Source: a virus
Lineage: Duplodnaviria; Heunggongvirae; Uroviricota; Caudoviricetes
Reading direction: 5' to 3' (one strand)
Length of the DNA stretch: 64,000 bases
IMG/VR virus record: IMGVR_UViG_3300037851_000345
Location: 60,067-124,066 of that record
Shown here piece by piece: positions 1 to 64,000 of this stretch (positions within the stretch are counted from its first letter, which is position 1; every line of letters begins with the position of its first letter). Made by a program: the position numbers and the translations under genes. The notes beneath the pieces are model-generated. The model made no database searches. It had not been told where the DNA came from and worked only from the letters and a program-made list of their open reading frames with translations.

Positions 1-2
1 AC

Positions 3-692
3 AGGGATTATTTCAGAACTGACAGACAACTGAAGGCCTTTAAAAAACTGAAAAAATATCTCTTGGAAGCCAAGAAGTACATCAAGATACAGTTGGAGAA
101 AAAGAAGAAAAAGTCAAAATCAGAACAGGTTGACATCCAAACAGAACTCAAAGAACTTGCTAGAGAACTTCGCAATGACCTGATTGAAAAAGAGGACTAC
201 GATTACGCAGTCAAGATGTTGCTCAAACCCACAGCCGATGACCTTGAAGAAGTAAAATCCAAGTTCGAAAAAATAGACCAAACGGTAAAGAAGGCAATAA
301 AAAAATTCGGTTACGAAGAAGAAAATTTGGACTTTGATGAAGAAGATGAATTCCTTCTCGCCCCCGAAGAACCGTTTGAATCTAAGAAGGCCGACATCAA
401 CAAACTCGTGGACGAGAAAAACCGCCGATTTACGATGGAAGAGTTTAACGACCTCTACGAAAATATGGAGTCACTAGAAGAAGACTTAAATCAAAAGCAA
501 CAGGACAAGCAGAACGACCAACAGGCTCTCGCTATCGGAACGATTTTGAAGCAACGTCAACAGGCCAAAAAGACAGGAAAGGAAACACCCCAACAATCGA
601 TTGCTGCTCAGAAAAATGCAATCGCTAAACTATCGCAGTTAAAGGTTGATCCCAAGTTAATCGCCCAATTGCAGGCCGACGGAAAACTCTAA
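3..692 (+). CDS. Acidic/coiled-coil hypothetical protein, 5'-truncated by the window edge
   Basis: The frame is open from position 3 to TAA at 690-692; E/K-rich; no start or RBS in the window. Confidence 0.7.
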   Translation, partial: RDYFRTDRQLKAFKKLKKYLLEAKKYIKIQLEKKKKKSKSEQVDIQTELKELARELRNDLIEKEDYDYAVKMLLKPTADDLEEVKSKFEKIDQTVKKAIKKFGYEEENLDFDEEDEFLLAPEEPFESKKADINKLVDEKNRRFTMEEFNDLYENMESLEEDLNQKQQDKQNDQQALAIGTILKQRQQAKKTGKETPQQSIAAQKNAIAKLSQLKVDPKLIAQLQADGKL

Positions 693-706
693 AACACACT
701 TCAAAG

Positions 707-717
707 TGTGGTATAAT
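707..717 (+). promoter_or_regulatory. Extended -10 (early-type) promoter
   Basis: TGTGGTATAAT upstream of gp46; overlaps the hairpin CACACT-TCAA-AGTGTG (695-710). Confidence 0.7.
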
Positions 718-737
718 TAGTATAGGAACGAGTATAA

Positions 738-2507
738 ATGAACGACTTAACATTCAAATCCGTAGAGATGCGGAACTTCCTATCTGTCGGCAATAAACCC
801 CTATCCATCACTTTCGACAGGGGTTTGAACTTCGTGTGTGGGTGGAACCACCACACCGCTTCTTCGAACGGCATAGGCAAAACTGTCGTGTTCTACTCTT
901 CAGTCCTCTACGCACTCTTCGGAGAGACAGGCAGGGACATCAAGCAGTCCAATCTTATCAACTACCGCAACAAGCAAAAGATGTACGTCAAGTTGACCTT
1001 GGAACGGAACGGCGAAGAGGTTACGGTGTACAGAGGACGCAAGCCCAACGTGTTCTACTACGAACACAACGGCGTAACGTACCAAAACGACAACGTGTAC
1101 GAGACGCAATCCCAACTGAATAAACTGCTCGACATTTCCGAGGACGTGTTCACGAACGTATTCATCATCAACGCTTCGGACGTTCTCGACTTCATCAAGG
1201 AAGAAGGTTCCGTCAAACTTCGGGACCGCTTCGAAAAAATCTTCTTCAAGGACGTAATTTTCAAGCGTGTGCTAGAGACAGTCCGCAAGGAGTACAACAT
1301 CGTTCAGAAGCAAGTCGAACTGAACAACAGCAAGATTCAGGAGAAAATCACTTTCTTGAAACGGCTGAAGTCCATCATCGAATCTTCAAAAAAGGTAGAG
1401 AACTATGAGAAGCAGTTGGAGAAGTTCAACAGGCGCAGGGTTGCCTTGGAAGAGAAGATGGCCTTGCTCGACAATAAGATTTCTAACCGTCAGGACAGCG
1501 AAAAAATCAGGCTCCTGAAAGAGAAGAAAGCGGAGTACGTGGAGAAGCGGGACACCATCACTTCGCAGATTTACCACCACACCGAAAAGATGCGGGAACT
1601 CAAATCCAAGTTGGAAACGATTCTAGCCGCTTCCAACATCTGTCCCCTTTGTCAGCAAGCCATCGACAAGCACACGACAGAGAAACTACAGAGGGAATAC
1701 AAACAGCACTTGGATTTGTCGAACAAGAGCCGCCTGTCGCTTGAAGAGGACAAGAAGGCCTGCGATGAGAAACTTAACAAGATTCACGAACTAGAGGAAA
1801 AAATACTGTTGGTAGTATCTGGGATGTCGAACGATGTGATAACCACACGCGCCGCCATCGCAGAAGTTAATCAGCAGATGAAGTTTTTTCAGGAGAACTA
1901 CAAAGACCATATGGGCTTGGTCAAGGAGTTCAACTCCATCAAGTCCGACCTGTTGAAAATCCGTAACGAGAACGGTTCCCTAGACACGGAAATCAACGAC
2001 CTCAGCCTGCTAGCCCAACTGTTCGACAATTCATCGGGAGGCATTCTGAACTACTTCATCGAAAAGGTTTTAAAAATCCTGAACCAAATCATCCTGAAGT
2101 TTCTGAAAAAGATGGACATGGATTTCACCTTCCGCTTCGACAGCGACCTCAAATTGAAGTTTGACGTATACGACACACTATCGTTAAACAACTTCAGCGG
2201 TGGGGAGAAGAAAATCATCAACTTCATTGTCCTGTTCAGCCTGTTGGAGTTTTTCTACAACACCATCAATTTCAAGCCGTCCATTCTGATAATTGACGAA
2301 ATTGCGGACACCGCCATTTCCACTCCGAAGGTTGACCTGATTTTCGAAATCCTGAACCAATTTCGCAAGGACAACGGCATCGGGATTTACTGCCTGAGCC
2401 ACGACTACAAAGTTCAACACAGTTCCGTGGTTACTTTTGATTCGATTATCGAACTTCAAAAGTTGGATGGCTTTACACAGTTAAAGGAAATAAAATACAC
2501 TAAATAG
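738..2507 (+). CDS. gp46: SbcC/Rad50-like recombination ATPase (T4 gp46-like)
   Basis: Walker A NGIGKT, coiled coil with zinc hook CPLC, signature FSGGE, Walker B ILIIDE, H-loop LSH. Confidence 0.92.
   Translation: MNDLTFKSVEMRNFLSVGNKPLSITFDRGLNFVCGWNHHTASSNGIGKTVVFYSSVLYALFGETGRDIKQSNLINYRNKQKMYVKLTLERNGEEVTVYRGRKPNVFYYEHNGVTYQNDNVYETQSQLNKLLDISEDVFTNVFIINASDVLDFIKEEGSVKLRDRFEKIFFKDVIFKRVLETVRKEYNIVQKQVELNNSKIQEKITFLKRLKSIIESSKKVENYEKQLEKFNRRRVALEEKMALLDNKISNRQDSEKIRLLKEKKAEYVEKRDTITSQIYHHTEKMRELKSKLETILAASNICPLCQQAIDKHTTEKLQREYKQHLDLSNKSRLSLEEDKKACDEKLNKIHELEEKILLVVSGMSNDVITTRAAIAEVNQQMKFFQENYKDHMGLVKEFNSIKSDLLKIRNENGSLDTEINDLSLLAQLFDNSSGGILNYFIEKVLKILNQIILKFLKKMDMDFTFRFDSDLKLKFDVYDTLSLNNFSGGEKKIINFIVLFSLLEFFYNTINFKPSILIIDEIADTAISTPKVDLIFEILNQFRKDNGIGIYCLSHDYKVQHSSVVTFDSIIELQKLDGFTQLKEIKYTK
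2500..2506 (+). promoter_or_regulatory. Late promoter (CTAAATA variant)
   Basis: TAAATA core as in T4-type late promoters, just upstream of RBS AGGAGG of ORF 2522. Confidence 0.5.
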
Positions 2508-2521
2508 TCATAGGAGGAAAC

Positions 2522-2710
2522 ATGGAAGTAATAATTACCTTAGATATCGATAGTGATGAAGTTGAAGATTTGGATGATGATGATTTGACAGACCATATTG
2601 AATACATTATGAGAGGTGTATCTTTGAAAATGGCTCCAGGTAGAGAAATGGGAGGAGTAAGAGATAATCTTGGAAACGATATAGGTATGTTTGAGATATC
2701 ACAAAATTAG
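2522..2710 (+). CDS. Small acidic hypothetical protein
   Basis: Strong RBS AGGAGG; 62 aa. Confidence 0.6.
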   Translation: MEVIITLDIDSDEVEDLDDDDLTDHIEYIMRGVSLKMAPGREMGGVRDNLGNDIGMFEISQN

Positions 2711-2720
2711 GAAAACATTA

Positions 2721-3377
2721 ATGACCAAGATTGGACTGATTCCTGGCAGAATGAATCCCCCGCATCGGGGACATCGCAAACTCTACAGGAAATCCCTAAC
2801 CGAGAATGATTTGACTGTCGTTGAAATCATCCAAGGCAAGAAAACCGCTTTGAACAAGGTCAGGAACCCTCTCACCTTCCAACAGAAGAAGAAAATCATC
2901 AGCGTGATTGAGCCACAGGTGGAAGTGAGACAGTTCCCCGCTGAAGGCAGTTCTAGGCCCGCCCGCTCTGACGTGCCAGGGATGATTGTCGAACTGTTGG
3001 AAGACATTCACACCAACGAGACAGATTTTCTGTTCACCGTGTACGCAGGCTCCGACCAAGCCGAAATGTACAACGTTCAGGCAAAGAACCCTGTGTACAT
3101 CCAAAAAATCAAGGACGAACTAGGCAGACCCGATTACAATATCACCATCAAGGTCGAAGGTGTGGAACGGGACGAATCGGCTGATGATGAAGCAAGTTAC
3201 TCAGCCACCAAGGTTCGAGAAGCCATCAGGACAGGTCAGGACGAATTGGCAAAGACGATGATGGGGATTACAGACGAAGAATTTTACGAGGAAATCAAGG
3301 CCGCTGTTCTTGCAGGGTTGCAAAAGGAAGCAGTTAACCAAAAAATAGACTCGATAATGGAGAAAGTAAATGGATAA
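2721..3377 (+). CDS. HxGH nucleotidyltransferase (cytidylyltransferase-like)
   Basis: GRMNPPHRGH (HxGH), AGSD and SATKVRE motifs typical of phage cytidylyltransferase-like proteins; ATG at 2721 follows AGGA. Confidence 0.8.
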   Translation: MTKIGLIPGRMNPPHRGHRKLYRKSLTENDLTVVEIIQGKKTALNKVRNPLTFQQKKKIISVIEPQVEVRQFPAEGSSRPARSDVPGMIVELLEDIHTNETDFLFTVYAGSDQAEMYNVQAKNPVYIQKIKDELGRPDYNITIKVEGVERDESADDEASYSATKVREAIRTGQDELAKTMMGITDEEFYEEIKAAVLAGLQKEAVNQKIDSIMEKVNG

Positions 3378-5043
3378 TTTTACTGCCGAAAAATTTGGAA
3401 CGGATAATGCGGGTTGCGAACAGGATTCCAAAATGTCCGTGAAGCAATTGGAAGACCTTCAGGAAGATACTTTGGTAAATCAGAAAGCCACCAACGAGGC
3501 TGTCCACGAAGAGGAAGAAGGGTCTGAGTTGGAAGACGTAGAAGAGTACGATGATTTCGGAGACCAAATTAAAAAATACCCTGACTACGAACCTGACAGA
3601 GACCAAGAATCTCCACACAGCGGCGATGATGATTCCTTTGGTGGTGGTTTGAGTGATGAAGAAGCCCCGTGGTATAGAAAACCATACGAAGAGCAACTCG
3701 ACCCACGATGGTTCAGGGACGAATACGTTCTTCTGAACGAGGCCGTGGATTGGGACGCTATCGAAAAAGACCCCAAGCAGTTGTTCACCGTTGGCAACAG
3801 CAAGGTAGGCAAGGATACGATTATTTTTAACCTTCAGCCCGCACGGTTTTGCCCTTCTTTGGAGCAGGGACATTGTAAGATTGTTAAGCCTATTGACGGA
3901 CAGTATAAGATTGCCTGCTACGCTTATCAGGACGAACGGCAGTACAAAGTGTCTCTTCAACTTCGCCAGCGCCAAATGCGTTTTTGGGACACGCACACCG
4001 CAGAGGAAATCTTCAAGAAGTTGGAAGATTTCTACTACTTGGTACACGGCGATTCGATGGTGTATCCTGTCTTGATGGCAAAGCGGGATGAGACGGCAAA
4101 GAGAAAAGGACATCCCGACATCAAAGGCAAAGAGAAAAGCGTCAAACTGAAATACATCCGCTTCAACCAATCAGGAGACTTGAAAGACGTTGACGATGCG
4201 AAGAAGATGGACAAGGTGGCAGAGTTGGCTTTGAAGAACTTGGGACTTGTAACCTACACTTACACAGCCCGTAAGGACATTCTAGCAGAGTACAAATTCC
4301 AACACGTCCACGTTCAGGGTTCAGGATTTGCGGCTATCACGGGAATAAACAGGCCTGTCAAGGCTAAATTCGGCAAGAGGAAAGGGGAATACTTGGGTAA
4401 AGTTTTTGCCGCTTTCCCGTCAATTTACAACAAGAGCGGCAAACTAGTCGAAAGAGAACCCAACAAACTTTACTACGAAGATATCATGTACCACAGTACC
4501 CCCGAAGGAAGCAGGAACCCAAGATTTAACAAGTGGTCTCATTCCAACGAGAAAGGGTGGTACGCCTGCCGCGGCGACTGCAACAGTTGCACCGCCTGCA
4601 AAGCAGACGAAGTTAAGCACATCGCCGTCAAAATCCACCGTTCGTTCCAAAAAATTTCCGACAAGTGGCAAGACGTGGAAGAAACACCGACAGGCGGCTA
4701 CAAAGTTCATCAGAAGTTCGACCCGTATGAAAGAGAGGCTTTGACGGGCCAGCCTTTGGTGTGGTCTAAGGAAATGGAAGACGAGTACGAGACCACCGCC
4801 AAACTGCTCAAAAAGGAAACAGAGTTCAACAGGCTTCCGAAACAGGAGCAAGTTGACTTTTTGACGATAAAGTTGCTAGACCTTTACGACAACTACGACC
4901 CCGACTTGGACAAGGAAGAACTCGACAAGAGGAAAAGGAACATCGACAATTGGGAAAAGAAGGCCGCAAAGAGGGATATCGATGTTGCCAAACTCAGAGC
5001 CGAAGCAGGGATGCCTGCCAAGAAGGAGAAGAAGAAAAAATGA
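3370..5043 (+). CDS. GP88-like cysteine-cluster protein with acidic N-terminal extension
   Basis: GNSKVG...FCP...C...ACYA, IRFNQSGD and C-terminal CRGDCNSCTAC match the Gene-product-88-like pattern as I recall it; the first ~110 aa are acidic and low complexity. Confidence 0.6.
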   Translation: MDNFTAEKFGTDNAGCEQDSKMSVKQLEDLQEDTLVNQKATNEAVHEEEEGSELEDVEEYDDFGDQIKKYPDYEPDRDQESPHSGDDDSFGGGLSDEEAPWYRKPYEEQLDPRWFRDEYVLLNEAVDWDAIEKDPKQLFTVGNSKVGKDTIIFNLQPARFCPSLEQGHCKIVKPIDGQYKIACYAYQDERQYKVSLQLRQRQMRFWDTHTAEEIFKKLEDFYYLVHGDSMVYPVLMAKRDETAKRKGHPDIKGKEKSVKLKYIRFNQSGDLKDVDDAKKMDKVAELALKNLGLVTYTYTARKDILAEYKFQHVHVQGSGFAAITGINRPVKAKFGKRKGEYLGKVFAAFPSIYNKSGKLVEREPNKLYYEDIMYHSTPEGSRNPRFNKWSHSNEKGWYACRGDCNSCTACKADEVKHIAVKIHRSFQKISDKWQDVEETPTGGYKVHQKFDPYEREALTGQPLVWSKEMEDEYETTAKLLKKETEFNRLPKQEQVDFLTIKLLDLYDNYDPDLDKEELDKRKRNIDNWEKKAAKRDIDVAKLRAEAGMPAKKEKKKK

Positions 5044-5339
5044 AATTCACTTTAGTAGAAGAAGATTGGGGTGAGTTGCTAAAATCCACTCTAGCAAGCC
5101 GACCACGCTACACTGCCAATGATTTCCAAATAGGTGATTGGGTTACTTTTATGAGCAATCAGGGATGGAATATCGAAGGAGAGATTATCAAAAAATTCGA
5201 AAAACGAGTAAAGGTTAAAGACGAGCAAACGGGCGATATGTTTATCCCAAAATATACACAGTTATTGAAACTAGACAAACCCACCCAAGCAACGAGAAAC
5301 ACCAACAAACTGATGAGAGTATTAGCCCCCAATGAATAG
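5040..5339 (+). CDS. Small protein with SH3/KOW-like domain
   Basis: ATGA overlap with the upstream stop; FQIGDWVTF...GEIIKKFEKRVKVK is an SH3/KOW-like pattern. Confidence 0.5.
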   Translation: MKFTLVEEDWGELLKSTLASRPRYTANDFQIGDWVTFMSNQGWNIEGEIIKKFEKRVKVKDEQTGDMFIPKYTQLLKLDKPTQATRNTNKLMRVLAPNE

Positions 5340-5353
5340 AATGGTAGTGAAGA

Positions 5354-6844
5354 ATGATAACCGTAGAACGAACAGATAACCCTAACTACTTAAAAATCTC
5401 AGCCGAGAAAAGCATCTTTTCGTTCCTGCAACTCCACTTTGCCGTCAAGGACAAGAACGCTTTTTGGTCTCCGCTTTACCGTGCGAAGAAGTGGGACGGG
5501 AAAATCCGCTTCCTACACGCAGACGGATTGATTCTTTCGGGTTTGCTCGTAGAAATACTCCGTATTGCCAAAATCAACAAGTGGCAAGTGAAGTTTGACA
5601 AGGAGTTGATTCTCAACCCTTTCAAGTTCCACCGGCCTGAAATCGAACTCAGCCTGAAGGACACGACCCTGTTCGAAGACCAAATTGAAGCCTTGGAGAA
5701 GATTTTAAAGTACAGTTACGGCCTCAGCAAACTTCCCACGAGCGCAGGCAAGAGTTACATCGAAGTGGTAATGCTTAACTTGTTCCGCTTGAAGGGTATC
5801 AAAAACATGATTTTAGTGGTTCCGCGTGCTTCGCTAGTCGAGCAAATCTACGAGGATTTGGTGTTAAAATCCCCTTTCATCAAGCCCGAAGAGTGCGGCA
5901 GGCTCTACGGAGACCGAAAAGAGTGGGACAGACCTGTAATCGTGGCTACGTGGCAGTCGCTTAAAACCCTTTTGGAGTTGGATAAAGACTACGGCCTGCG
6001 CTTCGAACTGCTGATTCAGGACGAAGTTCACGTAGCCTCGTCCGCAGCCAAGGAAGTACAGAGAATCGTAACGTCCTTCCGACCCAAGTTCAAGTACGGA
6101 TTTTCAGCCACAGTCATCAGCAGGGAGTCGGACAAGTTGGAGTACTTCAACAGCGTCAGCCTGTTCGGGCCTATTACGGCTTCAAACACAATCAAAAAAC
6201 TTCAGGCCGCTGACCGTATCTCCGATGCCGAAATCCGTGTCAAGTTGCTGTCGTACCCGATTCAACCTGAGATAAAAACGTACAGGGAGTACGAGGACTT
6301 CATTCGCTACAACCCGAAACGCCGAGAGTACATCGTGCAGTTGGTAAAGGAAGCAAGGCTTCGGATGCCGAAGTCGAACGGCCTCATCCTTATTCGCAAC
6401 GTGGACTTTGCGAAGGAGATGGCAGAGATGCTGAGGGAGACCTTCGCTGCCAACGTTCACCTGATTGAAGGCTCTGTCAAGGTCGATGCCCGAATCGAAA
6501 TCAAGGATACCATCAAGGAGAACGAGAACCAAATCCTTGTGGCTACGACAGGCACGTTCGGGATGGGTGAGAACATCAAGAACCTTCATTGGCTCGTACT
6601 CGTGCAGGCGAGGAAATCCGAAGTCGAGGCCATCCAACAGGTCGGCAGATTACTCAGGGTGTTTCCAGGCAAGACGAAGGCCATCATCTACGACATTACC
6701 GATAACCTGATTGTAGTGAAGGAAAAAGAGGATGGCTCCGAAATCAAAAAGAATTTCGGCAAACGGCATCTGAAGAAAAGAATCGAAGTTTTTCAGAAGT
6801 ATGGGCTTGACGTCGTTGGAATTGAAAAAGTTTTTCTAACTTGA
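5354..6844 (+). CDS. uvsW: SF2 DNA helicase, UvsW-like
   Basis: PTSAGKS (I), QDEVH (II), FSAT (III), QQVGRLLR (VI); N-terminal WDGKIRF as in T4-type UvsW. Confidence 0.9.
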   Translation: MITVERTDNPNYLKISAEKSIFSFLQLHFAVKDKNAFWSPLYRAKKWDGKIRFLHADGLILSGLLVEILRIAKINKWQVKFDKELILNPFKFHRPEIELSLKDTTLFEDQIEALEKILKYSYGLSKLPTSAGKSYIEVVMLNLFRLKGIKNMILVVPRASLVEQIYEDLVLKSPFIKPEECGRLYGDRKEWDRPVIVATWQSLKTLLELDKDYGLRFELLIQDEVHVASSAAKEVQRIVTSFRPKFKYGFSATVISRESDKLEYFNSVSLFGPITASNTIKKLQAADRISDAEIRVKLLSYPIQPEIKTYREYEDFIRYNPKRREYIVQLVKEARLRMPKSNGLILIRNVDFAKEMAEMLRETFAANVHLIEGSVKVDARIEIKDTIKENENQILVATTGTFGMGENIKNLHWLVLVQARKSEVEAIQQVGRLLRVFPGKTKAIIYDITDNLIVVKEKEDGSEIKKNFGKRHLKKRIEVFQKYGLDVVGIEKVFLT

Positions 6845-6855
6845 CCTGTAATATA

Positions 6856-6862
6856 ATAAATA
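6856..6862 (+). promoter_or_regulatory. Late promoter
   Basis: ATAAATA followed by RBS AGGAGG. Confidence 0.55.
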
Positions 6863-6878
6863 CAGTAGGAGGCCGACA

Positions 6879-7313
6879 ATGTTAATCCTAGATGAAAATG
6901 GCAAGGTAATCAATAGAACAGATAAATCTATAGACGCTGTAAAGCGAGAATCGTACAAGCACTCTAACCAAGAAGTCCTCAAAGAAGAGGAAGAGAAGGA
7001 AGATATCGTTTCCTTTGTAGACTCCTTGGAAGAACTAGGCGAAGAGGGAGATAACATCCCCGAAGCCGACTTAGACCCCAATGCTGTCGAAATTGCCGTA
7101 CAGTTTGCCGAGTTCAAGGCGAATTTCGTGCAGACTTTTGGAGAGGAAGAGTTACAGGAGGCCTTTGCGCAGTTTGAAGACTTCTTCAGCAGCAAGGGAG
7201 TGGATACGACCTTGGATATGTCAGGGTTGATCAGGGACGAGGAAATTCCAGGGATGGAAAGTTCAGAACAGAGCGTCGTAACGTCAGAGATAGAAGAAAA
7301 TGAGATGGTATAA
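6879..7313 (+). CDS. Acidic hypothetical protein (possible head-associated)
   Basis: Late promoter and AGGAGG RBS; highly acidic. Confidence 0.65.
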   Translation: MLILDENGKVINRTDKSIDAVKRESYKHSNQEVLKEEEEKEDIVSFVDSLEELGEEGDNIPEADLDPNAVEIAVQFAEFKANFVQTFGEEELQEAFAQFEDFFSSKGVDTTLDMSGLIRDEEIPGMESSEQSVVTSEIEENEMV

Positions 7314-7791
7314 ATTTTATTTCAAAGTTAAAGATAATTGGTATGATCCATTGGGATTAGAACCCGATTTTTGGCATCATGAAACAATGGGAATTAAATC
7401 TGAAAATAAAGAGATGGCTATTAAAGACTTTTGGTCTAGGATTCTTGATAAACATAAAGAATTTTTTAGATTAGAAAAAGTAGAAGAGGGGAGATTAGAG
7501 GAGGAAATTATGAAACTCACCAAGGAAGATATTCAGAAGTACGGGACGGTCAAGGAACAAAAAATGTTACGAAAAAATATAGAAAAACTTCTTGGTAAAG
7601 AAAGAAATTTATTTTTTGACCAAATTATAGATGAAATAAATGAGAAATGTATGAGTTTTGGTGAAGGAATGGGTAACGATGATATCGCAAAGAAGATTTT
7701 ATTAAAAATATGGTCTGATGGTTATGAAAAAGGATATTCTCAAGGAAAATATGACCCTGAATATAAAAAGCCCGAAACTGATGATGAGTAA
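7300..7791 (+). CDS. Hypothetical protein containing the EDIxKYGT module (internal start at 7510)
   Basis: Internal GAGG-AAATT-ATG at 7501-7512 begins MKLTKEDIQKYGTVKEQKML. Confidence 0.6.
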   Translation: MRWYKFYFKVKDNWYDPLGLEPDFWHHETMGIKSENKEMAIKDFWSRILDKHKEFFRLEKVEEGRLEEEIMKLTKEDIQKYGTVKEQKMLRKNIEKLLGKERNLFFDQIIDEINEKCMSFGEGMGNDDIAKKILLKIWSDGYEKGYSQGKYDPEYKKPETDDE

Positions 7792-7822
7792 ATAAACAAA
7801 AACGATTTTAAGGAAAGAACGA

Positions 7823-8398
7823 ATGACCCCAAATGATGCCTTTGTCATCTTTAAACGCATCGACGATGAAATCCAAGCTAGTGAAATTCCACCCCAGGCA
7901 TACCTGAACTACAAATTAACCGACCCCCGTAAAGTCCAAATCTATCAATCTCTTATCGATTCAGGCGTGGACGTGAAGAAATTCTTCCTAGCCAACTGCA
8001 CTCTGAACAAGGAATTTTTCATCGACCACTATAAATTCAATCCCGACAGGTGTATGACTTTGTACTACAGTTGGGACGAGTTCCTAGTAAAAAAACGAGA
8101 CGAGTACTTCCGAAGGGTGATTGTTGATTTGAAGAAAGGCCTGAAATTGAACTTGAACGACAGGGACAAGTTCCTAGAGTTGCTCCCTTTTACCGATTAC
8201 TTGTTGTGGTCGGTGCTGTACCCCGAAGACTTGGAACTGCTCCTGTCCTTGGATGATGATTGGGTCAAGTTCCACCTGACGGACTACAACAAGATGATGG
8301 ACTTCATCAAGCGGGTGATTCGTGGCAACTTCGTCCTGAAGCGGATGAAGGGATTTGACAAATTGCGAGAGAAGGCTTTGAAGATTATCGATAAATAG
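7823..8398 (+). CDS. Probable helicase loader (T4 gp59-like)
   Basis: Size (191 aa), MTP start, KKFFLAN...FI...YYSW pattern reminiscent of gp59; lies near rnh as in T4. Similarity judged by eye. Confidence 0.4.
   Translation: MTPNDAFVIFKRIDDEIQASEIPPQAYLNYKLTDPRKVQIYQSLIDSGVDVKKFFLANCTLNKEFFIDHYKFNPDRCMTLYYSWDEFLVKKRDEYFRRVIVDLKKGLKLNLNDRDKFLELLPFTDYLLWSVLYPEDLELLLSLDDDWVKFHLTDYNKMMDFIKRVIRGNFVLKRMKGFDKLREKALKIIDK
8391..8397 (+). promoter_or_regulatory. Late promoter
   Basis: ATAAATA then AGGAG and the GTG start at 8416. Confidence 0.55.
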
Positions 8399-8415
8399 GA
8401 ATAGGAGAACAAACC

Positions 8416-10632
8416 GTGGGAAAATTTAAAGTGTTGGAAGTTAAACAACCTATAGACCCTAAGTGGGCTGATGCTATGGAAGAAGTTCATAAAACTATGA
8501 CTGATAAAGAATCAGTCAAGAAAAAACTAATCAAAACTTTTTCTTTAAAAGATGTAGAAAACACGATGACAGAAAAACTCCAAATAGCCATTAAAAAATA
8601 TCAAACGACTTATCCTAGTATGAAGGAGTGGAGAATTACCAAAGGTGAAGGAGAAAAAAGTCCCTCTATTGGTTTATACTTTACAGGAGATTATGATAGA
8701 GTAGAAATTTTTGACCAAATGATGACCCCACAAGGCGATATTATTCGTCCGATGTTGGATGAGTACCGCCAGAATTATGAAGATAATTTATATGTAATTA
8801 TCCAAGATATTTTTACAAAACACAAATTATCTATTTCCGACAAAGAAATAGAGACAACTTTTCCAGAATATATACCCGTACCAATCGATAGATTTTATCT
8901 TTATAAACCAAAATCGACACCTGAAAGAAAAAAAGAGGCTTTACTCAATTTCAATAATTTTAAACTTGATATCCCCTTTACCCTTAAAGTAGTTAATCAA
9001 AAAGGGGGCAGAAAAAAAATGGAAGAGTGTGGCGTAATGACCGATACTAAATTAGAAGTCGTTCCTATTATTTTAGCATATGATGATTTAAACCAACCCT
9101 TTGACCCAAAAGATTTATCACTAGAACAAGAACAAGTTGATTGTTTACGTGAAACAAATTCTGAACAAAACATGAAGACCGCTGACCGTAAAACTAAAGA
9201 AAATTATATTCAAGCTAAAGCACAATCAAACCAAATAGCAAAATCAATCGAACTCAATCCAAGATTCAAAACTATAGTTAGGGGATTAAATGATTTTTAT
9301 ACGCAAATCCGAGAAAAAGGAGTTGAATTATATATCAAAACTAAAAAATTAGACAAGGGTATTGATGTAAACAAGTACACCCCCGCTGATTATATTATGG
9401 TTAAATCAAAAAATATTCCAGTAGTAGAGGGTAATTCTGCGGCAGCGAAGTTAATAGCGTATAATAACTTGTTTGCTAATGATTTAATTGACCCAAAATC
9501 AGGACAACTAAAAGCAATCAAATCAGGAAAATTTGTCTTTGTAGGCGTCTCACAAAAAAAGACAGTAAAAGCATATGGTGGTCGTTCTGGACAATTTTTT
9601 TCTGTAATAAAAATGTCTGAATTTGGAAGTCTAAAAGTAAAAGATTCTGATGAAAACTTTGATTTGCTTAGAAGTGAATATAAGGAAATAAATACTAGGT
9701 TGGAAAAAATGGAAGATATTTTTGAATTGAACATAAATTCAGATTTTGCAACCTATACAGAATCCGATTCTAAAATTGCAACTGCACGCCTAAAAATGTT
9801 AAGGATGTTAGACAGTTTGATTTCTAGGACAGGTCGAACAAAACAAGAGAGAACTGAATACTTTTTGGATTTGGTTAAATTTTCTATGTGCGCTGGAGAA
9901 AAAAAAGGCAAGGATTGGCTTAACCCCTGTTTTTACAAACTATTGGGGGATAAATGGGAAGTATATAATAACCAAAGATTCAATGTTGAATTGAATATAT
10001 ATTCAAGCAAGATTAAAATATCTTATGGTGATAAATTCATCACGCTAACAATTCCTTTGATTATGACAATTGATACTGGGGAAGGAGCCTTAAAAAATGA
10101 GACCTTCGAAGTAGATGTTGAGTTTGAAATACTCAATAATAGCGTTTCCCCAAATATGAAACATTTGGAGCATATTAAAAAAAAGAGTACCCCACTTAGA
10201 ATGAGTACTGTGGTGGGAAAAGAAACAGGCGAAGACAATAAAAGATGGATACAAATACTCACTAATATAGGGAAGGGAAAAGAAGTCGAAAGATTGAAAG
10301 TATTATTGAAAAATAAATTTGAAAAAACGTGGTTCAAAGAATATAGATTTTTAGTTTATGATTTTATAAATAAAAATATAGAAAAAGTGAAAGATGCTTC
10401 TGACAAAAAAGAAATAATCCGCTCAATAAAATTGGATGAGGTTAGAACCAAAAAAGGCATAGGAACCCCGCAAGAAATTTCAAATCTTTATAATGAAATT
10501 TTACTTTCTTTCAAAAACGCCGAGGGTGTATTTTACGATGCTACTAATAACAAGTTCATTTTTACTGAATCATTGAAGCCATCACAACAAAAAATTGACG
10601 AAATCCTCACCAAATTAGACGAATACAAGTAA
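8416..10632 (+). CDS. Large AT-rich protein with possible PD-(D/E)xK-type nuclease core
   Basis: TPADYIMV...FVGVSQKK resembles the PAD...GxSxK nuclease variant; markedly AT-rich codon usage. Confidence 0.45.
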   Translation: MGKFKVLEVKQPIDPKWADAMEEVHKTMTDKESVKKKLIKTFSLKDVENTMTEKLQIAIKKYQTTYPSMKEWRITKGEGEKSPSIGLYFTGDYDRVEIFDQMMTPQGDIIRPMLDEYRQNYEDNLYVIIQDIFTKHKLSISDKEIETTFPEYIPVPIDRFYLYKPKSTPERKKEALLNFNNFKLDIPFTLKVVNQKGGRKKMEECGVMTDTKLEVVPIILAYDDLNQPFDPKDLSLEQEQVDCLRETNSEQNMKTADRKTKENYIQAKAQSNQIAKSIELNPRFKTIVRGLNDFYTQIREKGVELYIKTKKLDKGIDVNKYTPADYIMVKSKNIPVVEGNSAAAKLIAYNNLFANDLIDPKSGQLKAIKSGKFVFVGVSQKKTVKAYGGRSGQFFSVIKMSEFGSLKVKDSDENFDLLRSEYKEINTRLEKMEDIFELNINSDFATYTESDSKIATARLKMLRMLDSLISRTGRTKQERTEYFLDLVKFSMCAGEKKGKDWLNPCFYKLLGDKWEVYNNQRFNVELNIYSSKIKISYGDKFITLTIPLIMTIDTGEGALKNETFEVDVEFEILNNSVSPNMKHLEHIKKKSTPLRMSTVVGKETGEDNKRWIQILTNIGKGKEVERLKVLLKNKFEKTWFKEYRFLVYDFINKNIEKVKDASDKKEIIRSIKLDEVRTKKGIGTPQEISNLYNEILLSFKNAEGVFYDATNNKFIFTESLKPSQQKIDEILTKLDEYK

Positions 10633-10647
10633 GAATAACAAACGAAC

Positions 10648-10658
10648 TGTGGTATAAT
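10648..10658 (+). promoter_or_regulatory. Extended -10 promoter
   Basis: TGTGGTATAAT ending 9 nt before the HNH ATG; no SD. Confidence 0.7.
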
Positions 10659-10667
10659 TAAGATAGA

Positions 10668-11270
10668 ATGAGAACTAAACTAGAAAAATTAGAATATAAT
10701 AGAAATTACTATTATCTTCATAAAGAGGAGTTATCTAAAAAACGTAAAAAATATTCTGCTTTATATCGTCAAAATAATAAAGAGAAAACAAAGTTATATT
10801 ATCAGAATAATAAGGAAGAATTAAATAAAAAGAGTAGGGAACGTAATAAAAAATATTATCAAACCCACAAAAGTGAAATTAATGACAAACATAAAGAGTA
10901 CAGAAAAACACACAAAAAAGAAAACACCAAAAGAACTGTTGAAAGAAAAAAAATAGATGTGGGTTTTAAAATATCACATAACTTGAGAAGTAGAATTTTT
11001 GCGGCTATTAAAAATGGTTACAAATCAGGTTCAGCAGTCAAAGATTTGGGTTGTTCCATCCCCAAACTCAAAGCCTATTTGGAATCAAAGTTTCAAAAAG
11101 GGATGACTTGGCAGAATTGGTCTAAAACGGGTTGGCACATTGACCACATTCTACCTCTAACTTCTTTTGATTTAACAAACAGAAAAGAATTTCTAAAGGC
11201 TTGTCATTACACCAACCTTCAGCCGATGTGGGCAGAGGAAAATATACGTAAGGGTAGTAAATATGAATAA
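10668..11270 (+). CDS. Free-standing HNH homing endonuclease
   Basis: Basic N-terminal helical repeats; WHIDHILPL...HYTNLQPMWAEENIRKG. Confidence 0.85.
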   Translation: MRTKLEKLEYNRNYYYLHKEELSKKRKKYSALYRQNNKEKTKLYYQNNKEELNKKSRERNKKYYQTHKSEINDKHKEYRKTHKKENTKRTVERKKIDVGFKISHNLRSRIFAAIKNGYKSGSAVKDLGCSIPKLKAYLESKFQKGMTWQNWSKTGWHIDHILPLTSFDLTNRKEFLKACHYTNLQPMWAEENIRKGSKYE

Positions 11271-12183
11271 AAGAACTAAGTTAGTAATGGTGGATTTCAA
11301 TAATGTAATGTACCAAGTCGTTTTCAGTAGGTGGCTGATGGAGAAGTACAAAGGCCACACCACGAAGGAACTTGAAGGTGAGAAGTTCGAAGAGTTGGTC
11401 AGGGATAGCCTGAAACTGACCTTTCAAAAAATAATGAACATCCTAGAGTGGAATCAAACCACTCAGACCGACATCCTGTTTGCCAAGGACGGCTACAGGC
11501 TGTGGCGCAAAGACAGGCTGTTCAAAGAGTACAAGGCTCACCGCAAGGGAACAAGGGACGCTTCCCCTGTCGATTTCAACTTGGTCTTCAACGTGTTCGA
11601 TAGGATTTGGGAAGAACTGAAGGGTATCCTTCCTTTCCGCTTCATCAACATCGAACACATCGAAACGGACGATATCATCTACGAGACTATTATCTCCGAG
11701 TTGAATAAGTACGACAGTTTTCAAATCTACTCGACAGACGGCGACTTTATGCAACTGCTTCGCCACGACAAAGTGGAACTGTACAACCCAAAGACGAGGC
11801 GTTTCGTGGAATCGAAAGACCCTGAGTTCGACCTGTTCGAAAAAATAATCAGAGGGGATAAGAGCGATGGTATTCCGAATATTTACGCAGACTCCATCAC
11901 GGAGCGGCAGAAGCCAATCTTCACCACACGTGTCAAGAATTGGTACGATGATAAGAACGATTTCAAAGTGTTTCTCACTTCTCAGCCAAAGGAAGTCCAA
12001 AAACGTTTCATCAGGAACAAACGGCTGATAGACATGAGGGACATTCCCGATGACATTCGGGAGCAAATTCGCAAGGCCTTGGGTAACACCCGTATCAAGT
12101 TCAATTTCCAAGAGTACTTGAGGGTGTCGCAAAAGTACCACATCGACATCATGCAAGAGAAGGCCGAACTGATACCCCAATGA
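11263..12183 (+). CDS. rnh: T4 RNase H-like 5'-3' exonuclease (FEN superfamily)
   Basis: VDFNN, ETDDII, STDGDFMQL and GDKSDGIPNI acidic motifs. Confidence 0.9.
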   Translation: MNKRTKLVMVDFNNVMYQVVFSRWLMEKYKGHTTKELEGEKFEELVRDSLKLTFQKIMNILEWNQTTQTDILFAKDGYRLWRKDRLFKEYKAHRKGTRDASPVDFNLVFNVFDRIWEELKGILPFRFINIEHIETDDIIYETIISELNKYDSFQIYSTDGDFMQLLRHDKVELYNPKTRRFVESKDPEFDLFEKIIRGDKSDGIPNIYADSITERQKPIFTTRVKNWYDDKNDFKVFLTSQPKEVQKRFIRNKRLIDMRDIPDDIREQIRKALGNTRIKFNFQEYLRVSQKYHIDIMQEKAELIPQ

Positions 12184-12575
12184 ACGTAGCAGAAATTTTA
12201 AAGGAAGTCAGAGAGGACTTCACTCACAAGTACGCCAACCCTGTTGACCGACTTAAATCGAACTCCGATAAGGCACTCCGTTATTCGGAACTGTTGTTTC
12301 GGGTTAATCGGCAGAAGAACAGGCAGAAGATTGCGGTGGACAAGAAGTACTCTGAACTGTACAAGAGTGCGAAGTTCGACAACCACTTGCTCTTGAAGAA
12401 CAAGCAGGACATCGAAGCGCAAATCGACACGAACGAAGAGTACACCAAGATGAAGAATGACTTGAAAGAATGGGAGAACTTAGCACAGATGCTAGAGAAT
12501 CTAGTAGATATCTACCGTCAGCGAGAGGCTAGCGAGAGATTGATATTTAAGGCCGAGACAGGTATCGGGGGATAA
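12180..12575 (+). CDS. uvsY: Recombination mediator UvsY-like
   Basis: 131-aa all-helical protein of UvsY size and pattern; ATGA-coupled to rnh. Confidence 0.55.
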   Translation: MNVAEILKEVREDFTHKYANPVDRLKSNSDKALRYSELLFRVNRQKNRQKIAVDKKYSELYKSAKFDNHLLLKNKQDIEAQIDTNEEYTKMKNDLKEWENLAQMLENLVDIYRQREASERLIFKAETGIGG

Positions 12576-12750
12576 GTGAAAAGAGATTTGCGGATTCAGG
12601 TCAAGGACAATTTTGGCAGAAGTCAATACATCGGCTATTACACGAACATTTCGCTGTGGTCGGCGTTTTGGCGCATCGTGAACATCTACAACCTAGCCAA
12701 AAAAAAAACCACGTCAAGATAGAGATTGACGAGCATTTAAAGGAGAAAAA

Positions 12751-13494
12751 ATGAACAAGGACAATTTTGTAATTTTGGATATCGAGACGAACGTGGAGAA
12801 GGACATACCTATAGAGAAGCACTTCCACGTAATTCAAATCGGTGCAACAAAAATCACCAGCGGTGAGTACTGTAACTACAGCACATTCAACCACTATATC
12901 AAGACACAGAACATTGTGGAGCATCCCGAAGTCGGCACGAAACTGACGGACTTCATCAAGGAGTTGACGAAGATTACTCAGGAGCAAGTGGATTCCGCAG
13001 AGACGTTCCCCGAAGTGTGGAATAAGTTTTTGGTGTTTTCCGCACCCTACTTTGAGTTCTTCGCAAGTTGGGGCGGGTACGATTGGACGTTGCTGAAAAG
13101 GAATTGCTACCACTACAGCCTGCCGTTCCCGTTCAGATACCACGTCAACCTGAAGGACTACTACAAGGCGATTTTCAAGAACGAGGAAGTTGCCTTGGGA
13201 ACAGGGGTCAAGGCGGCATCTAAGTTTTTCGAACTCCCCTTCAACGAAGAGGTAGCGCACAACGGGATGGAAGACGCTAGGATGATTACGGCAATTGCGA
13301 AGGCGATGGCAGACAAGGAGTTTTACACTTTTAAAAAGTCGCTGTACGAGTTTGGAGAAGGAGACTTGCTGAAGCCTAGCAAGGTGGCGGCTCTCTTGCA
13401 CAATCCCGTTTTGGTGAGAGAATACAACAAGATGCAAAAGAGATTGACCGAGATAAAGGATTTCCTGTTTCAAGACCGCTTCGAAACGGATTAA
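12751..13494 (+). CDS. DEDDh 3'-5' exonuclease (ERI1/RNase T-like)
   Basis: ILDIETN (ExoI), SWGGYDW (ExoII), HNGMEDA (ExoIII). Confidence 0.85.
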   Translation: MNKDNFVILDIETNVEKDIPIEKHFHVIQIGATKITSGEYCNYSTFNHYIKTQNIVEHPEVGTKLTDFIKELTKITQEQVDSAETFPEVWNKFLVFSAPYFEFFASWGGYDWTLLKRNCYHYSLPFPFRYHVNLKDYYKAIFKNEEVALGTGVKAASKFFELPFNEEVAHNGMEDARMITAIAKAMADKEFYTFKKSLYEFGEGDLLKPSKVAALLHNPVLVREYNKMQKRLTEIKDFLFQDRFETD

Positions 13495-13496
13495 GA

Positions 13497-14612
13497 ATGA
13501 TTGTCAACGAAATTGAGATGCTAGGTTTGCTCGACACGAAGAACGTTGTTTTAGTCGAGCCAAATTACAGGCGCAAATACCCGCCCTTGGGATTGGCAAA
13601 AATATCAACCTACGTTAAGCGAAACGGCACCAAAGCCCGATTCGTGATGGGCAACCAACAGATTCCGCAGGACACCAACCTCTACTGCGTTTCGTCCCTG
13701 TTTACCTACAACACCAAGGAAGTGAAAGAGACGATTCGCAAGATTCGGTTCCTGAACCCGCAGGCTAACATCCTACTTGGCGGAATCGCGGCCTCTCTTG
13801 TTACCAAGGAATTTACCGAACAGGAAAACGTCAAGGTGTTCCCAGGCACTTCGCACGCGCTCGACCTGTGCGTACCCGACTACTCCTACGACTACCAAAT
13901 CGAAAAACCGTGGGACGAGTACTCTTTCACGTTCACGTCAAGGGGCTGTCCGAACCGATGTGCCTACTGCGCCGTGTGGCGGTTGGAGCCTAGGTACGAA
14001 ATCACCGAAAATTGGCGAGATCACATCTTAGAGGACAAGCCGTTTGCGATGATTAGCGACAACAATTTTTCCTCTCAGCCGATGGAACACATCGTGGCTG
14101 TTACGGAATTTCTGAAAGCGAAAAAGAAGAAGGTCGTGTTCGACAACGGCTTCGACTGCAAGCACATCGATGAGAACTTTGCCGAACTCGTAAGCGGAAT
14201 CAAGTACGTGCGTTCGGGATGCCGAGTTGCCTTTGACCGCATCGAAGAAGACGGAGTATTCCAAGACGCAGTTAAACGGTTAATCAATCACGGAGTTTCC
14301 CCTTCAAATATCATGGCTTACGTTTTATTTAATTTTACGGACAGTCCGCAGGGAGCCAACCACAGAATGACAGAGTGTGTAAAAATGAAAATCCGGCCGT
14401 ATCCTCAGCAGTACACACCGCTAAAGCATCTCGATAAGAAGCAAAAGTTTGTCGGTAAATATTGGACGGCAGGATTGCTCAGAGCCTTCCGTTTCTTTTG
14501 GCTGATGGCGGGCTACTACTGTAAGTACGATTTCGTTACGTGGGTGAAGAGCCAAAACAAATACGTCCTGACCAAAGAGGATTGGGACGCTTGGTACGGT
14601 AAGACGGCATGA
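13497..14612 (+). CDS. Radical SAM protein with N-terminal cobalamin-binding-type domain
   Basis: PPLGLAKISTY and ILLGGIAAS (B12-binding-type), SRGCPNRCAYC (CxxxCxxC), SDNNF. Confidence 0.85.
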   Translation: MIVNEIEMLGLLDTKNVVLVEPNYRRKYPPLGLAKISTYVKRNGTKARFVMGNQQIPQDTNLYCVSSLFTYNTKEVKETIRKIRFLNPQANILLGGIAASLVTKEFTEQENVKVFPGTSHALDLCVPDYSYDYQIEKPWDEYSFTFTSRGCPNRCAYCAVWRLEPRYEITENWRDHILEDKPFAMISDNNFSSQPMEHIVAVTEFLKAKKKKVVFDNGFDCKHIDENFAELVSGIKYVRSGCRVAFDRIEEDGVFQDAVKRLINHGVSPSNIMAYVLFNFTDSPQGANHRMTECVKMKIRPYPQQYTPLKHLDKKQKFVGKYWTAGLLRAFRFFWLMAGYYCKYDFVTWVKSQNKYVLTKEDWDAWYGKTA

Positions 14613-15940
14613 AAAAATTTACGCACATCGATTTATTTTCGGGAATTGGGGGATTTTCGTTGGCAGCAAAGCAAGTGTGGGGGGACGATTACCACAACCT
14701 GTTCTTCTGCGACAACAACAAGTACTGTCAAGCCGTACTCAGGAAAAATTTTGGAAAGGAGATTCTGATTTACGATGACATCAAAAAAATTAACAAGCAA
14801 CAAGTTATTGAAGACACCATCAGCCGCAGACGCTTACACGGACAAACTGAAGAAGAAAAAATGGAAGTTCGGGAACAGCGGCAGCTTGGCTCAAGAGATG
14901 GAAACGGGATTCTTTCTTCAGAGGCTCATACCCACTCCGACCAGCACGGACTACAAAAGCAGGGGCAAAGGGAGCAAGCAGATGGTCGTGGACAATCTTT
15001 TAAAGTTGACCTCCTCACAGCCGGCCCGCCTTGTCAACCCGCAAGTCAAGCAGGGAAGCGAGAGGGAGAAGATGATGACCGTTGGCTCTGGGAAGAAATG
15101 TTTAAAGTTATACAGGATTTTAAACCGACATGGTGCATCGTTGAAAACGTTTACGGCTTATTTACTCTCAAAAACGGAGTGGTCTTCGAATCGTTGCTCT
15201 CTAAAATGGAAGCCCTTGGTTACGAAGTCCAACCGTTTCTTATTGGTGCTGTCGGCAAAAACGCTCCCCACAAACGCTACCGGTTTTGGTTTGTTGCTCA
15301 CTCCATCGACAGTTCAAATCGAACCGAACGAAGACCGCTATCAAAAAAGAGTGGAGTACCGAGCCTCAGTAGACAGACAATGGGTGGCGGGATGCTTACA
15401 AGAACAATTGTCAATGATTCCGACCCCAAGCACAAAGGATGTTTCGGGCGGGGCAGTTCAAGCGACACAAACACCAACAGGGTTCAAGAGGGTGAGCAAG
15501 TCGGGCAAGTCTCACGGGGCGCAACTACACGATGTGATGAAGAGTGTTCCGATGTTAGGAACCCCGAAGGAACAGGACAGCCGAGTGGCATTGTCGGACA
15601 GGAGCAAGCACAACATGGGCGAACAAGTTCAACAGGCTTTGAAGGATGGAACAGGGATTGGTTTGAAGTTGCAACCGAATTTTGTAGAGTGGATGATGGG
15701 CTTTCCGCAAAATTGGACGGACTTGAACTCTCCAAATCCCAACACCGAGTCGAAAGATTAAAGGCCTTGGGAAATGCCGTAGCAGTCCCCTTGGTGGCTA
15801 CTCTGCTCCAAATGATAAAGGATGTTGAAGAAAACCTCACGGAGATTGACTCCGAGCAATTAAAGGCAAATTACCTAAATATAAGTGAAAAGAAAGGCGA
15901 ACTATTCGTCATCAAGGATTTAAGGAATTGGCAAAAATGA
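14609..15940 (+). CDS. dcm: C5 cytosine DNA methyltransferase (main frame)
   Basis: Motif I DLFSGIGG, IV GPPCQP, VI ENV, VIII HKRYRFW, X RLKALGNAV. Confidence 0.9.
   Translation: MKKFTHIDLFSGIGGFSLAAKQVWGDDYHNLFFCDNNKYCQAVLRKNFGKEILIYDDIKKINKQQVIEDTISRRRLHGQTEEEKMEVREQRQLGSRDGNGILSSEAHTHSDQHGLQKQGQREQADGRGQSFKVDLLTAGPPCQPASQAGKREGEDDDRWLWEEMFKVIQDFKPTWCIVENVYGLFTLKNGVVFESLLSKMEALGYEVQPFLIGAVGKNAPHKRYRFWFVAHSIDSSNRTERRPLSKKSGVPSLSRQTMGGGMLTRTIVNDSDPKHKGCFGRGSSSDTNTNRVQEGEQVGQVSRGATTRCDEECSDVRNPEGTGQPSGIVGQEQAQHGRTSSTGFEGWNRDWFEVATEFCRVDDGLSAKLDGLELSKSQHRVERLKALGNAVAVPLVATLLQMIKDVEENLTEIDSEQLKANYLNISEKKGELFVIKDLRNWQK
14775..15761 (+). CDS. Overlapping +1-frame ORF: putative second methyltransferase polypeptide (PTP repeats plus motif IX-like segment)
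   Basis: 328-aa ORF nested in dcm; four (P/L/G)TP-type repeats; ends LQPNFVEWMMGFPQNWTDL. Start codon uncertain. Confidence 0.7.
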   Translation: MTSKKLTSNKLLKTPSAADAYTDKLKKKKWKFGNSGSLAQEMETGFFLQRLIPTPTSTDYKSRGKGSKQMVVDNLLKLTSSQPARLVNPQVKQGSEREKMMTVGSGKKCLKLYRILNRHGASLKTFTAYLLSKTEWSSNRCSLKWKPLVTKSNRFLLVLSAKTLPTNATGFGLLLTPSTVQIEPNEDRYQKRVEYRASVDRQWVAGCLQEQLSMIPTPSTKDVSGGAVQATQTPTGFKRVSKSGKSHGAQLHDVMKSVPMLGTPKEQDSRVALSDRSKHNMGEQVQQALKDGTGIGLKLQPNFVEWMMGFPQNWTDLNSPNPNTESKD

Positions 15941-16131
15941 GAATTTTAGGAATTCCTCTTGTAATGGGTGATAAATATGCGCATGATAATTCTCCATCTT
16001 TGGATAGAATAATTCCAGAGTTAGGATATGTGAAAGGTAACATTATGGTTATTAGTCATAAGGCTAATACTATTAAAAGTAATGCAAATATTGAGGAGTT
16101 AGAAAAGGTTTTTTGTTTTATAAGAATTTAA
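15937..16131 (+). pseudogene. C-terminal fragment of an HNH-type endonuclease
   Basis: SPSLDRIIPELGYVKGNIMVISHKANTIKS without the preceding domain. Confidence 0.6.
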
Positions 16132-16144
16132 GAGAGGTAAAATA

Positions 16145-16615
16145 ATGAGTATCGTGCTGGGTATAGACCCTGGAAATTGTCAGTCCGCTTTTGTGCTTTT
16201 GGACACAGAGACACAGGAAATTTTATTTAAGACAATACTCCCGAACAAGGAGTGCTTCTTGGCCTTCGAACAAATCAAACCCGCCCCCGATGTCTGCGTG
16301 ATTGAACAGGTCGCAGGGATGGGAATGGCTGTGGGGGAGACGGTATTTGAGACCGCAGTTTGGAGTGGCCGGTTTTGGCAGATGTTAGATTCGTTAGGAT
16401 TTAAAGTCGAACGCATCAAGCGTATGCCAATCAAGCACATTCTCTGCGGGTCGAGCAGAGCCAAAGACAAGAACATTCGTCAGAGGCTCATCGACATTTA
16501 CGGAGAACAGGGAACAAAGAAAACCCCTGGCAAAACTTACGGAATGAAGGCCGATATGTGGGCGGCTCTCGCCGTCGCAACGGCTTGGGATATTCAGAAG
16601 AAGGAGAAGAAATGA
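16145..16615 (+). CDS. RuvC-like Holliday junction resolvase
   Basis: VLGIDPG, VIEQV and ADMWAALAVA RNase H-fold pattern. Confidence 0.8.
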   Translation: MSIVLGIDPGNCQSAFVLLDTETQEILFKTILPNKECFLAFEQIKPAPDVCVIEQVAGMGMAVGETVFETAVWSGRFWQMLDSLGFKVERIKRMPIKHILCGSSRAKDKNIRQRLIDIYGEQGTKKTPGKTYGMKADMWAALAVATAWDIQKKEKK

Positions 16616-16941
16616 AAGACTCTAACCCTTACGACTTAAACCAAGTGGCCGAGGACATGAGAAATGAAAGTTGGAAAGGTCATTTTTCTCCCGAATTGGA
16701 AAAAGATATAAATAGAGTTTTAAAGATGGGCGAAGAAATGAAAAAAGGTATGATGCGAATTTATAAGGTTGAGTTTGAATCCAGATGGCCTGTTCCTAAT
16801 GGATTGATTATTGCCGCTCATGGTGTTGATGAGTGTGATAAAATAATAAAGAAGACAGCTCCATATTTAAAAGAGTGGACTATTAAAGAAGTTGATATAA
16901 CAGAACCTTGTGTTATATTTTACGAAAGTGGAGATTATTAA
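16612..16941 (+). CDS. Hypothetical protein
   Basis: ATGA coupling after the resolvase; RBS AGGAG. Confidence 0.55.
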   Translation: MKDSNPYDLNQVAEDMRNESWKGHFSPELEKDINRVLKMGEEMKKGMMRIYKVEFESRWPVPNGLIIAAHGVDECDKIIKKTAPYLKEWTIKEVDITEPCVIFYESGDY

Positions 16942-17193
16942 ATGGAAAATTATAAAGGGTTTAACGCAATCAAAATTTATTGGTTTGATACAGAAGATAA
17001 TATGGTTTTTCGGGCAAAGGGTATAGATTATCAAACTGAAAGGGTGTGTTTTGAAACTATTCCATTATCAGAAGTTGCTGACGATGAATTACCCAAAATA
17101 ATGGAGATGTATTATCCAAGAAATTTAAAAATACCAAAAATAGTAAGACCTATTAAAATTGACTTTGTGAATTTAAAAAGGGAACAAAAATGA
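16942..17193 (+). CDS. Hypothetical protein
   Basis: Abuts its neighbours; RBS GGAG. Confidence 0.5.
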   Translation: MENYKGFNAIKIYWFDTEDNMVFRAKGIDYQTERVCFETIPLSEVADDELPKIMEMYYPRNLKIPKIVRPIKIDFVNLKREQK

Positions 17194-17498
17194 GTAAAGA
17201 AATTATTGAAACAGACAAAATTCAAATCAAGGTGTATTTACAGGACGGAAGGGTTTTCAAGTATTACGTTGAAGATTCCGTCAAGGCAAGGGAACACGCT
17301 CATAGAATCATCAATTACGGTTGGCGAAATGCTGTCAACGGTGTAATGGAGTATTATCCCGTTCATCAGGTGTTGAAGGTTGCATTCCCTGCACCTAATG
17401 ATGAAATGATTCAAAAGTATGAACAAGAAGCAGTTCAATATACAAATCTCCAGCCTTTATGGGGAGAAGATAATATGAAAAAAGGAGATAGAATATGA
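17190..17498 (+). CDS. Hypothetical protein with fused HNH C-terminal remnant
   Basis: Ends QYTNLQPLWGEDNMKKG, matching the end of HNH 10668-11270. Confidence 0.6.
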   Translation: MSKEIIETDKIQIKVYLQDGRVFKYYVEDSVKAREHAHRIINYGWRNAVNGVMEYYPVHQVLKVAFPAPNDEMIQKYEQEAVQYTNLQPLWGEDNMKKGDRI

Positions 17499-17626
17499 AA
17501 AAAAGATTTTTTTGGTGGGCAGTAGCAATTGCAACAGTCGTGGTTCTTGTGAACAACAAGAAAGTCAAGAAGGCTGTGGAAAAAGCAACAGATTTTTTGA
17601 TTGATAAAATTATCTAAGGGGCGAAC

Positions 17627-18385
17627 GTGAACGAAAAAATCATGACATTTTTGAAAAAGGCCTTGGCCTACATTCAGAAAAATTGGCTTGTGTTTGTAAT
17701 CATCGGCGGTCTGCTTCTTTTGAGCGGCGGCATTAACAGTTGCGCCCAAAAGAAGATTGCGGCTAAGGATGTCGAGATTGCGCAGTTGCAAAAAGACAAC
17801 ACCGCAAAGGACAACGCCCTGAAGGCTAGGGAGAAGGATTACGCAGAACTCGACAAGAAGGAAAAAAATTCCGAGAAAAAAATAGCAGATTTGGAAAAAG
17901 AAAAGGCTGATATTGCAGCGGCTAAAACAAAGAAAGACAAGCAGTATGCCGACCTCTTGAAGAAGTACGGCTCCTTGTCGCTTGCCGAACAAGACCAATT
18001 ACTCGTTGACCTGTTGAAAAAGTACGACATCGTCGCCGAGGTCAGGAATAATCTATTGGTTATCACAATGACTGACCGTGGTAAACTCTACACTTTTGTT
18101 GTTGATATCGACAAGGTGAAAAGTGATTTAAAGTTTAGCGAAGAGGCCTTGGTAAACTGCAAGGCAACTGTTCAGGAAAAGAACAACATCATCACGATCA
18201 AAGAGCAAACCATCGTGTTGAAGGACAAGGATATTCAGGATTACAAAGATAAGATAGTCAACTTTGAACAAATCATCAAAGACCAAAAAGACAAAATCTT
18301 TTGGACGAAGGTTAGTTCTTTTACCAAAAAGGCTATCCCTGCTTTGATTATCGGATTGGTGGTTGGATTTTTAGTAGCAAAGTAA
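17627..18385 (+). CDS. Membrane coiled-coil protein, spanin-like
   Basis: N-terminal hydrophobic segment ending GGINSC, long coiled coil, C-terminal TM (ALIIGLVVGFLVA). Confidence 0.45.
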   Translation: MNEKIMTFLKKALAYIQKNWLVFVIIGGLLLLSGGINSCAQKKIAAKDVEIAQLQKDNTAKDNALKAREKDYAELDKKEKNSEKKIADLEKEKADIAAAKTKKDKQYADLLKKYGSLSLAEQDQLLVDLLKKYDIVAEVRNNLLVITMTDRGKLYTFVVDIDKVKSDLKFSEEALVNCKATVQEKNNIITIKEQTIVLKDKDIQDYKDKIVNFEQIIKDQKDKIFWTKVSSFTKKAIPALIIGLVVGFLVAK

Positions 18386-18405
18386 AACAATAGGAGACTA
18401 TCAAG

Positions 18406-20613
18406 ATGGACGATATGGAATTGCTGTCGATTGCGGAAAAACACTTTGGCGGTGATATAAACATCGCTAAGATTTGGTTCAAGAAATACGGAATTAACGG
18501 GGAGACCCCTGTTGACGTGTGGAAGCGGTTGGCGAAACTCATTGCAGAAATGGAGAAGGAAGAGAATCAGAAAGAGTGGGACGGCAATTTTTACGACATT
18601 TTAAAGGATTGGAAATTTGTCCCAGGTGGCAGAATCCTGTTCGCCCTGACGGAAGATATCAAGAACAAAACGGGCAGAAGAAAAATCACGCCGTTCAACT
18701 GTTTCGTTCTACCTCAGCCCGAAGACAATTTGGAAAGCATCTTCGACATTGTACAGAAGGCCGCAAGGGTTTATTCCTACGGCGGTGGCGTAGGCATCGA
18801 CCTGTCAAAGATTCGTCCCGCAGGTGCAAAAGTTAACAACTCCGCAATTTACTCTGACGGCGTTGTGCCTTTTATGAACCTGTACTCAGCCGTTACTACC
18901 AACATCGCAATTTCAGGACGGCGTGGGGCGATGCTTCTTTCAATTTCCGACAAGTCCCCCGACATCCTAAACTTCATCAACGCCAAGAAAGACCACACCA
19001 AAATGAACTCAGCCAACATCAGCATCAAGTTATCGGACGCTTTTATGAAGGCAGTTGAAACAGACGGCGATTGGGAAGTCTACTTCAAGGTTAAGGATTC
19101 GGGTGAGGAAATCAAGCAGAGTTACAAGGCCCGTGCCATCTTCGCCAACATCATCGAAAACAATTGGCGTTCAGCAGAGCCTGGGGTTTTATTTTGGGAC
19201 AGGATACAGCATTGGACACCGAACGAACACTTTGATGAAAGCCTCTTAATTGGGACGAACCCGTGCGGCGAACAGCCGTTGCCTGCGTGGGGGAACTGTA
19301 ATTTGGGTTCGATTAACTTAACTAAGTTCGTGAAGTGGGCTTTTGCGAGCAGAGCCGACTTCGATTGGGAAGGATTCAAGACTACGGTTAAATCGGCGAT
19401 CAGGTTCTTGGATAACGTGAACGAACTTTCCATCAAGTACAAGTTGTTTCCGTTTCAGGAACAGATTGACGAATCGGCAAGGTCAAGAAGGGTCGGATTG
19501 GGAGTGATGGGTCTAGCCGATATGTTCGTGATGCTTGGTATCAAGTACGACACGGAAAAGGCTATCGACTTTTCTAAAAAATTGTTCGAAACGATGCGTA
19601 ACACGGCCTACGAGTACTCGTGCGAACTAGGCAAGGAAAAGGGCAGTTTCAAGATGTGGGACTACGAAAAATGGATAAAGGCCAAATTTGTACAAAATTT
19701 ACCCGACTACATCAAGGAAAAGGCAAAAAGCGGTCTACGAAACCTCACTTTGCTCTCTGTAGCCCCTACAGGGTCGATTGCGCTCTTGGCAGGGGTTTCC
19801 TCTAGTACCGAGCCAATCTTCTCCCTGGAGTACCACAGAACCGTTAATTTGGGCGATTCTGGCCAAAGACAGACTTTAAAGTTCTACCACCCCCTTTACA
19901 AGCGATTTTTGGACAAAAAGTACGAAATGGACGAAAATATCTGGACAACGGCACATAACATCGATTGGAAATTCCGTATCAGGATGCAGGGGATAATTCA
20001 GCAACACATTTGTACGGCAATCTCCAACACGGTCAATTTACCATCAACCGCCACGCAGGAAAACGTCCAGGAGATTTACATGACGGCGTGGAAGGAAGGG
20101 TTGAAAGGTGTCACGATTTACAGGGACGGGTGTAGAGAAAATATCCTTACTTCAAAGAAATCCAGACCCTACGAACTTGTCGGCAAGACGTACCAAATCA
20201 AGGACGAAAAGGAAGATACGTTTTACATCACAATCAATAATATTTTGGAAGGGACAAAATTTCGTCCGTTTGAAATTTTCATCAATTCGAAGGAATCCAA
20301 CGAGTATCTGAATGTAATCACTCGCCTACTTTCGGCAATTTTCAGAAGAACAAATGATGCCGAGTTCGTTATCAAACAACTAGAAAAATCTTCAAAGAAC
20401 GAAGAGGGGTTGTTGCTGAAGTTGGCGAAAGTCATCAGCGATCACATGGGAATCAGAATGCCGACTAAAACTATTACCAATTACATTACCAAAGAAGAAA
20501 AATCAGACGGCTTGCAAACTTGTCCGAGTTGTGGTAAAAAGACGTTGAAAAAGGAAGGCGGCTGCGAAGAGTGCGTAAATGAAGAATGTCATTATGGTCG
20601 TTGTTCTATTTAA
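18406..20613 (+). CDS. nrdJ: Class II (B12-dependent) ribonucleotide reductase
   Basis: PGGRIL, FNCFV, TNPCGEQPL, APTGSIA, GLKGVTIYRDG; C-terminal TSCPD-like/zinc-finger tail; uninterrupted. Confidence 0.9.
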   Translation: MDDMELLSIAEKHFGGDINIAKIWFKKYGINGETPVDVWKRLAKLIAEMEKEENQKEWDGNFYDILKDWKFVPGGRILFALTEDIKNKTGRRKITPFNCFVLPQPEDNLESIFDIVQKAARVYSYGGGVGIDLSKIRPAGAKVNNSAIYSDGVVPFMNLYSAVTTNIAISGRRGAMLLSISDKSPDILNFINAKKDHTKMNSANISIKLSDAFMKAVETDGDWEVYFKVKDSGEEIKQSYKARAIFANIIENNWRSAEPGVLFWDRIQHWTPNEHFDESLLIGTNPCGEQPLPAWGNCNLGSINLTKFVKWAFASRADFDWEGFKTTVKSAIRFLDNVNELSIKYKLFPFQEQIDESARSRRVGLGVMGLADMFVMLGIKYDTEKAIDFSKKLFETMRNTAYEYSCELGKEKGSFKMWDYEKWIKAKFVQNLPDYIKEKAKSGLRNLTLLSVAPTGSIALLAGVSSSTEPIFSLEYHRTVNLGDSGQRQTLKFYHPLYKRFLDKKYEMDENIWTTAHNIDWKFRIRMQGIIQQHICTAISNTVNLPSTATQENVQEIYMTAWKEGLKGVTIYRDGCRENILTSKKSRPYELVGKTYQIKDEKEDTFYITINNILEGTKFRPFEIFINSKESNEYLNVITRLLSAIFRRTNDAEFVIKQLEKSSKNEEGLLLKLAKVISDHMGIRMPTKTITNYITKEEKSDGLQTCPSCGKKTLKKEGGCEECVNEECHYGRCSI

Positions 20614-20809
20614 AGGAAAGTGTGCGATATGATAAAGTATCAACCCCTTATTCCCGCAAAAAGACAAACGAAAGTGGGGTTACAGTACAAAGAGGCACAT
20701 CGCTACGTAGGGATTCAGGAAGATATCTTTATTTCGCAATTTCTAGGAATCACTCAATGGGCAGTTTAGGAGAAAATAACGAGAGACGATAAATCACTCG
20801 CTTAGTAAC

Positions 20810-21460
20810 ATGGTCAACAATTTACAAGTTTGGGTTACTGCCTACAATAATGACAAGAACATCATCGAGTGGGCAGAGTCTTTTCGGAAGACTTCGGGCG
20901 GGGTATCCTTTGTTGTTGTCAATCAAGGGAATGAAGTCCTTCCGAGACGAACAACCGAACTCCTGTTCGATAATGGGTGTTCGTACATCAGAAACAAATT
21001 AGACTTCCCCTGCCTATCAAAAACGTGGAATGAGTGCATCACCGAGACCATCACGGACTACGTGATGCTTTCCAACGATGATGTCGTGTTCAGGGAAGGA
21101 TGGGTCGAAGCACTCACACCCCTGCTCAGGATTTACAACTACGTAGGACAATCCTACTGCAATATTTCCCGCAAGTCAATGTACTCCCAAGTCGGACTGT
21201 ACGATGAAAAATTTACAAGTTTCGGTTGGGAAGATGCCGACTTTTACATCAGGATGGTGGAGAACAACATCCCGATGATTTACGGAAGCAGTCAAGAGTA
21301 CCCCTACAATGGGGACAGAGTGCTTCAATATTTTATTCACAAAGACGGAACACGATGCGACTTCAGCCACAGTAACCCGAATTACAAGGTTTTTATGGAG
21401 AAGCACGGTCGTGGTTTTTCCGAGATTGTTCACGAACTTCATTCACGGATGAAAATATAA
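20810..21460 (+). CDS. Glycosyltransferase family 2-like
   Basis: VVVNQG, KTWN, LSNDDV (DxD-like), GLYDEKF...GWEDADF. Confidence 0.75.
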   Translation: MVNNLQVWVTAYNNDKNIIEWAESFRKTSGGVSFVVVNQGNEVLPRRTTELLFDNGCSYIRNKLDFPCLSKTWNECITETITDYVMLSNDDVVFREGWVEALTPLLRIYNYVGQSYCNISRKSMYSQVGLYDEKFTSFGWEDADFYIRMVENNIPMIYGSSQEYPYNGDRVLQYFIHKDGTRCDFSHSNPNYKVFMEKHGRGFSEIVHELHSRMKI

Positions 21461-21469
21461 GGAGAAAAA

Positions 21470-21778
21470 ATGACACTACATGAAATTAAGAAAGGAAGAA
21501 TTACCGACCTGAAGCTGCGCATGGAAAGTGCGATGTACGATAATTGGGTCGGCGGTGATACCATTCTAGTCAAAAATGTTACGATTACCCAAGCGGGAGA
21601 TGTTTCGCAACTCCGGCCTAAAATTAAAAATCAATACTTTACGTCTGACGAATTGGAATTGATGGAACGGGAAAATATTTTAGACGAAATAAAGAAAGAT
21701 GAATGGGATGTTGAAGTGGAACGTCTAAATGATGACTTTAACGATATCCAATGGTTGTTCCGAGCAAAGAAATCTTAA
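21470..21778 (+). CDS. Hypothetical protein
   Basis: RBS AAGGAG; 102 aa. Confidence 0.6.
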   Translation: MTLHEIKKGRITDLKLRMESAMYDNWVGGDTILVKNVTITQAGDVSQLRPKIKNQYFTSDELELMERENILDEIKKDEWDVEVERLNDDFNDIQWLFRAKKS

Positions 21779-21803
21779 AATAAAATATTTTTGTTTAAAA
21801 ATA

Positions 21804-21832
21804 CCTAGAAATAGAATTCTAGGATTTTTTTT
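21804..21832 (+). terminator. Rho-independent terminator
   Basis: CCTAGAA-ATAGAA-TTCTAGG followed by a T-tract. Confidence 0.7.
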
Positions 21833-21854
21833 GTTTTAAATTAAAACCAAAATA

Positions 21855-21861
21855 ATAAATA
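21855..21861 (+). promoter_or_regulatory. Late promoter
   Basis: ATAAATA upstream of ORFs 21878 and 22092. Confidence 0.5.
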
Positions 21862-21877
21862 AATTCAGGAAACGAAG

Positions 21878-22090
21878 ATGGAAGGATTAACAAAAGACGA
21901 AAAAGATTATATAACAAAAACTTTTCGAACCCTAATTTCCAATTTGGTAAATTGTATTAAACTGCTCAATTACTATGAACAGCCTGATTCAAAAAAAGAA
22001 ATAGTCAAGGATACGTTACAGATAGATTTGGATTACCTGACAAAACTAGATGATTTTATCAAGGGTAAATTTAATATGATAGGAGAATAA
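21878..22090 (+). CDS. Hypothetical protein
   Basis: 70-aa ORF after the late promoter. Confidence 0.55.
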   Translation: MEGLTKDEKDYITKTFRTLISNLVNCIKLLNYYEQPDSKKEIVKDTLQIDLDYLTKLDDFIKGKFNMIGE

Positions 22091-22091
22091 T

Positions 22092-23609
22092 ATGAAAAAA
22101 GTAATCATCACATTACTAATATCTCTTATGTGTTTCAGTACATTTGCTCAAATGGATGAGCAGACAATAGAAGTCATTCCCACGATTTCAGCATCGGGGA
22201 ATCAAGAAGGACTAGCATTTGACAGCAAACTAGTTATTGCCAAGAGGTTTACCCTCAGCAACAAGTGGTTTCTTTACGGACAACTTGGAGCGATGTACAA
22301 CGTGTACAAGTTTAAGTTCGGTGAAGAGTGGCAGTTGGGATTTGAGCCTATGGTCGGGGTAGGAACCAATCGTATTAGATTGAGTGGGTTTCTTAACAGC
22401 TTGGCTGTGAAGAATTTGGAGACGGGTAAAATACCTTTCATAGAAGGTGGTGTGCGCCTGAGTCTCACACCTTGGAAGAATGTTTGGGTCAGCGTCTTTG
22501 GGACGTGGCCTATTAGCGACTCTGTTTTCGTGATGCCCTTGGGGGACACCTTTTTTGAAGACGATTTGGGTGTGTTCCTAGTCAGGTCAGAGAAGTGGGC
22601 AAGACAGGTAAACTCATACGGCTTTGACGTGGACTTCGGCTTCGGCAAGAAGTTCATCGCAAACCTTGACGGATTTAAAATTGAAGGAAAGAATTATCAA
22701 CTTGGTGCCGGGCTTCAGTATCAGTTGTTTAAGAGCAAGCCATGGATTATCGGTGGTAATGTCTTTTATACCAAGTTTGAAAATGAAAATTGGTACTACA
22801 TTCACAACGTATTTCCAGAAATGCTTGGAAATAATTTGCAAGGATATGCCTTCAAGTTGGGAATCAGCAATTACGGTGGCTTAGGCGTGTTGGATTTCAG
22901 CCAAAAATTAGGTCGCATCGCGGAGCCGATATACTTCTCGCCTGTTATTTGGGAAGTAAAGAAAGGAGAACCAAAAAAAATCAACGACCCATTCAAGGTC
23001 GATTGTTGTAATATTGGGGACCCGAAGTGCTTGGATTTTGTGGGTGCTGTCTGTATTTCAGGTGGGATACCCGATTATAAAATCTTCGTGGATTGGGGTG
23101 ATGGTACGAGTACACAATACACAGTTGGAGTCCCTGGCCATTTTCCAGTTGGCCATAATTATCTTAAAGCAGGAGATTACATCATTATGGTTTCGGGGAT
23201 GGATAAAGGTCATAAAACTTCCACCCCTTGTGGAAATAAAATAACCACCAAAGATTGCAACAACAGTATAGAATGTGATTTATGCGGCAGTGTCTTCTTT
23301 CACTCTACAGGGTCACAGACAGATAATTTTTCTAATAATAGCTTAGACCCATTCGTGGTCAATGGTGATGTTGTAAACTTGGCTTATGATATTTTTAACA
23401 CTTGCCCTGATAAGTCTTTTAATGTAAAAGTTCATTGGACTTTGTATTCGTCAGGTAATAAGGTGTTCGCAGAGGGGGAAATTTCGTTGGGTTCAGTACC
23501 ACCAAATTCAAATCCTTTGATGCCGAGACCGTTGTTTAATTATGACGGCCCAGCGGGGCAGACTTATTCCAAGTTGGAACTTAAAATCGTAGGTTGTACG
23601 AGTTATTAA
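22092..23609 (+). CDS. Secreted outer-membrane beta-barrel-like protein with PKD/Ig-like C-terminal domains
   Basis: Sec signal MKKVIITLLISLMCFSTFA/Q; many amphipathic aromatic-ended strands; VDWGDG...HNYLKAGDYII PKD motif. Confidence 0.65.
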   Translation: MKKVIITLLISLMCFSTFAQMDEQTIEVIPTISASGNQEGLAFDSKLVIAKRFTLSNKWFLYGQLGAMYNVYKFKFGEEWQLGFEPMVGVGTNRIRLSGFLNSLAVKNLETGKIPFIEGGVRLSLTPWKNVWVSVFGTWPISDSVFVMPLGDTFFEDDLGVFLVRSEKWARQVNSYGFDVDFGFGKKFIANLDGFKIEGKNYQLGAGLQYQLFKSKPWIIGGNVFYTKFENENWYYIHNVFPEMLGNNLQGYAFKLGISNYGGLGVLDFSQKLGRIAEPIYFSPVIWEVKKGEPKKINDPFKVDCCNIGDPKCLDFVGAVCISGGIPDYKIFVDWGDGTSTQYTVGVPGHFPVGHNYLKAGDYIIMVSGMDKGHKTSTPCGNKITTKDCNNSIECDLCGSVFFHSTGSQTDNFSNNSLDPFVVNGDVVNLAYDIFNTCPDKSFNVKVHWTLYSSGNKVFAEGEISLGSVPPNSNPLMPRPLFNYDGPAGQTYSKLELKIVGCTSY

Positions 23610-23628
23610 GTACTATTTTCAGGGTTCG

Positions 23629-23664
23629 GAAGGGTTAGGACGCAAGTTCGAGCCCTTCTTTTTT
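23629..23664 (+). terminator. Rho-independent terminator
   Basis: GAAGGGTT...AGCCCTTC followed by a T-tract. Confidence 0.6.
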
Positions 23665-23673
23665 GTTACAGAC

Positions 23674-23684
23674 TGTGGTATAAT
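23674..23684 (+). promoter_or_regulatory. Extended -10 promoter with adjacent RBS
   Basis: TTACAGACTGTGGTATAATTAATGTAGGAG. Confidence 0.7.
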
Positions 23685-23705
23685 TAATGTAGGAGTAAAG
23701 AAAGA

Positions 23706-23822
23706 GTGCCTTACAAAGATTTAGAAAAGAGAAAAGCCAATGGTAAAGCTAGATATTTAAAAAACAAAGAACAAGGTAAATTCCACAATCCAGATGGGAC
23801 TTGGAAACAAGCAAAAAATTAA
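23706..23822 (+). pseudogene. N-terminal fragment of an HNH-type endonuclease
   Basis: GTG start after AGGAG; MPYKDLEKRKANGKARYLKNKE is a typical N-terminus of phage HNH proteins; stops after 38 aa. Confidence 0.45.
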
Positions 23823-23833
23823 AGGTGGGAGAA

Positions 23834-24196
23834 ATGAACTTTACAAAAGAACAAGAAGAATTACGTAAGAAAGCAAAAAATGGAGAATTGGGAATTAAGT
23901 TTGACGATGACCCCGAAAAACTTCGTTGGGATTTGATGCCGTGGAGGGAAGCAGAACAGGTCGTGGAGATTCTGACTATTGGTGCTATCAAGTATGCTGA
24001 TGATAATTGGAAGCACATTCCAAATCTCAGAAGACGTTGTTTTTCGGCGGCAATGCGACATTTCATTAAATGGTTTCTAGGCAAGAGATTTGATAAAGAA
24101 ACAGGAAAGAATCACCTTGCTCATGCCCTTTGCTGTATTATGTTTTTGCTTTGGAAGGACAATCAGAAAGATGAGCCAAATGAAAACCCTAAATAA
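23834..24196 (+). CDS. dATP/dGTP diphosphohydrolase-like domain protein (DUF5664 type)
   Basis: GIKFD...KLRWDLMP...LTIGAIKYADDNW...AAMRH...DKETGKNHLAHALCCIMFL. Confidence 0.8.
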   Translation: MNFTKEQEELRKKAKNGELGIKFDDDPEKLRWDLMPWREAEQVVEILTIGAIKYADDNWKHIPNLRRRCFSAAMRHFIKWFLGKRFDKETGKNHLAHALCCIMFLLWKDNQKDEPNENPK

Positions 24197-24276
24197 CAGT
24201 ATACTTGTCGTACCCGAAGCGTTGCGGCCTTTGATAAGCAGTTTTAAACAAACTACGTACCATAAGGAGGACAACG

Positions 24277-25104
24277 GTGGACGAACAAATTATTAATAAC
24301 AACGCTTCGGTGGAACCAACCGAGGTCGAGACGGAGATTATAGACCCGGGAAGTACAAAAGAACATTGGCTTAAAAGGAACAAATCCAAGTTCCTTTTAG
24401 GAATCATCGGGATTCTTACGCTCTGTCTTTTAGGGACTATCGAGACCCTGACCAAGACGGAACAGCAACTCAAACAGCGGACAGAAAGTCTGAGTTGGAT
24501 TGCCTTCGAACATCAGAAGGTGCGGAACGAAAGAGACTTTTACTCCAAGTTGACGAAGGATTACGACTACTACAAGTTCGTGAAGACGATTTACGAACAC
24601 AAAGACCCTGATTTCTTTGAGACCATCACGATTGCTTACGAAGAGTCGGTCAAGCAGAACACTAGCCCTTGGGACACCCTGAGCATTATGTGGGCTGAAT
24701 CAGGTTTCAATCAGTACGCTGTAAGTCAAATTTGGAAGGTTGATAAAAAGGACGGGCAGTTAAAACAAGTTCCTTGTGCTTACGGCATGATGCAAATTAA
24801 CAAAAAGTATTGGGAAGAAGAGAAGGGTTTAACTATGTCCAATATCTTTGATAAAAAAACAAATATCAGAGTGGGATTAGAAATCTACAACTATTATCTT
24901 GGAATAGCATCCCGAATAGTTTCAGACCCGAAAGAGCAGAAAAAATTGGCCTTGTTCTACTACAACAACGGAACTGACCCTGAAAAACCAAACTATTCTT
25001 ATGCACCCATAGTTATGAAATCCAAATTTATGAAAATGGCTGTAAATTACGAGCCTATCGAACCCATCGAACACGGAAATGTATCTAAGGGCATCTCTCA
25101 ATAA
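24277..25104 (+). CDS. Membrane-anchored lytic transglycosylase (SLT)
   Basis: TM helix FLLGIIGILTLCLLG; catalytic AESGFN, AYGMMQIN, NI..G..I, ALFYYNNG. Confidence 0.85.
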   Translation: MDEQIINNNASVEPTEVETEIIDPGSTKEHWLKRNKSKFLLGIIGILTLCLLGTIETLTKTEQQLKQRTESLSWIAFEHQKVRNERDFYSKLTKDYDYYKFVKTIYEHKDPDFFETITIAYEESVKQNTSPWDTLSIMWAESGFNQYAVSQIWKVDKKDGQLKQVPCAYGMMQINKKYWEEEKGLTMSNIFDKKTNIRVGLEIYNYYLGIASRIVSDPKEQKKLALFYYNNGTDPEKPNYSYAPIVMKSKFMKMAVNYEPIEPIEHGNVSKGISQ

Positions 25105-25107
25105 ATA
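25101..25107 (+). promoter_or_regulatory. Late promoter
   Basis: ATAAATA then GAGGAG. Confidence 0.5.
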
Positions 25108-25123
25108 GAGTAGAGGAGCAGGA

Positions 25124-25381
25124 ATGAAAATGAGACAAGGGGTAGTGTTCGATTCTAGGATAAGTAAAAAGGTTACTACAGAGGATTTAAGGGTCAATTA
25201 TAAGATTTCCGAAGACGAGTTAGACCTGATAACGAAACTCTACCAAGCCTACAAAATAATGAAGTTGACAACAGCACCAACTCTAGAAATCTTCTTGAAG
25301 GATTTGGTATTTAGTAATATTGAAATGTTTAAGGAGAAGAGCGAATATGCCCGTATATATTCTGAAGTGCCAAAAGTGTAA
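25124..25381 (+). CDS. Hypothetical protein
   Basis: RBS; 85 aa. Confidence 0.55.
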   Translation: MKMRQGVVFDSRISKKVTTEDLRVNYKISEDELDLITKLYQAYKIMKLTTAPTLEIFLKDLVFSNIEMFKEKSEYARIYSEVPKV

Positions 25382-25697
25382 GACGAGTTTTGATTTTTAC
25401 AAATTGAGGGCGAATTCCAAACCCGCCTGCCCGAAGTGTGGAAGCACGGAAGGGTTCGAGAAACAACCGACTGCCCCTGCAATTGCCTTCAAGGGAGAGG
25501 GCTGGCAGACAACGAACTTCAATGCCTCAGTTGACCCTACGAGTGTACCTGGGGTCAAAAAGATTGAACTTCAAGACCAACGACCTGACCAAAAAATACT
25601 CTATAAGAGAAAAAAAGAGGCCACAGGTAGACGAAGAAAAATTAAGGTTCAGGGGCTTCAGGAAAGGAAGAGGTTGTTCCCTGTCGGGAAAGAGTAA
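25347..25697 (+). CDS. FmdB-family zinc-ribbon protein
   Basis: MPVYILKCQKC...CPKCGS...APAIAFKGEGW. Confidence 0.8.
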   Translation: MPVYILKCQKCKTSFDFYKLRANSKPACPKCGSTEGFEKQPTAPAIAFKGEGWQTTNFNASVDPTSVPGVKKIELQDQRPDQKILYKRKKEATGRRRKIKVQGLQERKRLFPVGKE

Positions 25698-26269
25698 TGC
25701 GACTGCAAGAAATCTACACGGATATCATCCTTCACCATTCGAACCGCTATACGGACAAGGGAATCGGAACGTTGCGGCCAGGGACACCTCTAGGACACAC
25801 CTTCTGCGAAATCTACGACCTCTTGCTTGACAAGTACGTTGACCAACCGATAAATTTCTTAGAAATCGGAATTAGCAAAGGCGGGAGTCTGTTGATGTGG
25901 AGAAATTACTTTCCCAAGGCCTACATCTACGGGATTGATATTTTCAAACAGTTTGATGATTTCAAACCCAAGGATGATATCAAGACGTTTATTTTAGATG
26001 CGACAAATGAAGCCGCAGTCAATGCTGCCTTGAAGGATTTGCGCTTCGATATCATTTTGGACGATGCGGCACACGACAAGGAATCCCAAATGCGGGTGTT
26101 CAATATTTTCAGCAAACGAGTCGTGGATGGCGGGATGTATCTGATTGAGGACGTGGACGATATTAATAACGACATTCCGTACTTTTCCACGAAAAAAATT
26201 CCTACCGTGATAGACAGAAGGCTGAAAAACAACCTTTGGAACGATGTGATTTTATTGTACCAATTTTAG
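25697..26269 (+). CDS. Class I SAM-dependent methyltransferase (small-molecule/sugar O-MTase type)
   Basis: LEIGISKGGSL, IYGIDI, FDIILDDAAH, GGMYLIED. Confidence 0.8.
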   Translation: MRLQEIYTDIILHHSNRYTDKGIGTLRPGTPLGHTFCEIYDLLLDKYVDQPINFLEIGISKGGSLLMWRNYFPKAYIYGIDIFKQFDDFKPKDDIKTFILDATNEAAVNAALKDLRFDIILDDAAHDKESQMRVFNIFSKRVVDGGMYLIEDVDDINNDIPYFSTKKIPTVIDRRLKNNLWNDVILLYQF

Positions 26270-26273
26270 AAAG

Positions 26274-26564
26274 ATGAAAATAGAATTAGATGGTAATAAC
26301 AGGGATTATTTGGCCCACGGTAACAAAGTAAGAACAGGCCATTGTCTTAGATGCGGGGAATGTTGCAAGCATATAGGTTGCAAACATCTTATCTTGGAAT
26401 CCGATAACGGTCAAGCAGTCTATGCTTGCGAGTTCGAAAAAGGACTAGTAAAGTACAGGAACCACAACATTCCTTGGCTCAACAAACCATTTCGGTGTAT
26501 TTTATATCCCTTTGGGGATGAACTTTTAGAAACTTGTGGATACTCTTGGAAGGAAAAACAATAA
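26274..26564 (+). CDS. YkgJ-like CxxCxxCC cysteine-cluster protein
   Basis: CLRCGECC...C...C...CILYP. Confidence 0.7.
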   Translation: MKIELDGNNRDYLAHGNKVRTGHCLRCGECCKHIGCKHLILESDNGQAVYACEFEKGLVKYRNHNIPWLNKPFRCILYPFGDELLETCGYSWKEKQ

Positions 26565-26567
26565 ATA
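26561..26567 (+). promoter_or_regulatory. Late promoter for hsp20
   Basis: ATAAATA overlapping the upstream stop codon. Confidence 0.55.
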
Positions 26568-26572
26568 ATGAT

Positions 26573-27103
26573 GGGTTGGGGAACAACCCGTGGCGGGATA
26601 AGCCACAGCAGTCAGAAATAGGAGGAAAAACTATGACAATGCTACCAACAAAAAAATTCAGTCCAATGCTACACCCACGTTCAATTTTTGAGCCGTGGTT
26701 TCAACAATTTTTTGATGACAATGAAGATTCATTCTTCAGCAAACTGATACCGTGGGATGAAAGAATGGGTTCAATGGATTTCGAAAAGACCGAAAAGGAC
26801 TACATCATTTCGGTAGATGTCCCAGGTCTGACGAAAGAGGATGTTCATGTTGATGTTGAGGAAGGAGTAATGACGATATCAGCAGAGAGAAAACCGAAAG
26901 AAAAGAAAGATGGTATCGAATACATCGTCTCCGAGAGAAGTTATCGTAGGTTCAGCAGAACCTTCAGGCTTCCCGAAGATGTGGACTTGGAAAAAGTCGA
27001 TACCAAGATGGAGAACGGAGTGCTGACCCTGACCATCGGTAGAAAAATCAACAAGAAGTCAGCCAAGAAAATCGAAATTAAGTAAGGGTCTGTTCCCCAA
27101 CCC
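26573..27103. repeat. 13-bp perfect inverted repeat flanking hsp20
   Basis: GGGTTGGGGAACA (26573-26585) and TGTTCCCCAACCC (27091-27103). Confidence 0.9.
26633..27085 (+). CDS. hsp20: Small heat-shock protein (Hsp20/alpha-crystallin)
   Basis: DVPGLTKEDVHV, ERSYRRFSRTFRLP, ENGVLTLTI; ATG after AGGAGG. Confidence 0.93.
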   Translation: MTMLPTKKFSPMLHPRSIFEPWFQQFFDDNEDSFFSKLIPWDERMGSMDFEKTEKDYIISVDVPGLTKEDVHVDVEEGVMTISAERKPKEKKDGIEYIVSERSYRRFSRTFRLPEDVDLEKVDTKMENGVLTLTIGRKINKKSAKKIEIK

Positions 27104-27113
27104 TATTACAAAC

Positions 27114-27124
27114 TGTGGTATAAT
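27114..27124 (+). promoter_or_regulatory. Extended -10 promoter with adjacent RBS
   Basis: TTACAAACTGTGGTATAATTAAAGTAGGAG. Confidence 0.7.
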
Positions 27125-27141
27125 TAAAGTAGGAGTGAAGA

Positions 27142-27558
27142 ATGAAAAAGGATAAACCCAAAGACTATATCGCTGAAGTCGTAAAGATTCAGAAGAGAAA
27201 ATTGTCCCACATCAAATTGATGAACGAACTGTTCTTCTTTATCAGCAGGGTCGCTACAACCGAACTACGACAAGAGATGGGGATGCACGGTCAGAATCAG
27301 GAAGAGTTCAGCCGATGCATGAATAACCTTCACAACATTCTCAGCGCAGGGGAGAACGAAGTCCATCGGAAACTTGCGGCCTTTGTCGATATCGACCCCA
27401 AGGTGAATGAAATGCTCAGGAACGAAACGCTGAGATGGTTCGAAAAGGAAGACCACGCAATCATGTCTACGTACTTGGATATGAACTCTTACTACGACAA
27501 GGACGAGAAGGAGTTCAGGAAACAGGTACTAGCCGCCTTGAAGAAAGAGTTTCGGTAA
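27142..27558 (+). CDS. Hypothetical helical protein
   Basis: Promoter plus RBS; core-like codon usage. Confidence 0.65.
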   Translation: MKKDKPKDYIAEVVKIQKRKLSHIKLMNELFFFISRVATTELRQEMGMHGQNQEEFSRCMNNLHNILSAGENEVHRKLAAFVDIDPKVNEMLRNETLRWFEKEDHAIMSTYLDMNSYYDKDEKEFRKQVLAALKKEFR

Positions 27559-27725
27559 GAATGAACTGTAAAAAGTGCGAAGACTTTGAATGGTACGACC
27601 TAGCAAACTCTTCGGGAGATTTGCTCCCGTTCGACCCCACGAAAGTTGACCGAGACCATTGTGTTTGGTTCTTGGCGGGTGGTGGTCAGGATATTATCCC
27701 CGTAGAATAAAAGAGGTAAAAATAT

Positions 27726-28352
27726 ATGAAAATAATTCACCAAACAGCAGAATTACTAACAGACGTTAATCAAACAGAGATTCTACAGCGGCTAGAACTC
27801 TACGGAAGGAACTGCTACAAGTCTGAACACAAGATTTCAGCACACTCCTATCTTGCCTTTATTAAGATGCTCCTACAGCGGAAGCATATGTCCGTCTTGG
27901 AACACGTCAACCTGACCGTAAGATTGATTACCGACAGGGGAATGTTGGCTGAAATCACACGCCATCGACTTGCGAGTTACTCCGTGGAATCAACACGGTA
28001 CATCAAGTATGGGGATAGTGTAAATTTTATTTGGCCTTTCTACGATGAAGATGGCAGAGTAAAGGAAAATAACTTCGAAATGTCCCCGTGGCAGAAAGCG
28101 ATGCTCAATGCCGAAGAATCCTACCACGAACTGCTTCAAACGCTGAAGCCCCAAATCGCTAGAAGCGTTTTGCCGATGTCATTGGCTACGGATATCGTAA
28201 TGACGTGCAACCTAAGAGAATGGCTCTACATCCTGAACCTGAGACAAGCAAAGGGAGTCCACCCGCAGATGAAGGAATTGATGGGTCAGGTGTATAAAAT
28301 ATTTAACAAACGTTTGCCTGCTATTTTTAACGAGGAAACGGTTTGTTGCTAA
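27726..28352 (+). CDS. thyX: Flavin-dependent thymidylate synthase
   Basis: HMSVLEH; RHRLASYSVESTRY signature; NLREW...LR...HPQM. Confidence 0.93.
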   Translation: MKIIHQTAELLTDVNQTEILQRLELYGRNCYKSEHKISAHSYLAFIKMLLQRKHMSVLEHVNLTVRLITDRGMLAEITRHRLASYSVESTRYIKYGDSVNFIWPFYDEDGRVKENNFEMSPWQKAMLNAEESYHELLQTLKPQIARSVLPMSLATDIVMTCNLREWLYILNLRQAKGVHPQMKELMGQVYKIFNKRLPAIFNEETVCC

Positions 28353-28353
28353 T

Positions 28354-28385
28354 TGTGGTATAATGACTACTAATTGTGGTATAAT
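28354..28385 (+). promoter_or_regulatory. Tandem-duplicated extended -10 promoter (21-bp period)
   Basis: CTAATTGTGGTATAAT occurs twice (TGTGGTATAAT at 28354 and 28375). Confidence 0.75.
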
Positions 28386-28405
28386 TTAAGTAAGGAGTGA
28401 ATAAA

Positions 28406-28645
28406 ATGTCAACAAATAACAATTCAGGTAGTTCGGGCAGGGTGGGTCTTTCTGCCGTCCTATTCATCTTGTTTCTTGTACTGAAACTGACAGGGAACAT
28501 CAATTGGTCGTGGTGGTGGGTAACATCCCCCCTTTGGATTCCGTTGGGTCTAGTGGTGGGACTTGGAGTAATCGGTTTCGGAATTTACGGACTGCTAAAA
28601 CTGCTGACTGTAAAAAGGAGAATAAAAAGGAGAATAAAAAGATGA
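28406..28645 (+). CDS. Small two-TM membrane protein
   Basis: LFILFLVLKLTG.INWSWWWVTSPLWIP pattern. Confidence 0.7.
   Translation: MSTNNNSGSSGRVGLSAVLFILFLVLKLTGNINWSWWWVTSPLWIPLGLVVGLGVIGFGIYGLLKLLTVKRRIKRRIKR
28611..28641 (+). repeat. Tandem 12-bp repeat containing an RBS
   Basis: TAAAAAGGAGAA x2 plus partial TAAAAAG before ATG 28642. Confidence 0.8.
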
Positions 28646-28950
28646 ACTACAAATTTAGAAAGAAACCCATTATAATCGAAGCCTTCCAAATGACGAGGGA
28701 AAGAAGGAATGATAATTCAGATTGGCCTTTTTGGTTAAAACTTGCGTGGACTAAGCCGTGGCACGAAGTTGGCTCGGTAAATTCAGAAAATTGGCCTCAC
28801 GGCACAGGTGAGGATAGGTTGATGATCCACACGCTTGAAGGTAAAATGACCGTGGGGTGGAATGACTTCATTATCCAAGGTGTGAATGGCGAACTGTATT
28901 TATGCAAGCATGACATCTTTGAAAAGACCTACGAGGAAGTAAAGGAATAA
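28642..28950 (+). CDS. Conserved phage protein (RKKP...D(Y/F)II.G..GE.Y.CK.DIFEKTY family)
   Basis: KFRKKPIIIEAFQ...NDFIIQGVNGELYLCKHDIFEKTYE. Confidence 0.75.
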   Translation: MNYKFRKKPIIIEAFQMTRERRNDNSDWPFWLKLAWTKPWHEVGSVNSENWPHGTGEDRLMIHTLEGKMTVGWNDFIIQGVNGELYLCKHDIFEKTYEEVKE

Positions 28951-29183
28951 TGATGGAAGAGTTGCAAAAGTGGATAGAAATAATTGATTCCACTTTAAAA
29001 AACCAACAAGGGTAAATTGATGGGTTAATAAAATTGAACCAAGAATACGTTGAGATTTTTAAACAAATCTGTAACGATATTCAAGAGTTGAAGAAGAACA
29101 AAACAGAATTGGATATATCCCAAAAAGGAGTAAGAAATGAAGGAAAAGAAAGAAGAGACACCTACGAAGGTAAAGGTTACTGA
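28950..29183 (+). pseudogene. Coiled-coil ORF interrupted by in-frame TAA (29013-29015)
   Basis: MMEELQKW...NQQG*IDGLIKLNQEY continues in frame for 55 more codons. Confidence 0.45.
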
Positions 29184-29967
29184 GGCCGATTTTAATTTTC
29201 TGAAGAAAGTGAACGGACTGAAGGACGATATCCTCATCAAGAGGATTAAAATGCAGGAGAAGGGAAAGAAGGAAAAGAAAGAAGTTACGACTGTGCTTGT
29301 CGTGGACGATGCGATGTCGTACATGGTTCAAGCCACGCAACTAGCACCTGTCTTCAAGGGAACGAGTTTCGGGATGAAGAACATCAAGGGATTCCTGAAG
29401 GCCGTTACGACTTACGGCGAGATGGAAGAACACGGCGAGAACTTCGGATATCTGTTGTTCACGTCCGACAAGAAACGAATCACGTACAAGAAATTGGACG
29501 AGACCACGATTCAGCAAGTGTCCCTGCCCATAATTGACACGACAGGCTACGTTTCAATCAGTCTGACCCAAGAGGAAATCAAGGAGATTCAGGATGGGTT
29601 AAAGAACGACCTGAGCGATTTCGCTTCGCTTATCGTTGGTGCAGATAACAAACTGACGCTGAAAATCGGTGAGTTGTCGTTCGACAACATCTACGAGCAA
29701 GAGATCAAGGAAGTTACCCGCAAGGACGTAAAGGACAAGAGTGAAATCAAGTTCCTCACCAAGTTGGCATACCTGACACGGTTGTTCACACTTGTGGACG
29801 AAGGCTCCAAGACCACGCTGTTCCTGAAGGCCTGCAGCCCGCTGATTTTTGTCGAAAAGGGAAGCACCACGCATACCAAGACCATCATTGCTCCTGCTGT
29901 AGACGCAGAGGACGAAGGGAAGGTAGATTCGATTATCGGCGAAGGGGAATTGGAAGAGGACAACTAA
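29137..29967 (+). CDS. gp45: Sliding clamp (T4 gp45/PCNA-like)
   Basis: Clamp-like alpha/beta pattern, PCNA-like end (PLIF...TIIAPAVD); lies upstream of the clamp loader. Confidence 0.6.
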   Translation: MKEKKEETPTKVKVTEADFNFLKKVNGLKDDILIKRIKMQEKGKKEKKEVTTVLVVDDAMSYMVQATQLAPVFKGTSFGMKNIKGFLKAVTTYGEMEEHGENFGYLLFTSDKKRITYKKLDETTIQQVSLPIIDTTGYVSISLTQEEIKEIQDGLKNDLSDFASLIVGADNKLTLKIGELSFDNIYEQEIKEVTRKDVKDKSEIKFLTKLAYLTRLFTLVDEGSKTTLFLKACSPLIFVEKGSTTHTKTIIAPAVDAEDEGKVDSIIGEGELEEDN

Positions 29968-29969
29968 AA

Positions 29970-30530
29970 ATGACACCTGAATTAAAAGGGACGATGTATG
30001 ACATGATTATGATGCATCAAGGCCTCTACGTGGCAGCGACTATTGATGAAAAAGGCGACCGCAAAGAAAGGACAGAGTGGTAAGATGGTTGGAACGCTTG
30101 CCACATGGATATTCAGGAACAATTTTATAAGTACGAAAAGTGGCTTGAAGAACTACCCGAACAAACTAGACTCCACTTGGAAGAACTCATAATGGGTGAA
30201 GCCATTGCCGTTTGTAAGGACAAGGAAGAAAAGATTCATCTAATTATAAATTGTAACGATGAGTTCATTTGGGGTTGCGGCGATGAAGAAGAAGTCTTGA
30301 TGGAAGAGTTGGACGAGTTCTACAAAATGTGGAGCGTGGATAAGTGTAACGCTTACAGTTCCAATTCGATGCTGTGGGTCTGTCGAAAGAGAAAAATGAA
30401 GCCGCAGAATCCCATCGTGGATGATATGAAAAAGGCGGGGCTTTGGACAGCAGAGTGGGAAGCATTGCCCGATAACGAATTTGACGATGCGTTTCTCGAT
30501 GAATGTAAAGCGGAGATAAAAGTAAAGTAA
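29970..30530 (+). pseudogene. ORF split by in-frame TAA (30081-30083); the downstream part 30105-30530 may be expressed alone
   Basis: ...ERTEW*DGWNACHMDIQ... reads in the same frame on both sides. Confidence 0.5.
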
Positions 30531-31387
30531 TGAAAATTTGGAACGAGTTCTACCGTCCACGGACGATTGACGAAATGATGCTCCCTGCCGAACAGAAGGA
30601 AGTATTTAAGCAGTACTTAGAATCAGGACTGCCGAACGTAATCTTTTACGGCAGTCCAGGCACAGGCAAGACAACAACGGCACTCATCTTCCTTCGGGAG
30701 TTGGATGCCGAACACCTGAGATTGAACGGTTCCGACACAAGGGGCATCGACGTCGTGCGGGAGCAAATCAAGAATTTTATTCAGGTCAAGGCTTTCAATT
30801 CCAAGCGTAAAATCGTGTTCTACGATGAAGCCGAAGCCCTGACCCCTGACGCTTTCAAGGCGTTGAAGGAAATGACGGAACGCTACCATCAGACAGCGAG
30901 TTTCATCTTCTGTACGAACCACTTGTACAAGTTCCCCGAAGCCATCCGAAGTCGTTGCACGTTGTTTAACTTCACTAAGCCAATCAAGGAAGAAACGATA
31001 AAGTATCTCAAAGGAGTGCTTGAAAAAGAAAAGGTTAAGTACGAACCCGAAGCCCTAGACACGGTTTACCGCCTGTGCGGGGGAGACTTGCGCAGGGCAT
31101 TAAATTACCTTCAACGGTATTCGATGTCGGGAAAGTTGGAACTACCCGAAGAGACGTTCGGAGAAATTTGGAAAATTATCAAGAGTGGGAACATCGTGGA
31201 GTTGAAACGGTATTTTGCGGGACACAGTGTAGACTACGATGGCCTGTACCGCTTCCTGTTCGAAAGGACGGAAGACCCGCAGAAGGCAATCCTGTTGGCA
31301 AAGTACGCTTATCAGGACGCTCTGTGCGTGGACAAGGAAATTAATTTCGTGGGGTTTGTTGCCGAACTATACCGCATCAAACAATAA
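30530..31387 (+). CDS. gp44: Clamp loader AAA+ subunit (T4 gp44/RFC-small-like)
   Basis: YRP, GSPGTGKTT, DEAE, SRC, GDLRRALN. Confidence 0.93.
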   Translation: MKIWNEFYRPRTIDEMMLPAEQKEVFKQYLESGLPNVIFYGSPGTGKTTTALIFLRELDAEHLRLNGSDTRGIDVVREQIKNFIQVKAFNSKRKIVFYDEAEALTPDAFKALKEMTERYHQTASFIFCTNHLYKFPEAIRSRCTLFNFTKPIKEETIKYLKGVLEKEKVKYEPEALDTVYRLCGGDLRRALNYLQRYSMSGKLELPEETFGEIWKIIKSGNIVELKRYFAGHSVDYDGLYRFLFERTEDPQKAILLAKYAYQDALCVDKEINFVGFVAELYRIKQ

Positions 31388-31390
31388 ATA
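31384..31390 (+). promoter_or_regulatory. Late promoter
   Basis: ATAAATA directly upstream of ATG 31396. Confidence 0.5.
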
Positions 31391-31395
31391 ATAAT

Positions 31396-31683
31396 ATGGC
31401 AAAGTTTAGAGTAATTGAACGCAAACGAAAAGGGTCATATGGCGCCGTGGCTTTACAAAAACATTTCCAAAAGAACAAGGAATGGGAAGACTACAAGAAA
31501 AAGGTAGCGGACGAGAAAGAAAAAGCCGAGAAAGACAAAAAGGAAGTAAAAGAACAAACCCTAGCAGGCGCAGGATTCCCCACGGCAACTGCTGACGGAA
31601 AACAAGCCATCGACAAGATGCCTTTAGGGGTAAAAAAGAAAAAGAAAAGACGGATAATCAAAAGAGTCCTACCAACTGTTTAG
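31396..31683 (+). CDS. Small basic late protein
   Basis: MAKFRVIE start; Lys-rich. Confidence 0.6.
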   Translation: MAKFRVIERKRKGSYGAVALQKHFQKNKEWEDYKKKVADEKEKAEKDKKEVKEQTLAGAGFPTATADGKQAIDKMPLGVKKKKKRRIIKRVLPTV

Positions 31684-31713
31684 TTCGATAAAGTAGGAAC
31701 GAAGGAGTTAAGA

Positions 31714-31962
31714 ATGGGTATTTACAATTACGTCAATTTTCAAATCAATTGCCCTACCTGTAATCATTTAATCACCCAATTTCAGACGAAGGACGGTGAT
31801 GGTTCTTTTGATACTGTAGACTTTAACGAAGTCAACAATTTCTACGGCATCTGCCCAGGTTGTCAATCCTTCGTGGAATTTTATTATTCCCCTGATAACA
31901 AAGTTCGCACGATTGAAGATTACAAAGTACGTGTAATAAAATTAGGAAGAAATGGGAAGTAA
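31714..31962 (+). CDS. Zinc-finger protein
   Basis: CPTC...FQTKD...CPGC. Confidence 0.7.
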   Translation: MGIYNYVNFQINCPTCNHLITQFQTKDGDGSFDTVDFNEVNNFYGICPGCQSFVEFYYSPDNKVRTIEDYKVRVIKLGRNGK

Positions 31963-32023
31963 TTATGGGCTTTGTCCCGCCATCATTTAAGGATTACAAA
32001 AACCTGATTGGTATTGGTTACTA

Positions 32024-32188
32024 ATGAATACAATTAAAGCAATCTTAGGTGCCAAAGCAGAGGGACAGGCTGCCGATGGCGTCATCAATAAATGTCTACC
32101 AATGGAAGAATTTAGAGAAATAGTTTACGAATATTACCCCACGTACAGAGACAAAATCAAACTTTGGGAAAAGTTGCATGGAAAATAA
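32024..32188 (+). CDS. 54-aa protein ending in the DKIxLWEKLH motif (missed by the ORF track)
   Basis: MNTIKAILG...YPTYRDKIKLWEKLHGK*; no clear RBS, TAATG overlap with a short upstream ORF. Confidence 0.5.
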   Translation: MNTIKAILGAKAEGQAADGVINKCLPMEEFREIVYEYYPTYRDKIKLWEKLHGK

Positions 32189-32549
32189 TTCACCTTTTAG
32201 ATTTGCCAAGCAAATTCAACAGGGAGAACCGCTGAACCCTGACGAAATAAAGGAGTTTCAGCCGTACTTGCTCAATCGGCTTTACTACTACGCAGGGTAC
32301 GAGAAGTATGCCAATCTGCTGAACGTGCTTTGGAGTTTGCCGAAGGAAGCGCAATACAAACTGTTCTGCACCCTTTACAAAGGCGTTTATCCGAAAGGAT
32401 GGATTAAGTCAACCAAGACGAAAGAACCAAACTTGATAGAGGTTGAATATTTGAAGAAAGTTTATAAAGTTTCTACGAAGGTTGCGAAAGATTACGTCGA
32501 ATTGCTGACGAAGGAAGAGAAGAAGGAGATTCGCCAGAGGTATGAATGA
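32178..32549 (+). CDS. gp62: Clamp loader small subunit (T4 gp62-like)
   Basis: SPFRFA...PYLLNR...ANLLN...QY...W.K...EYLKKVY..S.KVA...LT pattern; follows gp44. Confidence 0.7.
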   Translation: MENNSPFRFAKQIQQGEPLNPDEIKEFQPYLLNRLYYYAGYEKYANLLNVLWSLPKEAQYKLFCTLYKGVYPKGWIKSTKTKEPNLIEVEYLKKVYKVSTKVAKDYVELLTKEEKKEIRQRYE

Positions 32550-32773
32550 TACCCAAGACGTGTCCTTTTGGTAATAAAGAGAAACTATGGTCAATTCTAC
32601 ACAATAGTTGTCAGGGTTATAGAAAAGGATGGGCTGCTCTCAAAAACCTTTCATCTTGGCCAAACGGGCATTGTAATGGGTGTGCTTTTCTCGCAAATAT
32701 TGAGGATGCGGGAATATTTTATGCTCCGTACTACATCCCGATTCAAATTATGAAGGTAAAAAATGATTCGTAA
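32546..32773 (+). CDS. Cys-rich mini-protein, paralog 1
   Basis: MIPKTCPFGNKEKLWSILH...C...CNGC. Confidence 0.65.
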   Translation: MIPKTCPFGNKEKLWSILHNSCQGYRKGWAALKNLSSWPNGHCNGCAFLANIEDAGIFYAPYYIPIQIMKVKNDS

Positions 32774-32960
32774 AGATTGCCCCCTCAGCAACAAAGAGAA
32801 ACTTTACGTAATCCTTCACCACGAGTGTACCCTTCATACCCATCCCAATTGTTTAAAAGGCTGTAGTCTTTTCAAAAAAAGAACATTGAAAGCAACGTGG
32901 TCATCGGAGATTGTGAGGGTTGTCATATTTTTGAAGAGCGGCAGAGGATTTGGGATGTAA
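32763..32960 (+). CDS. Cys-rich mini-protein, paralog 2
   Basis: MIRKDCPLSNKEKLYVILH..C...CLKGC. Confidence 0.65.
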   Translation: MIRKDCPLSNKEKLYVILHHECTLHTHPNCLKGCSLFKKRTLKATWSSEIVRVVIFLKSGRGFGM

Positions 32961-32967
32961 TAAAAAT

Positions 32968-33177
32968 ATGATACCTAAAAATTGTTTGCTTACTGATAAA
33001 GGGAAATTGCTAGCGACCTTGAACGGGACGTGTACGATTTATACCCCTACAATTTGCAAACTCTGTCCGTATAGAAAACCAAAATATCGTAGTATTACTA
33101 ACCCCTTTGCTGATTATATAATGGATGAATGGGGAAGAGCGTTATTAGAAGAAACCAAACAAATAAAAATAGAATAA
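32968..33177 (+). CDS. Cys-rich mini-protein, paralog 3
   Basis: MIPKNCLLTDKGKLLATLN..C...CKLC. Confidence 0.6.
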   Translation: MIPKNCLLTDKGKLLATLNGTCTIYTPTICKLCPYRKPKYRSITNPFADYIMDEWGRALLEETKQIKIE

Positions 33178-33191
33178 GGAGGAACCATGAA

Positions 33192-33590
33192 ATGATTCCA
33201 AAAGGATGTCCCTTTTCTGACAAGCAAAAACTGAAACTCATTCTACATGGTCGCAATGGCATTTGTCGAGGCCATCAGGAAAAGAATAATAACGAGGCTT
33301 ATGAGTTGTGTGGGTGTTGTAAGAGTTGCCAATTTTTCGACCAATCCGTGCTTACGTCGTGGACGTATATTCCGTACATACAGCCGTATCTGCAACCCCA
33401 TCAACCCACACAGCCGCCAAGCATCACCACGACTACCGTACCAAACACAAGCGGCGGGACGTATTGGGGAGACCTTATCACCGATAACTATAACTACACC
33501 GTCTATTACGCCCCAACAAGTTATAAATATTCTACCCTTGTATCGGGAACTTCCCCATCCCGAGCAATTTTACAACCGTCTGTGGTATAA
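33192..33590 (+). CDS. Cys-rich protein, paralog 4, with Pro/Thr/Tyr-rich tail
   Basis: MIPKGCPFSDKQKLKLILH...C...CGCCKSC. Confidence 0.65.
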   Translation: MIPKGCPFSDKQKLKLILHGRNGICRGHQEKNNNEAYELCGCCKSCQFFDQSVLTSWTYIPYIQPYLQPHQPTQPPSITTTTVPNTSGGTYWGDLITDNYNYTVYYAPTSYKYSTLVSGTSPSRAILQPSVV

Positions 33591-33591
33591 T
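33581..33591 (+). promoter_or_regulatory. Extended -10 promoter
   Basis: TGTGGTATAAT then AAGGAGG. Confidence 0.7.
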
Positions 33592-34843
33592 TAAAATAAG
33601 GAGGAATGATGAACGAGATAAAACAAGACGATTTCTGCCCATTTGGCGAACAATTCCACGAACAATCTGAAAAATGTTTGGAGTGCGATTTGTACGATAA
33701 TTGCTATGAAAATGAGCATGGCGATGAGGAATGATGGACGAGAAATATTTGGAAAACAAATTCGGTGAATTTTTCAAAACATCACTACATGACGGAACGA
33801 TTGATTTTAACGATACCATTAAAATTTTCAAGCAAATCTACCTCGACGGTCGGCGTGACGGGGCGAAGGAACAATTAATGTCAATCAAAGAAAAAGTGAG
33901 CAAACTGCATCCACAGTACGAAACAAAGACTGGATGGGATATTCATATTGATAGAGTGATTGCTGCCATAGACGCTGCGGCGATCAAGGAAGAAACATGA
34001 AAAAAATATCATCGCTTAATGTTGACCAGATAGGATTCATAAATGCTCTTGATGGGGAAATAACTACATTTACGGTCAACGGAGAAATGGCCTCGGTTAC
34101 TTGGTTTAGACAGGGCGACAAGGACATTAACGGCAAGTACGTGATTATGATTACGTATTTTCCAGAGGAGGAAGCATGACACCCAACGAACAGATCGCAA
34201 AGGTGATGGGATGGACATATGGTGATTTAGGCTGGCGTGATAAAGACGGATACTTGATGGAAAATAATGTTGCAATCAAACTCCTCTCGCGCATGGTGGA
34301 TGATGGGTATAAAATAATTTTAAGAATTTACGAAGATGGGTGCGGTGCAGAAACAGCCAGGGGATATGAATACCCAAGGGCGGTTTTTATTAAAGGGAAA
34401 AACGCTAAACTCGCCGGCATCGTTAATCTGTTTTGCAAAGTGTATGGAATAGAGGAGAAAGCGTGAGCGTTAAACTGAAGGCGTTAAGTATAGCCCAATA
34501 CAATCTTTTAATTAGGGCAATAGACCAAGCAATTGATTGTGAAAAATCATTGATTGACGCCTTTAGTTTGCCGTACAGTTATTGTGATTCAATAAAAATT
34601 AAATCTATTGTTGGAGAAATAAATATACACAAGGACAATAAAAAAATAATTTGCAATATCGAAAAACAAATCGAAATGTATAGAAAGTTAAAAAAACAAC
34701 TAAACGCCCGCGCCAGCGGTGAGGAGGGGAAATGAAAAGATTTGTTTTTCTATTCATTATCGGGGTGATTATTTTAATGTTTTGCGGAATTGCATATTTT
34801 CTTGTTTTGATGCCCATGGTTACGTTTTTCGTTTGTTTGTTCT

Positions 34844-35209
34844 TTGATGGTGATATGTGCGATGTTCGCGGATAAAAATAAGATAGCCCGCGTATTCCCT
34901 TCTAAAACAAATGTCACCCCGATAGACGAACACGTCTATTTCGACGTTCCGGGCTTATTCACTCCACAATATGACGAGGTTCATATTAGCACCGTTTTCT
35001 CTTGGGATATTGAACGGGCTAAGTGGCTTGCCAATCAATGGAAACGGCATGGTAAAGTTATATTGGGCGTCCCGGCGGTCAATGATCCTGGCGGCGATTT
35101 CGAGCTGGGGAAATATCTAAAACCGGGATATGTAATCACGTCATCGGACAACATAGCCCAACTTGCTTACCAACTCGCCGATGCCATGCTAAAGGAGCGC
35201 GAGAAATGA
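34844..35209 (+). pseudogene. Truncated radical SAM gene fused to an unrelated C-terminus
   Basis: RVFP.KT...DEVHIS..FSWD...GYVITS breaks where RGC-CxxxCxxC is expected, then AYQLADAMLKEREK. Confidence 0.6.
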
Positions 35210-35642
35210 AACAGCCATGCGTGCATGAGTGCGTTTGTGGTATGGCACATTTCTGCCCAGATAATAAGTCTTGCGAACACTACACCCCATCCCTGCTGCC
35301 GGTGCTGCACAGATATAGGATGATTTGTCTTGAAAGATCAAATAGGCTTAAAAATAAATCGGAAATAAGCAAGGCGGCAATTTTAATTGGCAAATGCGAA
35401 GCGATAAGGAAAATTATCGCCCACATGGAGCGTGAGAAATGAGCGACAGACAACTATACTATGGCGATGGCCACAAGACCATCGGACCAGCCGAGCCGCC
35501 GGATACGCCATTTGATATTGACGAAATGCGCAACGCAATGAACGCTTGGAACACCCGCACGAGCGGTGAAGCAAAGCATGAGCGTTAAACTGAAGGCATG
35601 TGAATGTGGTAGTAACGATGTTAAGTTGTATATAATACCAAT

Positions 35643-35653
35643 TGTGGTATAAT
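35643..35653 (+). promoter_or_regulatory. Extended -10 promoter
   Basis: TGTGGTATAATTAAAGTAAGGAG. Confidence 0.7.
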
Positions 35654-35672
35654 TAAAGTAAGGAGAAAAACG

Positions 35673-35906
35673 ATGGCTAAAAATAAAAACGAAAGCCTTT
35701 ATGACCCTTGTCCACTCGTGGACAAGATGGACTCAAAGCAGAAGGGTCTTTTTAAACTCAACGGGATGGAATTTGTATTAATCCATTTTCCAGAATTAAA
35801 AAGTACCTGTTGTTCTACTTGTTCGTATTTTAAAGAAATTTTACCTAAATCTTACACTTGTCGTAGATTTTATTTCACTACAGAACAGTTTGAAGATGCT
35901 GAATAA
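35673..35906 (+). CDS. Cys-rich small protein
   Basis: CPLVDK...CCSTCSYF...CRRF. Confidence 0.6.
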   Translation: MAKNKNESLYDPCPLVDKMDSKQKGLFKLNGMEFVLIHFPELKSTCCSTCSYFKEILPKSYTCRRFYFTTEQFEDAE

Positions 35907-36147
35907 TAGTGTAGGGACGAAAGATAGCACCTTTTCTTGGGAACTCCCGTTTTCCAAGATTACCTACACTATTTTCGACTACGGGAGGGTTGGGATGGAT
36001 AAGAATTGCGGAATTATTTATATCGTTATTAATTTACAAAAACGTAATGAGAAAAATCGAATATTTTGGCAAACTCACCCCGAAAAGGCCAAACAACGAG
36101 CAATATCATCTTATGCATCAAGAAGGAAAAATTTAGAAAATGTCTAA
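35890..36147 (+). CDS. Hypothetical protein
   Basis: Overlaps both neighbours. Confidence 0.45.
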   Translation: MKMLNNSVGTKDSTFSWELPFSKITYTIFDYGRVGMDKNCGIIYIVINLQKRNEKNRIFWQTHPEKAKQRAISSYASRRKNLENV

Positions 36148-38755
36148 ACATATTATTTTCGTTTCGGAGAAGGAACAATTTGGGAAGAACGATAACTTTA
36201 TCAAAACGAAGTTGTTGAAAAAATTCAACCCGCAAGTTTACAACCACGTTTTTGAGGCTGATGCGAAAGGGTTGGACGCAAACCTAGTTGTTCTGTTTGG
36301 GGCGGATTTGCTTTACCGCAAATTCCCCGACAAGGACTTTGGGAAGTTTTTCAAAGATCAAGACGGGCAGATGTTCGTCTCTCTGAAAAACTACAAGGAT
36401 TACGACAAGACCGAGAAAAAAGAAGCCACAACCAAAATCAAGGAGTTGCGGGAGAAGTTGAACAACTACTTCTCCCGTTTCGCTCTCATCCGAGTTACGG
36501 ACAAGGCGTACTTTTATCGGAATCTTGACTTCAAGAAAATCAAGGCCAGGAACACGCACAAGGCGAACACCAAGTACGTGGCTGACCCTGACGGCGATTT
36601 TCTCTCTTACGATGGCAAGCGGCTGAAGAAAGTGCCGAAGGAGTATCAGACCTTTGAGCAGACCTACGAAGACCACTTGCGCTCCAAGGACTTGTTCTAC
36701 TTCGACAACTACCCGAACATCGCACACACGAGACTGCTGACCTACGCCACGTTCGACATCGAAACGAACCTGTCGCTCGACACAATCAACACGCCTGAGC
36801 CAATTGTTTCCATCGTGGCCTACGTCAACACCTACGACAAGAACTTCGTGTGGATTTTGAAAAAGCGACACGACCAAACCTACGACAAGTCGCAGTTCAA
36901 GACGGAGAAAATCTTTGAGTTCGAAAACGAAGCCAAGATGCTCACCCACTTCTTTGCGGCCATGGCGAAGTTAGAAGTGGACTTGTTAGGCGGTTGGAAC
37001 GCCGACTTCTTCGATGTTCCCTACATCTTGCACCGAAGCAAAAAGTTGGGAGTAGACTTCACGCCGTTTCTTTCTGAAGTCTACGAGAGCATCGGCAAGG
37101 ACGGCGAAAAATCCTACTACTGCCACGAGGTAATCCTGTGGGACTACCTTCGCTATGCCAAATGGATTATCGTGGAGAACAAGCCGATTGCGTGGACGTT
37201 GGATGCCGTTGCCAAGCACCTGTTTAACGAAAAGAAAATCGAACACGAAGGCGTGGATGTGCTGTGGGAAAACAACGACCTGACCAAGTTAATTAAGTAC
37301 AACGTTCAGGACGTTTACCTCACCGAGAAAATCGCACAGATGCAGAAAATCATCGAATTTCCGATGCTGTATCAGAAGATTGCGCCGCAAGCCTATGAGA
37401 ACGTCTATTTCAACAGCCGCTTCTTGGAAACGCTGATTCACCAACGCTTCAAGAAATTCAAATTTCCTTCGAAACACAAGCAGAGTTTAGACAGCACATT
37501 CGAAGGGGCATTAGTGTTGGATACCGTGCCAGGACTGTTCGAAAACGTTTCGGTGTACGACTTCTCACGCCTGTACCCGACCATCATGGTTTCACTCAAT
37601 CTTTCGAAGGAGACCATCATCGAAGAATTGAAGGACTACGACCCGCAGACCGATATCAAAATCGGCAAAATCATGTTCACCACGAAAAAGCGCGGCGTGA
37701 TTCCGCAACTGTCGCAACTGCTGATTAACGAACGGGACAAACTTACTCAGCGCAAAATGCAGTTCGATGGGGATTCGCAAGAGTTTAAAATCGTCAACGA
37801 CATGGAATCGTGCTTCAAGGCAACTTGCAATGCCCTGTACGGCGTTCTAGGCTACAAGGGATTCATCCTTTACGACCAACGGGTTGCGGCTTGCGTTACC
37901 TACGTTGCCCGTGAAACGTTGCGCTACGTCAAGAACGCCGCAGAAGAGCAGGGCTACAGGATTCTGACGGGAGACACAGACTCCATCTTTATCAAAATCG
38001 AAGCCGACAGTTTTGAGCAGACCATCGACAAGTCGAAAGCCTTGCAGGATTTGTTCAACAAAGGACTACCTGGGTTCTTGGAAAAATTCACCAAGAACAG
38101 GAAGGTTCTCGACTCGCACATTATGAAAACCGTGTTCGAAAAGTCATTCTCCAAACTTCTGCTTGCTCCCGCAAAGAAAAAACAAGTCGGATTTTTGAAG
38201 TACTTCAAAGGCAAGGTCTTGAAGGAAGAGCGACTGTACATCAAGGGCTTCGAAGCTGTTAAGGACGATACACCGACCTTCTTCAAGAAGGTGCTGATGA
38301 ACCTGTACAGTACCATTCTGACCCACTACGGAGACGTGGAGACGCTCAGGACGTTCTGCAAAAAAGTCAAAATTGACCTGAAGAGTCAGGCAGCAATCGA
38401 CCTTGTTATCCGCAAAAAGATGAGCAAGAGGATGGAAGAGTACGACACAGGGGTTCAACACGTTCGAGCCATCCGCAACTCCAACACGACCATCAAGCGG
38501 GGTGAGACGGTGAACATCCTGTTTGTCAAAGACCACCGAGAAATCATCCACTACGACCCCGAACTGAACCTGAAATTCGAAATCAATTACGACAAATATT
38601 TTCAGGACTTTTTGGTAAAGAAAATCCAACTGATTGACGAGGACTTGCACTACAAACTCTTCCTAGCGAAGACGCAGTTGGTTGACAAGAGTAAGTTGAA
38701 CATCGTCAATCGAATCAAAAAGAAAAAAGTAGTAATGCAAAAACTAGGAGTGTAA
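36140..38755 (+). CDS. gp43: Family B DNA polymerase (T4 gp43-like)
   Basis: ExoI FDIET, ExoII GWNADFFDVPY, ExoIII YNVQDV; motif A DFSRLYPT, B KATCNALYG, C TGDTDS, KGFEAV. Confidence 0.93.
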   Translation: MSKHIIFVSEKEQFGKNDNFIKTKLLKKFNPQVYNHVFEADAKGLDANLVVLFGADLLYRKFPDKDFGKFFKDQDGQMFVSLKNYKDYDKTEKKEATTKIKELREKLNNYFSRFALIRVTDKAYFYRNLDFKKIKARNTHKANTKYVADPDGDFLSYDGKRLKKVPKEYQTFEQTYEDHLRSKDLFYFDNYPNIAHTRLLTYATFDIETNLSLDTINTPEPIVSIVAYVNTYDKNFVWILKKRHDQTYDKSQFKTEKIFEFENEAKMLTHFFAAMAKLEVDLLGGWNADFFDVPYILHRSKKLGVDFTPFLSEVYESIGKDGEKSYYCHEVILWDYLRYAKWIIVENKPIAWTLDAVAKHLFNEKKIEHEGVDVLWENNDLTKLIKYNVQDVYLTEKIAQMQKIIEFPMLYQKIAPQAYENVYFNSRFLETLIHQRFKKFKFPSKHKQSLDSTFEGALVLDTVPGLFENVSVYDFSRLYPTIMVSLNLSKETIIEELKDYDPQTDIKIGKIMFTTKKRGVIPQLSQLLINERDKLTQRKMQFDGDSQEFKIVNDMESCFKATCNALYGVLGYKGFILYDQRVAACVTYVARETLRYVKNAAEEQGYRILTGDTDSIFIKIEADSFEQTIDKSKALQDLFNKGLPGFLEKFTKNRKVLDSHIMKTVFEKSFSKLLLAPAKKKQVGFLKYFKGKVLKEERLYIKGFEAVKDDTPTFFKKVLMNLYSTILTHYGDVETLRTFCKKVKIDLKSQAAIDLVIRKKMSKRMEEYDTGVQHVRAIRNSNTTIKRGETVNILFVKDHREIIHYDPELNLKFEINYDKYFQDFLVKKIQLIDEDLHYKLFLAKTQLVDKSKLNIVNRIKKKKVVMQKLGV

Positions 38756-38756
38756 A

Positions 38757-39038
38757 ATGTCAGCAAATGATTGGGGTTTTGAAGATTATGTCGGAACAGC
38801 GGTTCCTTCTAGAGCAACTTGGAAAAGTACAAACATCACAGAAGAAGATGCTTACAAAGAGCCATTTGGGAAACTGATAACGTATGTGCTAGGTTCTAAC
38901 CTTCCACAAGCCACCAAGGACGAGTTTGTTAACTCCTGTATGCGCCTGAAAGAGTTCCGCAAGTACGTGGCTGAGTATTTCCCGCAGTACACCGATAAGA
39001 TTAATTTATGGGAAAAACTCCACAACGAACAAAATTAA
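38757..39038 (+). CDS. Hypothetical protein ending in the DKIxLWEKLH motif
   Basis: ...YFPQYTDKINLWEKLHNEQN. Confidence 0.6.
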   Translation: MSANDWGFEDYVGTAVPSRATWKSTNITEEDAYKEPFGKLITYVLGSNLPQATKDEFVNSCMRLKEFRKYVAEYFPQYTDKINLWEKLHNEQN

Positions 39039-39235
39039 GCAGGCTTCAAAAAAAAGCCAGACTGTGGATGATTCTACAGGGCTACAATCTGAAAAACAGA
39101 TTTCCAGCAATTAATTGTACTCAAATTTGCAAGCGTTTCGACCCCCAAAAAGGTTGTGAAAAATTCGGTCAACCTGTCGATTGGGACAGTTATTACGACA
39201 ATGTTTGCGTGGAGTGGTTAGACCACCAAAAGTAA
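39008..39235 (+). CDS. Small Cys-containing protein
   Basis: RLWMILQG...CTQICKRF...C...C. Confidence 0.45.
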   Translation: MGKTPQRTKLSRLQKKARLWMILQGYNLKNRFPAINCTQICKRFDPQKGCEKFGQPVDWDSYYDNVCVEWLDHQK

Positions 39236-39252
39236 AAAATTGGCCTCTTACC

Positions 39253-39259
39253 ATAAATA
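39253..39259 (+). promoter_or_regulatory. Late promoter
   Basis: ATAAATA upstream of the Hc1-like gene. Confidence 0.5.
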
Positions 39260-39288
39260 GAAGTAGATTCTACAAAAAGGAGACCAAA

Positions 39289-39486
39289 ATGGACGAACTA
39301 ACAGCATTGGTCGGGGAAATTGAGGATAATATTAACTCATTTCTTGCAGACGCAAAAAAGCAAATTGCCCCCAAGTCAGCGTGGCAACGAGCAAGAAAGA
39401 CAACGATTACCTTACAAAAGCAGTTTAAGGAATTTCGTTCTTTGTCAGTACAAGTAGCAAAATTGATGAAAAAGGAGAAAAACTAA
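39289..39486 (+). CDS. Histone H1-like (Hc1-family) small DNA-binding protein
   Basis: KSAWQRARKTTITLQKQFKEFRSLS resembles the Hc1 KAAG.RARK..L.L.K..KEFRK.S pattern; RBS AGGAG. Confidence 0.65.
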   Translation: MDELTALVGEIEDNINSFLADAKKQIAPKSAWQRARKTTITLQKQFKEFRSLSVQVAKLMKKEKN

Positions 39487-39773
39487 TGGAAGTAATGAAC
39501 AACGATGGTGGGAACGGGAAAAACGAAGGGCCTCAGCAGGGAAAACCGAAAAAGACCCACGAAGAATATCTACGGGATTTCGCAGGCAAGCTGAATGAAA
39601 TTTTGTCAGAAGGATATCCTCTGCCAGCTATCATTCAGGTTTTAGATAGTGCCTTGTTCGAAATGAAGATGAGTCTCTATTTCCAACAGATAGAAGCGAT
39701 GGAGAGGGAGAAGCAAACACACCGCCGAATCGAAATTCCACAAATGACGATTCCAACGAAGAAAAATAAGTAA
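39486..39773 (+). CDS. Hypothetical protein
   Basis: TAATG coupling. Confidence 0.55.
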   Translation: MEVMNNDGGNGKNEGPQQGKPKKTHEEYLRDFAGKLNEILSEGYPLPAIIQVLDSALFEMKMSLYFQQIEAMEREKQTHRRIEIPQMTIPTKKNK

Positions 39774-39789
39774 GACTATTCTAGAAATA

Positions 39790-39796
39790 ATAAATA
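39790..39796 (+). promoter_or_regulatory. Late promoter
   Basis: ATAAATA then GGAGG. Confidence 0.55.
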
Positions 39797-39814
39797 GTTT
39801 TGTGGAGGAATCTC

Positions 39815-41185
39815 ATGGGTAAAATCAAAGAAGATATTAATTTATTTAAAGGTGATGTTTCCATGCCAACTACATCTCAACGCAGATTTCAATTAAAAAG
39901 TGATTTAAGTGGAAAGAGATGGTGGGTTGTTGATACTTTAAATAATGATGAAATTGTATATGGTAAGGCTATAAAAGGAAAAAAACAGAAAGGTAGAGGA
40001 TTTACAAATACACAAGTGGCTTGTCATTATTTAAATAAAAATTATTACAAAGAGGTAAATATGGAAAATAAACCCGTAAATGAAAATAAAAATATTTCTG
40101 AAGATTTACAACCAGTGGAAGGCACACCTTCGACCCCAGAGTTACCAATTGATGACCTGGATTTGGAGGAAGTTGCAGAGGAAGGAGAGGCCGAGAGCGA
40201 AGGCGGTAAGGATTATCAATACACTTTGACTGTCAAACAGGGAGACGAAGAAGGGGAAGAAAATCTTGAACCGTCTTTCACTTTTCTCTTGACTCCGAAA
40301 GAAGAAGAGGAAGGGGAAGAGATGGAAGATGAACTAGAGTCCATCGAAGATACAAGTGCAGGGATTGAAGACGCGCAAGCACCTCAGCCATCTGTTGCCC
40401 CTGAAGCCGCTCCACTTCCTGAATCGGTATTGGCTGACCTAGAACCGATTACTGAACAAGAAGGCATGATGGGACCAGCAAGCGGCGAAAATACACCGCC
40501 GCTTCCAGCACCACCTGATGCCGCACCACTACCTGAAGAGGAACCGCTTCCTGAAGGAGAGCCTGAGTTGGATGAAGTCGCACCTGTCGAACTGAGCGAA
40601 GAAGATTTGAAGTCCTTCATCGAAGGCTCCGAAATCGAAATCAAGTTCAGCATCGATGAAGAGACCGAGTTCACTTTGGACGAGGCGGCTGATTATTTGA
40701 AACTCTATCCCGACACCGAAGTATTCGTTGCGATTCAGGGAGACCTAGAAGAGTTCAAGACTAAGTTGGACGAGTTCACGGCAGGACAGGAAGAGGCAAC
40801 TGATGAAGCCGCAACCGAAGACCAAAATATGATGGTGAACGACCAGGGTGAAACGCTCGACATGAAGAACACTCCACAGGCAAATCCCGCAACTCCACAA
40901 GTTCAGCAAGAATCATTCTCAATCTTTAATTTCAAAGGCAAAAAGAATCTACCTGACGGCATCTACATCGGGCATCTATCTGAAAATCGTCTTTACGGAC
41001 GAATTGATTTAAAATTAACTACTGACAAATTGATTATCGACAAGGACGTTTTCGAATTGGACGAGAAGGTAAACATCAAGGAAGCCAAAGAGAAGGAAGC
41101 CATCGAACTGATGTTGAAGGAAGCCGATGTCAAGAAACTCGTAGGTATCTTGGAAGCCAAAGCCGACATTACCGTTAAACTGTAG
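39815..41185 (+). CDS. Very acidic Pro/Glu-rich late protein (prohead core/internal protein candidate); second start at 40061
   Basis: Late promoter; many (L/I)xE sites; internal GAGGT-AAAT-ATG at 40052-40063. Confidence 0.65.
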   Translation: MGKIKEDINLFKGDVSMPTTSQRRFQLKSDLSGKRWWVVDTLNNDEIVYGKAIKGKKQKGRGFTNTQVACHYLNKNYYKEVNMENKPVNENKNISEDLQPVEGTPSTPELPIDDLDLEEVAEEGEAESEGGKDYQYTLTVKQGDEEGEENLEPSFTFLLTPKEEEEGEEMEDELESIEDTSAGIEDAQAPQPSVAPEAAPLPESVLADLEPITEQEGMMGPASGENTPPLPAPPDAAPLPEEEPLPEGEPELDEVAPVELSEEDLKSFIEGSEIEIKFSIDEETEFTLDEAADYLKLYPDTEVFVAIQGDLEEFKTKLDEFTAGQEEATDEAATEDQNMMVNDQGETLDMKNTPQANPATPQVQQESFSIFNFKGKKNLPDGIYIGHLSENRLYGRIDLKLTTDKLIIDKDVFELDEKVNIKEAKEKEAIELMLKEADVKKLVGILEAKADITVKL

Positions 41186-41194
41186 GAGAAAACT

Positions 41195-41263
41195 ATGAAA
41201 GTAACCCGGGAAGATATTAATAAGTTTGGAACGAAAGATGAAAAAATTTTCCTAAAGGAATAA
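41195..41263 (+). CDS. 22-aa mini-ORF consisting only of the EDIxK(Y/F)GT module
   Basis: AGGAG RBS; MKVTREDINKFGTKDEKIFLKE*. Confidence 0.6.
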   Translation: MKVTREDINKFGTKDEKIFLKE

Positions 41264-41551
41264 GATTATACGACACAAAAATGTTAGAAGAATTCGAATA
41301 TCATACCATCAAGCCCCCACAAGTTAAAAATGGAAAAAGAAAGATGAAGTTATTTTTATTTACCCCGTAAAAAATGTTTCTGGAATGAAGGGTAAAAATT
41401 TAGATTTAAAAATAAAAGAACTTACAAGCCAAAAAAGAAAACTCGATGGAGAGATAAAGAAATTAAATGCTGAAGAAAGGAAAATCGACATAGAATTATC
41501 AAAATACAGGGCCTTATTAAAGTTACAAAAAAATAATTAAGTATTTAAAAT

Positions 41552-41597
41552 ACCCGCCGCGCCTCTCACCGATGCGTAATTCGGCGGGTTTTTCTTT
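41552..41597 (+). terminator. GC-rich stem-loop with T-tract
   Basis: ACCCGCCG...(22 nt)...CGGCGGGT followed by TTTTCTTT. Confidence 0.55.
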
Positions 41598-41605
41598 ACA
41601 GGTAA

Positions 41606-42070
41606 ATGAGCGGATTTAAACGGATAATCGTAGAGAACAAGTATCAGAAAAACAAGGTGCAGAGAAATCTCTGTTTCCGCTCCAATTGGGAAATTGCCTT
41701 TGCAGGCTTCCTCGACTCCAACCGTAACGTAAAAGAATGGCGAAACGACTACCCGATAAAATACCACGACAAGTATAATTCCCAAAAAATTAAAACCTAC
41801 TTTGTAGACTTCAAGATAGAGATGACTGACGGAAGCACAATGCTCGTAGAAGTCAAACCCCTGAAATCCCTACAGCCACGGATCGAAACACATTCGATGC
41901 GGTTCAAACAAATTCACACAATCAACTATTTAAAAAACCTTGGAAAATTTGAGACTGTGGAACTATTCTGCCGCAGAATTGGCTGGAAATTTTTTATCGC
42001 AAGCAAAGGGGAACATACCTTTCGCTTCTACACGTGGGACATTAAAAACCGTAGACCCGTTTCAATATAA
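41606..42070 (+). CDS. gp4: Head completion nuclease (T4 gp4-like, TnsA-type PD-(D/E)xK)
   Basis: FRSNWE...FLD...W...TYFVDF...VEVKP...FC...GWKF. Confidence 0.8.
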   Translation: MSGFKRIIVENKYQKNKVQRNLCFRSNWEIAFAGFLDSNRNVKEWRNDYPIKYHDKYNSQKIKTYFVDFKIEMTDGSTMLVEVKPLKSLQPRIETHSMRFKQIHTINYLKNLGKFETVELFCRRIGWKFFIASKGEHTFRFYTWDIKNRRPVSI

Positions 42071-42086
42071 CAAATAACAATTTTTC

Positions 42087-42093
42087 ATAAATA
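42087..42093 (+). promoter_or_regulatory. Late promoter
   Basis: ATAAATA then AAGGAG. Confidence 0.55.
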
Positions 42094-42114
42094 GTATTGA
42101 AGGAGAATAAAATT

Positions 42115-42969
42115 ATGTCTACTAGAAGCAGAATAGGGTATACAATGAAAAATAATAAAATCCGTTCAATATATTGTCACTATGACGGATATCCCGAAGG
42201 AGTGGGAAAAACTCTTTTACAATATTATAACAGTTGGAGTAAAATAAAACCTCTGATTGATTTAGGAGATATATCTTCTCTTGGTCTAACTATCGGAAAA
42301 AAACACGACTTCGATAATGAAAAATTAAGGAATAAAATGACCACATTCTATGGTAGAGACCGAGGCGAAAAAGGAACAAAAGCAAGAGTGGACAGCAGTT
42401 CAGAAAGTTATGTCAATATAAATAAGGATTGGGACATCGAATACTTTTACCTCTACGAAAATGATGAATGGTTAGTTTTACCAGCAGGAACAGACAATTG
42501 GAAACCATTAAAAAAAGTATTAGGAATGGGTGGAGCCGTAAGTAATGAAGATGAAGAAGAAGTTCACGGTGAGGGAAATCCTTATGAATCAAAAAATAAA
42601 ATCAAAGGAAAATTAGATTTGCAGGAGGCGCAAATGTCACAAAATAATGATACAACACTTAAAATTCAGAGGGAAGCAAAAAAGACCGCACTTCGTCTGT
42701 ACAAGACGATTTACGATAACCTGTTTTTGGCTTCACAGGCATTGCTAGAAATGCCGAAGGAATACATTGACGGCGAGACGTTTGGCCCATCAGGTCCGTT
42801 CAAGGAAGTATACGATAAGGTAAAATCTTCGCTTGATTCAATGACTAGCGTTAATGCACCTGACAGCATGACCCCTGAAGAAGTTATGCCTGAACCTGAA
42901 CCAATCGAAGCACCAACCGAAGTCCCAATGGGCGGCGAGGGTGATTTAGAAGAAGTCAACATTCAGTAA
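42115..42969 (+). CDS. Fusion of a common phage domain (MSTRSRIG...YCHYDGYP) and an acidic helical domain; second start at 42634
   Basis: AT-rich 5' half; internal AGGAGG-CGCAA-ATG. Confidence 0.65.
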   Translation: MSTRSRIGYTMKNNKIRSIYCHYDGYPEGVGKTLLQYYNSWSKIKPLIDLGDISSLGLTIGKKHDFDNEKLRNKMTTFYGRDRGEKGTKARVDSSSESYVNINKDWDIEYFYLYENDEWLVLPAGTDNWKPLKKVLGMGGAVSNEDEEEVHGEGNPYESKNKIKGKLDLQEAQMSQNNDTTLKIQREAKKTALRLYKTIYDNLFLASQALLEMPKEYIDGETFGPSGPFKEVYDKVKSSLDSMTSVNAPDSMTPEEVMPEPEPIEAPTEVPMGGEGDLEEVNIQ

Positions 42970-42986
42970 TTAGTAGGAGGCGTGAT

Positions 42987-43598
42987 ATGGATTTTAACGA
43001 AAGGCTGAAAAAATTTCTAGAAGAGAAAGAAGAAGAAATGAAACCGAACGAACCCGATAAGGTCAACAAAGACCCCGAATCGATGGTCAAGCCCGAAGAG
43101 TCTCTGAAGATTCCTGAAAACATTAAATCACTTCAACAGTTTTTCACTTTGGTGAATCCGTTGCGTGGTGAAGTAAAGCGTTGTGCTTTGTTCAAGTACG
43201 TGAAGGAATTTCGTCAGCGTGGCAAAGACGTACTCATCCTAAAGGGCAAGACATCAGACAAAACGATGCCTTTCTTCTCCGTCAATCGCGCCGAACTGAC
43301 TGCGTTTCTCGCATCTATTATGGATGATGAGGAAGCGATGAAGAAATTCTCTGACCAAATCGAAACCATTTACACCACGGAAGAGACCGAACTTCGGCCG
43401 GGAGACTATATCGACTTCGTAATCAAAAACAAGATTTCGATTATGTCGAACCCCGCTGAAGAGTCCTTCGGTGTGGAATCACAAAGCGATTCCGTTCCTA
43501 CTATCAACACCTCAAAAAATCAGGCTGAATTGTCAGTAGACCCACAGAAGGTTGAGGACAGCGAGGGGTTGAATAAATCACAAAAAGAGGAGAAGTAA
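42987..43598 (+). CDS. Hypothetical late protein
   Basis: RBS AGGAGG. Confidence 0.65.
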   Translation: MDFNERLKKFLEEKEEEMKPNEPDKVNKDPESMVKPEESLKIPENIKSLQQFFTLVNPLRGEVKRCALFKYVKEFRQRGKDVLILKGKTSDKTMPFFSVNRAELTAFLASIMDDEEAMKKFSDQIETIYTTEETELRPGDYIDFVIKNKISIMSNPAEESFGVESQSDSVPTINTSKNQAELSVDPQKVEDSEGLNKSQKEEK

Positions 43599-43599
43599 C

Positions 43600-43917
43600 A
43601 TGCTTATCGAAAAGAAAAAAGTATCCCCAATGTTGGCGAGACTGAAGAAGAGAAAGAAACTGAAGAAGGAAGATATTTTAAAATACGGGACTAAGGAAGA
43701 AGTTCAATTTTTAAAAGAGATGAAGTTTATGCTAATAAAAGAAGATATTCAAAATAACGATGATGATTTATTTGACGAAGGAGACCCGCATATAATTCTT
43801 AAAGAACTTATTTTTGTTTCACTACCTCAGCATTTTGAACAAGAAGATTGGAGTATGATTGCACAAGATGCTAGAGATATTATTGAATGGTGTGAACCTT
43901 TAATTGAAGGGAATTAA
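43600..43917 (+). CDS. Protein carrying the EDIxKYGT module
   Basis: KLKKEDILKYGTKEEVQFLKE at 43657-43719. Confidence 0.65.
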   Translation: MLIEKKKVSPMLARLKKRKKLKKEDILKYGTKEEVQFLKEMKFMLIKEDIQNNDDDLFDEGDPHIILKELIFVSLPQHFEQEDWSMIAQDARDIIEWCEPLIEGN

Positions 43918-43920
43918 ATT

Positions 43921-44250
43921 ATGACAAGAGGAAATTGTAATCATTGCCATATTCCTGTAGGCAAGAATGATGAATATGAAATAATTCACAATACTAAAGG
44001 ATATGGGGTATTATGTGGAAAATGTAGTGCTAATTTAACTAAAAGAGCAGAAAAAGCAAGAAAAAAAATAGCACTCACCAAGGAAGATATTTTAAAGTAC
44101 GGGACCAAAGACGAAATTCTTTTTCTTGAAGCGACAAAAAAGAAAAAGAAGGTTTGCGCTCGTTGTGGCAAGCCTCTGAAGAAGGGGGATACAGGCAAGG
44201 TGTGTGATATGTGTGCCGAGGATATTAATATGGGAAGGGATAGAGAATAA
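43921..44250 (+). CDS. Double zinc-finger protein with central EDIxKYGT module
   Basis: CNHC..CGKC / ALTKEDILKYGTKDEILFLE / CARC..CDMC. Confidence 0.65.
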   Translation: MTRGNCNHCHIPVGKNDEYEIIHNTKGYGVLCGKCSANLTKRAEKARKKIALTKEDILKYGTKDEILFLEATKKKKKVCARCGKPLKKGDTGKVCDMCAEDINMGRDRE

Positions 44251-44690
44251 TGAAATTTAAAATTGCCGAAGACATAAAACAGGACGTTCAAACAGTAGAA
44301 CAGAATTCCAATCTTCAAATTGAATTCCATATTTATACACCTGACGAATCCAACCCACAGGCCGACCAATATGTAGCACAGTTGGAACAACGTCTTGCTG
44401 CCTTCGGAACAGAGAACGCCGAACAGAAAAATGAGTCGGGTAAGGCATATTCGATGTATCGTCTTATCGGCAAAAAGTTTCAAGGCACTCAGCAAATTTT
44501 TGATTTCTTCCAAAAGGAATTTCCTGACTTCCTGAAACTAGCCGACCAAATTTGGAAACAGAGCAACAACTTTATCCGTGTCGTTGTTATAGATGATTCC
44601 AAACCACCGAAACGAATTCCAGGTAAATTATATACATTACTAAGTTTATCAGATTATCAAGACATGTTGATGGAACTAAAGGGGACTTAA
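44250..44690 (+). CDS. Hypothetical late protein
   Basis: TAATG coupling; starts MKFKIAE. Confidence 0.6.
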   Translation: MKFKIAEDIKQDVQTVEQNSNLQIEFHIYTPDESNPQADQYVAQLEQRLAAFGTENAEQKNESGKAYSMYRLIGKKFQGTQQIFDFFQKEFPDFLKLADQIWKQSNNFIRVVVIDDSKPPKRIPGKLYTLLSLSDYQDMLMELKGT

Positions 44691-45074
44691 ATGGCGAAGA
44701 AATTAAAGAAGGAAGATATCACGAAGTACGGAACTTTGGAAGAAATAAAACTGCTTGAAGGTTCTGACCCATTTGAAATCCCTGTCGGGGAGGAACAAGA
44801 CCAATCCCTGCCCGAAGAAGAAATCTCCTTGGAAGACGAACAGGAAGCGGGGGTAAAATCTTCAGAAGATTACGAGAGTAAATACGGCCCCAGAACAATT
44901 ATAGTCCCAGAAGCCCTGATGGAACGGTTATACGTTTACATTATAGATGATGAACGTGAACCAGATGAACGTGAAGAATTGATGATGGAATTGGAACATC
45001 TTTTAAAAGATGGATCGATTGATGAAGAAAATGAAGAAGCCGATGGGTTTGAATACAATGGCAATGCATATTAA
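44691..45074 (+). CDS. Acidic protein with N-terminal EDIxKYGT module
   Basis: MAKKLKKEDITKYGTLEEIKLLE. Confidence 0.65.
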   Translation: MAKKLKKEDITKYGTLEEIKLLEGSDPFEIPVGEEQDQSLPEEEISLEDEQEAGVKSSEDYESKYGPRTIIVPEALMERLYVYIIDDEREPDEREELMMELEHLLKDGSIDEENEEADGFEYNGNAY

Positions 45075-45301
45075 AAAAGATAGTATTATAAATTAGGAGA
45101 ATAAAAATGGAAAAAATTTTGTGGTGGATTTTGGCAGCATTTTTTTCTTTGTTTATTGTTAGCGCGACAGGTTACGGTTTGTACCTGTTGGGTGGAATCG
45201 GCTTGCTTGTTATTTTACCTATCGTAGCCTTTATTGACTACGGCCTGTTAAAAAAATTAGGCATAATTAAGTAAGTCAACTTGATTGAAATGAATGAATG
45301 A

Positions 45302-46051
45302 ATGGCTAATATAAATCAAAACCCATATTCTTATTCCATTCCCCCTTCTACTCCTTTAACAGAGGCCGACCTTAAAACTCTCGCCCAACTTAAAGTACAA
45401 AAAGAGAAGCCGCCTGCTGTCGAAAAGAAGGAAGAGGCCGAAAAGTTAAAGAAGGCCATCAAGCTTGAAGAGGCCAAGAAACTCAAACGAGAGAAGAAAA
45501 TCCGACCTCTTCTCCGCTACTACAATACCGAACTGCTGATTCCCGTCAGCCGAACCCAAATTGTTCCAGGCAACTGTTACGTCTTTGCTTACTCATCATA
45601 CGAACACGTTCCAACGCCTATTGTATTTTATGTTGGGAGTGACCCACGGTACAACACTCTAGAAGGTATCTCTCTGCAATATCTTTCGACAGGAGAACGC
45701 AAAAGATTGTTCGAATTTTTTCGTAAAACTCCCTTGCACTCTGAAAAAATGATGAAAGGTTCGATGAAGGTCAATAGCCTCTTGGGAGAGGAACGCCACA
45801 TCTTCCGCAAGTCTTACACTTCAGATTCCATCTACGACTATATCCGCAAAAAGATGAAGGATAAAGTACTCTTTTATCGTAGATATAAATTCAGTAAAAT
45901 TAACTCTCGTATCTACGTAGTTCCGATTGAAGCACTTGAACGGGCCTTGGAAGTGATAACTCCTGTTAAACCGATTGCCCCTTTAAAATTAGAAGAATCA
46001 AAGAAGAAATTTGGTAGCATAATCAATCAACTTTCACAATACAGGCATTAA
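45302..46051 (+). CDS. gp2: DNA end protector (T4 gp2-like)
   Basis: PGNCYVFAY...PIVF...GISLQYL...ERKRLF...RRY...VP pattern of gp2; lies in the head gene cluster. Confidence 0.65.
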   Translation: MANINQNPYSYSIPPSTPLTEADLKTLAQLKVQKEKPPAVEKKEEAEKLKKAIKLEEAKKLKREKKIRPLLRYYNTELLIPVSRTQIVPGNCYVFAYSSYEHVPTPIVFYVGSDPRYNTLEGISLQYLSTGERKRLFEFFRKTPLHSEKMMKGSMKVNSLLGEERHIFRKSYTSDSIYDYIRKKMKDKVLFYRRYKFSKINSRIYVVPIEALERALEVITPVKPIAPLKLEESKKKFGSIINQLSQYRH

Positions 46052-46064
46052 AAATAGATTTTGA

Positions 46065-46071
46065 ATAAATA
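46065..46071 (+). promoter_or_regulatory. Late promoter (portal)
   Basis: ATAAATA then AGGAG. Confidence 0.6.
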
Positions 46072-46090
46072 ACATTAGGAGTCAATTAAT

Positions 46091-47827
46091 ATGGCGCGTA
46101 TGACCAAAGAAGAGCGCAAGATACAACAACTTGCTAGCCGCAAGGCATTTATAAAAAGAATCTTTTCGATGTTCGGTCGGCAACCAAAAGCCGGAAAACT
46201 TATCAAAAAAGAGGAGGCCGTTATACCCTATACAGCAGACGGCTTGTTCGGGAAGGGAGATAGTACCCTATCGAAGCAGTATACAGATTACGTTTACGGG
46301 TCTTATCTCGTAAAACATGCTTCCAAAGAAAGAATCCGTGAGTACTACCGAATGGCAGCCGACCCTGAAATCAATTATGCCTTGACGGAAGTTGCAGATG
46401 AAATCGTGCAAGAAGATGAAAACAAGAAACTCTTCATGCTCAAATTTGACGAGGACGTTAAGACTCCTACACGGGAAATCCTGATTACCGAGTTCCGTGA
46501 TTTAATTGTTAACCGTTTGCGATTGGGAGACTACAATGCTGTTTGGGAATGGGTCTATAAGTGGTTGGTTCAGGGTATCATCCTGTTCAAAATCAATTTC
46601 TCCACCAAGGAAGCGACAGGGGTGGAAAGCCTAGAAGAACTTCAACCTTGGCTTGTTACGAAGTTCATGGCTGAGAAGACCGTGGAAAAAGACGAAAGCA
46701 AACAGGAGATGGAGAAGCACTACTACATAGTGAAGGACAATGAAGGTGCGGAAGAAGGATACAAGTATCGTGAAGAAGAAATCCTTCGCTTCGACTGCGG
46801 ATACGCATATGACGGTGAGTTCTTTTCGATGCTTGAATTTGCCAAGAAGGATTGGCGTAGGCTTAACCTTATCGAAGACGCAACAGTTATCTACAAATTG
46901 AGCCGCAGTCCTCTTCGCAGAGTATTCAAGGTCTACGTAGGCAAGATGGCTCCAAAGGATATTGAACACTACCTCTACGATTTCCGTCAGAGACTTCGTG
47001 AAGATATTCAGTACGATTCCGAGAAAGGTGAAATCATAGGGTTCAACCCTATCACAATGCTTGATGACTACTTCTTCCCCGTGATGGAAGGTGGTCAGGA
47101 AATCTGTACTGTTGATACCGTTTCGGAAAAGGATACTAAGTGGGAATCGATGGATGAAATCCGTTACTTCTTGGGTAAAGTCTATCGTGCGATGAAGATT
47201 CCTGTCGGTAGAATGAACCTTCCTAACGAAGCGGGTGAGTATTCGACCGCGACCACGGGAAGTAGAATGGGTGAAATCATGCGGGATGAAGTCAAGTTTG
47301 CTAACTTTATCAAGAGGCTTCAAGGTCGATTCATGGAGCAGTTTATTCAGGAATTGTTCTACCGCCATCTATTTTTCCGTGGGTTAGTTGACAAACTTCA
47401 GTTGAAGAAACATCAGGTTGAAGTTCGCTTCAGCCATGTCAATCCATATTCGGAATTGAAGTCAGCGGAAGTGGAAGAGTGGCGTTCCAATTCATTTGCC
47501 GCTTTAAACGGTCAGAACCCATTATTCTCATTCATCTACCTTTCCAAGAGGTACTTAAAGTGGACAGATGAAGACTTGCGTGAAAACTTCAAGTGGTTGA
47601 AAAAGGAACAGAAACTACTTGCAAGTTTTGGCGGTGGAGCGGGAGTTGAAGGTGGTGGCGGCGGTGACTTGATGGGTGGTGCAGGCGCAGGAGAAATTCC
47701 AGGCGCGGGGGGGGATGAAACTTTGACGGAAACTCCACCTGAAGAAGCCGCTGAAATAACGGGTACAGAGGTAGCAGGGGGTGAGGCGGCTCCTGCGGCC
47801 CCGGCCGCACCAGTCGCATCCGCTTAA
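46091..47827 (+). CDS. gp20: Portal protein (T4 gp20-like)
   Basis: YYRMAADPEI..AL.EVADE, EDATVIYKLSRSPLRRVFKVYVG, MLDDYFFP, YRAMKIPVGR. Confidence 0.93.
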   Translation: MARMTKEERKIQQLASRKAFIKRIFSMFGRQPKAGKLIKKEEAVIPYTADGLFGKGDSTLSKQYTDYVYGSYLVKHASKERIREYYRMAADPEINYALTEVADEIVQEDENKKLFMLKFDEDVKTPTREILITEFRDLIVNRLRLGDYNAVWEWVYKWLVQGIILFKINFSTKEATGVESLEELQPWLVTKFMAEKTVEKDESKQEMEKHYYIVKDNEGAEEGYKYREEEILRFDCGYAYDGEFFSMLEFAKKDWRRLNLIEDATVIYKLSRSPLRRVFKVYVGKMAPKDIEHYLYDFRQRLREDIQYDSEKGEIIGFNPITMLDDYFFPVMEGGQEICTVDTVSEKDTKWESMDEIRYFLGKVYRAMKIPVGRMNLPNEAGEYSTATTGSRMGEIMRDEVKFANFIKRLQGRFMEQFIQELFYRHLFFRGLVDKLQLKKHQVEVRFSHVNPYSELKSAEVEEWRSNSFAALNGQNPLFSFIYLSKRYLKWTDEDLRENFKWLKKEQKLLASFGGGAGVEGGGGGDLMGGAGAGEIPGAGGDETLTETPPEEAAEITGTEVAGGEAAPAAPAAPVASA

Positions 47828-47830
47828 ACA

Positions 47831-47837
47831 ATAAATA
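47831..47837 (+). promoter_or_regulatory. Late promoter (protease)
   Basis: ATAAATA then GGAGGAG. Confidence 0.6.
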
Positions 47838-47857
47838 GACATGGAGGAGATTAGTAG

Positions 47858-48499
47858 ATGTCAAAACAAGTTTTGATGGAAACGGTATCTGAGATTAAGC
47901 CCGTTGTTGACAAGAAAAACAACTCTGTTTGTTTTGAAGGTATTTTCGGTTTGGCTGGGAAGAAGAATCTTAACGGAAGACTTTATCCACTTGTCGTCAT
48001 GGAGAAAGCGGTTAAGGATTACAATTCGAATTTTATCGACAAACACAGGGCTTTGGGGGAACTTGACCATCCAGAAGATGCCTCTGTTAATCTCCGAAAC
48101 GCCGCCTTTATCGTGGAACAACCCCTGAAAATCAACGAGAAAGGTGAGGTCATCGGCAAGGCAAGAATCCTAGAGAACACGCCGATGGGAAAGATTGCCG
48201 CTGACCTGATGCGGGAAGGCGTGGTCATCGGCCTTTCGTCAAGAGGACTTGGTGAAATTGCCGAGAAGGAAATCGTGAATGAGGAATCGGGAGAGAAGGA
48301 GATGGTGAACGAGGTTTCGGACTTCTCAATCGCTTCCTTCGACTTAGTTTCCGAGCCGTCCATCGGGATGTTCGTACAACCTTCAAAACAAGTTGAAGCC
48401 GTTCACAAGCCAGAAGAAAAGAAAATTGCCGAGAAGGTCGAACCTTCTCTCAACGCAGGCGACTTGGTTTCGTTGTCAGAAATTTTGTTTGAGGAGTAA
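47858..48499 (+). CDS. gp21: Prohead core protease (T4 gp21-like)
   Basis: NLNGRLYP, ALGELDHP, GLSSRGLG, FDLVSEPS. Confidence 0.93.
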   Translation: MSKQVLMETVSEIKPVVDKKNNSVCFEGIFGLAGKKNLNGRLYPLVVMEKAVKDYNSNFIDKHRALGELDHPEDASVNLRNAAFIVEQPLKINEKGEVIGKARILENTPMGKIAADLMREGVVIGLSSRGLGEIAEKEIVNEESGEKEMVNEVSDFSIASFDLVSEPSIGMFVQPSKQVEAVHKPEEKKIAEKVEPSLNAGDLVSLSEILFEE

Positions 48500-48502
48500 A
48501 AT

Positions 48503-48934
48503 ATGAAACTAACACGGGAAGACGTTCAAAAATATGGGACGGAAGACGAAAAATTATTCTTGAAGGAATATCAGACTATAACTGATTCACATAAAGGGTT
48601 TAAAAAACATACTTGGGATTTTGATGATAAAATTGCTAGTAATGCCAAACTAAACAAGAAATATAGTCCAGAAAATGAGCAGATGGTGGACTATGATTAT
48701 ATAGTTGTTTATTTTGACTACCCTCTTGAATTCCCTGTTCCATTTGTTCTCAGAAATCCAGGCGGATTTACTAAACAGCAATTCTTAGATGCCGTCAGGG
48801 AAAAGTATAAAGAAATTTATGCCGACCCTAAAAAATATCCCACTTGGGGCCACGATATAGTTGATTTATATTTGGAGGGGGCTAGAGAATCCAAAGCCTA
48901 TCCTGGCATTTTTAAACTTGATATGGGTTCATAA
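48503..48934 (+). CDS. Protein with N-terminal EDIxKYGT module
   Basis: MKLTREDVQKYGTEDEKLFLKE followed by an AT-rich unrelated domain. Confidence 0.65.
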   Translation: MKLTREDVQKYGTEDEKLFLKEYQTITDSHKGFKKHTWDFDDKIASNAKLNKKYSPENEQMVDYDYIVVYFDYPLEFPVPFVLRNPGGFTKQQFLDAVREKYKEIYADPKKYPTWGHDIVDLYLEGARESKAYPGIFKLDMGS

Positions 48935-48941
48935 AAAATAA

Positions 48942-49298
48942 ATGGACTACTTAGGCAAACACTACTTAGTTGAATTGTACGGCTGTGAACAAGGCCACAT
49001 CAGCGATGTCGTGTTTGTCGAGAATGTGATGAAGGAAGCCGCAACCGAAGCAGGTGCGGAAATCATTACGTCCGTTTTCCACAAGTTCGGGGAATTGGGG
49101 GTTGCAGGGGCCGTGATAATCACCGACAGTTACTACGGGATTCGCACGTGGCCTGAGCAGAAGTACGTGGGTCTAGACCTTTTCGCCTGTAACGAAAAGT
49201 TGGCTAACGATAAGGCTATCGCACACTTGATGCGCAAGTTTGGAGCCACCAAATATTCGGCCTCCGAAATTAAGCGCGGGAAAAAATTGGAGGGATAA
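48942..49298 (+). CDS. speD: S-adenosylmethionine decarboxylase-like proenzyme (divergent)
   Basis: GKHYLVELYGC, FHKF..GVAG, DS...RTWPE...DLFAC; canonical ESH..IHTWPE is altered. Confidence 0.75.
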   Translation: MDYLGKHYLVELYGCEQGHISDVVFVENVMKEAATEAGAEIITSVFHKFGELGVAGAVIITDSYYGIRTWPEQKYVGLDLFACNEKLANDKAIAHLMRKFGATKYSASEIKRGKKLEG

Positions 49299-49299
49299 T

Positions 49300-49563
49300 A
49301 TGAAACTGACACGAGAAGACATTCAGAAGTACGGGACGGAAGAGGAAATACAACTTTGGGAATCCCAAGACCCATTAGGCAAAAGAATATATGATGGTAA
49401 CTTTGATGGGGTTAAGGAATTATTGAGGGATTTAGAAGTAATAATGTTCGCGGCAAGACGCAATGCTAGAAAAGATAGCACTCATTATAGATGGCAACCA
49501 GTCTTTGAGGCTTTACAGACAGCGATAGACCAAATAAAACAACCGTATTCTTATTGGAAATAA
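49300..49563 (+). CDS. Protein with N-terminal EDIxKYGT module
   Basis: MKLTREDIQKYGTEEEIQLWE; RBS GGAGG. Confidence 0.65.
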   Translation: MKLTREDIQKYGTEEEIQLWESQDPLGKRIYDGNFDGVKELLRDLEVIMFAARRNARKDSTHYRWQPVFEALQTAIDQIKQPYSYWK

Positions 49564-49564
49564 A

Positions 49565-49726
49565 ATGAACCCCCTAACTAAACATCTCATCGTTGAATTG
49601 TATGGCTGTGATAAAGACCGCATCAGCGATGTTGTTTATAAGGTGCTATCATTTTTAGTTCGTAAGTTTGGGGTTACCAAATATTCTACCCCCGAAATCA
49701 AACAAGGAAGTAAAACGGAGGGGTAA
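49565..49726 (+). pseudogene. Internally deleted duplicate of the speD-like gene
   Basis: KHLIVELYGCDKDRISDVV joined to FLVRKFGVTKYSTPEIK; the catalytic core is missing. Confidence 0.75.
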
Positions 49727-49727
49727 G

Positions 49728-49997
49728 ATGCCATTAACCAAAAAAGGCAAAAAGATTATGAAAAATATGAAAAAGCAGTATGGTAAAGAAAAAGGTGACC
49801 GGGTCTTCTATGCCTCCGCAAATAAAAAACGCATCAAAGGGGTTCATGCCGAAGATATTGATAAATATACAACCCCTGAAGAGAAAGAATTTTTGAAAGA
49901 ATATGATAATGCTTATCTATCTACAGATTACCAACATGGGTTTAAAGATGGATATGACCTAGGTTGGAAAGAGCGGGATGAAAGGGGAGAAAGGTAA
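49728..49997 (+). CDS. Basic mini-domain (MPLTKKGKK...FYASANK) fused to the EDIxKY module
   Basis: VHAEDIDKYTTPEEKEFLKE at 49842-49901. Confidence 0.65.
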   Translation: MPLTKKGKKIMKNMKKQYGKEKGDRVFYASANKKRIKGVHAEDIDKYTTPEEKEFLKEYDNAYLSTDYQHGFKDGYDLGWKERDERGER

Positions 49998-50043
49998 GAT
50001 TTGCACTTTAACAAGATTTTTCTGGTTGGAAATAACGAAAATC

Positions 50044-50050
50044 ATAAATA
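50044..50050 (+). promoter_or_regulatory. Late promoter (scaffold/capsid)
   Basis: ATAAATA then AAGGAG. Confidence 0.6.
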
Positions 50051-50071
50051 TATGATGAAGGAGCATACTCA

Positions 50072-50986
50072 ATGAAGAAAAAGTCAGCCGAGAAACTCGA
50101 AAAGATAAAATCTCTATTTGAGAAGGTCGGGATTGATATTAGTGATGAACAGGTACAACTTTTTGTTACCACCTTCGAACTTCAGAAATCAGAGGCAATT
50201 GCAGAAGCCGTTGCTCCTATTCAGGCGAAATTGGATGAATATTCCAAGCGCAATTATGAATTGGTCGGCGCACTAGAAGAAGCAAAACAGTTCAAAGACC
50301 ACTTCGAAAAGACGATTGACGAAAAGACGAAACAGATTGAAGCCATCAAGGTTCCCAACCTTCCGAATATTGAGGAAGCCATTACGAAGCCTTTGACGGA
50401 GAAACTCAATCTGTTCGAAAAGAAGATTACCAAGTTGAACGAGGCTGTGAATAAAATTAATGAGAAAATTCTCCCGCTAAACATGGAGGCTGATATCAAG
50501 AAGATTAGCGATATCGGCAACGTCTTCGGTAATTACAAAGACCTATTGGCAAAGGCCTTGGTGGAGGTTGAATCTACCGAGATTAAGACCTTGAGGGAAA
50601 AGGTCGCTGTCGCTGAAAAGAAGGCGGCTGATGCAGAGAAGAAGGTCATACATCTTCAGGAGCAAGTCATCAGGGAAAGACAAAACACAGAAATCACCCT
50701 GTTGATGGAGAACTCCTCACTAGATGCACAAGAGAAAGAACACCTTTATAAATACTACGAGAAAGTAGGACACGAAGAAGGAAAGAACGAAATAGAAAAG
50801 TTTATCTCTATGAAAGAGACAAAAGAAAGAGAGAAACCCGTACAACGCTCCTTTGTCCGAGAAAATGTCGGCGGCGTAAAACCCATGAACGAGACGGGAA
50901 TTTTACGAAAGGGTACACGGCTAATGGGGGAATCAACGTCCTTCTCCCGTGAGTTAGAAGAATGGGCCGAAAAAGCGGGCGTTTAG
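50072..50986 (+). CDS. gp22: Prohead core scaffold (T4 gp22-like)
   Basis: Coiled-coil E/K-rich protein directly upstream of the major capsid gene. Confidence 0.75.
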   Translation: MKKKSAEKLEKIKSLFEKVGIDISDEQVQLFVTTFELQKSEAIAEAVAPIQAKLDEYSKRNYELVGALEEAKQFKDHFEKTIDEKTKQIEAIKVPNLPNIEEAITKPLTEKLNLFEKKITKLNEAVNKINEKILPLNMEADIKKISDIGNVFGNYKDLLAKALVEVESTEIKTLREKVAVAEKKAADAEKKVIHLQEQVIRERQNTEITLLMENSSLDAQEKEHLYKYYEKVGHEEGKNEIEKFISMKETKEREKPVQRSFVRENVGGVKPMNETGILRKGTRLMGESTSFSRELEEWAEKAGV

Positions 50987-51004
50987 TCTAAAGGAGGCTA
51001 ACAT

Positions 51005-52369
51005 ATGTACGGAACAGGAGAACAGAAGTTAAAAAGACTTCGTGAAAAATGGTCTCGTCTATTGAAGGGAATTAAAAATGACGAAACCAGAGACATGACC
51101 GCAATCGTTCTTGAAAACCAAGAAGGCGAGATGCGGACTTCCCTTCGTGAAAGCACCATTTCGGGCTACGGCTTCGGACCAGGCACTTCGCCTACACCAG
51201 GAAGCGACATCGACAAGTTTCCAAAGTTGATGATTCCTATGGTTCGCCGTATCATGCCACAACTGATTGCCAATGAAATCTTTGGCGTTCAGGCGATGGA
51301 AGGCCCGGTCGGTATGGCATTTACCCTTCGTTGGGTTTATGACACAACCGTAACGTGGACAGACCCCGTAACAGGGCGTGTGTACACCACAACTGCTGAC
51401 TCTCAGGCATATATTCCAGGTTCGACCAATTTGAACCCTGTTTATTCGGGTGATTGGAACAACGCAACCTACGAGAGTTCTGCAGATGACACTACTGCCA
51501 ACACAGGCGGTTTCGGTTTGAGAAATGACCGTGGTGAATTGCTTTCGGATATCTTGCAGACCCCTGGTGCTACCTACGGTAACGCACCTGATGGTACAGG
51601 CGGTGTGTATCCTTATTCGGAAGGTTCGCTCAAAATTATCAATAGACTTATCGAGGCTCGCACTCGTAAGTTGAAAGCAAATTGGTCGCAGGAAGCAGTT
51701 GACGACATCAAGAAGGTTCACTCGTTGAATCTTGAACAGGAAATTGTTGACTTCCTCTCGTATCAGATTCAGGCAGAGATTGACCGTGAGTTGATTTTGG
51801 CCGCATACAATCTTGGTACAACCAATGGCTTGTTCACTTGGGACTTGGCTTCAACGGATGGTCGTTGGCAGGAAGAAAAGTACAAGACTCTCTATCACGC
51901 AATCGTCAAAGCATTGAACTACATTGGTCATCAGACTCGTAGAGGACGTGCAAATTGGATGGTTGTGTCTTCGGAAGTTGCTTCAATCTTGTCAGCAATC
52001 AAGGCCTTTGACTACAGCGCAGTTCAGCCTGTCGATGGCTTCGAGCCTTACGAGGGCGGTGAAGGCGTTGTATACTTGGGTACAATCGAATCCGGCAAGG
52101 TTAAGGTTTACCTTGACCTGTATTGGGAAGCACCTGCAAACAACGTAGACAAAGAGGTTGGTTACATCTTGATGGGTTACAAGGGAAAGAAGAGTTTCGA
52201 CTCAGGTATCCTTTATTGCCCATACATCCCAGTGATGATGATGAAGACCATCTCGCCACATGACTTCCACCCACTACTCTCGTTGGGTAGCCGTTACGCC
52301 ATTGTAACGCAACTTTTGGACACCGAAAAATATTATGCCGTGGTATCGGTACGCAACAGCGCATTGTAA
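51005..52369 (+). CDS. gp23: Major capsid protein (T4 gp23-like)
   Basis: LENQ, PMVRRIMPQLIANEIFGVQAMEGP, EARTRKLKANWSQE, EIDRE, FDSGILYCPYIP, SRYA; predicted cleavage LRE/S. Confidence 0.96.
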   Translation: MYGTGEQKLKRLREKWSRLLKGIKNDETRDMTAIVLENQEGEMRTSLRESTISGYGFGPGTSPTPGSDIDKFPKLMIPMVRRIMPQLIANEIFGVQAMEGPVGMAFTLRWVYDTTVTWTDPVTGRVYTTTADSQAYIPGSTNLNPVYSGDWNNATYESSADDTTANTGGFGLRNDRGELLSDILQTPGATYGNAPDGTGGVYPYSEGSLKIINRLIEARTRKLKANWSQEAVDDIKKVHSLNLEQEIVDFLSYQIQAEIDRELILAAYNLGTTNGLFTWDLASTDGRWQEEKYKTLYHAIVKALNYIGHQTRRGRANWMVVSSEVASILSAIKAFDYSAVQPVDGFEPYEGGEGVVYLGTIESGKVKVYLDLYWEAPANNVDKEVGYILMGYKGKKSFDSGILYCPYIPVMMMKTISPHDFHPLLSLGSRYAIVTQLLDTEKYYAVVSVRNSAL

Positions 52370-52391
52370 TCCAGCATAGTAGAAAACTAAG

Positions 52392-52422
52392 GAAAGGGGT
52401 TAGAAATAACCCCTTTCTTTTT
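52392..52422 (+). terminator. Rho-independent terminator after the capsid gene
   Basis: GAAAGGGGTTA-GAAA-TAACCCCTTTC-TTTTT. Confidence 0.9.
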
Positions 52423-52453
52423 ACCCATAACACAGTAGTATTTTATAGCAGAG

Positions 52454-52464
52454 TGTGGTATAAT
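52454..52464 (+). promoter_or_regulatory. Extended -10 promoter
   Basis: TGTGGTATAATTAAAGGAG. Confidence 0.7.
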
Positions 52465-52479
52465 TAAAGGAGAGATAAA

Positions 52480-53037
52480 ATGAGATGTTATATTTGTGAA
52501 CAGGATTTACCTGAGACTGAATTTTATGAAGCCCCTGAACAATCAAGAGGATATACTTATGACTGTAAAAAATGTAACAACAAAAGGTCATTAGAATATC
52601 AAAAAGAAAATTGGAGAAAAGTAAAAGCAACTCACGATGAGTGGATGAAAAATCACCCCGAACACAAAGACTATCAAAATGAGTACAATAAAACTTACAG
52701 ACAACTTCCTAATTTTAGAGAAAAAAATAGAGAGTATCAGAAAAAATACGCACGTACTGAAAAAGGTAGGTACGCTGGTATTTTAAGAACCAACCGTTAC
52801 CGTTCCCGCTCACGGGCTTTAATTAACGACCTCACCTACGAACAATTTCTAACAATCAAAGAATCCCAACAAAACAAGTGCGCCATCTGCCACAAACCTT
52901 TCACAGACGAAAGACGTTTCGAACTCGACCACATCGTACCTGTCGTAAAATCCAAACCTGGCGACCCAGGCCTGACCTACGGCAACACGCAACTGCTTTG
53001 CAGGACTTGCAACGCTGAAAAGAATAGCAAGGTGTGA
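52480..53037 (+). CDS. Free-standing HNH endonuclease with zinc fingers
   Basis: CYIC...CKKC; CAIC...ELDHIVP...NTQLLCRTCNAEK. Confidence 0.88.
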   Translation: MRCYICEQDLPETEFYEAPEQSRGYTYDCKKCNNKRSLEYQKENWRKVKATHDEWMKNHPEHKDYQNEYNKTYRQLPNFREKNREYQKKYARTEKGRYAGILRTNRYRSRSRALINDLTYEQFLTIKESQQNKCAICHKPFTDERRFELDHIVPVVKSKPGDPGLTYGNTQLLCRTCNAEKNSKV

Positions 53038-53043
53038 TATAAT
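53033..53043 (+). promoter_or_regulatory. Extended -10 promoter variant
   Basis: TGTGATATAATTAAAGTAGGAG. Confidence 0.65.
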
Positions 53044-53060
53044 TAAAGTAGGAGCCAAGA

Positions 53061-53312
53061 ACGGTTTCTAAAAAGAAAGTCAAAACAGCAAAAAGGGCAA
53101 GAGTCAAATTTGCCAATGTACAAATCACAGAGACCTGTACGGGATATCAATGTCCCCATTGTGGAGTCCTATTCTGTAATGCTGGCCCAAGAAAAAATGT
53201 TACCCGATTTCGTTGCAGAGAGTGCGACAACGAAATCATCATCGATGGTTGGGATGAATTGACCTATCAAGATTTAATGAAAGGCAATTTCAAAAGAGTT
53301 ATTCCGGGCTAG
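53061..53312 (+). CDS. Zinc-ribbon protein with apparent ACG start
   Basis: AGGAG-CCAAGA-ACG, then an open frame of 83 codons with CPHC...CREC; no upstream ATG/GTG/TTG in frame. Confidence 0.55.
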   Translation, partial: TVSKKKVKTAKRARVKFANVQITETCTGYQCPHCGVLFCNAGPRKNVTRFRCRECDNEIIIDGWDELTYQDLMKGNFKRVIPG

Positions 53313-53345
53313 GCACAAATGACGAAAATGGTGAGGGGGTAAAGA

Positions 53346-53717
53346 ATGAAAAATTTTTTTATTCGAGTGAAAAAAATATTTATCATCTGCCCTGTGCGGA
53401 TTATTACGGACGAACAGCGTCAAGAAATTGATGATTACATCAAGCAGAAAAAAGAAGAGGGATTTTCCGTTCACTCTTACAAGAACATCAACCAAGTTGA
53501 CCCCACAGGCGGCGTGAATATCTGCGCCCAGCACCGCAAGGTGATGCTAGAGTGCGATGAAGTCCACGTCTTTTTCGATGCGGCAAGTTCGGGGTCTCAC
53601 TTTGATTTCGGGATGGCCTTTGTCTTAGACAAACCTATCAAGTTAGTGAAGGTCTATCAACCAACCCCAATTGGAAAATCATATCAAGCGGTGTTGGAAA
53701 AAATTACAATTAAATGA
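53346..53717 (+). CDS. Nucleoside 2-deoxyribosyltransferase/nucleotide hydrolase-like protein
   Basis: IFIICP...CDEVHVF...SSGSHFDFGMAFVLDKPI resembles the NDT S.GT..E.G.A...KP motif. Confidence 0.65.
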   Translation: MKNFFIRVKKIFIICPVRIITDEQRQEIDDYIKQKKEEGFSVHSYKNINQVDPTGGVNICAQHRKVMLECDEVHVFFDAASSGSHFDFGMAFVLDKPIKLVKVYQPTPIGKSYQAVLEKITIK

Positions 53718-54259
53718 AAAAACTTTTTCACGAACTTCCTGTAAACGTAGTTGATTTATTAATAACTGCCATTAACGACAAAAGAATTCAAAAGGCATCT
53801 GGACCAAATCTTCTGCATATTTATCTATCTTTTGATGAAAATGGTGGATTTGTACTGAAGAGGGTCGCATTAAGTTGTATTACCCGAAAATTGAAAACAA
53901 GTATTGACCCCTTGGAAACCTTTATAGATAAACTCCTTGACATCGCAAACGAGATAAAACAAGATTGTCTCCAAGATGCCCCTACTCTTTATTTGTACGA
54001 CTTCCATAAGAAGATTTCAGTTGATTTGATGGAAACCAAACTTTATGTTCGCTATGCCGTTCCCCCGCAAAGCGTGCTTATCGAAACGAAAGACGGGGTT
54101 GATAAAGTTCTCAAAAAAGAAGGTATCAATTATCTTTTGAAAAACTTTGGAGAAGTTTTAGTAAGGATGTCAGGTATCCCAAAATATATTAAAATAAAAT
54201 ATCCCGAACTCAAAGACAAGGTTCAATTATGGGAAACTCTGCACGGAATACCAAAATAG
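53714..54259 (+). CDS. Hypothetical protein ending in the DKVxLWETLH motif
   Basis: ...KYPELKDKVQLWETLHGIPK. Confidence 0.6.
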   Translation: MKKLFHELPVNVVDLLITAINDKRIQKASGPNLLHIYLSFDENGGFVLKRVALSCITRKLKTSIDPLETFIDKLLDIANEIKQDCLQDAPTLYLYDFHKKISVDLMETKLYVRYAVPPQSVLIETKDGVDKVLKKEGINYLLKNFGEVLVRMSGIPKYIKIKYPELKDKVQLWETLHGIPK

Positions 54260-54271
54260 GAGGTAGTAAAA

Positions 54272-54598
54272 ATGGCAAAAGGCAAACAGTACAAGGATAA
54301 GAAATTTCTTCCCGCCCCTGAGATTGCGCCGACGACTTCCCACAGAAAAAAGAAAAAACGATATCTTTTGGAACGGAAAATGTCAGCAAAAACCCAGGCC
54401 AAAGATATAAAATATCATCAAGAGCAAATAGAAAGAATCCAAAAGAATGAGTGGGTGGAAGAGAGAAAATATTCAGACTTGCCTAGCGCACGGAAAGCTC
54501 AGCGACAACGAATCAACCAACAAGAGGGTTATCACAAATATTGGCCTAAGTCGAATATGTTTGAGTACCGTGTCCGAGAAATAGAGGAAGAGGAATAA
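54272..54598 (+). CDS. Basic hypothetical protein
   Basis: RBS AGGAGG. Confidence 0.6.
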   Translation: MAKGKQYKDKKFLPAPEIAPTTSHRKKKKRYLLERKMSAKTQAKDIKYHQEQIERIQKNEWVEERKYSDLPSARKAQRQRINQQEGYHKYWPKSNMFEYRVREIEEEE

Positions 54599-54647
54599 TA
54601 GGTTGCTCTTGCGATCTTTGGCAGAAAATGTGAATTTCGTTACAAAC

Positions 54648-54658
54648 TGTGGTATAAT
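54648..54658 (+). promoter_or_regulatory. Extended -10 promoter
   Basis: TTACAAACTGTGGTATAAT; ATG follows after 6 nt. Confidence 0.7.
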
Positions 54659-54664
54659 ATAAGT

Positions 54665-54850
54665 ATGGAAAAACCTAAAATTATACCCAAAGGAACCTTT
54701 TGGGTAGAAAAAGAGGGCAAACTCTATATGGAGCGTTGCCCGAAGTGCAGAGCGGAAAATTATGCGCCGAATGTCGCATCAGGCATTTGCACTTGGTGCG
54801 GATACGATGCGAACGATGAAGAAACCGACAAGAGCCGAAAAACTGATTAA
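54665..54850 (+). CDS. Zinc-ribbon protein
   Basis: RCPKC..ENY..NVASGICTWCG. Confidence 0.7.
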   Translation: MEKPKIIPKGTFWVEKEGKLYMERCPKCRAENYAPNVASGICTWCGYDANDEETDKSRKTD

Positions 54851-55238
54851 AAGTCACCAAACACTATTCCCCAAAGGAGTAGGAATTGAGTGTGGTAGTG
54901 GTTGGCTTGAATTGATTGACCTAGTGTGTCACTACTTCAAAGGCAAAGTACGCAATCAGGAAGTAGAAGCCATTCAGTTTGCCCAAATCAAGGAAAAATT
55001 CGGCCTGCTCCGAATTTACTTTGACGTTCAGTTTAATGCCATTAAGAAAGACGATAACAGGCTATTCCACGAACTACATAATACTATCGGTGCAATGGAA
55101 AGTGTTTCAGGTCTTGTGTGCGAAGACTGCGGAAAGATGAAGACTGAAAGGGTCAATGTAGGCATGAGAACTATTCACGGTTGGAAATCGACTTTGTGCG
55201 ATAAGTGCTACATCAAAAGACAAGAACGAACCAAATGA
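54807..55238 (+). CDS. Conserved phage protein (ECG.GW...QIKEKFG.LR...CEDCG...GW..TLC)
   Basis: Recognisable widespread phage motif set; start uncertain (54807 or 54816). Confidence 0.7.
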   Translation: MRTMKKPTRAEKLIKSHQTLFPKGVGIECGSGWLELIDLVCHYFKGKVRNQEVEAIQFAQIKEKFGLLRIYFDVQFNAIKKDDNRLFHELHNTIGAMESVSGLVCEDCGKMKTERVNVGMRTIHGWKSTLCDKCYIKRQERTK

Positions 55239-55783
55239 AGAAATTTTTAAGCAAAAACTTTCTGTGGTTTATTGCCGCAGGCCTTGCTATTTTTATGCTG
55301 GAGGATTTAAAAGCCCTTTACATCAATCTAGGTCGAGCCCAAGTTCAGCAAGAGGCCGCTGATAAAATCACCCTCATCACCCTGCAATTTGAAGAAGACG
55401 CTAGAACTAAGTCCAAATTGTTAGAACGGGCAGTTAAAGAGAGATTGGATGAAAAGGAAAAGTACAAAGAAGAACTAAGCCTGCGAAATTACACTTTTCA
55501 AAAGTACAAGGAAAAGACCCGTGAGGAATTTCAAGAACTCAAACTGAGCCTTGCCAAAGTACAAACGATGAACGATAATTTACGACAAGACCTGATTCAG
55601 ACAAAGGCCTTGAATCTGTCGCTTTTCACAGTCAACAAAAATCTGTTGTGGAATTGGGCCGTGTCAGAGAAGCAACTACTTCGCAATTTTGACAACATAC
55701 TGAAAGAAACGACAGCTGCCACAGAGCAAAAATACATCAACTTTATAAACAAAATTGATAGGATAAAAAAGAGACTAAAATGA
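55235..55783 (+). CDS. N-terminal TM plus coiled-coil protein (possibly spanin-like)
   Basis: FLWFIAAGLAIFML followed by a long coiled coil. Confidence 0.5.
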   Translation: MKKFLSKNFLWFIAAGLAIFMLEDLKALYINLGRAQVQQEAADKITLITLQFEEDARTKSKLLERAVKERLDEKEKYKEELSLRNYTFQKYKEKTREEFQELKLSLAKVQTMNDNLRQDLIQTKALNLSLFTVNKNLLWNWAVSEKQLLRNFDNILKETTAATEQKYINFINKIDRIKKRLK

Positions 55784-56559
55784 TAAAATACCGTAAGATT
55801 TCTTATTTTGAAAAATACTTGGATGCTATCAACGAGAAGAATAAGTTTCTTCAAAAACACGATTACTACATCAAGATTCCTCTCAAATACGATGTCAAGT
55901 ATTGGTTAATGGCAGCATTGAAAAAGAAACTCTTCGATGATTCACAGAAGGTGTATTTTGATCTAGAGGGAAAAGAGGCTGAGGCGGGAGTGATAAAAAA
56001 GCACAAAATGGAAAAAGGCGGCAAAGGCGGTATTATTGTCTTTCCAAACAATATATCTGTGATTATGCGTTACCTTCATGAGCCTTTGACGGTCTTTAAA
56101 AATAGAGCGGTCAAAAAGATTTTCAAAAAGTATTCCAATGGTGTCCTGTGGAATTTTGGAAACCGTTACAGGGGAATTTATTACAACGAACCTAGAGATA
56201 CTACGTTCAACTCCGAATCGGATACGTTAGAAATTTTAGACTTGGGGAGCGGCGACTTAATTAACATTTCCGTCAAAATTGCAGTCCAACTTAAACAACC
56301 CATTCTTCTGATAAAGGATATGAACAATGAACAGATGATTATTCTAGCAAAAAATTTGAAGGATAATTCTTCCATCAAAAAAGATGAGTCTATATATCGG
56401 GAAGAACTCACGAATTTAGATATCAAGCGTCTCAAATGGCAACTTAATGATATTTACAAATTATGCGATTCTGACCAACACAGTTTATGGGAAATACACG
56501 ACATATATCCGAAATTGAATGACTTTTGGATAGAGGGAAAAACTTGGTACGGGAGATAA
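55780..56559 (+). CDS. AT-rich hypothetical protein
   Basis: 259-aa ORF; ATGA coupled. Confidence 0.55.
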   Translation: MIKYRKISYFEKYLDAINEKNKFLQKHDYYIKIPLKYDVKYWLMAALKKKLFDDSQKVYFDLEGKEAEAGVIKKHKMEKGGKGGIIVFPNNISVIMRYLHEPLTVFKNRAVKKIFKKYSNGVLWNFGNRYRGIYYNEPRDTTFNSESDTLEILDLGSGDLINISVKIAVQLKQPILLIKDMNNEQMIILAKNLKDNSSIKKDESIYREELTNLDIKRLKWQLNDIYKLCDSDQHSLWEIHDIYPKLNDFWIEGKTWYGR

Positions 56560-56924
56560 ATGGCCCCGCAATCGTTTTCGACTACGACTGTCAAATTTGC
56601 GGAAAAAATACAGCCAATGACAGTTTCAAAAGATTTCCCGTATTTTTTAAACCAACAAAAGAAAAAATTTTTGTGTGTTGGACTTGCCTAAGTTTTATCA
56701 AAGACAATGGTAATTATTCTAGTTACGAAGTAGTGAATAAATGAAAACTAATGCTTGGGGTGATGTATTGGGGCAAAAGGATGGTGATTTTATTCCTGCT
56801 AAAAAGTTATTCCCTAAAATTGATATGAAATCTCATTTTTATAAGAATTGCAAACGGCAACGGAAATTAGAAGCCAAGATTTGTCAGGACTGTCCGTTTC
56901 GCAAAGGGATAGAGGAGTCAGAAA

Positions 56925-57452
56925 ATGGATAAATGGAAAGTTATATTTACCAAAGAAGTAATACACGATTTGGCAAAAAAGAGCAGAGTAGTTGATTGGT
57001 TAGAAACCAAGTACTACAACATCACCATCGGTATCGGGAATATTTTTCGTTGGTTGCCGATTGTGTGGAAGGACAGGGATTGGGAGTACGAAGCCTTTAC
57101 CGAAAGGTTCATTTACCGTAAACTGAAAAACCTTCAAAAAAGACCTTACAACAAAGTCTTCGAAGACGGTTGGTGGATGGAAAGGTACATCAACCTTTGC
57201 ATTTGGTTAATGGATGAAAAAAGAAAGATGGATAACTTGGAAGATGATTTGTGGAAGTCTATAGAACACGGGAAAATATCTTGGGGTGAACCCGATGAAA
57301 GAGGAACGGTTGAAATGATTTCATCTTGGTCTTCCCCCGAAGCCAAAGAAAAATATTGGGCAGTTGAAAGACGAAGGATGGTTCGTGAAAAGAAAATTAA
57401 CCACTTGATTTATCACATTTTGGAGAAACGTGGTCAGTCCTGGTGGGATTAA
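56925..57452 (+). CDS. Hypothetical protein (W-rich, WKDRDW type)
   Basis: RBS GAGGAG; NIFRWLPIVWKDRDWEY. Confidence 0.6.
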   Translation: MDKWKVIFTKEVIHDLAKKSRVVDWLETKYYNITIGIGNIFRWLPIVWKDRDWEYEAFTERFIYRKLKNLQKRPYNKVFEDGWWMERYINLCIWLMDEKRKMDNLEDDLWKSIEHGKISWGEPDERGTVEMISSWSSPEAKEKYWAVERRRMVREKKINHLIYHILEKRGQSWWD

Positions 57453-57639
57453 TGAGGGAAACAATGAACGTAATCAAAGAAATTAAGAAATTAAAACTAG
57501 ACCCTGATAATGTCCCGAATTACGCAGAACACAACAAACAAGTGGATACGATTATCGAATATCTACAAGAACAATTTTTTATCTTGGATGGATTTCTTCG
57601 TCCCTTGACGGGCGAAACAATTCCGAAGGAGTATTAAAA

Positions 57640-57822
57640 ATGAACGAAGCAGTTTGGGTTGATAGCGATTGGATGAAAGATGTAAAAGACGAAGACGAGA
57701 AGGAAGAACCCTGTCTGCACGATAGTTGTTCCGAGTGTCACGGCACGGGAAAAAAGAAAGACGGCACGACCTGTATACATTGGATTTCTTGCCCTTGTCC
57801 GAAGTGTACTCCACGGTTCTAA
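57640..57822 (+). CDS. Cys-rich mini-protein
   Basis: CLHDSCSECHGTG...CIHWISCPCPKC. Confidence 0.65.
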   Translation: MNEAVWVDSDWMKDVKDEDEKEEPCLHDSCSECHGTGKKKDGTTCIHWISCPCPKCTPRF

Positions 57823-57825
57823 TCA

Positions 57826-57832
57826 ATAAATA
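57826..57832 (+). promoter_or_regulatory. Late promoter
   Basis: ATAAATA upstream of 57842. Confidence 0.5.
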
Positions 57833-57841
57833 AAGGTATCC

Positions 57842-58780
57842 ATGAGCAAAATAAAATTCTATCATTTAAGCGGCGCGGGCGCACTTGTAATTGCGGCTTG
57901 TAGTGCAGTCTTTTCAATTTACGGTTTGTCCACCCTGTTCGCAGGCTCACGACTACCTGTTATCATTATGACTTCGGCATTGGAACTAGGCAAAATTTTG
58001 TCGGTTTCGATGGTGTACAACTACGCCAAGAAACTACCGAAGTTGATACAGCGATACCTGATAACAGCCATCGTTGTCCTGATGTTCATTACGAGCCTAG
58101 GCGCATATGGGTACTTGGCTAATGCCTATCAAAAATCATCCGACAAGGTTGCGGCCACAACGACTAGTCAAAACTACAACACGGAGCAACAGAACTTAAT
58201 TGGTGAACGCATTAATAACCTTCGTCAACAAATCTCTAGAGACACGGCCCGTCTCGACACTCTTAACTCACAACGCAACGCACAAGAAACCCGACTCAAT
58301 CAGGCACAAGGAGCACTCAATCGTAGGATGCAAGACCAAGCTCGTCAGGATATCACCAAGTCCGATGCCGAAATTAAAACACTAACAGAGAGAATAGATA
58401 CAGGCTACAACAACATTGCCAAGGAAAACGATAAACTCAGTACGCTGAAAGCCGACAGTTTCAAGATTCGTGAAGAAGACAGGAAGATAGACGTAGGCCC
58501 CTTGCGCTACTTGACCAAGTTATTGTCTAGTAGCATGGATTCTATCGTTACCATCCTTATTCTAATTCTCGTTTTTGTTTTCGACCCCCTCGCTGTTGTG
58601 CTTTGGCTCTCAACCAATACGCTTATCAAGGCCGAGCGGGACGAAGAGAAGAGGATGAAACCAAAGACGATTGAGATTGAAAAACTTCCCGATACTCTAG
58701 ATGGATTCAAAAAGTGGATGCGCAAATTCTTCAACACTTGGAAAGAACAGAAGCAGAAAGAACAGAATACCCCTAAATAA
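57842..58780 (+). CDS. Conserved T4-like multi-TM membrane protein with periplasmic coiled coil
   Basis: 3 N-terminal TMs (FSIYGL..LFAG..PVIIM..ALELGK), coiled coil, VGPLRY...VFVFDPLAV. Confidence 0.75.
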   Translation: MSKIKFYHLSGAGALVIAACSAVFSIYGLSTLFAGSRLPVIIMTSALELGKILSVSMVYNYAKKLPKLIQRYLITAIVVLMFITSLGAYGYLANAYQKSSDKVAATTTSQNYNTEQQNLIGERINNLRQQISRDTARLDTLNSQRNAQETRLNQAQGALNRRMQDQARQDITKSDAEIKTLTERIDTGYNNIAKENDKLSTLKADSFKIREEDRKIDVGPLRYLTKLLSSSMDSIVTILILILVFVFDPLAVVLWLSTNTLIKAERDEEKRMKPKTIEIEKLPDTLDGFKKWMRKFFNTWKEQKQKEQNTPK

Positions 58781-58797
58781 TTTTGGGAACTGAATGG

Positions 58798-59244
58798 ATG
58801 CCAAGATATACCTCTCGCACAGGTCGTGATGTTGTTTTAAGATTCAAAGGAAGAGAAATAACCATACCCACAGATGGGTACTACGAAACTAGTGCGGACG
58901 ATTTAGCAGATACGTTTCCCAAGCACGTTCGAAAAGTCAAACTTAACGAAATCATTCGTGAGATAGAACGACGGCTCCTGCCTGTCAACATTAAATCTAT
59001 CGATACTCCGAAATTGACCCCGATTACACTAACAATTACCCCCCTGCAATCCCCTGATTTAACTCCGATTGTCATAAATTCCCTCTCTGAAATACCCCTA
59101 GCCCCAATAAAAGAACTCCAACTAAAGTCCGAAAATAATAAATTAATCACAGAAACCATAAATAATATTATAGCTACCACAAACGATTCCGATTTGAATG
59201 AATTTCTAGGAATGATTCGGGACATTTTAAGTAGCGAAAAATGA
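58798..59244 (+). CDS. Hypothetical late protein
   Basis: CTAAATA at 58773; start uncertain. Confidence 0.55.
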   Translation: MPRYTSRTGRDVVLRFKGREITIPTDGYYETSADDLADTFPKHVRKVKLNEIIREIERRLLPVNIKSIDTPKLTPITLTITPLQSPDLTPIVINSLSEIPLAPIKELQLKSENNKLITETINNIIATTNDSDLNEFLGMIRDILSSEK

Positions 59245-59259
59245 AGAAAGGAGGGCAAA

Positions 59260-59643
59260 ATGCCAATTTATCAGAACTATCGAAACAGAGAGGTAACAAT
59301 TTTCCTAGCCAATGCCGTACCCGTGAAGTTTTTTCCTGGGGAACACAAGCGACTCGTTCAAGAAGGATTGGAAAAGCAGTATGCAAGTTACCTTCGCCTC
59401 ATTCCTGACCCCAACTCAGTCGTGAAAGAAGGGAAGGACGACACAAAGAAAAAGAACGAAAAAGGATTGATTAACGAAATCAAGCAACCCGCGAAAGACA
59501 AAGAATTGACGAAAGAGCCTGTAGAAGAATCTGCAAAAAGAGGTAGAAAGGTTGTCAAAGAGGACATCAAGTTGAACGAAGGCTACTCCCCGATTGCAGG
59601 AGAATACACGATTGCTAGCACAGGTAAGCAAGGAAAAGAGTAG
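59260..59643 (+). CDS. Hypothetical late protein
   Basis: RBS AGGAGG. Confidence 0.6.
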   Translation: MPIYQNYRNREVTIFLANAVPVKFFPGEHKRLVQEGLEKQYASYLRLIPDPNSVVKEGKDDTKKKNEKGLINEIKQPAKDKELTKEPVEESAKRGRKVVKEDIKLNEGYSPIAGEYTIASTGKQGKE

Positions 59644-60383
59644 TGGCTATTTCCGAACAAATCAAAACAGTAATAGAGTTCAGAGATTACATCCGCAGAA
59701 AACTAGGTGAACCTAAAGTCAGGGTAGAATTGGCTGATTCCCAAATCGATACGAACCTCTACGATGCTATTCAGTTGTTCAGAGAATACTCAACAGGCAG
59801 AGGCAACACAAGGTCTTTCATGGCCTTGGATTTACAAATAGGGGTTCAAGATTATCAACTTCCCGATTACGTCATGCAGTTGGGATACGATAAAACGAGT
59901 CAATCAGTTTCAGCATGGGTCTTGGCGCAACTGTCAGGCTATGCGGCTAGTGATGTCCTCAGCCTGAAATCATTCGACATGGTTTCATTTTATATGCTCC
60001 AACAATGGATTCACTATTTGAAGTACATCACCATTTCCAAGTTCCGTCTATTTTTCAACACGAATACGAAGATGCTCCACGTTGTGCCAAAGCCTGATGA
60101 TGAATACACCAAACTCTTTATCGAAGTGTTCCACCAAGGGACTACTGACGAATTACTGAACGAACGATTTGTTCGTGAGTACACTCTCGCTCTTTGTAAG
60201 ATTGAACTAGGCGAAATCAGGAGTAAGTTCCAAAGTTTGCCAGGGTTCAACAACTCGGTTTCTCTCAACGGGGAAACATTGAAGACAGAAGGACAAGCGG
60301 AAAAGGAAAAATTGGAGGACGATTTGACCACCCATTTTAAGTGGTCGGCCCCGCCATTTCCCGTTTTTCGTAGCGTAGATTAA
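59643..60383 (+). CDS. gp13: Neck protein (T4 gp13-like)
   Basis: DYIRRKLGEP.VRVEL..SQID...DAIQ.F.EY; VREY.LAL.K..LG....KF...PG...LNG. Confidence 0.85.
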   Translation: MAISEQIKTVIEFRDYIRRKLGEPKVRVELADSQIDTNLYDAIQLFREYSTGRGNTRSFMALDLQIGVQDYQLPDYVMQLGYDKTSQSVSAWVLAQLSGYAASDVLSLKSFDMVSFYMLQQWIHYLKYITISKFRLFFNTNTKMLHVVPKPDDEYTKLFIEVFHQGTTDELLNERFVREYTLALCKIELGEIRSKFQSLPGFNNSVSLNGETLKTEGQAEKEKLEDDLTTHFKWSAPPFPVFRSVD

Positions 60384-60395
60384 AAAGGAGGTAAT

Positions 60396-60881
60396 ATGAA
60401 AAGGCAATTTTTATTGTGGTTGGATTCTTTCTGCCACAAACCAAAGTTTCTGAAAAAAATGATTGAGATGAGTTATTGGTCAGATATTTTAGACTTACAC
60501 GAAGAAAAACAAAAATCCAAAACAGAATTAGACAAAAAATTGGAAAACATTGAAAAAAACTTATCAGAGTACGTCAATATTCTCAGAAAATCTTTGTTAG
60601 CCACGACAAATGGCGATAGTGGTGTGGTCATGACCCAAGTACCACGAGAAAAAGCAGGCGAACAAATGATTGAAATGTTAAGACGGGAGAAAAACTTTAA
60701 GGATGAGAATATTTTTAATTATCTAGAAGTCCTAGGATTTGACATCGAGTGGTTAAAAAAAAAATTAAAACCATTTCCGAGCGCGGCACCACTCGTAATA
60801 CCACCAAAAAATCCTACTAAACCCAAAACTAAAAAGGAGAACAAAAATGTCAGACGACAAACTGCTAAAATCGACGCCTAG
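60396..60881 (+). CDS. Hypothetical protein
   Basis: RBS AGGAGG. Confidence 0.6.
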   Translation: MKRQFLLWLDSFCHKPKFLKKMIEMSYWSDILDLHEEKQKSKTELDKKLENIEKNLSEYVNILRKSLLATTNGDSGVVMTQVPREKAGEQMIEMLRREKNFKDENIFNYLEVLGFDIEWLKKKLKPFPSAAPLVIPPKNPTKPKTKKENKNVRRQTAKIDA

Positions 60882-61350
60882 GCCAATGACTAAGCCGATG
60901 CAACGCCATGCACAAAGGCCAAATCAACCGCAAGTGCCTGCTTGGGTGCTAGAGCAACAGCGAACAAAACGTGAACCAATTAACCCACGGAATTATTTGC
61001 GCCCTGGACCAAAGGCCAAAATCATCGACCTGAACAAAATGATGACCACATGGGGTAAAAATTCAGCAAAGTACAAGGAAGGAGATGTTTTCATTTCCAA
61101 GAAGATTCTTCAGAACCTTGAAAAAGCCGAAGACTTCTCAGGCATTATCTCGCAACCGAAGTTTAAACAAAACCTGAAAACTATCAATGATATCGTTTCA
61201 GGGGGCAAGGGAGAAATCTCTTACAGATTTAAAGGGACTGAGGGATTCTTGGTTGAAGAGGTTATTGGACAGAATTATATTCATCACTATAAGGATAATG
61301 TTTGGGTATATTACAAAGATAAGAACAAAAATGAAGTAGAAAAAGAATAA
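60847..61350 (+). CDS. Hypothetical protein with Pro/Gln/Arg-rich N-terminus
   Basis: RBS AGGAG. Confidence 0.6.
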   Translation: MSDDKLLKSTPRPMTKPMQRHAQRPNQPQVPAWVLEQQRTKREPINPRNYLRPGPKAKIIDLNKMMTTWGKNSAKYKEGDVFISKKILQNLEKAEDFSGIISQPKFKQNLKTINDIVSGGKGEISYRFKGTEGFLVEEVIGQNYIHHYKDNVWVYYKDKNKNEVEKE

Positions 61351-61353
61351 ATA
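61347..61353 (+). promoter_or_regulatory. Late promoter
   Basis: ATAAATA followed by ATAGTGTAGG. Confidence 0.5.
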
Positions 61354-61519
61354 ATAGTGTAGGACTAGGAAGTAATTAACCCTTTTAAAAAACCACCACT
61401 TTTTAGATTATCTACATTAAAATTCAACTTTGGTGGGGTTAAAATGGGAAAGCAAGAATATTTTACAGATTTGAGTAGAAGAAAATTTTAAAAAAAAATA
61501 ATAAAATATTGGGAAAATC

Positions 61520-61526
61520 ATAAATA
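61520..61526 (+). promoter_or_regulatory. Late promoter
   Basis: ATAAATA upstream of the AGGAGG RBS of 61579. Confidence 0.5.
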
Positions 61527-61578
61527 TAGGTGATGGTGCATTATTTTTAATATTTTAAACCATCAGGAGGATTATTAC

Positions 61579-62409
61579 ATGGCAAGATTTGAGTATGGGA
61601 ATGATACAATCCAAGAATTGTACGTTCAAACCTACACCGCTTCTAGTACAGCCGTTAATGAACTCCGAGTACTTCGACAGCCAACCGCCCCCGATGTTTT
61701 AGCAGGGGGTTGGACGGCTACCGCAACCACACTTGGTTTTGATACCTTGGTGGGGACTTTGCCGCCAGCCGGGGAATTCCTTGTTGGAACTGAAAAGATT
61801 CAGTACGGCTCGATTACTTGGACAAATTCAACAACGGGCACATTCAACCTTTGTAAAAGAGGTTGGGAAAGCACGACAGCAGCTATTCATGCAGCAAATG
61901 CACACATTTATTTCGGTGATGCGTTTGCATGGATTAACACCGCAGTTACAGACGCAGTAACGACAATTCCATTCGTTGCTCTAGACAGACCTGGACAGAT
62001 TCCAGAAACAGGAGTTATCTTTGTGGACACAGAATGGATTTACTACGGTGGATTAACCTACACCAATGTAAACAAGACAGCAGGCAACCTGTTGTATTGT
62101 TTCAGGGGTTATAATGGTACAACTGCCGCAGCGCACGATGGAAGTGTAACGAATATTCCTATTCGTTTCGAACACATTTTCAAAGAAAGAGAATACGTAT
62201 CACTTCATAATTATGCAACAGGTAGTGAAGGGGTCTATTTATATTACGGATTTAACCCAGCAATTACCTTTGATGGAGACAATGCACTCCCGCTTACATT
62301 TGGCGATTCCGTTACATTACCATTGTCTTGCAGAAACAGAATTTACGTGGCAATCGATGACAGTACAGGTCGAGTAACCGGCCCAGTCGCAATTGCTGAG
62401 TGGAGGTAA
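61579..62409 (+). CDS. Beta-rich virion structural protein (decoration-like), paralog A
   Basis: Thr/Ala/Gly-rich; two internal E.I.YG....T...G.L..C.RG...TTAA.H repeats; C-terminal beta-sandwich pattern. Confidence 0.65.
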   Translation: MARFEYGNDTIQELYVQTYTASSTAVNELRVLRQPTAPDVLAGGWTATATTLGFDTLVGTLPPAGEFLVGTEKIQYGSITWTNSTTGTFNLCKRGWESTTAAIHAANAHIYFGDAFAWINTAVTDAVTTIPFVALDRPGQIPETGVIFVDTEWIYYGGLTYTNVNKTAGNLLYCFRGYNGTTAAAHDGSVTNIPIRFEHIFKEREYVSLHNYATGSEGVYLYYGFNPAITFDGDNALPLTFGDSVTLPLSCRNRIYVAIDDSTGRVTGPVAIAEWR

Positions 62410-62414
62410 TTACC

Positions 62415-63080
62415 ATGAAGAAAATCATTCCAGCAAGCTATCACAGAAATGAGTATAACAAGACAACTTTCGAGGAAGCCATTGTTTACACCGTTACGCT
62501 AGGTGCTGCAGCCGCTCAACAAGTTACGAACATTTCACAAGTATCATTCGGGCTTTCAGCAGTATTTTCTGCTACAGCAAAACAACTTTCATTCGACAAC
62601 CTTTGGGGAAATATTCCGTGGTCGAGTTATTCCAAGTTCACCAACACCAATCCCCGCACAACCGAGCCGCCTCTACCGCTAGCATCGCTTCCAAATGCGG
62701 GTAGCGTTGTAATCACCGAAGGTGGTATTGGTACTGAAACCATTTACTACGGATCAGTAACATGGACTCCTGCTGCCGGCCCACTTCCTGCAACCACAGG
62801 AACTCTCAACAACATTAAGAGAGGAGCAACCCCATTGGCATTTACGGCAGCCGCAACTTGTACTTTCGTAACAGGTGTTCCTGTTCGTGAGTATTTCTTC
62901 TTCTGGAACCGTACAGGTGGGACTTTGTACATCGGTTACGATGGAACAGTCAACAACACACCGACCAATGCTCTCACCTTGGCAGATGATGGAACTTGGG
63001 GTGTTTGGTTGGAACCACTTCAGAACATTTGGCTATACTCAGCAGCTGGCGGAAATGTTAACATCTCCGAGTACAGGTAA
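62415..63080 (+). CDS. Beta-rich virion structural protein (decoration-like), paralog B
   Basis: One ETIYYGSVTWT...GTL...KRG repeat; C-terminal REY...N...LYIGY...NALTL parallels paralog A. Confidence 0.65.
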   Translation: MKKIIPASYHRNEYNKTTFEEAIVYTVTLGAAAAQQVTNISQVSFGLSAVFSATAKQLSFDNLWGNIPWSSYSKFTNTNPRTTEPPLPLASLPNAGSVVITEGGIGTETIYYGSVTWTPAAGPLPATTGTLNNIKRGATPLAFTAAATCTFVTGVPVREYFFFWNRTGGTLYIGYDGTVNNTPTNALTLADDGTWGVWLEPLQNIWLYSAAGGNVNISEYR

Positions 63081-63094
63081 AAAGGAGGCACACA

Positions 63095-63808
63095 ATGGAA
63101 AAAGATATGAGTATGTCAACTGAAGAAATCGTTAATGCCTATAATGCTCAGTTGTTAGAAGAAGAAACACTTATTCAAAAGAAGAATGACAACATCAAAA
63201 GGATTGCTGAGTCTCGTTCAAAAGCAATTTCCCGCAAGGAAAGAATTGAAGAGATGAAGAAAAAAATCATGGAGAAGCGCAAACTGATGAAAGAGAAAAC
63301 TGAAGTCGACGAAAAGGTTAAAAAGACCTTGAAGGAGGCAGATGATGAGGAAAAATGGGAGATTGAGGGAGAAGAGGATATTGAAGTAGAGGACGAGGAA
63401 ACCCCTGAAGAGGAAGAAGTTGAAGACGAGGAAGAAGTTGAAGACGAGGAAGAAGTTGAAGACGAGGAAGAAGTTGAAGACGAGGAAGAAGCAGTCGAAA
63501 AACTTCCTGAATCCAAGCAGGCAATCCTCAAAAAAATTGCTGAACGGAAACGTCAAGATATCCTGAAGAAAATCGCAGAACGCAAGGCCAAGGCTGAGAG
63601 TGCTGTGAAAGTGGAAGAGAAGAAAGAGGTTAAGGAACCTATCAAGGAAAAGAAAGAGGTTCGGGTTGGTGCTCTTTTGGAGGCGGCAGAGGGCGACAAG
63701 AAACGCAGATTCTCCGTTTACCGTGAAGAGAAGACCCATTTCTTCCTAAAGGAACTTGGCACGGGTAAGACCTTCAAGATTGCAAAGGAAAAAGTAGAAC
63801 TCGTGTAA
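63095..63808 (+). CDS. Charged coiled-coil late protein with acidic repeat (prohead core-like)
   Basis: AAGGAGG RBS; EEEVED repeats; several LxE sites. Confidence 0.65.
   Translation: MEKDMSMSTEEIVNAYNAQLLEEETLIQKKNDNIKRIAESRSKAISRKERIEEMKKKIMEKRKLMKEKTEVDEKVKKTLKEADDEEKWEIEGEEDIEVEDEETPEEEEVEDEEEVEDEEEVEDEEEVEDEEEAVEKLPESKQAILKKIAERKRQDILKKIAERKAKAESAVKVEEKKEVKEPIKEKKEVRVGALLEAAEGDKKRRFSVYREEKTHFFLKELGTGKTFKIAKEKVELV
63410..63491 (+). repeat. 18-bp perfect tandem repeat x4.5
   Basis: GAGGAAGAAGTTGAAGAC x4 plus a 10-bp partial copy. Confidence 0.95.
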
Positions 63809-63818
63809 CTACGATAAT

Positions 63819-63857
63819 AAAAATGGCCCTTAGTCTATGATTAGGGGCCATTTTTTT
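63819..63857 (+). terminator. Rho-independent terminator
   Basis: AAAAATGGCCCTTAG-TCTATGA-TTAGGGGCCATTTTTTT. Confidence 0.85.
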
Positions 63858-63880
63858 AAACACAAAAATGACGAAAAACA

Positions 63881-63887
63881 ATAAATA
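63881..63887 (+). promoter_or_regulatory. Late promoter
   Basis: ATAAATA followed by ATAGTGTAGG, as at 61347. Confidence 0.5.
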
Positions 63888-64000
63888 ATAGTGTAGGGAC
63901 AGGGGATGCAACCCTTTCCAAAAAGCCAATTCTTTAAGGAAAGAAGCAATCAAAAAGAGATACATTGATAATAGAGAACAAATTTTAATTCGACAAAAAA

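Follow-up and report, generated by a model that had tools for sequence, protein, structure and literature searches.

A +1-frame gene nested across the catalytic core of a phage C5-cytosine methyltransferase gene probably encodes the recognition subunit of the enzyme

The window (the whole 64,000-nt stretch of phage DNA that was analysed) carries a C5-cytosine methyltransferase (C5-MTase) gene, here called alpha, and a second gene, beta, which lies inside it on the same strand. The beta start is offset from the alpha start by 166 nt, which places beta in the +1 frame. The features of the locus are as follows.

14609..15940, + strand: alpha gene, encoding the 443-aa catalytic chain of a C5-cytosine methyltransferase (PF00145); motifs I-VIII and X are present.
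14636..14656, + strand: alpha motif I (FSGIGGF), AdoMet-binding loop, upstream of the overlap with beta.
14756..14761, + strand: AAGGAG, a hexamer resembling a Shine-Dalgarno site, 13 nt 5' of the beta ATG.
14775..15761, + strand: beta gene, proposed recognition/small-domain subunit, 328 aa, nested in the +1 frame of alpha.
14775..14777, + strand: beta start codon, within alpha motif III (YDDI in alpha is TMTS in beta).
14792..15001, + strand: alpha III-IV spacer, poor in hydrophobic residues, with the N-terminal beta repeat units in the +1 frame.
14805..14837, + strand: beta repeat 1, LLKTPSAADAY, within a 108-nt stretch absent from the closest relative (L001).
14925..14954, + strand: beta repeat 2, LIPTPTSTDY (family consensus LLPTPxxxD).
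15002..15304, + strand: alpha catalytic core, with motifs IV (PPCQ, 15026-15037), VI (ENV) and VIII (HKRYR); the +1 frame is the middle part of beta.
15161..15298, + strand: beta middle segment, residues ~130-175 (W.S..C.L.WK...RFLLVL.A..GLL), overlapping alpha residues 185-230 and subject to purifying selection as beta.
15291..15317, + strand: beta repeat 3, LLLTPSTVQ, just 3' of alpha motif VIII.
15305..15646, + strand: alpha linker from motif VIII to the C-terminal block, disordered filler; the +1 frame is the region of beta resembling a target-recognition domain (TRD).
15414..15440, + strand: beta repeat 4, MIPTPSTKD.
15552..15578, + strand: beta repeat 5, MLGTPKEQD, with T263 and P264 nearly invariant.
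15663..15719, + strand: beta motif IX-like segment LKLQPNFVEWMMGFPQNWT, overlapping the conserved alpha segment EVATEFCRVDDGLSAKLD.
15758..15796, + strand: alpha motif X (LKALGNAVAVPLV), starting at the last sense codon of beta.

A Pfam search matched alpha to PF00145 (E 1.8e-38, 133 bits against a cutoff of 22), and the alpha profile matched M.HhaI residues 12-175, covering motifs I-VIII, at E 1e-31. The motifs occur in the order required of a C5-MTase (I FxGxG, IV PCQ, VI ENV, VIII RxR and X GNxV), which is that of the canonical single-chain enzymes such as M.HhaI and M.HaeIII, and residues P141, C142, Q143, E179, N180, R223, R225, G388 and N389 are invariant. The large domain was modelled with pLDDT above 90 (AF2). 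Upstream of alpha is a radical-SAM/B12-like gene, the stop codon of which overlaps the alpha ATG (ATGA).

Alpha has no motif IX, and the corresponding stretch reads EVATEFCRVDDGLSAKLDG. A canonical C5-MTase has its TRD and motif IX on the catalytic chain itself, flanked by motifs VIII and X; alpha lacks both, and nothing conserved separates its motif VIII from the C-terminal block. The hydrophobic fraction is around 0.15 in the two variable stretches of alpha (0.16 in the III-IV spacer) compared with 0.35-0.41 in the conserved parts, and the long linker (residues 239-344) has a model pLDDT below 50, ranging from 33 to 49. A preliminary description of the locus had listed motifs I, IV, VI, VIII and X with no motif IX in the main frame and had called its variable regions low-complexity filler; the two ORFs are located as it gave them, and the PF00145 match, the composition and the model confidence agree with both points.

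The nested ORF had likewise been correctly delimited as 328 codons at 14775-15761. Beta matches phrog_1008 (9e-24) and has 187 homologues, and its profile is matched by 42,295 cluster representatives. A Pfam search with beta returned nothing relevant, the PF00145 model does not extend to it, searching PDB sequences with the beta profile produced no match even at E 10, and a Foldseek comparison of the beta model, which is of moderate quality, with the PDB gave no match at E 0.001 or better. Modelled alone, beta has a mean pLDDT of 61; residues 1-94 are predicted to be disordered and the middle segment to form a beta-hairpin (pLDDT 77-80).

The position of the beta start is well conserved. Of 63 genes, 57 have a +1-frame ATG at alpha motif III (consensus F/S-M-x-T-S), and the start is always upstream of the core, even in relatives without an N-terminal repeat. 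Shine-Dalgarno-like sites 5-13 nt from the ATG were found in a minority of relatives and are undetectable in many. The beta stop codon (15759-15761) lies just past the onset of alpha motif X. Transcriptional slippage into the beta frame at an A7 run in the window (14783-14789) was considered as a general mechanism and rejected, the run being absent from a relative with 84% identity.

The four repeats named in the preliminary description, together with the C-terminal LQPNFVEWMMGFPQNWT, are all found in the beta translation. It had placed a single repeat between motifs I and IV; there are two, as a fifth unit, LLKTPSAADAY (14805-14837), had been overlooked. Members of the family have between 1 and 6 units. 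Compared with L001, to which it is 84% identical, the window has a 108-nt insertion in the III-IV spacer that adds one repeat to beta and 36 spacer residues to alpha, which supports the earlier suggestion that growth of the repeat chain need not break the catalytic frame. The wide length ranges of the two alpha linkers in the family (20-177 aa for the III-IV spacer and 24-177 aa for the other) point in the same direction.

The layout is shared by around 155 of 160 IMG/VR loci, scored as having the N-terminal, core and C-terminal parts of alpha in one frame and beta in +1. These loci comprise 80 ascertained via beta (~75 with the layout) and 80 ascertained via alpha (79 with the layout). Over the catalytic core, the +1 frame is free of stops in 157 of 158 genes (77 of 78 in one set of diverged relatives and 80 of 80 in the other), whereas synonymous shuffles predict 3.7 stops per gene, with a probability of zero stops of about 0.02; for the alpha gene of the window itself, only 0.7% of synonymous-codon shuffles leave the +1 core open. 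The +2 frame over the core has around 6 stops, matching expectation.

There are rare variants. In L006 (protein P0082) and L050 the core continues in frame into the TRD and motif IX, the repeat 3 segment of L006 being in frame with motif VIII, and L007 has motif I in the beta frame. Either covalent linkage is tolerated in these three or the copies are broken. The Pfam match on the natural fusion P0082 ends at motif VIII and so does not on its own identify the part downstream as a TRD and motif IX. In another locus, L003, an in-frame stop in motif I was considered as a case of genetic code 25 (TGA = Gly), and this was rejected as the codon is TAA.

Synonymous-site identity was compared with a null expectation in each frame. 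For alpha, it is unconstrained in motifs I-III (0.425 against a null of 0.414), and in motif X (0.399 against 0.374), constrained in the catalytic core (0.564 against 0.383) and nearly frozen under beta motif IX (0.879 against 0.389), where nearly all nucleotides are invariant. The synonymous sites of beta are nearly free over the alpha linker, that is in the TRD-like region (0.413 against 0.369), hence the alpha protein is unconstrained there. Over the core, about 45 beta codons (alpha 185-230) are conserved far above the shuffle null and, per column, often above the conservation of alpha itself.

In the comparison of the window with L001 (a DNA alignment of the window with L009 was too gapped in the TRD to be read by codon position), 13 of the 15 differences in motifs I-III are at alpha codon position 3, while 7 of 10 in the TRD and all 3 in motif IX are at beta codon position 3. 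In the core, change at alpha position 3 falls to 2%, from 24%. The substitution phase passes from alpha to beta exactly at the regions earlier called filler. Each frame is conserved and open, the selection on one complementing that on the other, and the nested +1 ORF is a real gene rather than a by-product. Conservation of the +1 frame, on which the preliminary description had staked its reading, is seen in a protein family with its own conserved start codon and in purifying selection where alpha is under none.

The preliminary description had also equated the C-terminal segment of beta with motif IX. Sequence of this kind is present in the +1 frame only. LKLQPNFVEWMMGFPQNWT aligns with RKLTPRECFNLQGFPPDYK of a canonical single-chain phage enzyme (L002), a weak alignment at E 0.073 over 19 columns. 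Modelling of the two chains together, which had been suggested as a check, used custom-built alignments with rows in the same locus order, with the runs sharing at least 40% of their contacts and a partner pLDDT of at least 45. Alpha with beta scored 0.85 and the best of three controls 0.00; 58 of 80 solved complexes and 2 of 110 mismatched pairs reach that mark. The score may partly reflect the memory the model has of solved single-chain C5-MTases, because alpha and beta are in effect a split enzyme.

In the predicted complex, beta residues 297-320 contact alpha residues 13-18, 39-47 and 379-410, which puts beta motif IX on alpha motifs I, II and X, the position of motif IX in single-chain enzymes. 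The repeats are outside the predicted interface. The middle hairpin of beta is predicted to contact alpha 206-222, with alpha minus beta residue numbers of around 53; this is near the co-encoding diagonal of ~55, so the contact could arise artefactually, the columns concerned being encoded by shared nucleotides.

The closest known system is M.EcoHK31I of E. coli (recognising YGGCCR), in which alpha carries motifs I-VIII and X together with the target-recognition domain, and beta, which carries motif IX, is encoded wholly inside the alpha gene in another frame, activity needing both chains (PMC2836561). Compared by description, the present alpha has the same motifs and lacks IX, and the motif IX chain is again nested in an alternative frame. 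The precedent invoked in the preliminary description thus holds for the motif distribution and the nested frame. It does not hold for the TRD, which is on alpha in M.EcoHK31I; here alpha has a disordered linker instead and all TRD-like modules are on beta. Furthermore, the beta chain of M.EcoHK31I adds only motif IX, whereas the present beta is 328 aa long, starts at motif III and spans the whole catalytic core, with ~45 codons selected in both frames. M.EcoHK31I is one enzyme, and the phage-borne family is huge.

The likeness to canonical single-chain enzymes extends to beta, in that its hhPTPxxxD loops resemble the PTLTA loop, and its FVEWMMGFPxxWT the motif IX, of the phage enzyme L002. Unlike in canonical C5-MTases, the small domain is off the catalytic chain, in the +1 frame, and in the order of coding extra units precede motif IV. 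The C5-MTases of Bacillus phages SPR, phi3T and rho11s are multispecific, with a variable region made of tandem short recognition modules. Those enzymes are single polypeptides read in one frame, whereas the repeat units described here are in a second frame.

We consider it likely that the locus encodes a two-subunit C5-MTase of the M.EcoHK31I kind in which beta brings the recognition modules and overlaps the catalytic core. Beta very probably encodes the missing DNA-recognition half of the enzyme. We infer that beta is translated separately, forms a heterodimer with alpha and recognises DNA through its repeats; the heterodimer, already put forward in the preliminary description, is favoured by the conservation of the +1 protein and its start, by selection on beta and by the predicted docking of motif IX.

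In the proposed mechanism, alpha (frame 0, 443 aa) would be a complete catalytic large domain, supplying the AdoMet site (motifs I-III), the catalytic Cys (IV), motifs VI and VIII and the motif X helix. Two flexible stretches stand where canonical enzymes have the small domain and a short segment joining motifs III and IV. Beta (+1, 328 aa) would be read from the ATG within alpha motif III through the spacer, core and linker to its stop at the onset of motif X. It would supply motif IX, docking on the motif X/I surface of alpha, and several units of ~40 aa, each with a hydrophobic-hydrophobic-P-T-P-x-x-x-D loop resembling the PTLTA loop of canonical recognition domains. The conserved middle hairpin may anchor beta to the edge strand of the alpha sheet. 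The heterodimer would then methylate the target cytosine after binding DNA and flipping the base, and this methylation would shield the phage genome from host restriction.

Other explanations of the nested frame have to be set against this two-subunit enzyme. That the +1 ORF is a non-functional by-product, open through composition and conserved via the methylase frame, is extremely unlikely. Its similarity over motifs IV-VI is in part a by-product, as SPAS is FPCQ and LKT is ENV read in +1, and the null by itself gives a beta identity of 0.245 over the core, but the absence of +1 stops in nearly every gene (P ~0.02 each, with the +2 frame as expected), the conserved start codon, the TRD substitution phase that tracks beta and a beta conservation that peaks in the TRD, where alpha is unconstrained, all speak against it. 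Beta might instead be a real but separate protein, such as a regulator or a factor that binds DNA or counters restriction, overprinted by chance and no subunit of the methylase. Its own purifying selection, the lack of a detectable sequence or fold relative among solved structures and the position of the repeats outside the predicted interface would all suit such a protein. We nevertheless regard this as unlikely, since alpha is without exactly the TRD and motif IX that the C-terminal half of beta resembles, the L006 variant fuses these parts of beta in frame behind motif VIII like a normal enzyme, the two genes co-occur in ~155 of 160 loci, and motif IX is predicted to dock at its canonical position (0.85 against 0.00, with the same caveats of the model).

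The frameshifted enzyme that the preliminary description had offered in brackets would be a single chain made by recoding, reading alpha through motif VIII, shifting +1 into the TRD and motif IX and shifting -1 back into motif X to give a canonical I-VIII/TRD/IX/X protein. Such a joined reading is collinear with canonical enzymes. The first join (FVA|TPSTVQ) resembles the natural in-frame relative P0082 (IVALTPSTVQ), and the second (GFPQNWTDL|ELSKSQHRVERLKALGNAV) leaves 8 residues between GFP and SKSQ, the equivalent gap in M.HhaI being ~7; in L006 and L050, too, the alpha frame encodes the TRD and motif IX. Nonetheless, recoding requires two efficient shifts in opposite directions, and slippery sites are not in evidence at the two junctions, a homopolymer or X_XXY_YYZ sequence being found at the VIII/TRD junction in 0 of 63 genes and at the IX/X junction in 2 of 47. 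There is no zero-frame stop or obvious pause element to drive the +1 shift. Frameshifting is further disfavoured because it leaves unexplained the open and selected +1 frame across the core, as well as the conserved +1 ATG at motif III and the conserved repeat units upstream of motif IV. We therefore hold a recoded single chain to be quite improbable.

A more speculative extension of the two-subunit enzyme is that the overlap does more than save space and is structurally co-designed. The ~30 nt at about 15221-15250 would encode both the edge strand of alpha (205-214, frame 0) and the hairpin strand of beta (155-163, frame +1), and pairing of these two strands would keep the heterodimer together. 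The PTP units would form a modular, possibly multispecific recognition array, able to gain or lose units through indels in the two disordered linkers of alpha while catalysis is spared. We put this forward as a doubtful but possible arrangement. If true, few same-strand functional overlaps known in phages would be longer than this one (~330 codons), and nature would here have written one interface twice in a single sequence.

Routine annotation retains only one of the two frames, and tens of thousands of phage methylases are consequently filed either as complete enzymes, with the recognition half absent, or as hypothetical proteins. Recognising the pair would alter the prediction of phage methylation specificity, since beta would then determine specificity. 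With more than 40,000 clusters, the family is a large natural data set on two proteins in one sequence, including a highly constrained catalytic core that shares its codons with a second selected protein. The pair may also serve as an existing scaffold for a split methyltransferase, comparable to those that have been built from M.EcoHK31I by engineering for targeted methylation.

Our literature search for the alpha/beta family found no paper describing it, only the M.EcoHK31I work and genome papers on Paenibacillus larvae phages, two comparative-genomics papers among the latter not discussing the nested gene. The P. larvae phage genes DIVA_49/DIVA_50 and their relatives belong to the same family, and the presence of the same layout in these cultured phages makes the idea directly testable. 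The nested gene is unannotated in some records (HB10c2) and in others is given without comment as a 'hypothetical protein' or 'DNA methyltransferase'. The GenBank record of Diva has the methylase at 31248-32300 and a nested CDS at 31432-32136, noted as 'g49 internal gene'.

We consider it probable that alpha (P0001), the frame-0 C5-methyltransferase chain, and beta (P0002), the ORF nested within it, together form a heterodimeric methylase. The preliminary description had proposed either a heterodimer or a frameshifted enzyme; the heterodimer is supported by a conserved and selected +1 frame, by a start codon belonging to beta and by the predicted docking of motif IX. The two ORFs and their neighbours in the window, which look phage-like, are:

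13497-14612, 371-aa gene upstream of alpha; its matches to radical-SAM (E 5e-4) and to B12-binding (E 1e-3) are weak and lie under the Pfam cutoffs
14609-15940, + strand, 443-aa ORF, alpha
14775-15761, + strand, 328-aa ORF nested in alpha, beta
15928-16131, 67-aa ORF 3' of alpha; HNH-like remnant whose sequence resembles an HNH nuclease C-terminal portion; no Pfam match
downstream of alpha, resolvase-like gene, judged from sequence; no Pfam match

The stop codon of the 371-aa gene overlaps the alpha start codon (ATGA), so that the two may be translationally coupled. The HNH-like ORF shares 13 nt with the 3' end of alpha and is absent from L001, the 84%-identical closest relative of the window, which has a resolvase-like gene directly 3' of its methylase.

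Alpha matches PF00145 (E 1.8e-38), identifying it as a C5-cytosine methyltransferase, and its family profile matches motifs I-VIII of M.HhaI (E 1e-31). Motifs I-III are followed by a hydrophobic-poor spacer of 70 aa and then by motifs IV-VIII, after which come a linker of 114 aa, a conserved block (W..W.EVAT..C.VDDG) and motif X. As initially described, the main frame lacks motif IX: neither this motif nor a target-recognition domain (TRD) is recognisable in alpha from its sequence and family conservation. An AF2 model built on a 63-row alignment gave pLDDT above 90 for the large domain and 74-84 for the motif X helix, with residues 239-344 disordered (pLDDT 33-49).

Beta lies in the +1 frame, its start being offset by 166 nt from that of alpha, and ends in LKLQPNFVEWMMGFPQNWT. 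The four repeats listed in the preliminary description are all present, but the count is five (LLKTPSAADAY, LIPTPTSTDY, LLLTPSTVQ, MIPTPSTKD and MLGTPKEQD), the first having been missed. This unit lies inside a 108-nt insertion (14822-14929, relative to L001:3210) which leaves both frames open; beta gains one PTP-type unit from it, and the alpha spacer 36 residues.

The nested two-frame arrangement is characteristic of a phage family that is very large. Beta matches PHROG 1008 (9e-24) and a first search found 187 homologues; a profile built from 70 beta sequences matched 42,295 cluster representatives at E ≤1e-3 and 3,932 at E ≤1e-30. We fetched 80 IMG/VR loci using beta patterns and 80 using only patterns for alpha motifs IV and VIII. 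Nearly all 160 encode the alpha N-terminus, core and C-terminus in one frame and the beta middle and C-terminal parts in the +1 frame. Over the catalytic core, the +1 frame lacks stops in 77 of the 78 non-identical genes ascertained through beta and in all 80 ascertained through alpha, against 3.7 stops per gene expected from synonymous-codon shuffles (a stop-free frame has a probability of about 0.02 in each gene). About 6 stops occur over the core in the +2 frame, matching expectation.

Selection on each frame was measured in 63 genes of less than 80% pairwise identity, as third-codon-base identity at alpha columns with an identical amino acid, and by the reverse test on beta.

Synonymous-site identity, observed and under the shuffle null
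alpha motifs I-III: 0.425 observed, 0.414 null
alpha core, motifs IV-VIII: 0.564 observed, 0.383 null
alpha block under beta motif IX: 0.879 observed, 0.389 null
alpha motif X: 0.399 observed, 0.374 null
beta TRD part: 0.413 observed, 0.369 null
beta over alpha core: 0.728 observed, 0.384 null
beta motif IX: 0.579 observed, 0.382 null

Synonymous sites of beta are nearly free in the TRD part, and therefore the alpha linker is unconstrained as protein there. The beta overlap extends over about 330 codons, among them those of the catalytic core, and one segment is selected in both frames. Some of the beta similarity across motifs IV-VI follows passively from the alpha frame (SPAS, for example, is FPCQ read in +1). 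Over alpha 185-230, the beta residues W.S..C.L.WK...RLLFQL.PS..GLL are conserved, column by column, far above the null and often above alpha (for example 0.88 versus a null of 0.30, with alpha at 0.45; and 0.65 versus 0.13, with alpha at 0.17). Between the window and L001 (84% alpha identity), motifs I-III show 15 differences, 13 of them at alpha codon position 3; of the 10 differences in the TRD, 7 are at beta codon position 3, as are all 3 of those in motif IX. The alpha position-3 change rate drops from 24% to 2% in the core. Together the synonymous-site and codon-position data, a check suggested at the outset, favour a functional beta.

A +1-frame ATG lies within alpha motif III in 57 of 63 genes, where alpha (I/Y)(G/D/E)DI reads as beta M-x-T-S, and the first LLPTP unit usually comes directly after. 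AAGGAG lies 13 nt upstream of the beta ATG in the window; SD-like sites occur at 5-13 nt in some relatives and none is recognisable ahead of this ATG in many others. An A7 run (14783-14789), absent from L001, directly follows the beta start codon in the window and is a potential slippage site for shifting alpha-initiated ribosomes into the beta frame. Relatives without N-terminal repeats start beta just ahead of motif IV and never past motif VIII; hence the middle part appears to belong to beta.

Two frameshifts, from alpha to beta after FVA and from beta back to alpha after WTDL, would instead produce a single chain, and the joined alpha/beta/alpha reading would indeed yield a collinear canonical enzyme. 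However, a homopolymer or slippery heptamer occurs at the first junction in none of 63 genes and at the second in 2 of 47. Double frameshifting also fails to account for the open +1 frame under selection across the core, for the conserved beta ATG and for the repeat units that precede motif IV.

For the heterodimer, complex prediction gave a score of 0.85 (best of three controls 0.00), with the runs sharing at least 40% of contacts and a partner pLDDT of at least 45 (below 50 in at least one run). Of 80 solved complexes 58 reach this mark, and of 110 mismatched pairs 2 do; the pass may reflect likeness to solved single-chain enzymes, since alpha and beta together amount to a split C5-MTase. 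In the predicted complex, beta 297-320 (motif IX) contacts alpha 13-18, 39-47 and 379-410, corresponding to motifs I, II and X, and this predicted docking site is the canonical place of motif IX. Beta 113-161 contacts alpha 189-235, and within this stretch beta 157-159 pairs with alpha 209-212. The prediction was fed our own alignments, with alpha and beta rows in common locus order, and the beta-middle contact may be a coupling artefact because it lies within 2-3 residues of the shared-nucleotide diagonal. The beta model itself has a mean pLDDT of 61, with residues 1-94 disordered, a hairpin at 141-163 (pLDDT 77-80) and moderate confidence over 180-260; no PDB relative of beta was found by sequence or by fold.

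The enzyme is probably an M.EcoHK31I-like nested two-chain methylase. In M.EcoHK31I, alpha has motifs I-VIII and X plus the TRD, beta has motif IX and is coded inside alpha in another frame, and both chains are needed (PMC2836561). The two systems differ in that beta of the window family carries all putative recognition modules, whereas the M.EcoHK31I TRD is on alpha. A literature search returned no description of a family-wide nested arrangement. The same two-frame family is present in 54 GenBank records of cultured Paenibacillus larvae phages; two genomics papers on P. larvae phages name the genes with no discussion of them. Annotation in the records is inconsistent: the nested CDS is called 'g49 internal gene', or 'DNA methyltransferase' is given twice, or the nested CDS is omitted, as in the HB10c2 GenBank record, where alpha alone is annotated. 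The first form is seen in phage Diva:

KP296791.1 31248-32300, Diva methylase (L168); nested CDS 31432-32136, labelled 'g49 internal gene'

Among single-chain enzymes, the phage enzyme L002 is canonical and encoded in a single frame; its TRD contains CCPTLTAN and its motif IX reads RKLTPRECFNLQGFPPDYK. On this motif IX hhalign sets beta 297-315, weakly (E 0.073 over 19 columns). In the natural relative L006 (product P0082), motif VIII continues in frame into LTPSTVQIEP..., PTP units and motif IX, showing that the beta TRD and motif IX can occupy the normal small-domain place.

Some relatives have unusual layouts. L006:2001-3591 has motifs I-VIII, PTP units and motif IX in one frame; an HNH-like ORF (2994-3482), which may be a homing-endonuclease or intron-like insertion, interrupts before motif X, found about 600 nt downstream in another frame. 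The frame layout of locus L050 is similar. L003 and L004, two independent assemblies of one phage, share an in-frame TAA within alpha motif I (FSGIG*GGF; L003:2341-2360), the remaining alpha and whole beta being intact. This is either a fresh pseudogene or some stop read-through; code 25 was rejected, the codon being TAA and not TGA. On the short contig L007 (137-1110), the beta frame (P0006) encodes motifs I-III and the other frame motifs IV-X. This is due either to an indel or misassembly or to an alternative division of the enzyme.

What the first reader, a model, noticed from the sequence alone, without database searches (positions are those of the whole stretch)
26561..27103. hsp20 mRNA whose extreme 5' and 3' ends are perfect complements
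Seen: GGGTTGGGGAACA begins 5 nt after the late promoter ATAAATA, about where transcription would start. Its exact reverse complement lies 5 nt after the hsp20 stop; the match extends to ~18 bp with one bulge. The 5' arm can alternatively fold locally (GGGTTG-GGGAA-CAACCC), followed by a second hairpin GTGGC-GGGATAA-GCCAC before the SD. Inference: the transcript can close into a looped or panhandle form (stabilisation, an RNase III-type processing stem, circularisation or a temperature-dependent switch), or the repeat marks the ends of an inserted cassette. Heat-shock genes are often under RNA-structure control, but end-to-end pairing would be unusual.
Basis: partly seen in the sequence, partly recalled or inferred. 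Interest (0 to 1): 0.7.

Follow-up and report, generated by a model that had tools for sequence, protein, structure and literature searches.

The report
Phage hsp20 mRNA with paired ends
In a group of uncultured T4-like freshwater phages, the small heat-shock gene's message starts with 8-19 bases that pair with the bases just after its stop codon, and relatives keep the pairing through matched mutations, so it is a selected RNA structure whose function is untested.

Summary
GGGTTGGGGAACA (26573-26585) has its exact reverse complement at 27091-27103. With one bulged C the match extends to 17 bp. It starts 5 nt after ATAAATA and ends the segment that follows the hsp20 stop codon.

Within this one genome the repeat is weak evidence. 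Exact inverted repeats of 13 nt or more at this spacing number 24, against about 14 expected.

The comparison with relatives is decisive. In 12 distinct hsp20 loci (47-98% protein identity) the first bases after "ATAAATA + 5 nt" pair with the bases 0-5 nt after the stop codon. L012 is the exception, pairing 19 nt after it. The arm sequences differ between lineages but change together, including positions that lie in hairpin loops.

Whole-transcript folds give a 10-19 bp closing helix in all 12 loci, with probability near 1. Own-partner complementarity beats all 100,000 permutations.

The helix is stable from 15 to 55 C and does not mask the ribosome site. It is therefore neither a thermometer nor a hok/icaR-type translation block.

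My best reading is a conserved 5'-3' terminal helix that protects or controls this late mRNA, most like the B. subtilis hbs 5'/3'-UTR pairing. Transcript ends and function are inferred, not shown. Rfam has no matching family.

The parts
26561..26567 (+). T4-type late-promoter-like motif ATAAATA. The predicted transcription start is 26573, 5 nt downstream.
   Evidence: The motif is conserved in all 12 hsp20 loci (CTAAATA in L020). The same motif, followed by about 5 nt, an SD and ATG, precedes many genes in this genome. The genome has a T4 Gp23 capsid protein and a gp55-like late sigma factor. The start site is predicted, not mapped.
26573..26589 (+). 5' arm. It forms the 5' strand of the closing helix P1 and can alternatively fold as the local hairpin GGGTTG-GGGAA-CAACCC.
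   Evidence: The first 13 nt are exactly complementary to 27091-27103.
26590..26606 (+). Hairpin P2, GTGGC-GGGATAA-GCCAC, directly abutting P1.
   Evidence: RNAalifold on 12 leaders: 4 of the 5 pairs keep pairing through changes on both sides, for example CACGA/TCGTG in L014.
26607..26643 (+). Weak hairpin P3 around the ribosome site. The SD AGGAGG (26620-26625) lies in the loop and the AUG (26633-26635) lies in the 3' stem.
   Evidence: Present in all 12 lineages at -4.6 to -7.0 kcal/mol. The outer stem covaries: GUCA/UGAC, CUCA/UGAG, GCUC/GAGC, UUGCU/AGCAA.
26633..27085 (+). hsp20 coding sequence (150 aa; stop TAA at 27083-27085).
   Evidence: Pfam PF00011 HSP20, E 9.4e-26. The ATG follows the conserved SD.
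27086..27103 (+). 3' arm. It forms the 3' strand of P1 with C27090 bulged and can alternatively fold as the local hairpin GGGT(C)TG-TTCCC-CAACCC. It starts immediately after the stop codon.
   Evidence: This window has no U-tract on the + strand. U-rich tails follow the arm in L009, L018, L020 and L014.
27116..27124 (+). Extended -10 early-type promoter TGGTATAAT for the next gene (27142-27558). It marks the downstream edge of the conserved hsp20 unit.
   Evidence: TGGTATAAT occurs 24 times forward and once reverse, against 1.8 expected. It is conserved after the 3' arm in 11 of 12 loci even though the downstream gene differs.

Best explanation
The hsp20 late mRNA of this T4-like phage clade carries a selected long-range helix, P1. 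The first 8-19 nt of the predicted transcript pair with the segment that begins 0-5 nt after the stop codon (19 nt after it in L012). This closes the roughly 530-nt message into a panhandle.

While the RNA is being made, the 5' arm can only fold on itself into a 5'-terminal hairpin. Once the 3' arm is transcribed, it can first form its own hairpin, which is followed by a U-tract in several lineages. The two complementary loops can then nucleate the much more stable end-to-end helix.

The helix leaves no unpaired 5' nucleotides and buries the 3' region. The most likely effect is therefore to shield the message from attack that depends on free 5' or 3' ends or from endonuclease cleavage. The stop codon abuts the helix, which would link that protection to translation. 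This resembles the 14-bp 5'/3'-UTR pairing of B. subtilis hbs mRNA.

Shown here: the complementarity, its conservation and covariation, and its thermodynamic dominance. Inferred: the transcript ends, that pairing occurs in vivo, and the stabilising function.
For: 1. Twelve distinct hsp20 loci (47-98% aa identity) all keep the 5'/3' complementarity while the sequence drifts. The arm variants are:
- GGGTTGGGGAACA (window)
- GGGTCGGGGAAC (L004)
- AGGCTTGGGGAAC (L020)
- TGGGTTGTTGGGGAAC, with a TTG/CAA insertion in both arms (L014)
- AGTGGGTTGGGCAAACCC, 18 nt exact (L028)
- GGGGTTGGGAAAC (L029)
- GACTGGGG (L021)

2. In L012 the 3' hairpin has a different stem, but its loop still carries the complement of the 5' end.

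3. The variants sit on separate branches of the hsp20 tree.

4. Positions that are loop nucleotides of the local hairpins change together: GGGAA/UUCCC, GGGCA/UGCCC and GGAAA/UUUCC. The loops are complementary over 4-5 nt in 11 of 12 loci. A model of two unrelated hairpins cannot explain this.

5. The summed longest exact complement with the own partner is 145. Permuted partners give a mean of 100.6 and a maximum of 140, so 0 of 100,000 permutations reach the observed value.

6. RNAfold of the 12 predicted transcripts gives 10-19 long-range bp in every MFE at 37 C, with an expected pair count about equal to the full helix.

7. The duplex energy is -21 to -36 kcal/mol. The two local hairpins together give -11 to -20 kcal/mol.

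8. The duplex begins at the predicted +1 (ATAAATA + 5 nt) in 11 of 12 loci. In the RNAduplex optimum its 3' strand begins 0-4 nt after the stop codon.

9. Helix pairs are 129 GC, 68 AU and 7 GU on the sense strand, against one C.A mismatch. This favours RNA of the mRNA sense.

10. The feature is unique to hsp20 among 211 late-promoter-like sites in the genome.

11. Normal late leaders here are about 20 nt, against 60 nt for hsp20.

12. A precedent exists: a 14-bp 5'/3'-UTR interaction modulates RNase Y cleavage of hbs mRNA (PMC5737220).
Against: - No transcript data exist for any of these uncultured phages, so the +1 and the 3' end are predictions.
- In this window the 3' hairpin is not followed by a U-tract. 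The same holds in L023, L028 and L029. The RNA may therefore read through, and the '3' end' may be internal.
- The local 5' hairpin alone would already give a protected 5' end, so stabilisation does not by itself explain why the 3' arm must match.
- L018 carries one uncompensated C.A in the long-range helix while its local 5' hairpin is compensated. The local fold is therefore also under selection.
- MFE folding ignores co-transcriptional kinetics and ribosomes. A terminating ribosome would open the inner part of P1.
- The twelve lineages are related, so the permutation p-value is not a true probability.
Confidence: 0.6

Rival explanations
1. Two local hairpins that only kiss. A 5'-terminal stabiliser hairpin and a 3' terminator hairpin are each selected for themselves. 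They touch at most through their complementary 4-5 nt loops, without forming the full panhandle.
For: - Both local hairpins fold in every lineage.
- The local 5' stem shows its own compensatory changes.
- In L018 the local stem is compensated but the long-range helix is not.
- Co-transcriptional folding favours local hairpins.
- U-tracts follow the 3' hairpin in about half the lineages.
Against: - The stems of the two hairpins also change together: T>C with A>G in L004, G>C with C>G in L020, the TTG/CAA insertion in L014, and the GACU/AGUC stems in L021. Independent hairpins do not need this.
- In L012 the 3' stem is unrelated, yet its loop pairs with the 5' stem nucleotides.
- The full duplex is 10-20 kcal/mol more stable than the two hairpins together.
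Confidence: 0.15
2. Processing stem. The helix flanks hsp20 inside longer read-through transcripts and is cut by a host double-strand-specific nuclease (RNase III type). This releases a discrete hsp20 mRNA, as with rRNA precursors.
For: - The helix brackets exactly one gene.
- The window's 3' hairpin lacks a U-tract, so read-through is plausible.
- Helices of 15-19 bp occur in most lineages.
- T4-type phages make overlapping early and late transcripts (PMC3014915).
Against: - The complementarity starts at the predicted late +1 rather than extending upstream in 11 of 12 loci. A stem inside a longer precursor has no reason to stop there.
- Some lineages have only 8-10 bp (L021, L012), which I judge short for RNase III from general knowledge.
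- The phage encodes no RNase III.
Confidence: 0.12
3. DNA-level repeat. The arms are terminal inverted repeats of a mobile or invertible hsp20 cassette, or paired binding sites for a DNA-binding protein.
For: - Genes on both sides of hsp20 vary between relatives while the unit from ATAAATA to TGnTATAAT is constant.
- Arm lengths of 13-18 bp resemble recombinase or transposon ends (my own knowledge).
Against: - hsp20 sits at the same place (after the SLT and Zn-ribbon genes, before the clamp and clamp loader) and in the same orientation in all loci.
- No flanking target duplication is seen.
- No other copy of the arm exists in the 223-kb genome.
- The only other exact matches to the 3'-arm pattern in IMG/VR are chance hits inside GC-rich genes.
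- The arms drift in sequence, length and bulges, as base-paired RNA does and protein sites do not.
- There is a G.U versus C.A bias on the sense strand.
- The arm begins at the predicted +1.
Confidence: 0.05
4. RNA thermometer. End pairing, or the leader as a whole, opens with heat to raise hsp20 translation.
For: - Small heat-shock genes are often under RNA thermometers (general knowledge).
- The weak P3 hairpin holds the AUG in its stem.
Against: - P1 keeps about all of its pairs from 15 to 55 C.
- The SD is mostly unpaired, with or without the 3' arm.
- AUG accessibility rises only slightly with temperature.
- No ROSE, fourU or other Rfam thermometer matches.
- Expression from a late promoter is timed by infection, not by heat.
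Confidence: 0.05

Closest known systems
B. subtilis hbs mRNA 5'/3'-UTR interaction (Braun, Durand and Condon 2017, PMC5737220)
   Same: Both have a long-range helix of about 14 bp between the leader and the 3' UTR of a short, highly expressed monocistronic mRNA. In both the helix does not mask the SD, and in hbs it modulates nuclease access. Both also have a strong SD.
   Different: In hsp20 the helix starts at the very first predicted nucleotide and directly abuts the stop codon. The gene is a phage late gene and the nuclease is unknown. Here the evidence is covariation only, whereas for hbs it is experimental.
hok mRNA tac/fbi fold-back stem (plasmid R1 hok/sok; PMC9841398 and references therein)
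   Same: The extreme 5' end pairs with the 3' end of a message of about 400-500 nt. The 5' end can first adopt a local hairpin during transcription.
   Different: In hok the closed form indirectly sequesters the SD, and 3' trimming reopens it. Here the predicted SD and AUG accessibility is about the same with and without the 3' arm. No antisense partner or toxin is involved.
S. aureus icaR 5'/3'-UTR pairing (PMC3868564)
   Same: A 3'-UTR C-rich motif pairs with a G-rich leader segment of the same mRNA.
   Different: The icaR 3' motif pairs with the SD, blocks ribosomes and creates an RNase III site. Here the partner is the +1 to +17 segment, not the SD.
5'-terminal stem-loop stabilisers such as the E. 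coli ompA leader (my own knowledge: Emory, Bouvet and Belasco 1992)
   Same: Pairing begins at or within one nucleotide of the 5' end. That property is what blocks 5'-end-dependent decay.
   Different: Those stabilisers are purely local hairpins. Here the partner selected in evolution includes the far 3' region.

Membership tests
Long-range 5'/3'-UTR pairing within one bacterial or phage mRNA (hbs type) | Complementary segments in the leader and the 3' UTR of the same transcript, maintained by selection | tested here: met
   Twelve lineages show coordinated changes, and the permutation test gives 0 of 100,000.
Long-range 5'/3'-UTR pairing within one bacterial or phage mRNA (hbs type) | Pairing changes nuclease cleavage or mRNA half-life | not testable with these tools
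   This needs half-life measurements with arm mutants and compensatory mutants.
hok-type tac/fbi fold-back | The closed form sequesters the ribosome site and is translationally inert | tested here: not met
   Predicted unpaired probability of the SD and AUG is similar with and without the 3' arm in 12 loci.
hok-type tac/fbi fold-back | The 5' end pairs with the 3' end of the full-length mRNA | tested here: met
   (in silico, with predicted ends).
icaR-type 3'-UTR anti-SD | The 3'-UTR motif pairs with the Shine-Dalgarno sequence | tested here: not met
   The best partner of the 3' arm is +1 to +17. The SD (26620-26625) stays in a loop.
RNA thermometers (ROSE, fourU, hsp17 type) | A temperature-labile structure masking the SD or AUG, or a match to a curated family | tested here: not met
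   No Rfam hit. P1 is stable from 15 to 55 C and the SD is open. P3 pairs the AUG only weakly, which is inconclusive on its own.
Intrinsic terminator | GC-rich hairpin followed by a U-tract on the coding strand | tested here: inconclusive
   The window's 3' hairpin fails the U-tract rule on the + strand. L009, L018, L020 and L014 have T-rich tails.
T4-type late promoter | A TATAAATA-like box about one helical turn upstream of the start, in a phage with gp55-type late transcription | tested here: met
   - Motif census upstream of genes.
- Motif conserved in 12 loci.
- Gp23 hit, E 2e-82.
- gp55-like hit, E 7e-7.
- The promoter definition is taken from PMC2988020.
- Promoter activity was not measured.
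PeSL-type mobile regulatory cassettes of T4-type phages (my own knowledge: Arbiol et al. 2010) | The same stem-loop plus early promoter repeated at many intergenic sites | tested here: not met
   The arm occurs only twice in the genome. The other 39 TGnTATAAT promoters are preceded by unrelated sequences.

The most novel reading that the evidence does not exclude
The end-to-end helix is a programmed device rather than a passive shield. One possibility is that it juxtaposes the 5' and 3' ends so that the phage's own RNA ligases join them into a circular, exonuclease-proof hsp20 mRNA. Both Rnl1-type and Rnl2-type genes are present. The other possibility is a hok-like metastable switch that licenses only completed transcripts, with each terminating ribosome reopening the helix. 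Nothing in the data excludes either reading, and nothing specifically supports them beyond the geometry and the presence of the ligases.
Probability: 0.06. Interest if true: 0.9.

Novelty: new variant of a known kind. Interest (0 to 1): 0.62.

Why it matters
Pairing between the two ends of a bacterial-type mRNA is known from only a handful of experimentally studied cases, such as hok, icaR and hbs. I know of none in a phage.

Here comparative data alone give strong covariation support for such a helix in a phage late message. The helix begins at the first predicted nucleotide and ends against the stop codon.

It offers a compact, natural, mutation-ready model of about 530 nt with three small leader hairpins. 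The model could test how closing an mRNA affects decay, termination and translation.

It also adds a candidate family that is absent from Rfam, and it shows that auxiliary phage genes can carry their own elaborate post-transcriptional control.

Tried and rejected
- **Chance.** On length alone the repeat could be chance, since 13-mers at this spacing are common. Comparative data rule this out.
- **Repeated genomic element.** Rejected. There are only two copies in the genome. The IMG/VR pattern scan found only the hsp20 loci plus two chance hits inside GC-rich genes. A scan for the P2 hairpin returned 119 mostly random hits, and only the known hsp20 locus passed the promoter and SD filter.
- **Nucleotide similarity to cultured phages.** None found.
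- **Marine cyanophage hsp20 loci.** S-RSM4, S-WAM2 and S-H9-1 have ordinary terminators and no 5'/3' complementarity beyond 6-7 nt.
- **Empty-site test for a cassette.** I searched for relatives of the downstream clamp-like gene. The two new contigs, L039 and L042, do not reach the hsp20 position, so the test could not be made.
- **Prokaryote genomes.** No relative of this hsp20 clade was found.
- **Missing DNA.** Four hsp20 homologues (P0002, P0004, P0007, P0010) had no retrievable DNA.
- **Whole-transcript alignment.** The MAFFT alignment (A3) put the arms of L012, L014, L021, L028 and L030 out of register. I therefore did not run the count of structure pairs on it and counted pairs per lineage in scripts instead.
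- **Phage-encoded RNase III.** Absent.

Full report
**What is in the sequence**

The window is part of a complete 222,974-bp virus record.

The genome encodes a T4-type major capsid protein (PF07068, E 2e-82). It has a weak but specific match to the T4 late sigma factor gp55 (E 7e-7). Its clamp loader is 34% identical to those of Pelagibacter phage HTVC008M and marine cyanomyoviruses. It is therefore a distant, uncultured member of the T4 superfamily.

The gene at 26633-27085 is a 150-aa small heat-shock protein (PF00011, E 9e-26).
- ATAAATA lies at 26561-26567.
- Five bases later comes GGGTTGGGGAACA (26573-26585).
- Its exact reverse complement lies at 27091-27103, five bases after the stop codon.
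- With C27090 bulged the match extends to 17 bp.

Each arm can also fold on itself: GGGTTG-GGGAA-CAACCC at the 5' end and GGGT(C)TG-TTCCC-CAACCC at the 3' end. A second hairpin, GTGGC-GGGATAA-GCCAC, follows at 26590-26606.

**Is it more than chance?**

Within one genome, the answer on length alone is no.

I counted 24 exact inverted repeats of 13 nt or more with 100-3000 nt spacing in this genome, against about 14 in Markov shuffles.

The placement is unusual, however. The 13-mer occurs nowhere else in the genome. Among 211 late-promoter-like sites on both strands, this is the only one whose first transcribed bases have a downstream complement of 12 nt or more, and the match starts at offset 0 from the predicted start.

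**The promoter context**

(A/C)ATAAATA followed by about 5 nt, a Shine-Dalgarno sequence and ATG precedes many genes here, with leaders of roughly 20 nt. This matches the T4 late promoter, an 8-bp TATA box about one helical turn upstream of the start (PMC2988020).

TGGTATAAT occurs 24 times on the forward strand and once on the reverse, against 1.8 expected. It is evidently the early, host-sigma promoter. One copy at 27116-27124 serves the next gene.

The hsp20 leader is 60 nt long and structured, which is exceptional for a late gene in this phage.

**Relatives**

A protein search found a clade of 15 phage hsp20 clusters at 49-98% identity. I retrieved DNA for 12 distinct lineages, down to 47% identity in L021.

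I left out duplicates of the same sequence type (L003/L017, L013, L016, L031 and re-fetches of the same contigs). I also left out two truncated loci, L022 and L027.

In every lineage hsp20 lies in the same neighbourhood and orientation. It follows a transglycosylase gene and a Zn-ribbon gene and lies upstream of a clamp-like gene and the clamp loader. The genes immediately on either side differ between lineages: a methyltransferase plus a Cys-rich ORF here, 59-75-aa ORFs elsewhere, and downstream a 138-aa ORF, an IMPDH-like gene, or short ORFs.

The constant unit runs from ATAAATA to the TGnTATAAT promoter.

**Covariation of the two arms**

The arm sequences differ between lineages, but they differ together.

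| Lineage | 5' arm | 3' arm | Note |
|---|---|---|---|
| L004 | GGGTCGGGGAAC | GTTCCCCGACCC | T>C matched by A>G |
| L020 | AGGCTTGGGGAAC | GTTCCCCAAGCCT | G>C matched by C>G |
| L014 | TGGGTTGTTGGGGAAC | GTTCCCCAACAACCCA | extra TTG/CAA in both arms |
| L028 | AGTGGGTTGGGCAAACCC | GGGTTTGCCCAACCCACT | 18 nt exact |
| L029 | GGGGTTGGGAAAC | GTTTCCCAACCCC | |
| L021 | GACTGGGG | CCCCAGTC | new stems in both arms |

L012 has an unrelated 3' stem, GGGGGA/TCCCCC. Its 14-nt loop nevertheless contains TCCCAACCC(T), the complement of the 5' (A)GGGTTGGGA.

These variants lie on separate branches of the hsp20 tree. I count at least seven independent double changes.

Only L018 shows an uncompensated C.A in the long-range helix, and there the local 5' hairpin is compensated. 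This indicates that the local fold is also under selection.

Several covarying positions are loop nucleotides of the local hairpins: GGGAA/UUCCC, GGGCA/UGCCC and GGAAA/UUUCC. The loops are complementary over 4-5 nt in 11 of 12 lineages. Two independent hairpins would not need this.

The summed longest exact complement between each 5' end and its own 3' region is 145. Permuted partners give a mean of 100.6 and a maximum of 140, so none of 100,000 permutations reached the observed value. Because the lineages are related, this figure is an indication rather than a probability.

The helices contain 129 G-C, 68 A-U and 7 G-U pairs on the sense strand, against one C.A mismatch. This asymmetry points to RNA of the mRNA sense rather than to DNA.

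**Folding**

I folded the 12 predicted transcripts, from +1 to just past the 3' hairpin.
- The minimum-free-energy structure at 37 C pairs the first 22 nt with the 3' tail by 10-19 bp in all 12. The expected number of such pairs in the ensemble is about equal to the full helix.
- RNAduplex places the start of the helix at the predicted +1 in 11 of 12 lineages, and its 3' strand 0-4 nt after the stop codon.
- Duplex energies are -21 to -36 kcal/mol, against -11 to -20 kcal/mol for the two local hairpins together.
- Without the 3' arm, the 5' arm folds into its local hairpin in every lineage. The nascent RNA therefore has a 5'-terminal hairpin that can later exchange into the closing helix.

**What the helix does not do**
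- It is predicted stable from 15 to 55 C, so it is not a thermometer.
- The SD stays largely unpaired, and SD and AUG accessibility is about the same with and without the 3' arm. It is therefore not a hok-type or icaR-type translational mask (PMC9841398; PMC3868564).
- Rfam has no match in the region.
- It is not a repeated stem-loop-plus-promoter cassette, because the other early promoters are preceded by unrelated sequences.
- The phage has no RNase III of its own.

**Other conserved leader elements**

Hairpin P2 abuts the helix and keeps pairing through double changes at 4 of its 5 pairs.

A weak third hairpin, P3 (26607-26643), holds the SD in its loop and the AUG in its 3' stem. It is present in all 12 lineages, and its outer stem covaries, including with the second codon. 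P3 is the only part of the leader that might respond to temperature or to a protein. The predicted effect is small.

**Most likely mechanism**

The conserved geometry has three features: no unpaired 5' nucleotide, a buried 3' region, and a helix abutting the stop codon. This fits protection of a short, strongly translated late message from decay that depends on free ends or from endonuclease cleavage.

The nearest studied case is the 14-bp 5'/3'-UTR interaction that modulates RNase Y cleavage of B. subtilis hbs mRNA (PMC5737220).

I put about 0.9 on the complementarity being a selected feature, about 0.75 on it acting as intramolecular RNA pairing, and about 0.4-0.5 on stabilisation being its role.

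**Weak points**

There are no transcript data. In this window, and in L023, L028 and L029, no U-tract follows the 3' hairpin. The arm may therefore not be the physical 3' end.

**Scope**

The feature is confined to this clade.
- Marine cyanophage hsp20 genes, about 34% identical over part of the protein, have a plain terminator and no end complementarity.
- No relative of this hsp20 clade was found in 185,579 prokaryote species genomes.
- Earlier notes of this scan on the same genome do not touch this locus.

Noticed in passing
window 61347-61420 and 63881-63960; also G000:C1 near 56596 and 170994: Four late-promoter-like sites (ATAAATA + ATAGT) are followed not by an SD and ATG but by related G-rich structured segments, such as GTGAGAGACAGGGTTCGCCACC...TCTCAC and GTGTAGGGACAGGGGATGCAACCC. 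Their first bases pair with a segment about 50-60 nt downstream. They may be a small family of late non-coding RNAs or leaders.
   Followed up: no
window 41553-41589 (+): This is the only Rfam match above gathering score in the whole window: abiF RNA motif RF03085, 46 bits, E 2.8e-5.
   Followed up: no
window 33537-33591: The hairpin CGGGA-ACTTCCCCA-TCCCG has a C-rich UUCCCC loop like the hsp20 3' loop. An early promoter TGTGGTATAAT follows it, and an ATAAATA lies at 33523.
   Followed up: no
window 28356-28385: There is a tandem duplicate of the early promoter, TTGTGGTATAAT GACTACTAA TTGTGGTATAAT, just after thyX.
   Followed up: no
window 26534-26632: The reading frame of hsp20 is open upstream through the whole structured leader. 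Public gene calls for two relatives start there (P0001 at 179 aa and P0006 at 171 aa). The conserved SD and ATG and the covarying RNA hairpins indicate that the true start is 26633, so those N-terminal extensions are probably annotation artefacts.
   Followed up: partly
G000:C1:135962-136588 and 184096-184599 (outside the window): The phage encodes both an Rnl1-type RNA ligase (PF09511, E 3e-26) and an Rnl2-type RNA ligase (PF09414, E 2e-26).
   Followed up: no
window 25697-29136 compared with L004, L009, L012 and L014: The region around hsp20 is a gene-content hot spot. The methyltransferase, the Cys-rich 96-aa ORF, the 138-aa ORF, thyX and others are present, absent or replaced (for example by an IMPDH-like gene) between relatives. 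Meanwhile hsp20, with its leader, its 3' arm and the following promoter, stays fixed.
   Followed up: partly
hsp20 protein (window 26633-27082): Beyond the 15 phage clusters, the next-best hits in the word-based protein search are plant class I small heat-shock proteins at about 35-45% identity, not bacterial ones. This may be a bias of the search method.
   Followed up: no
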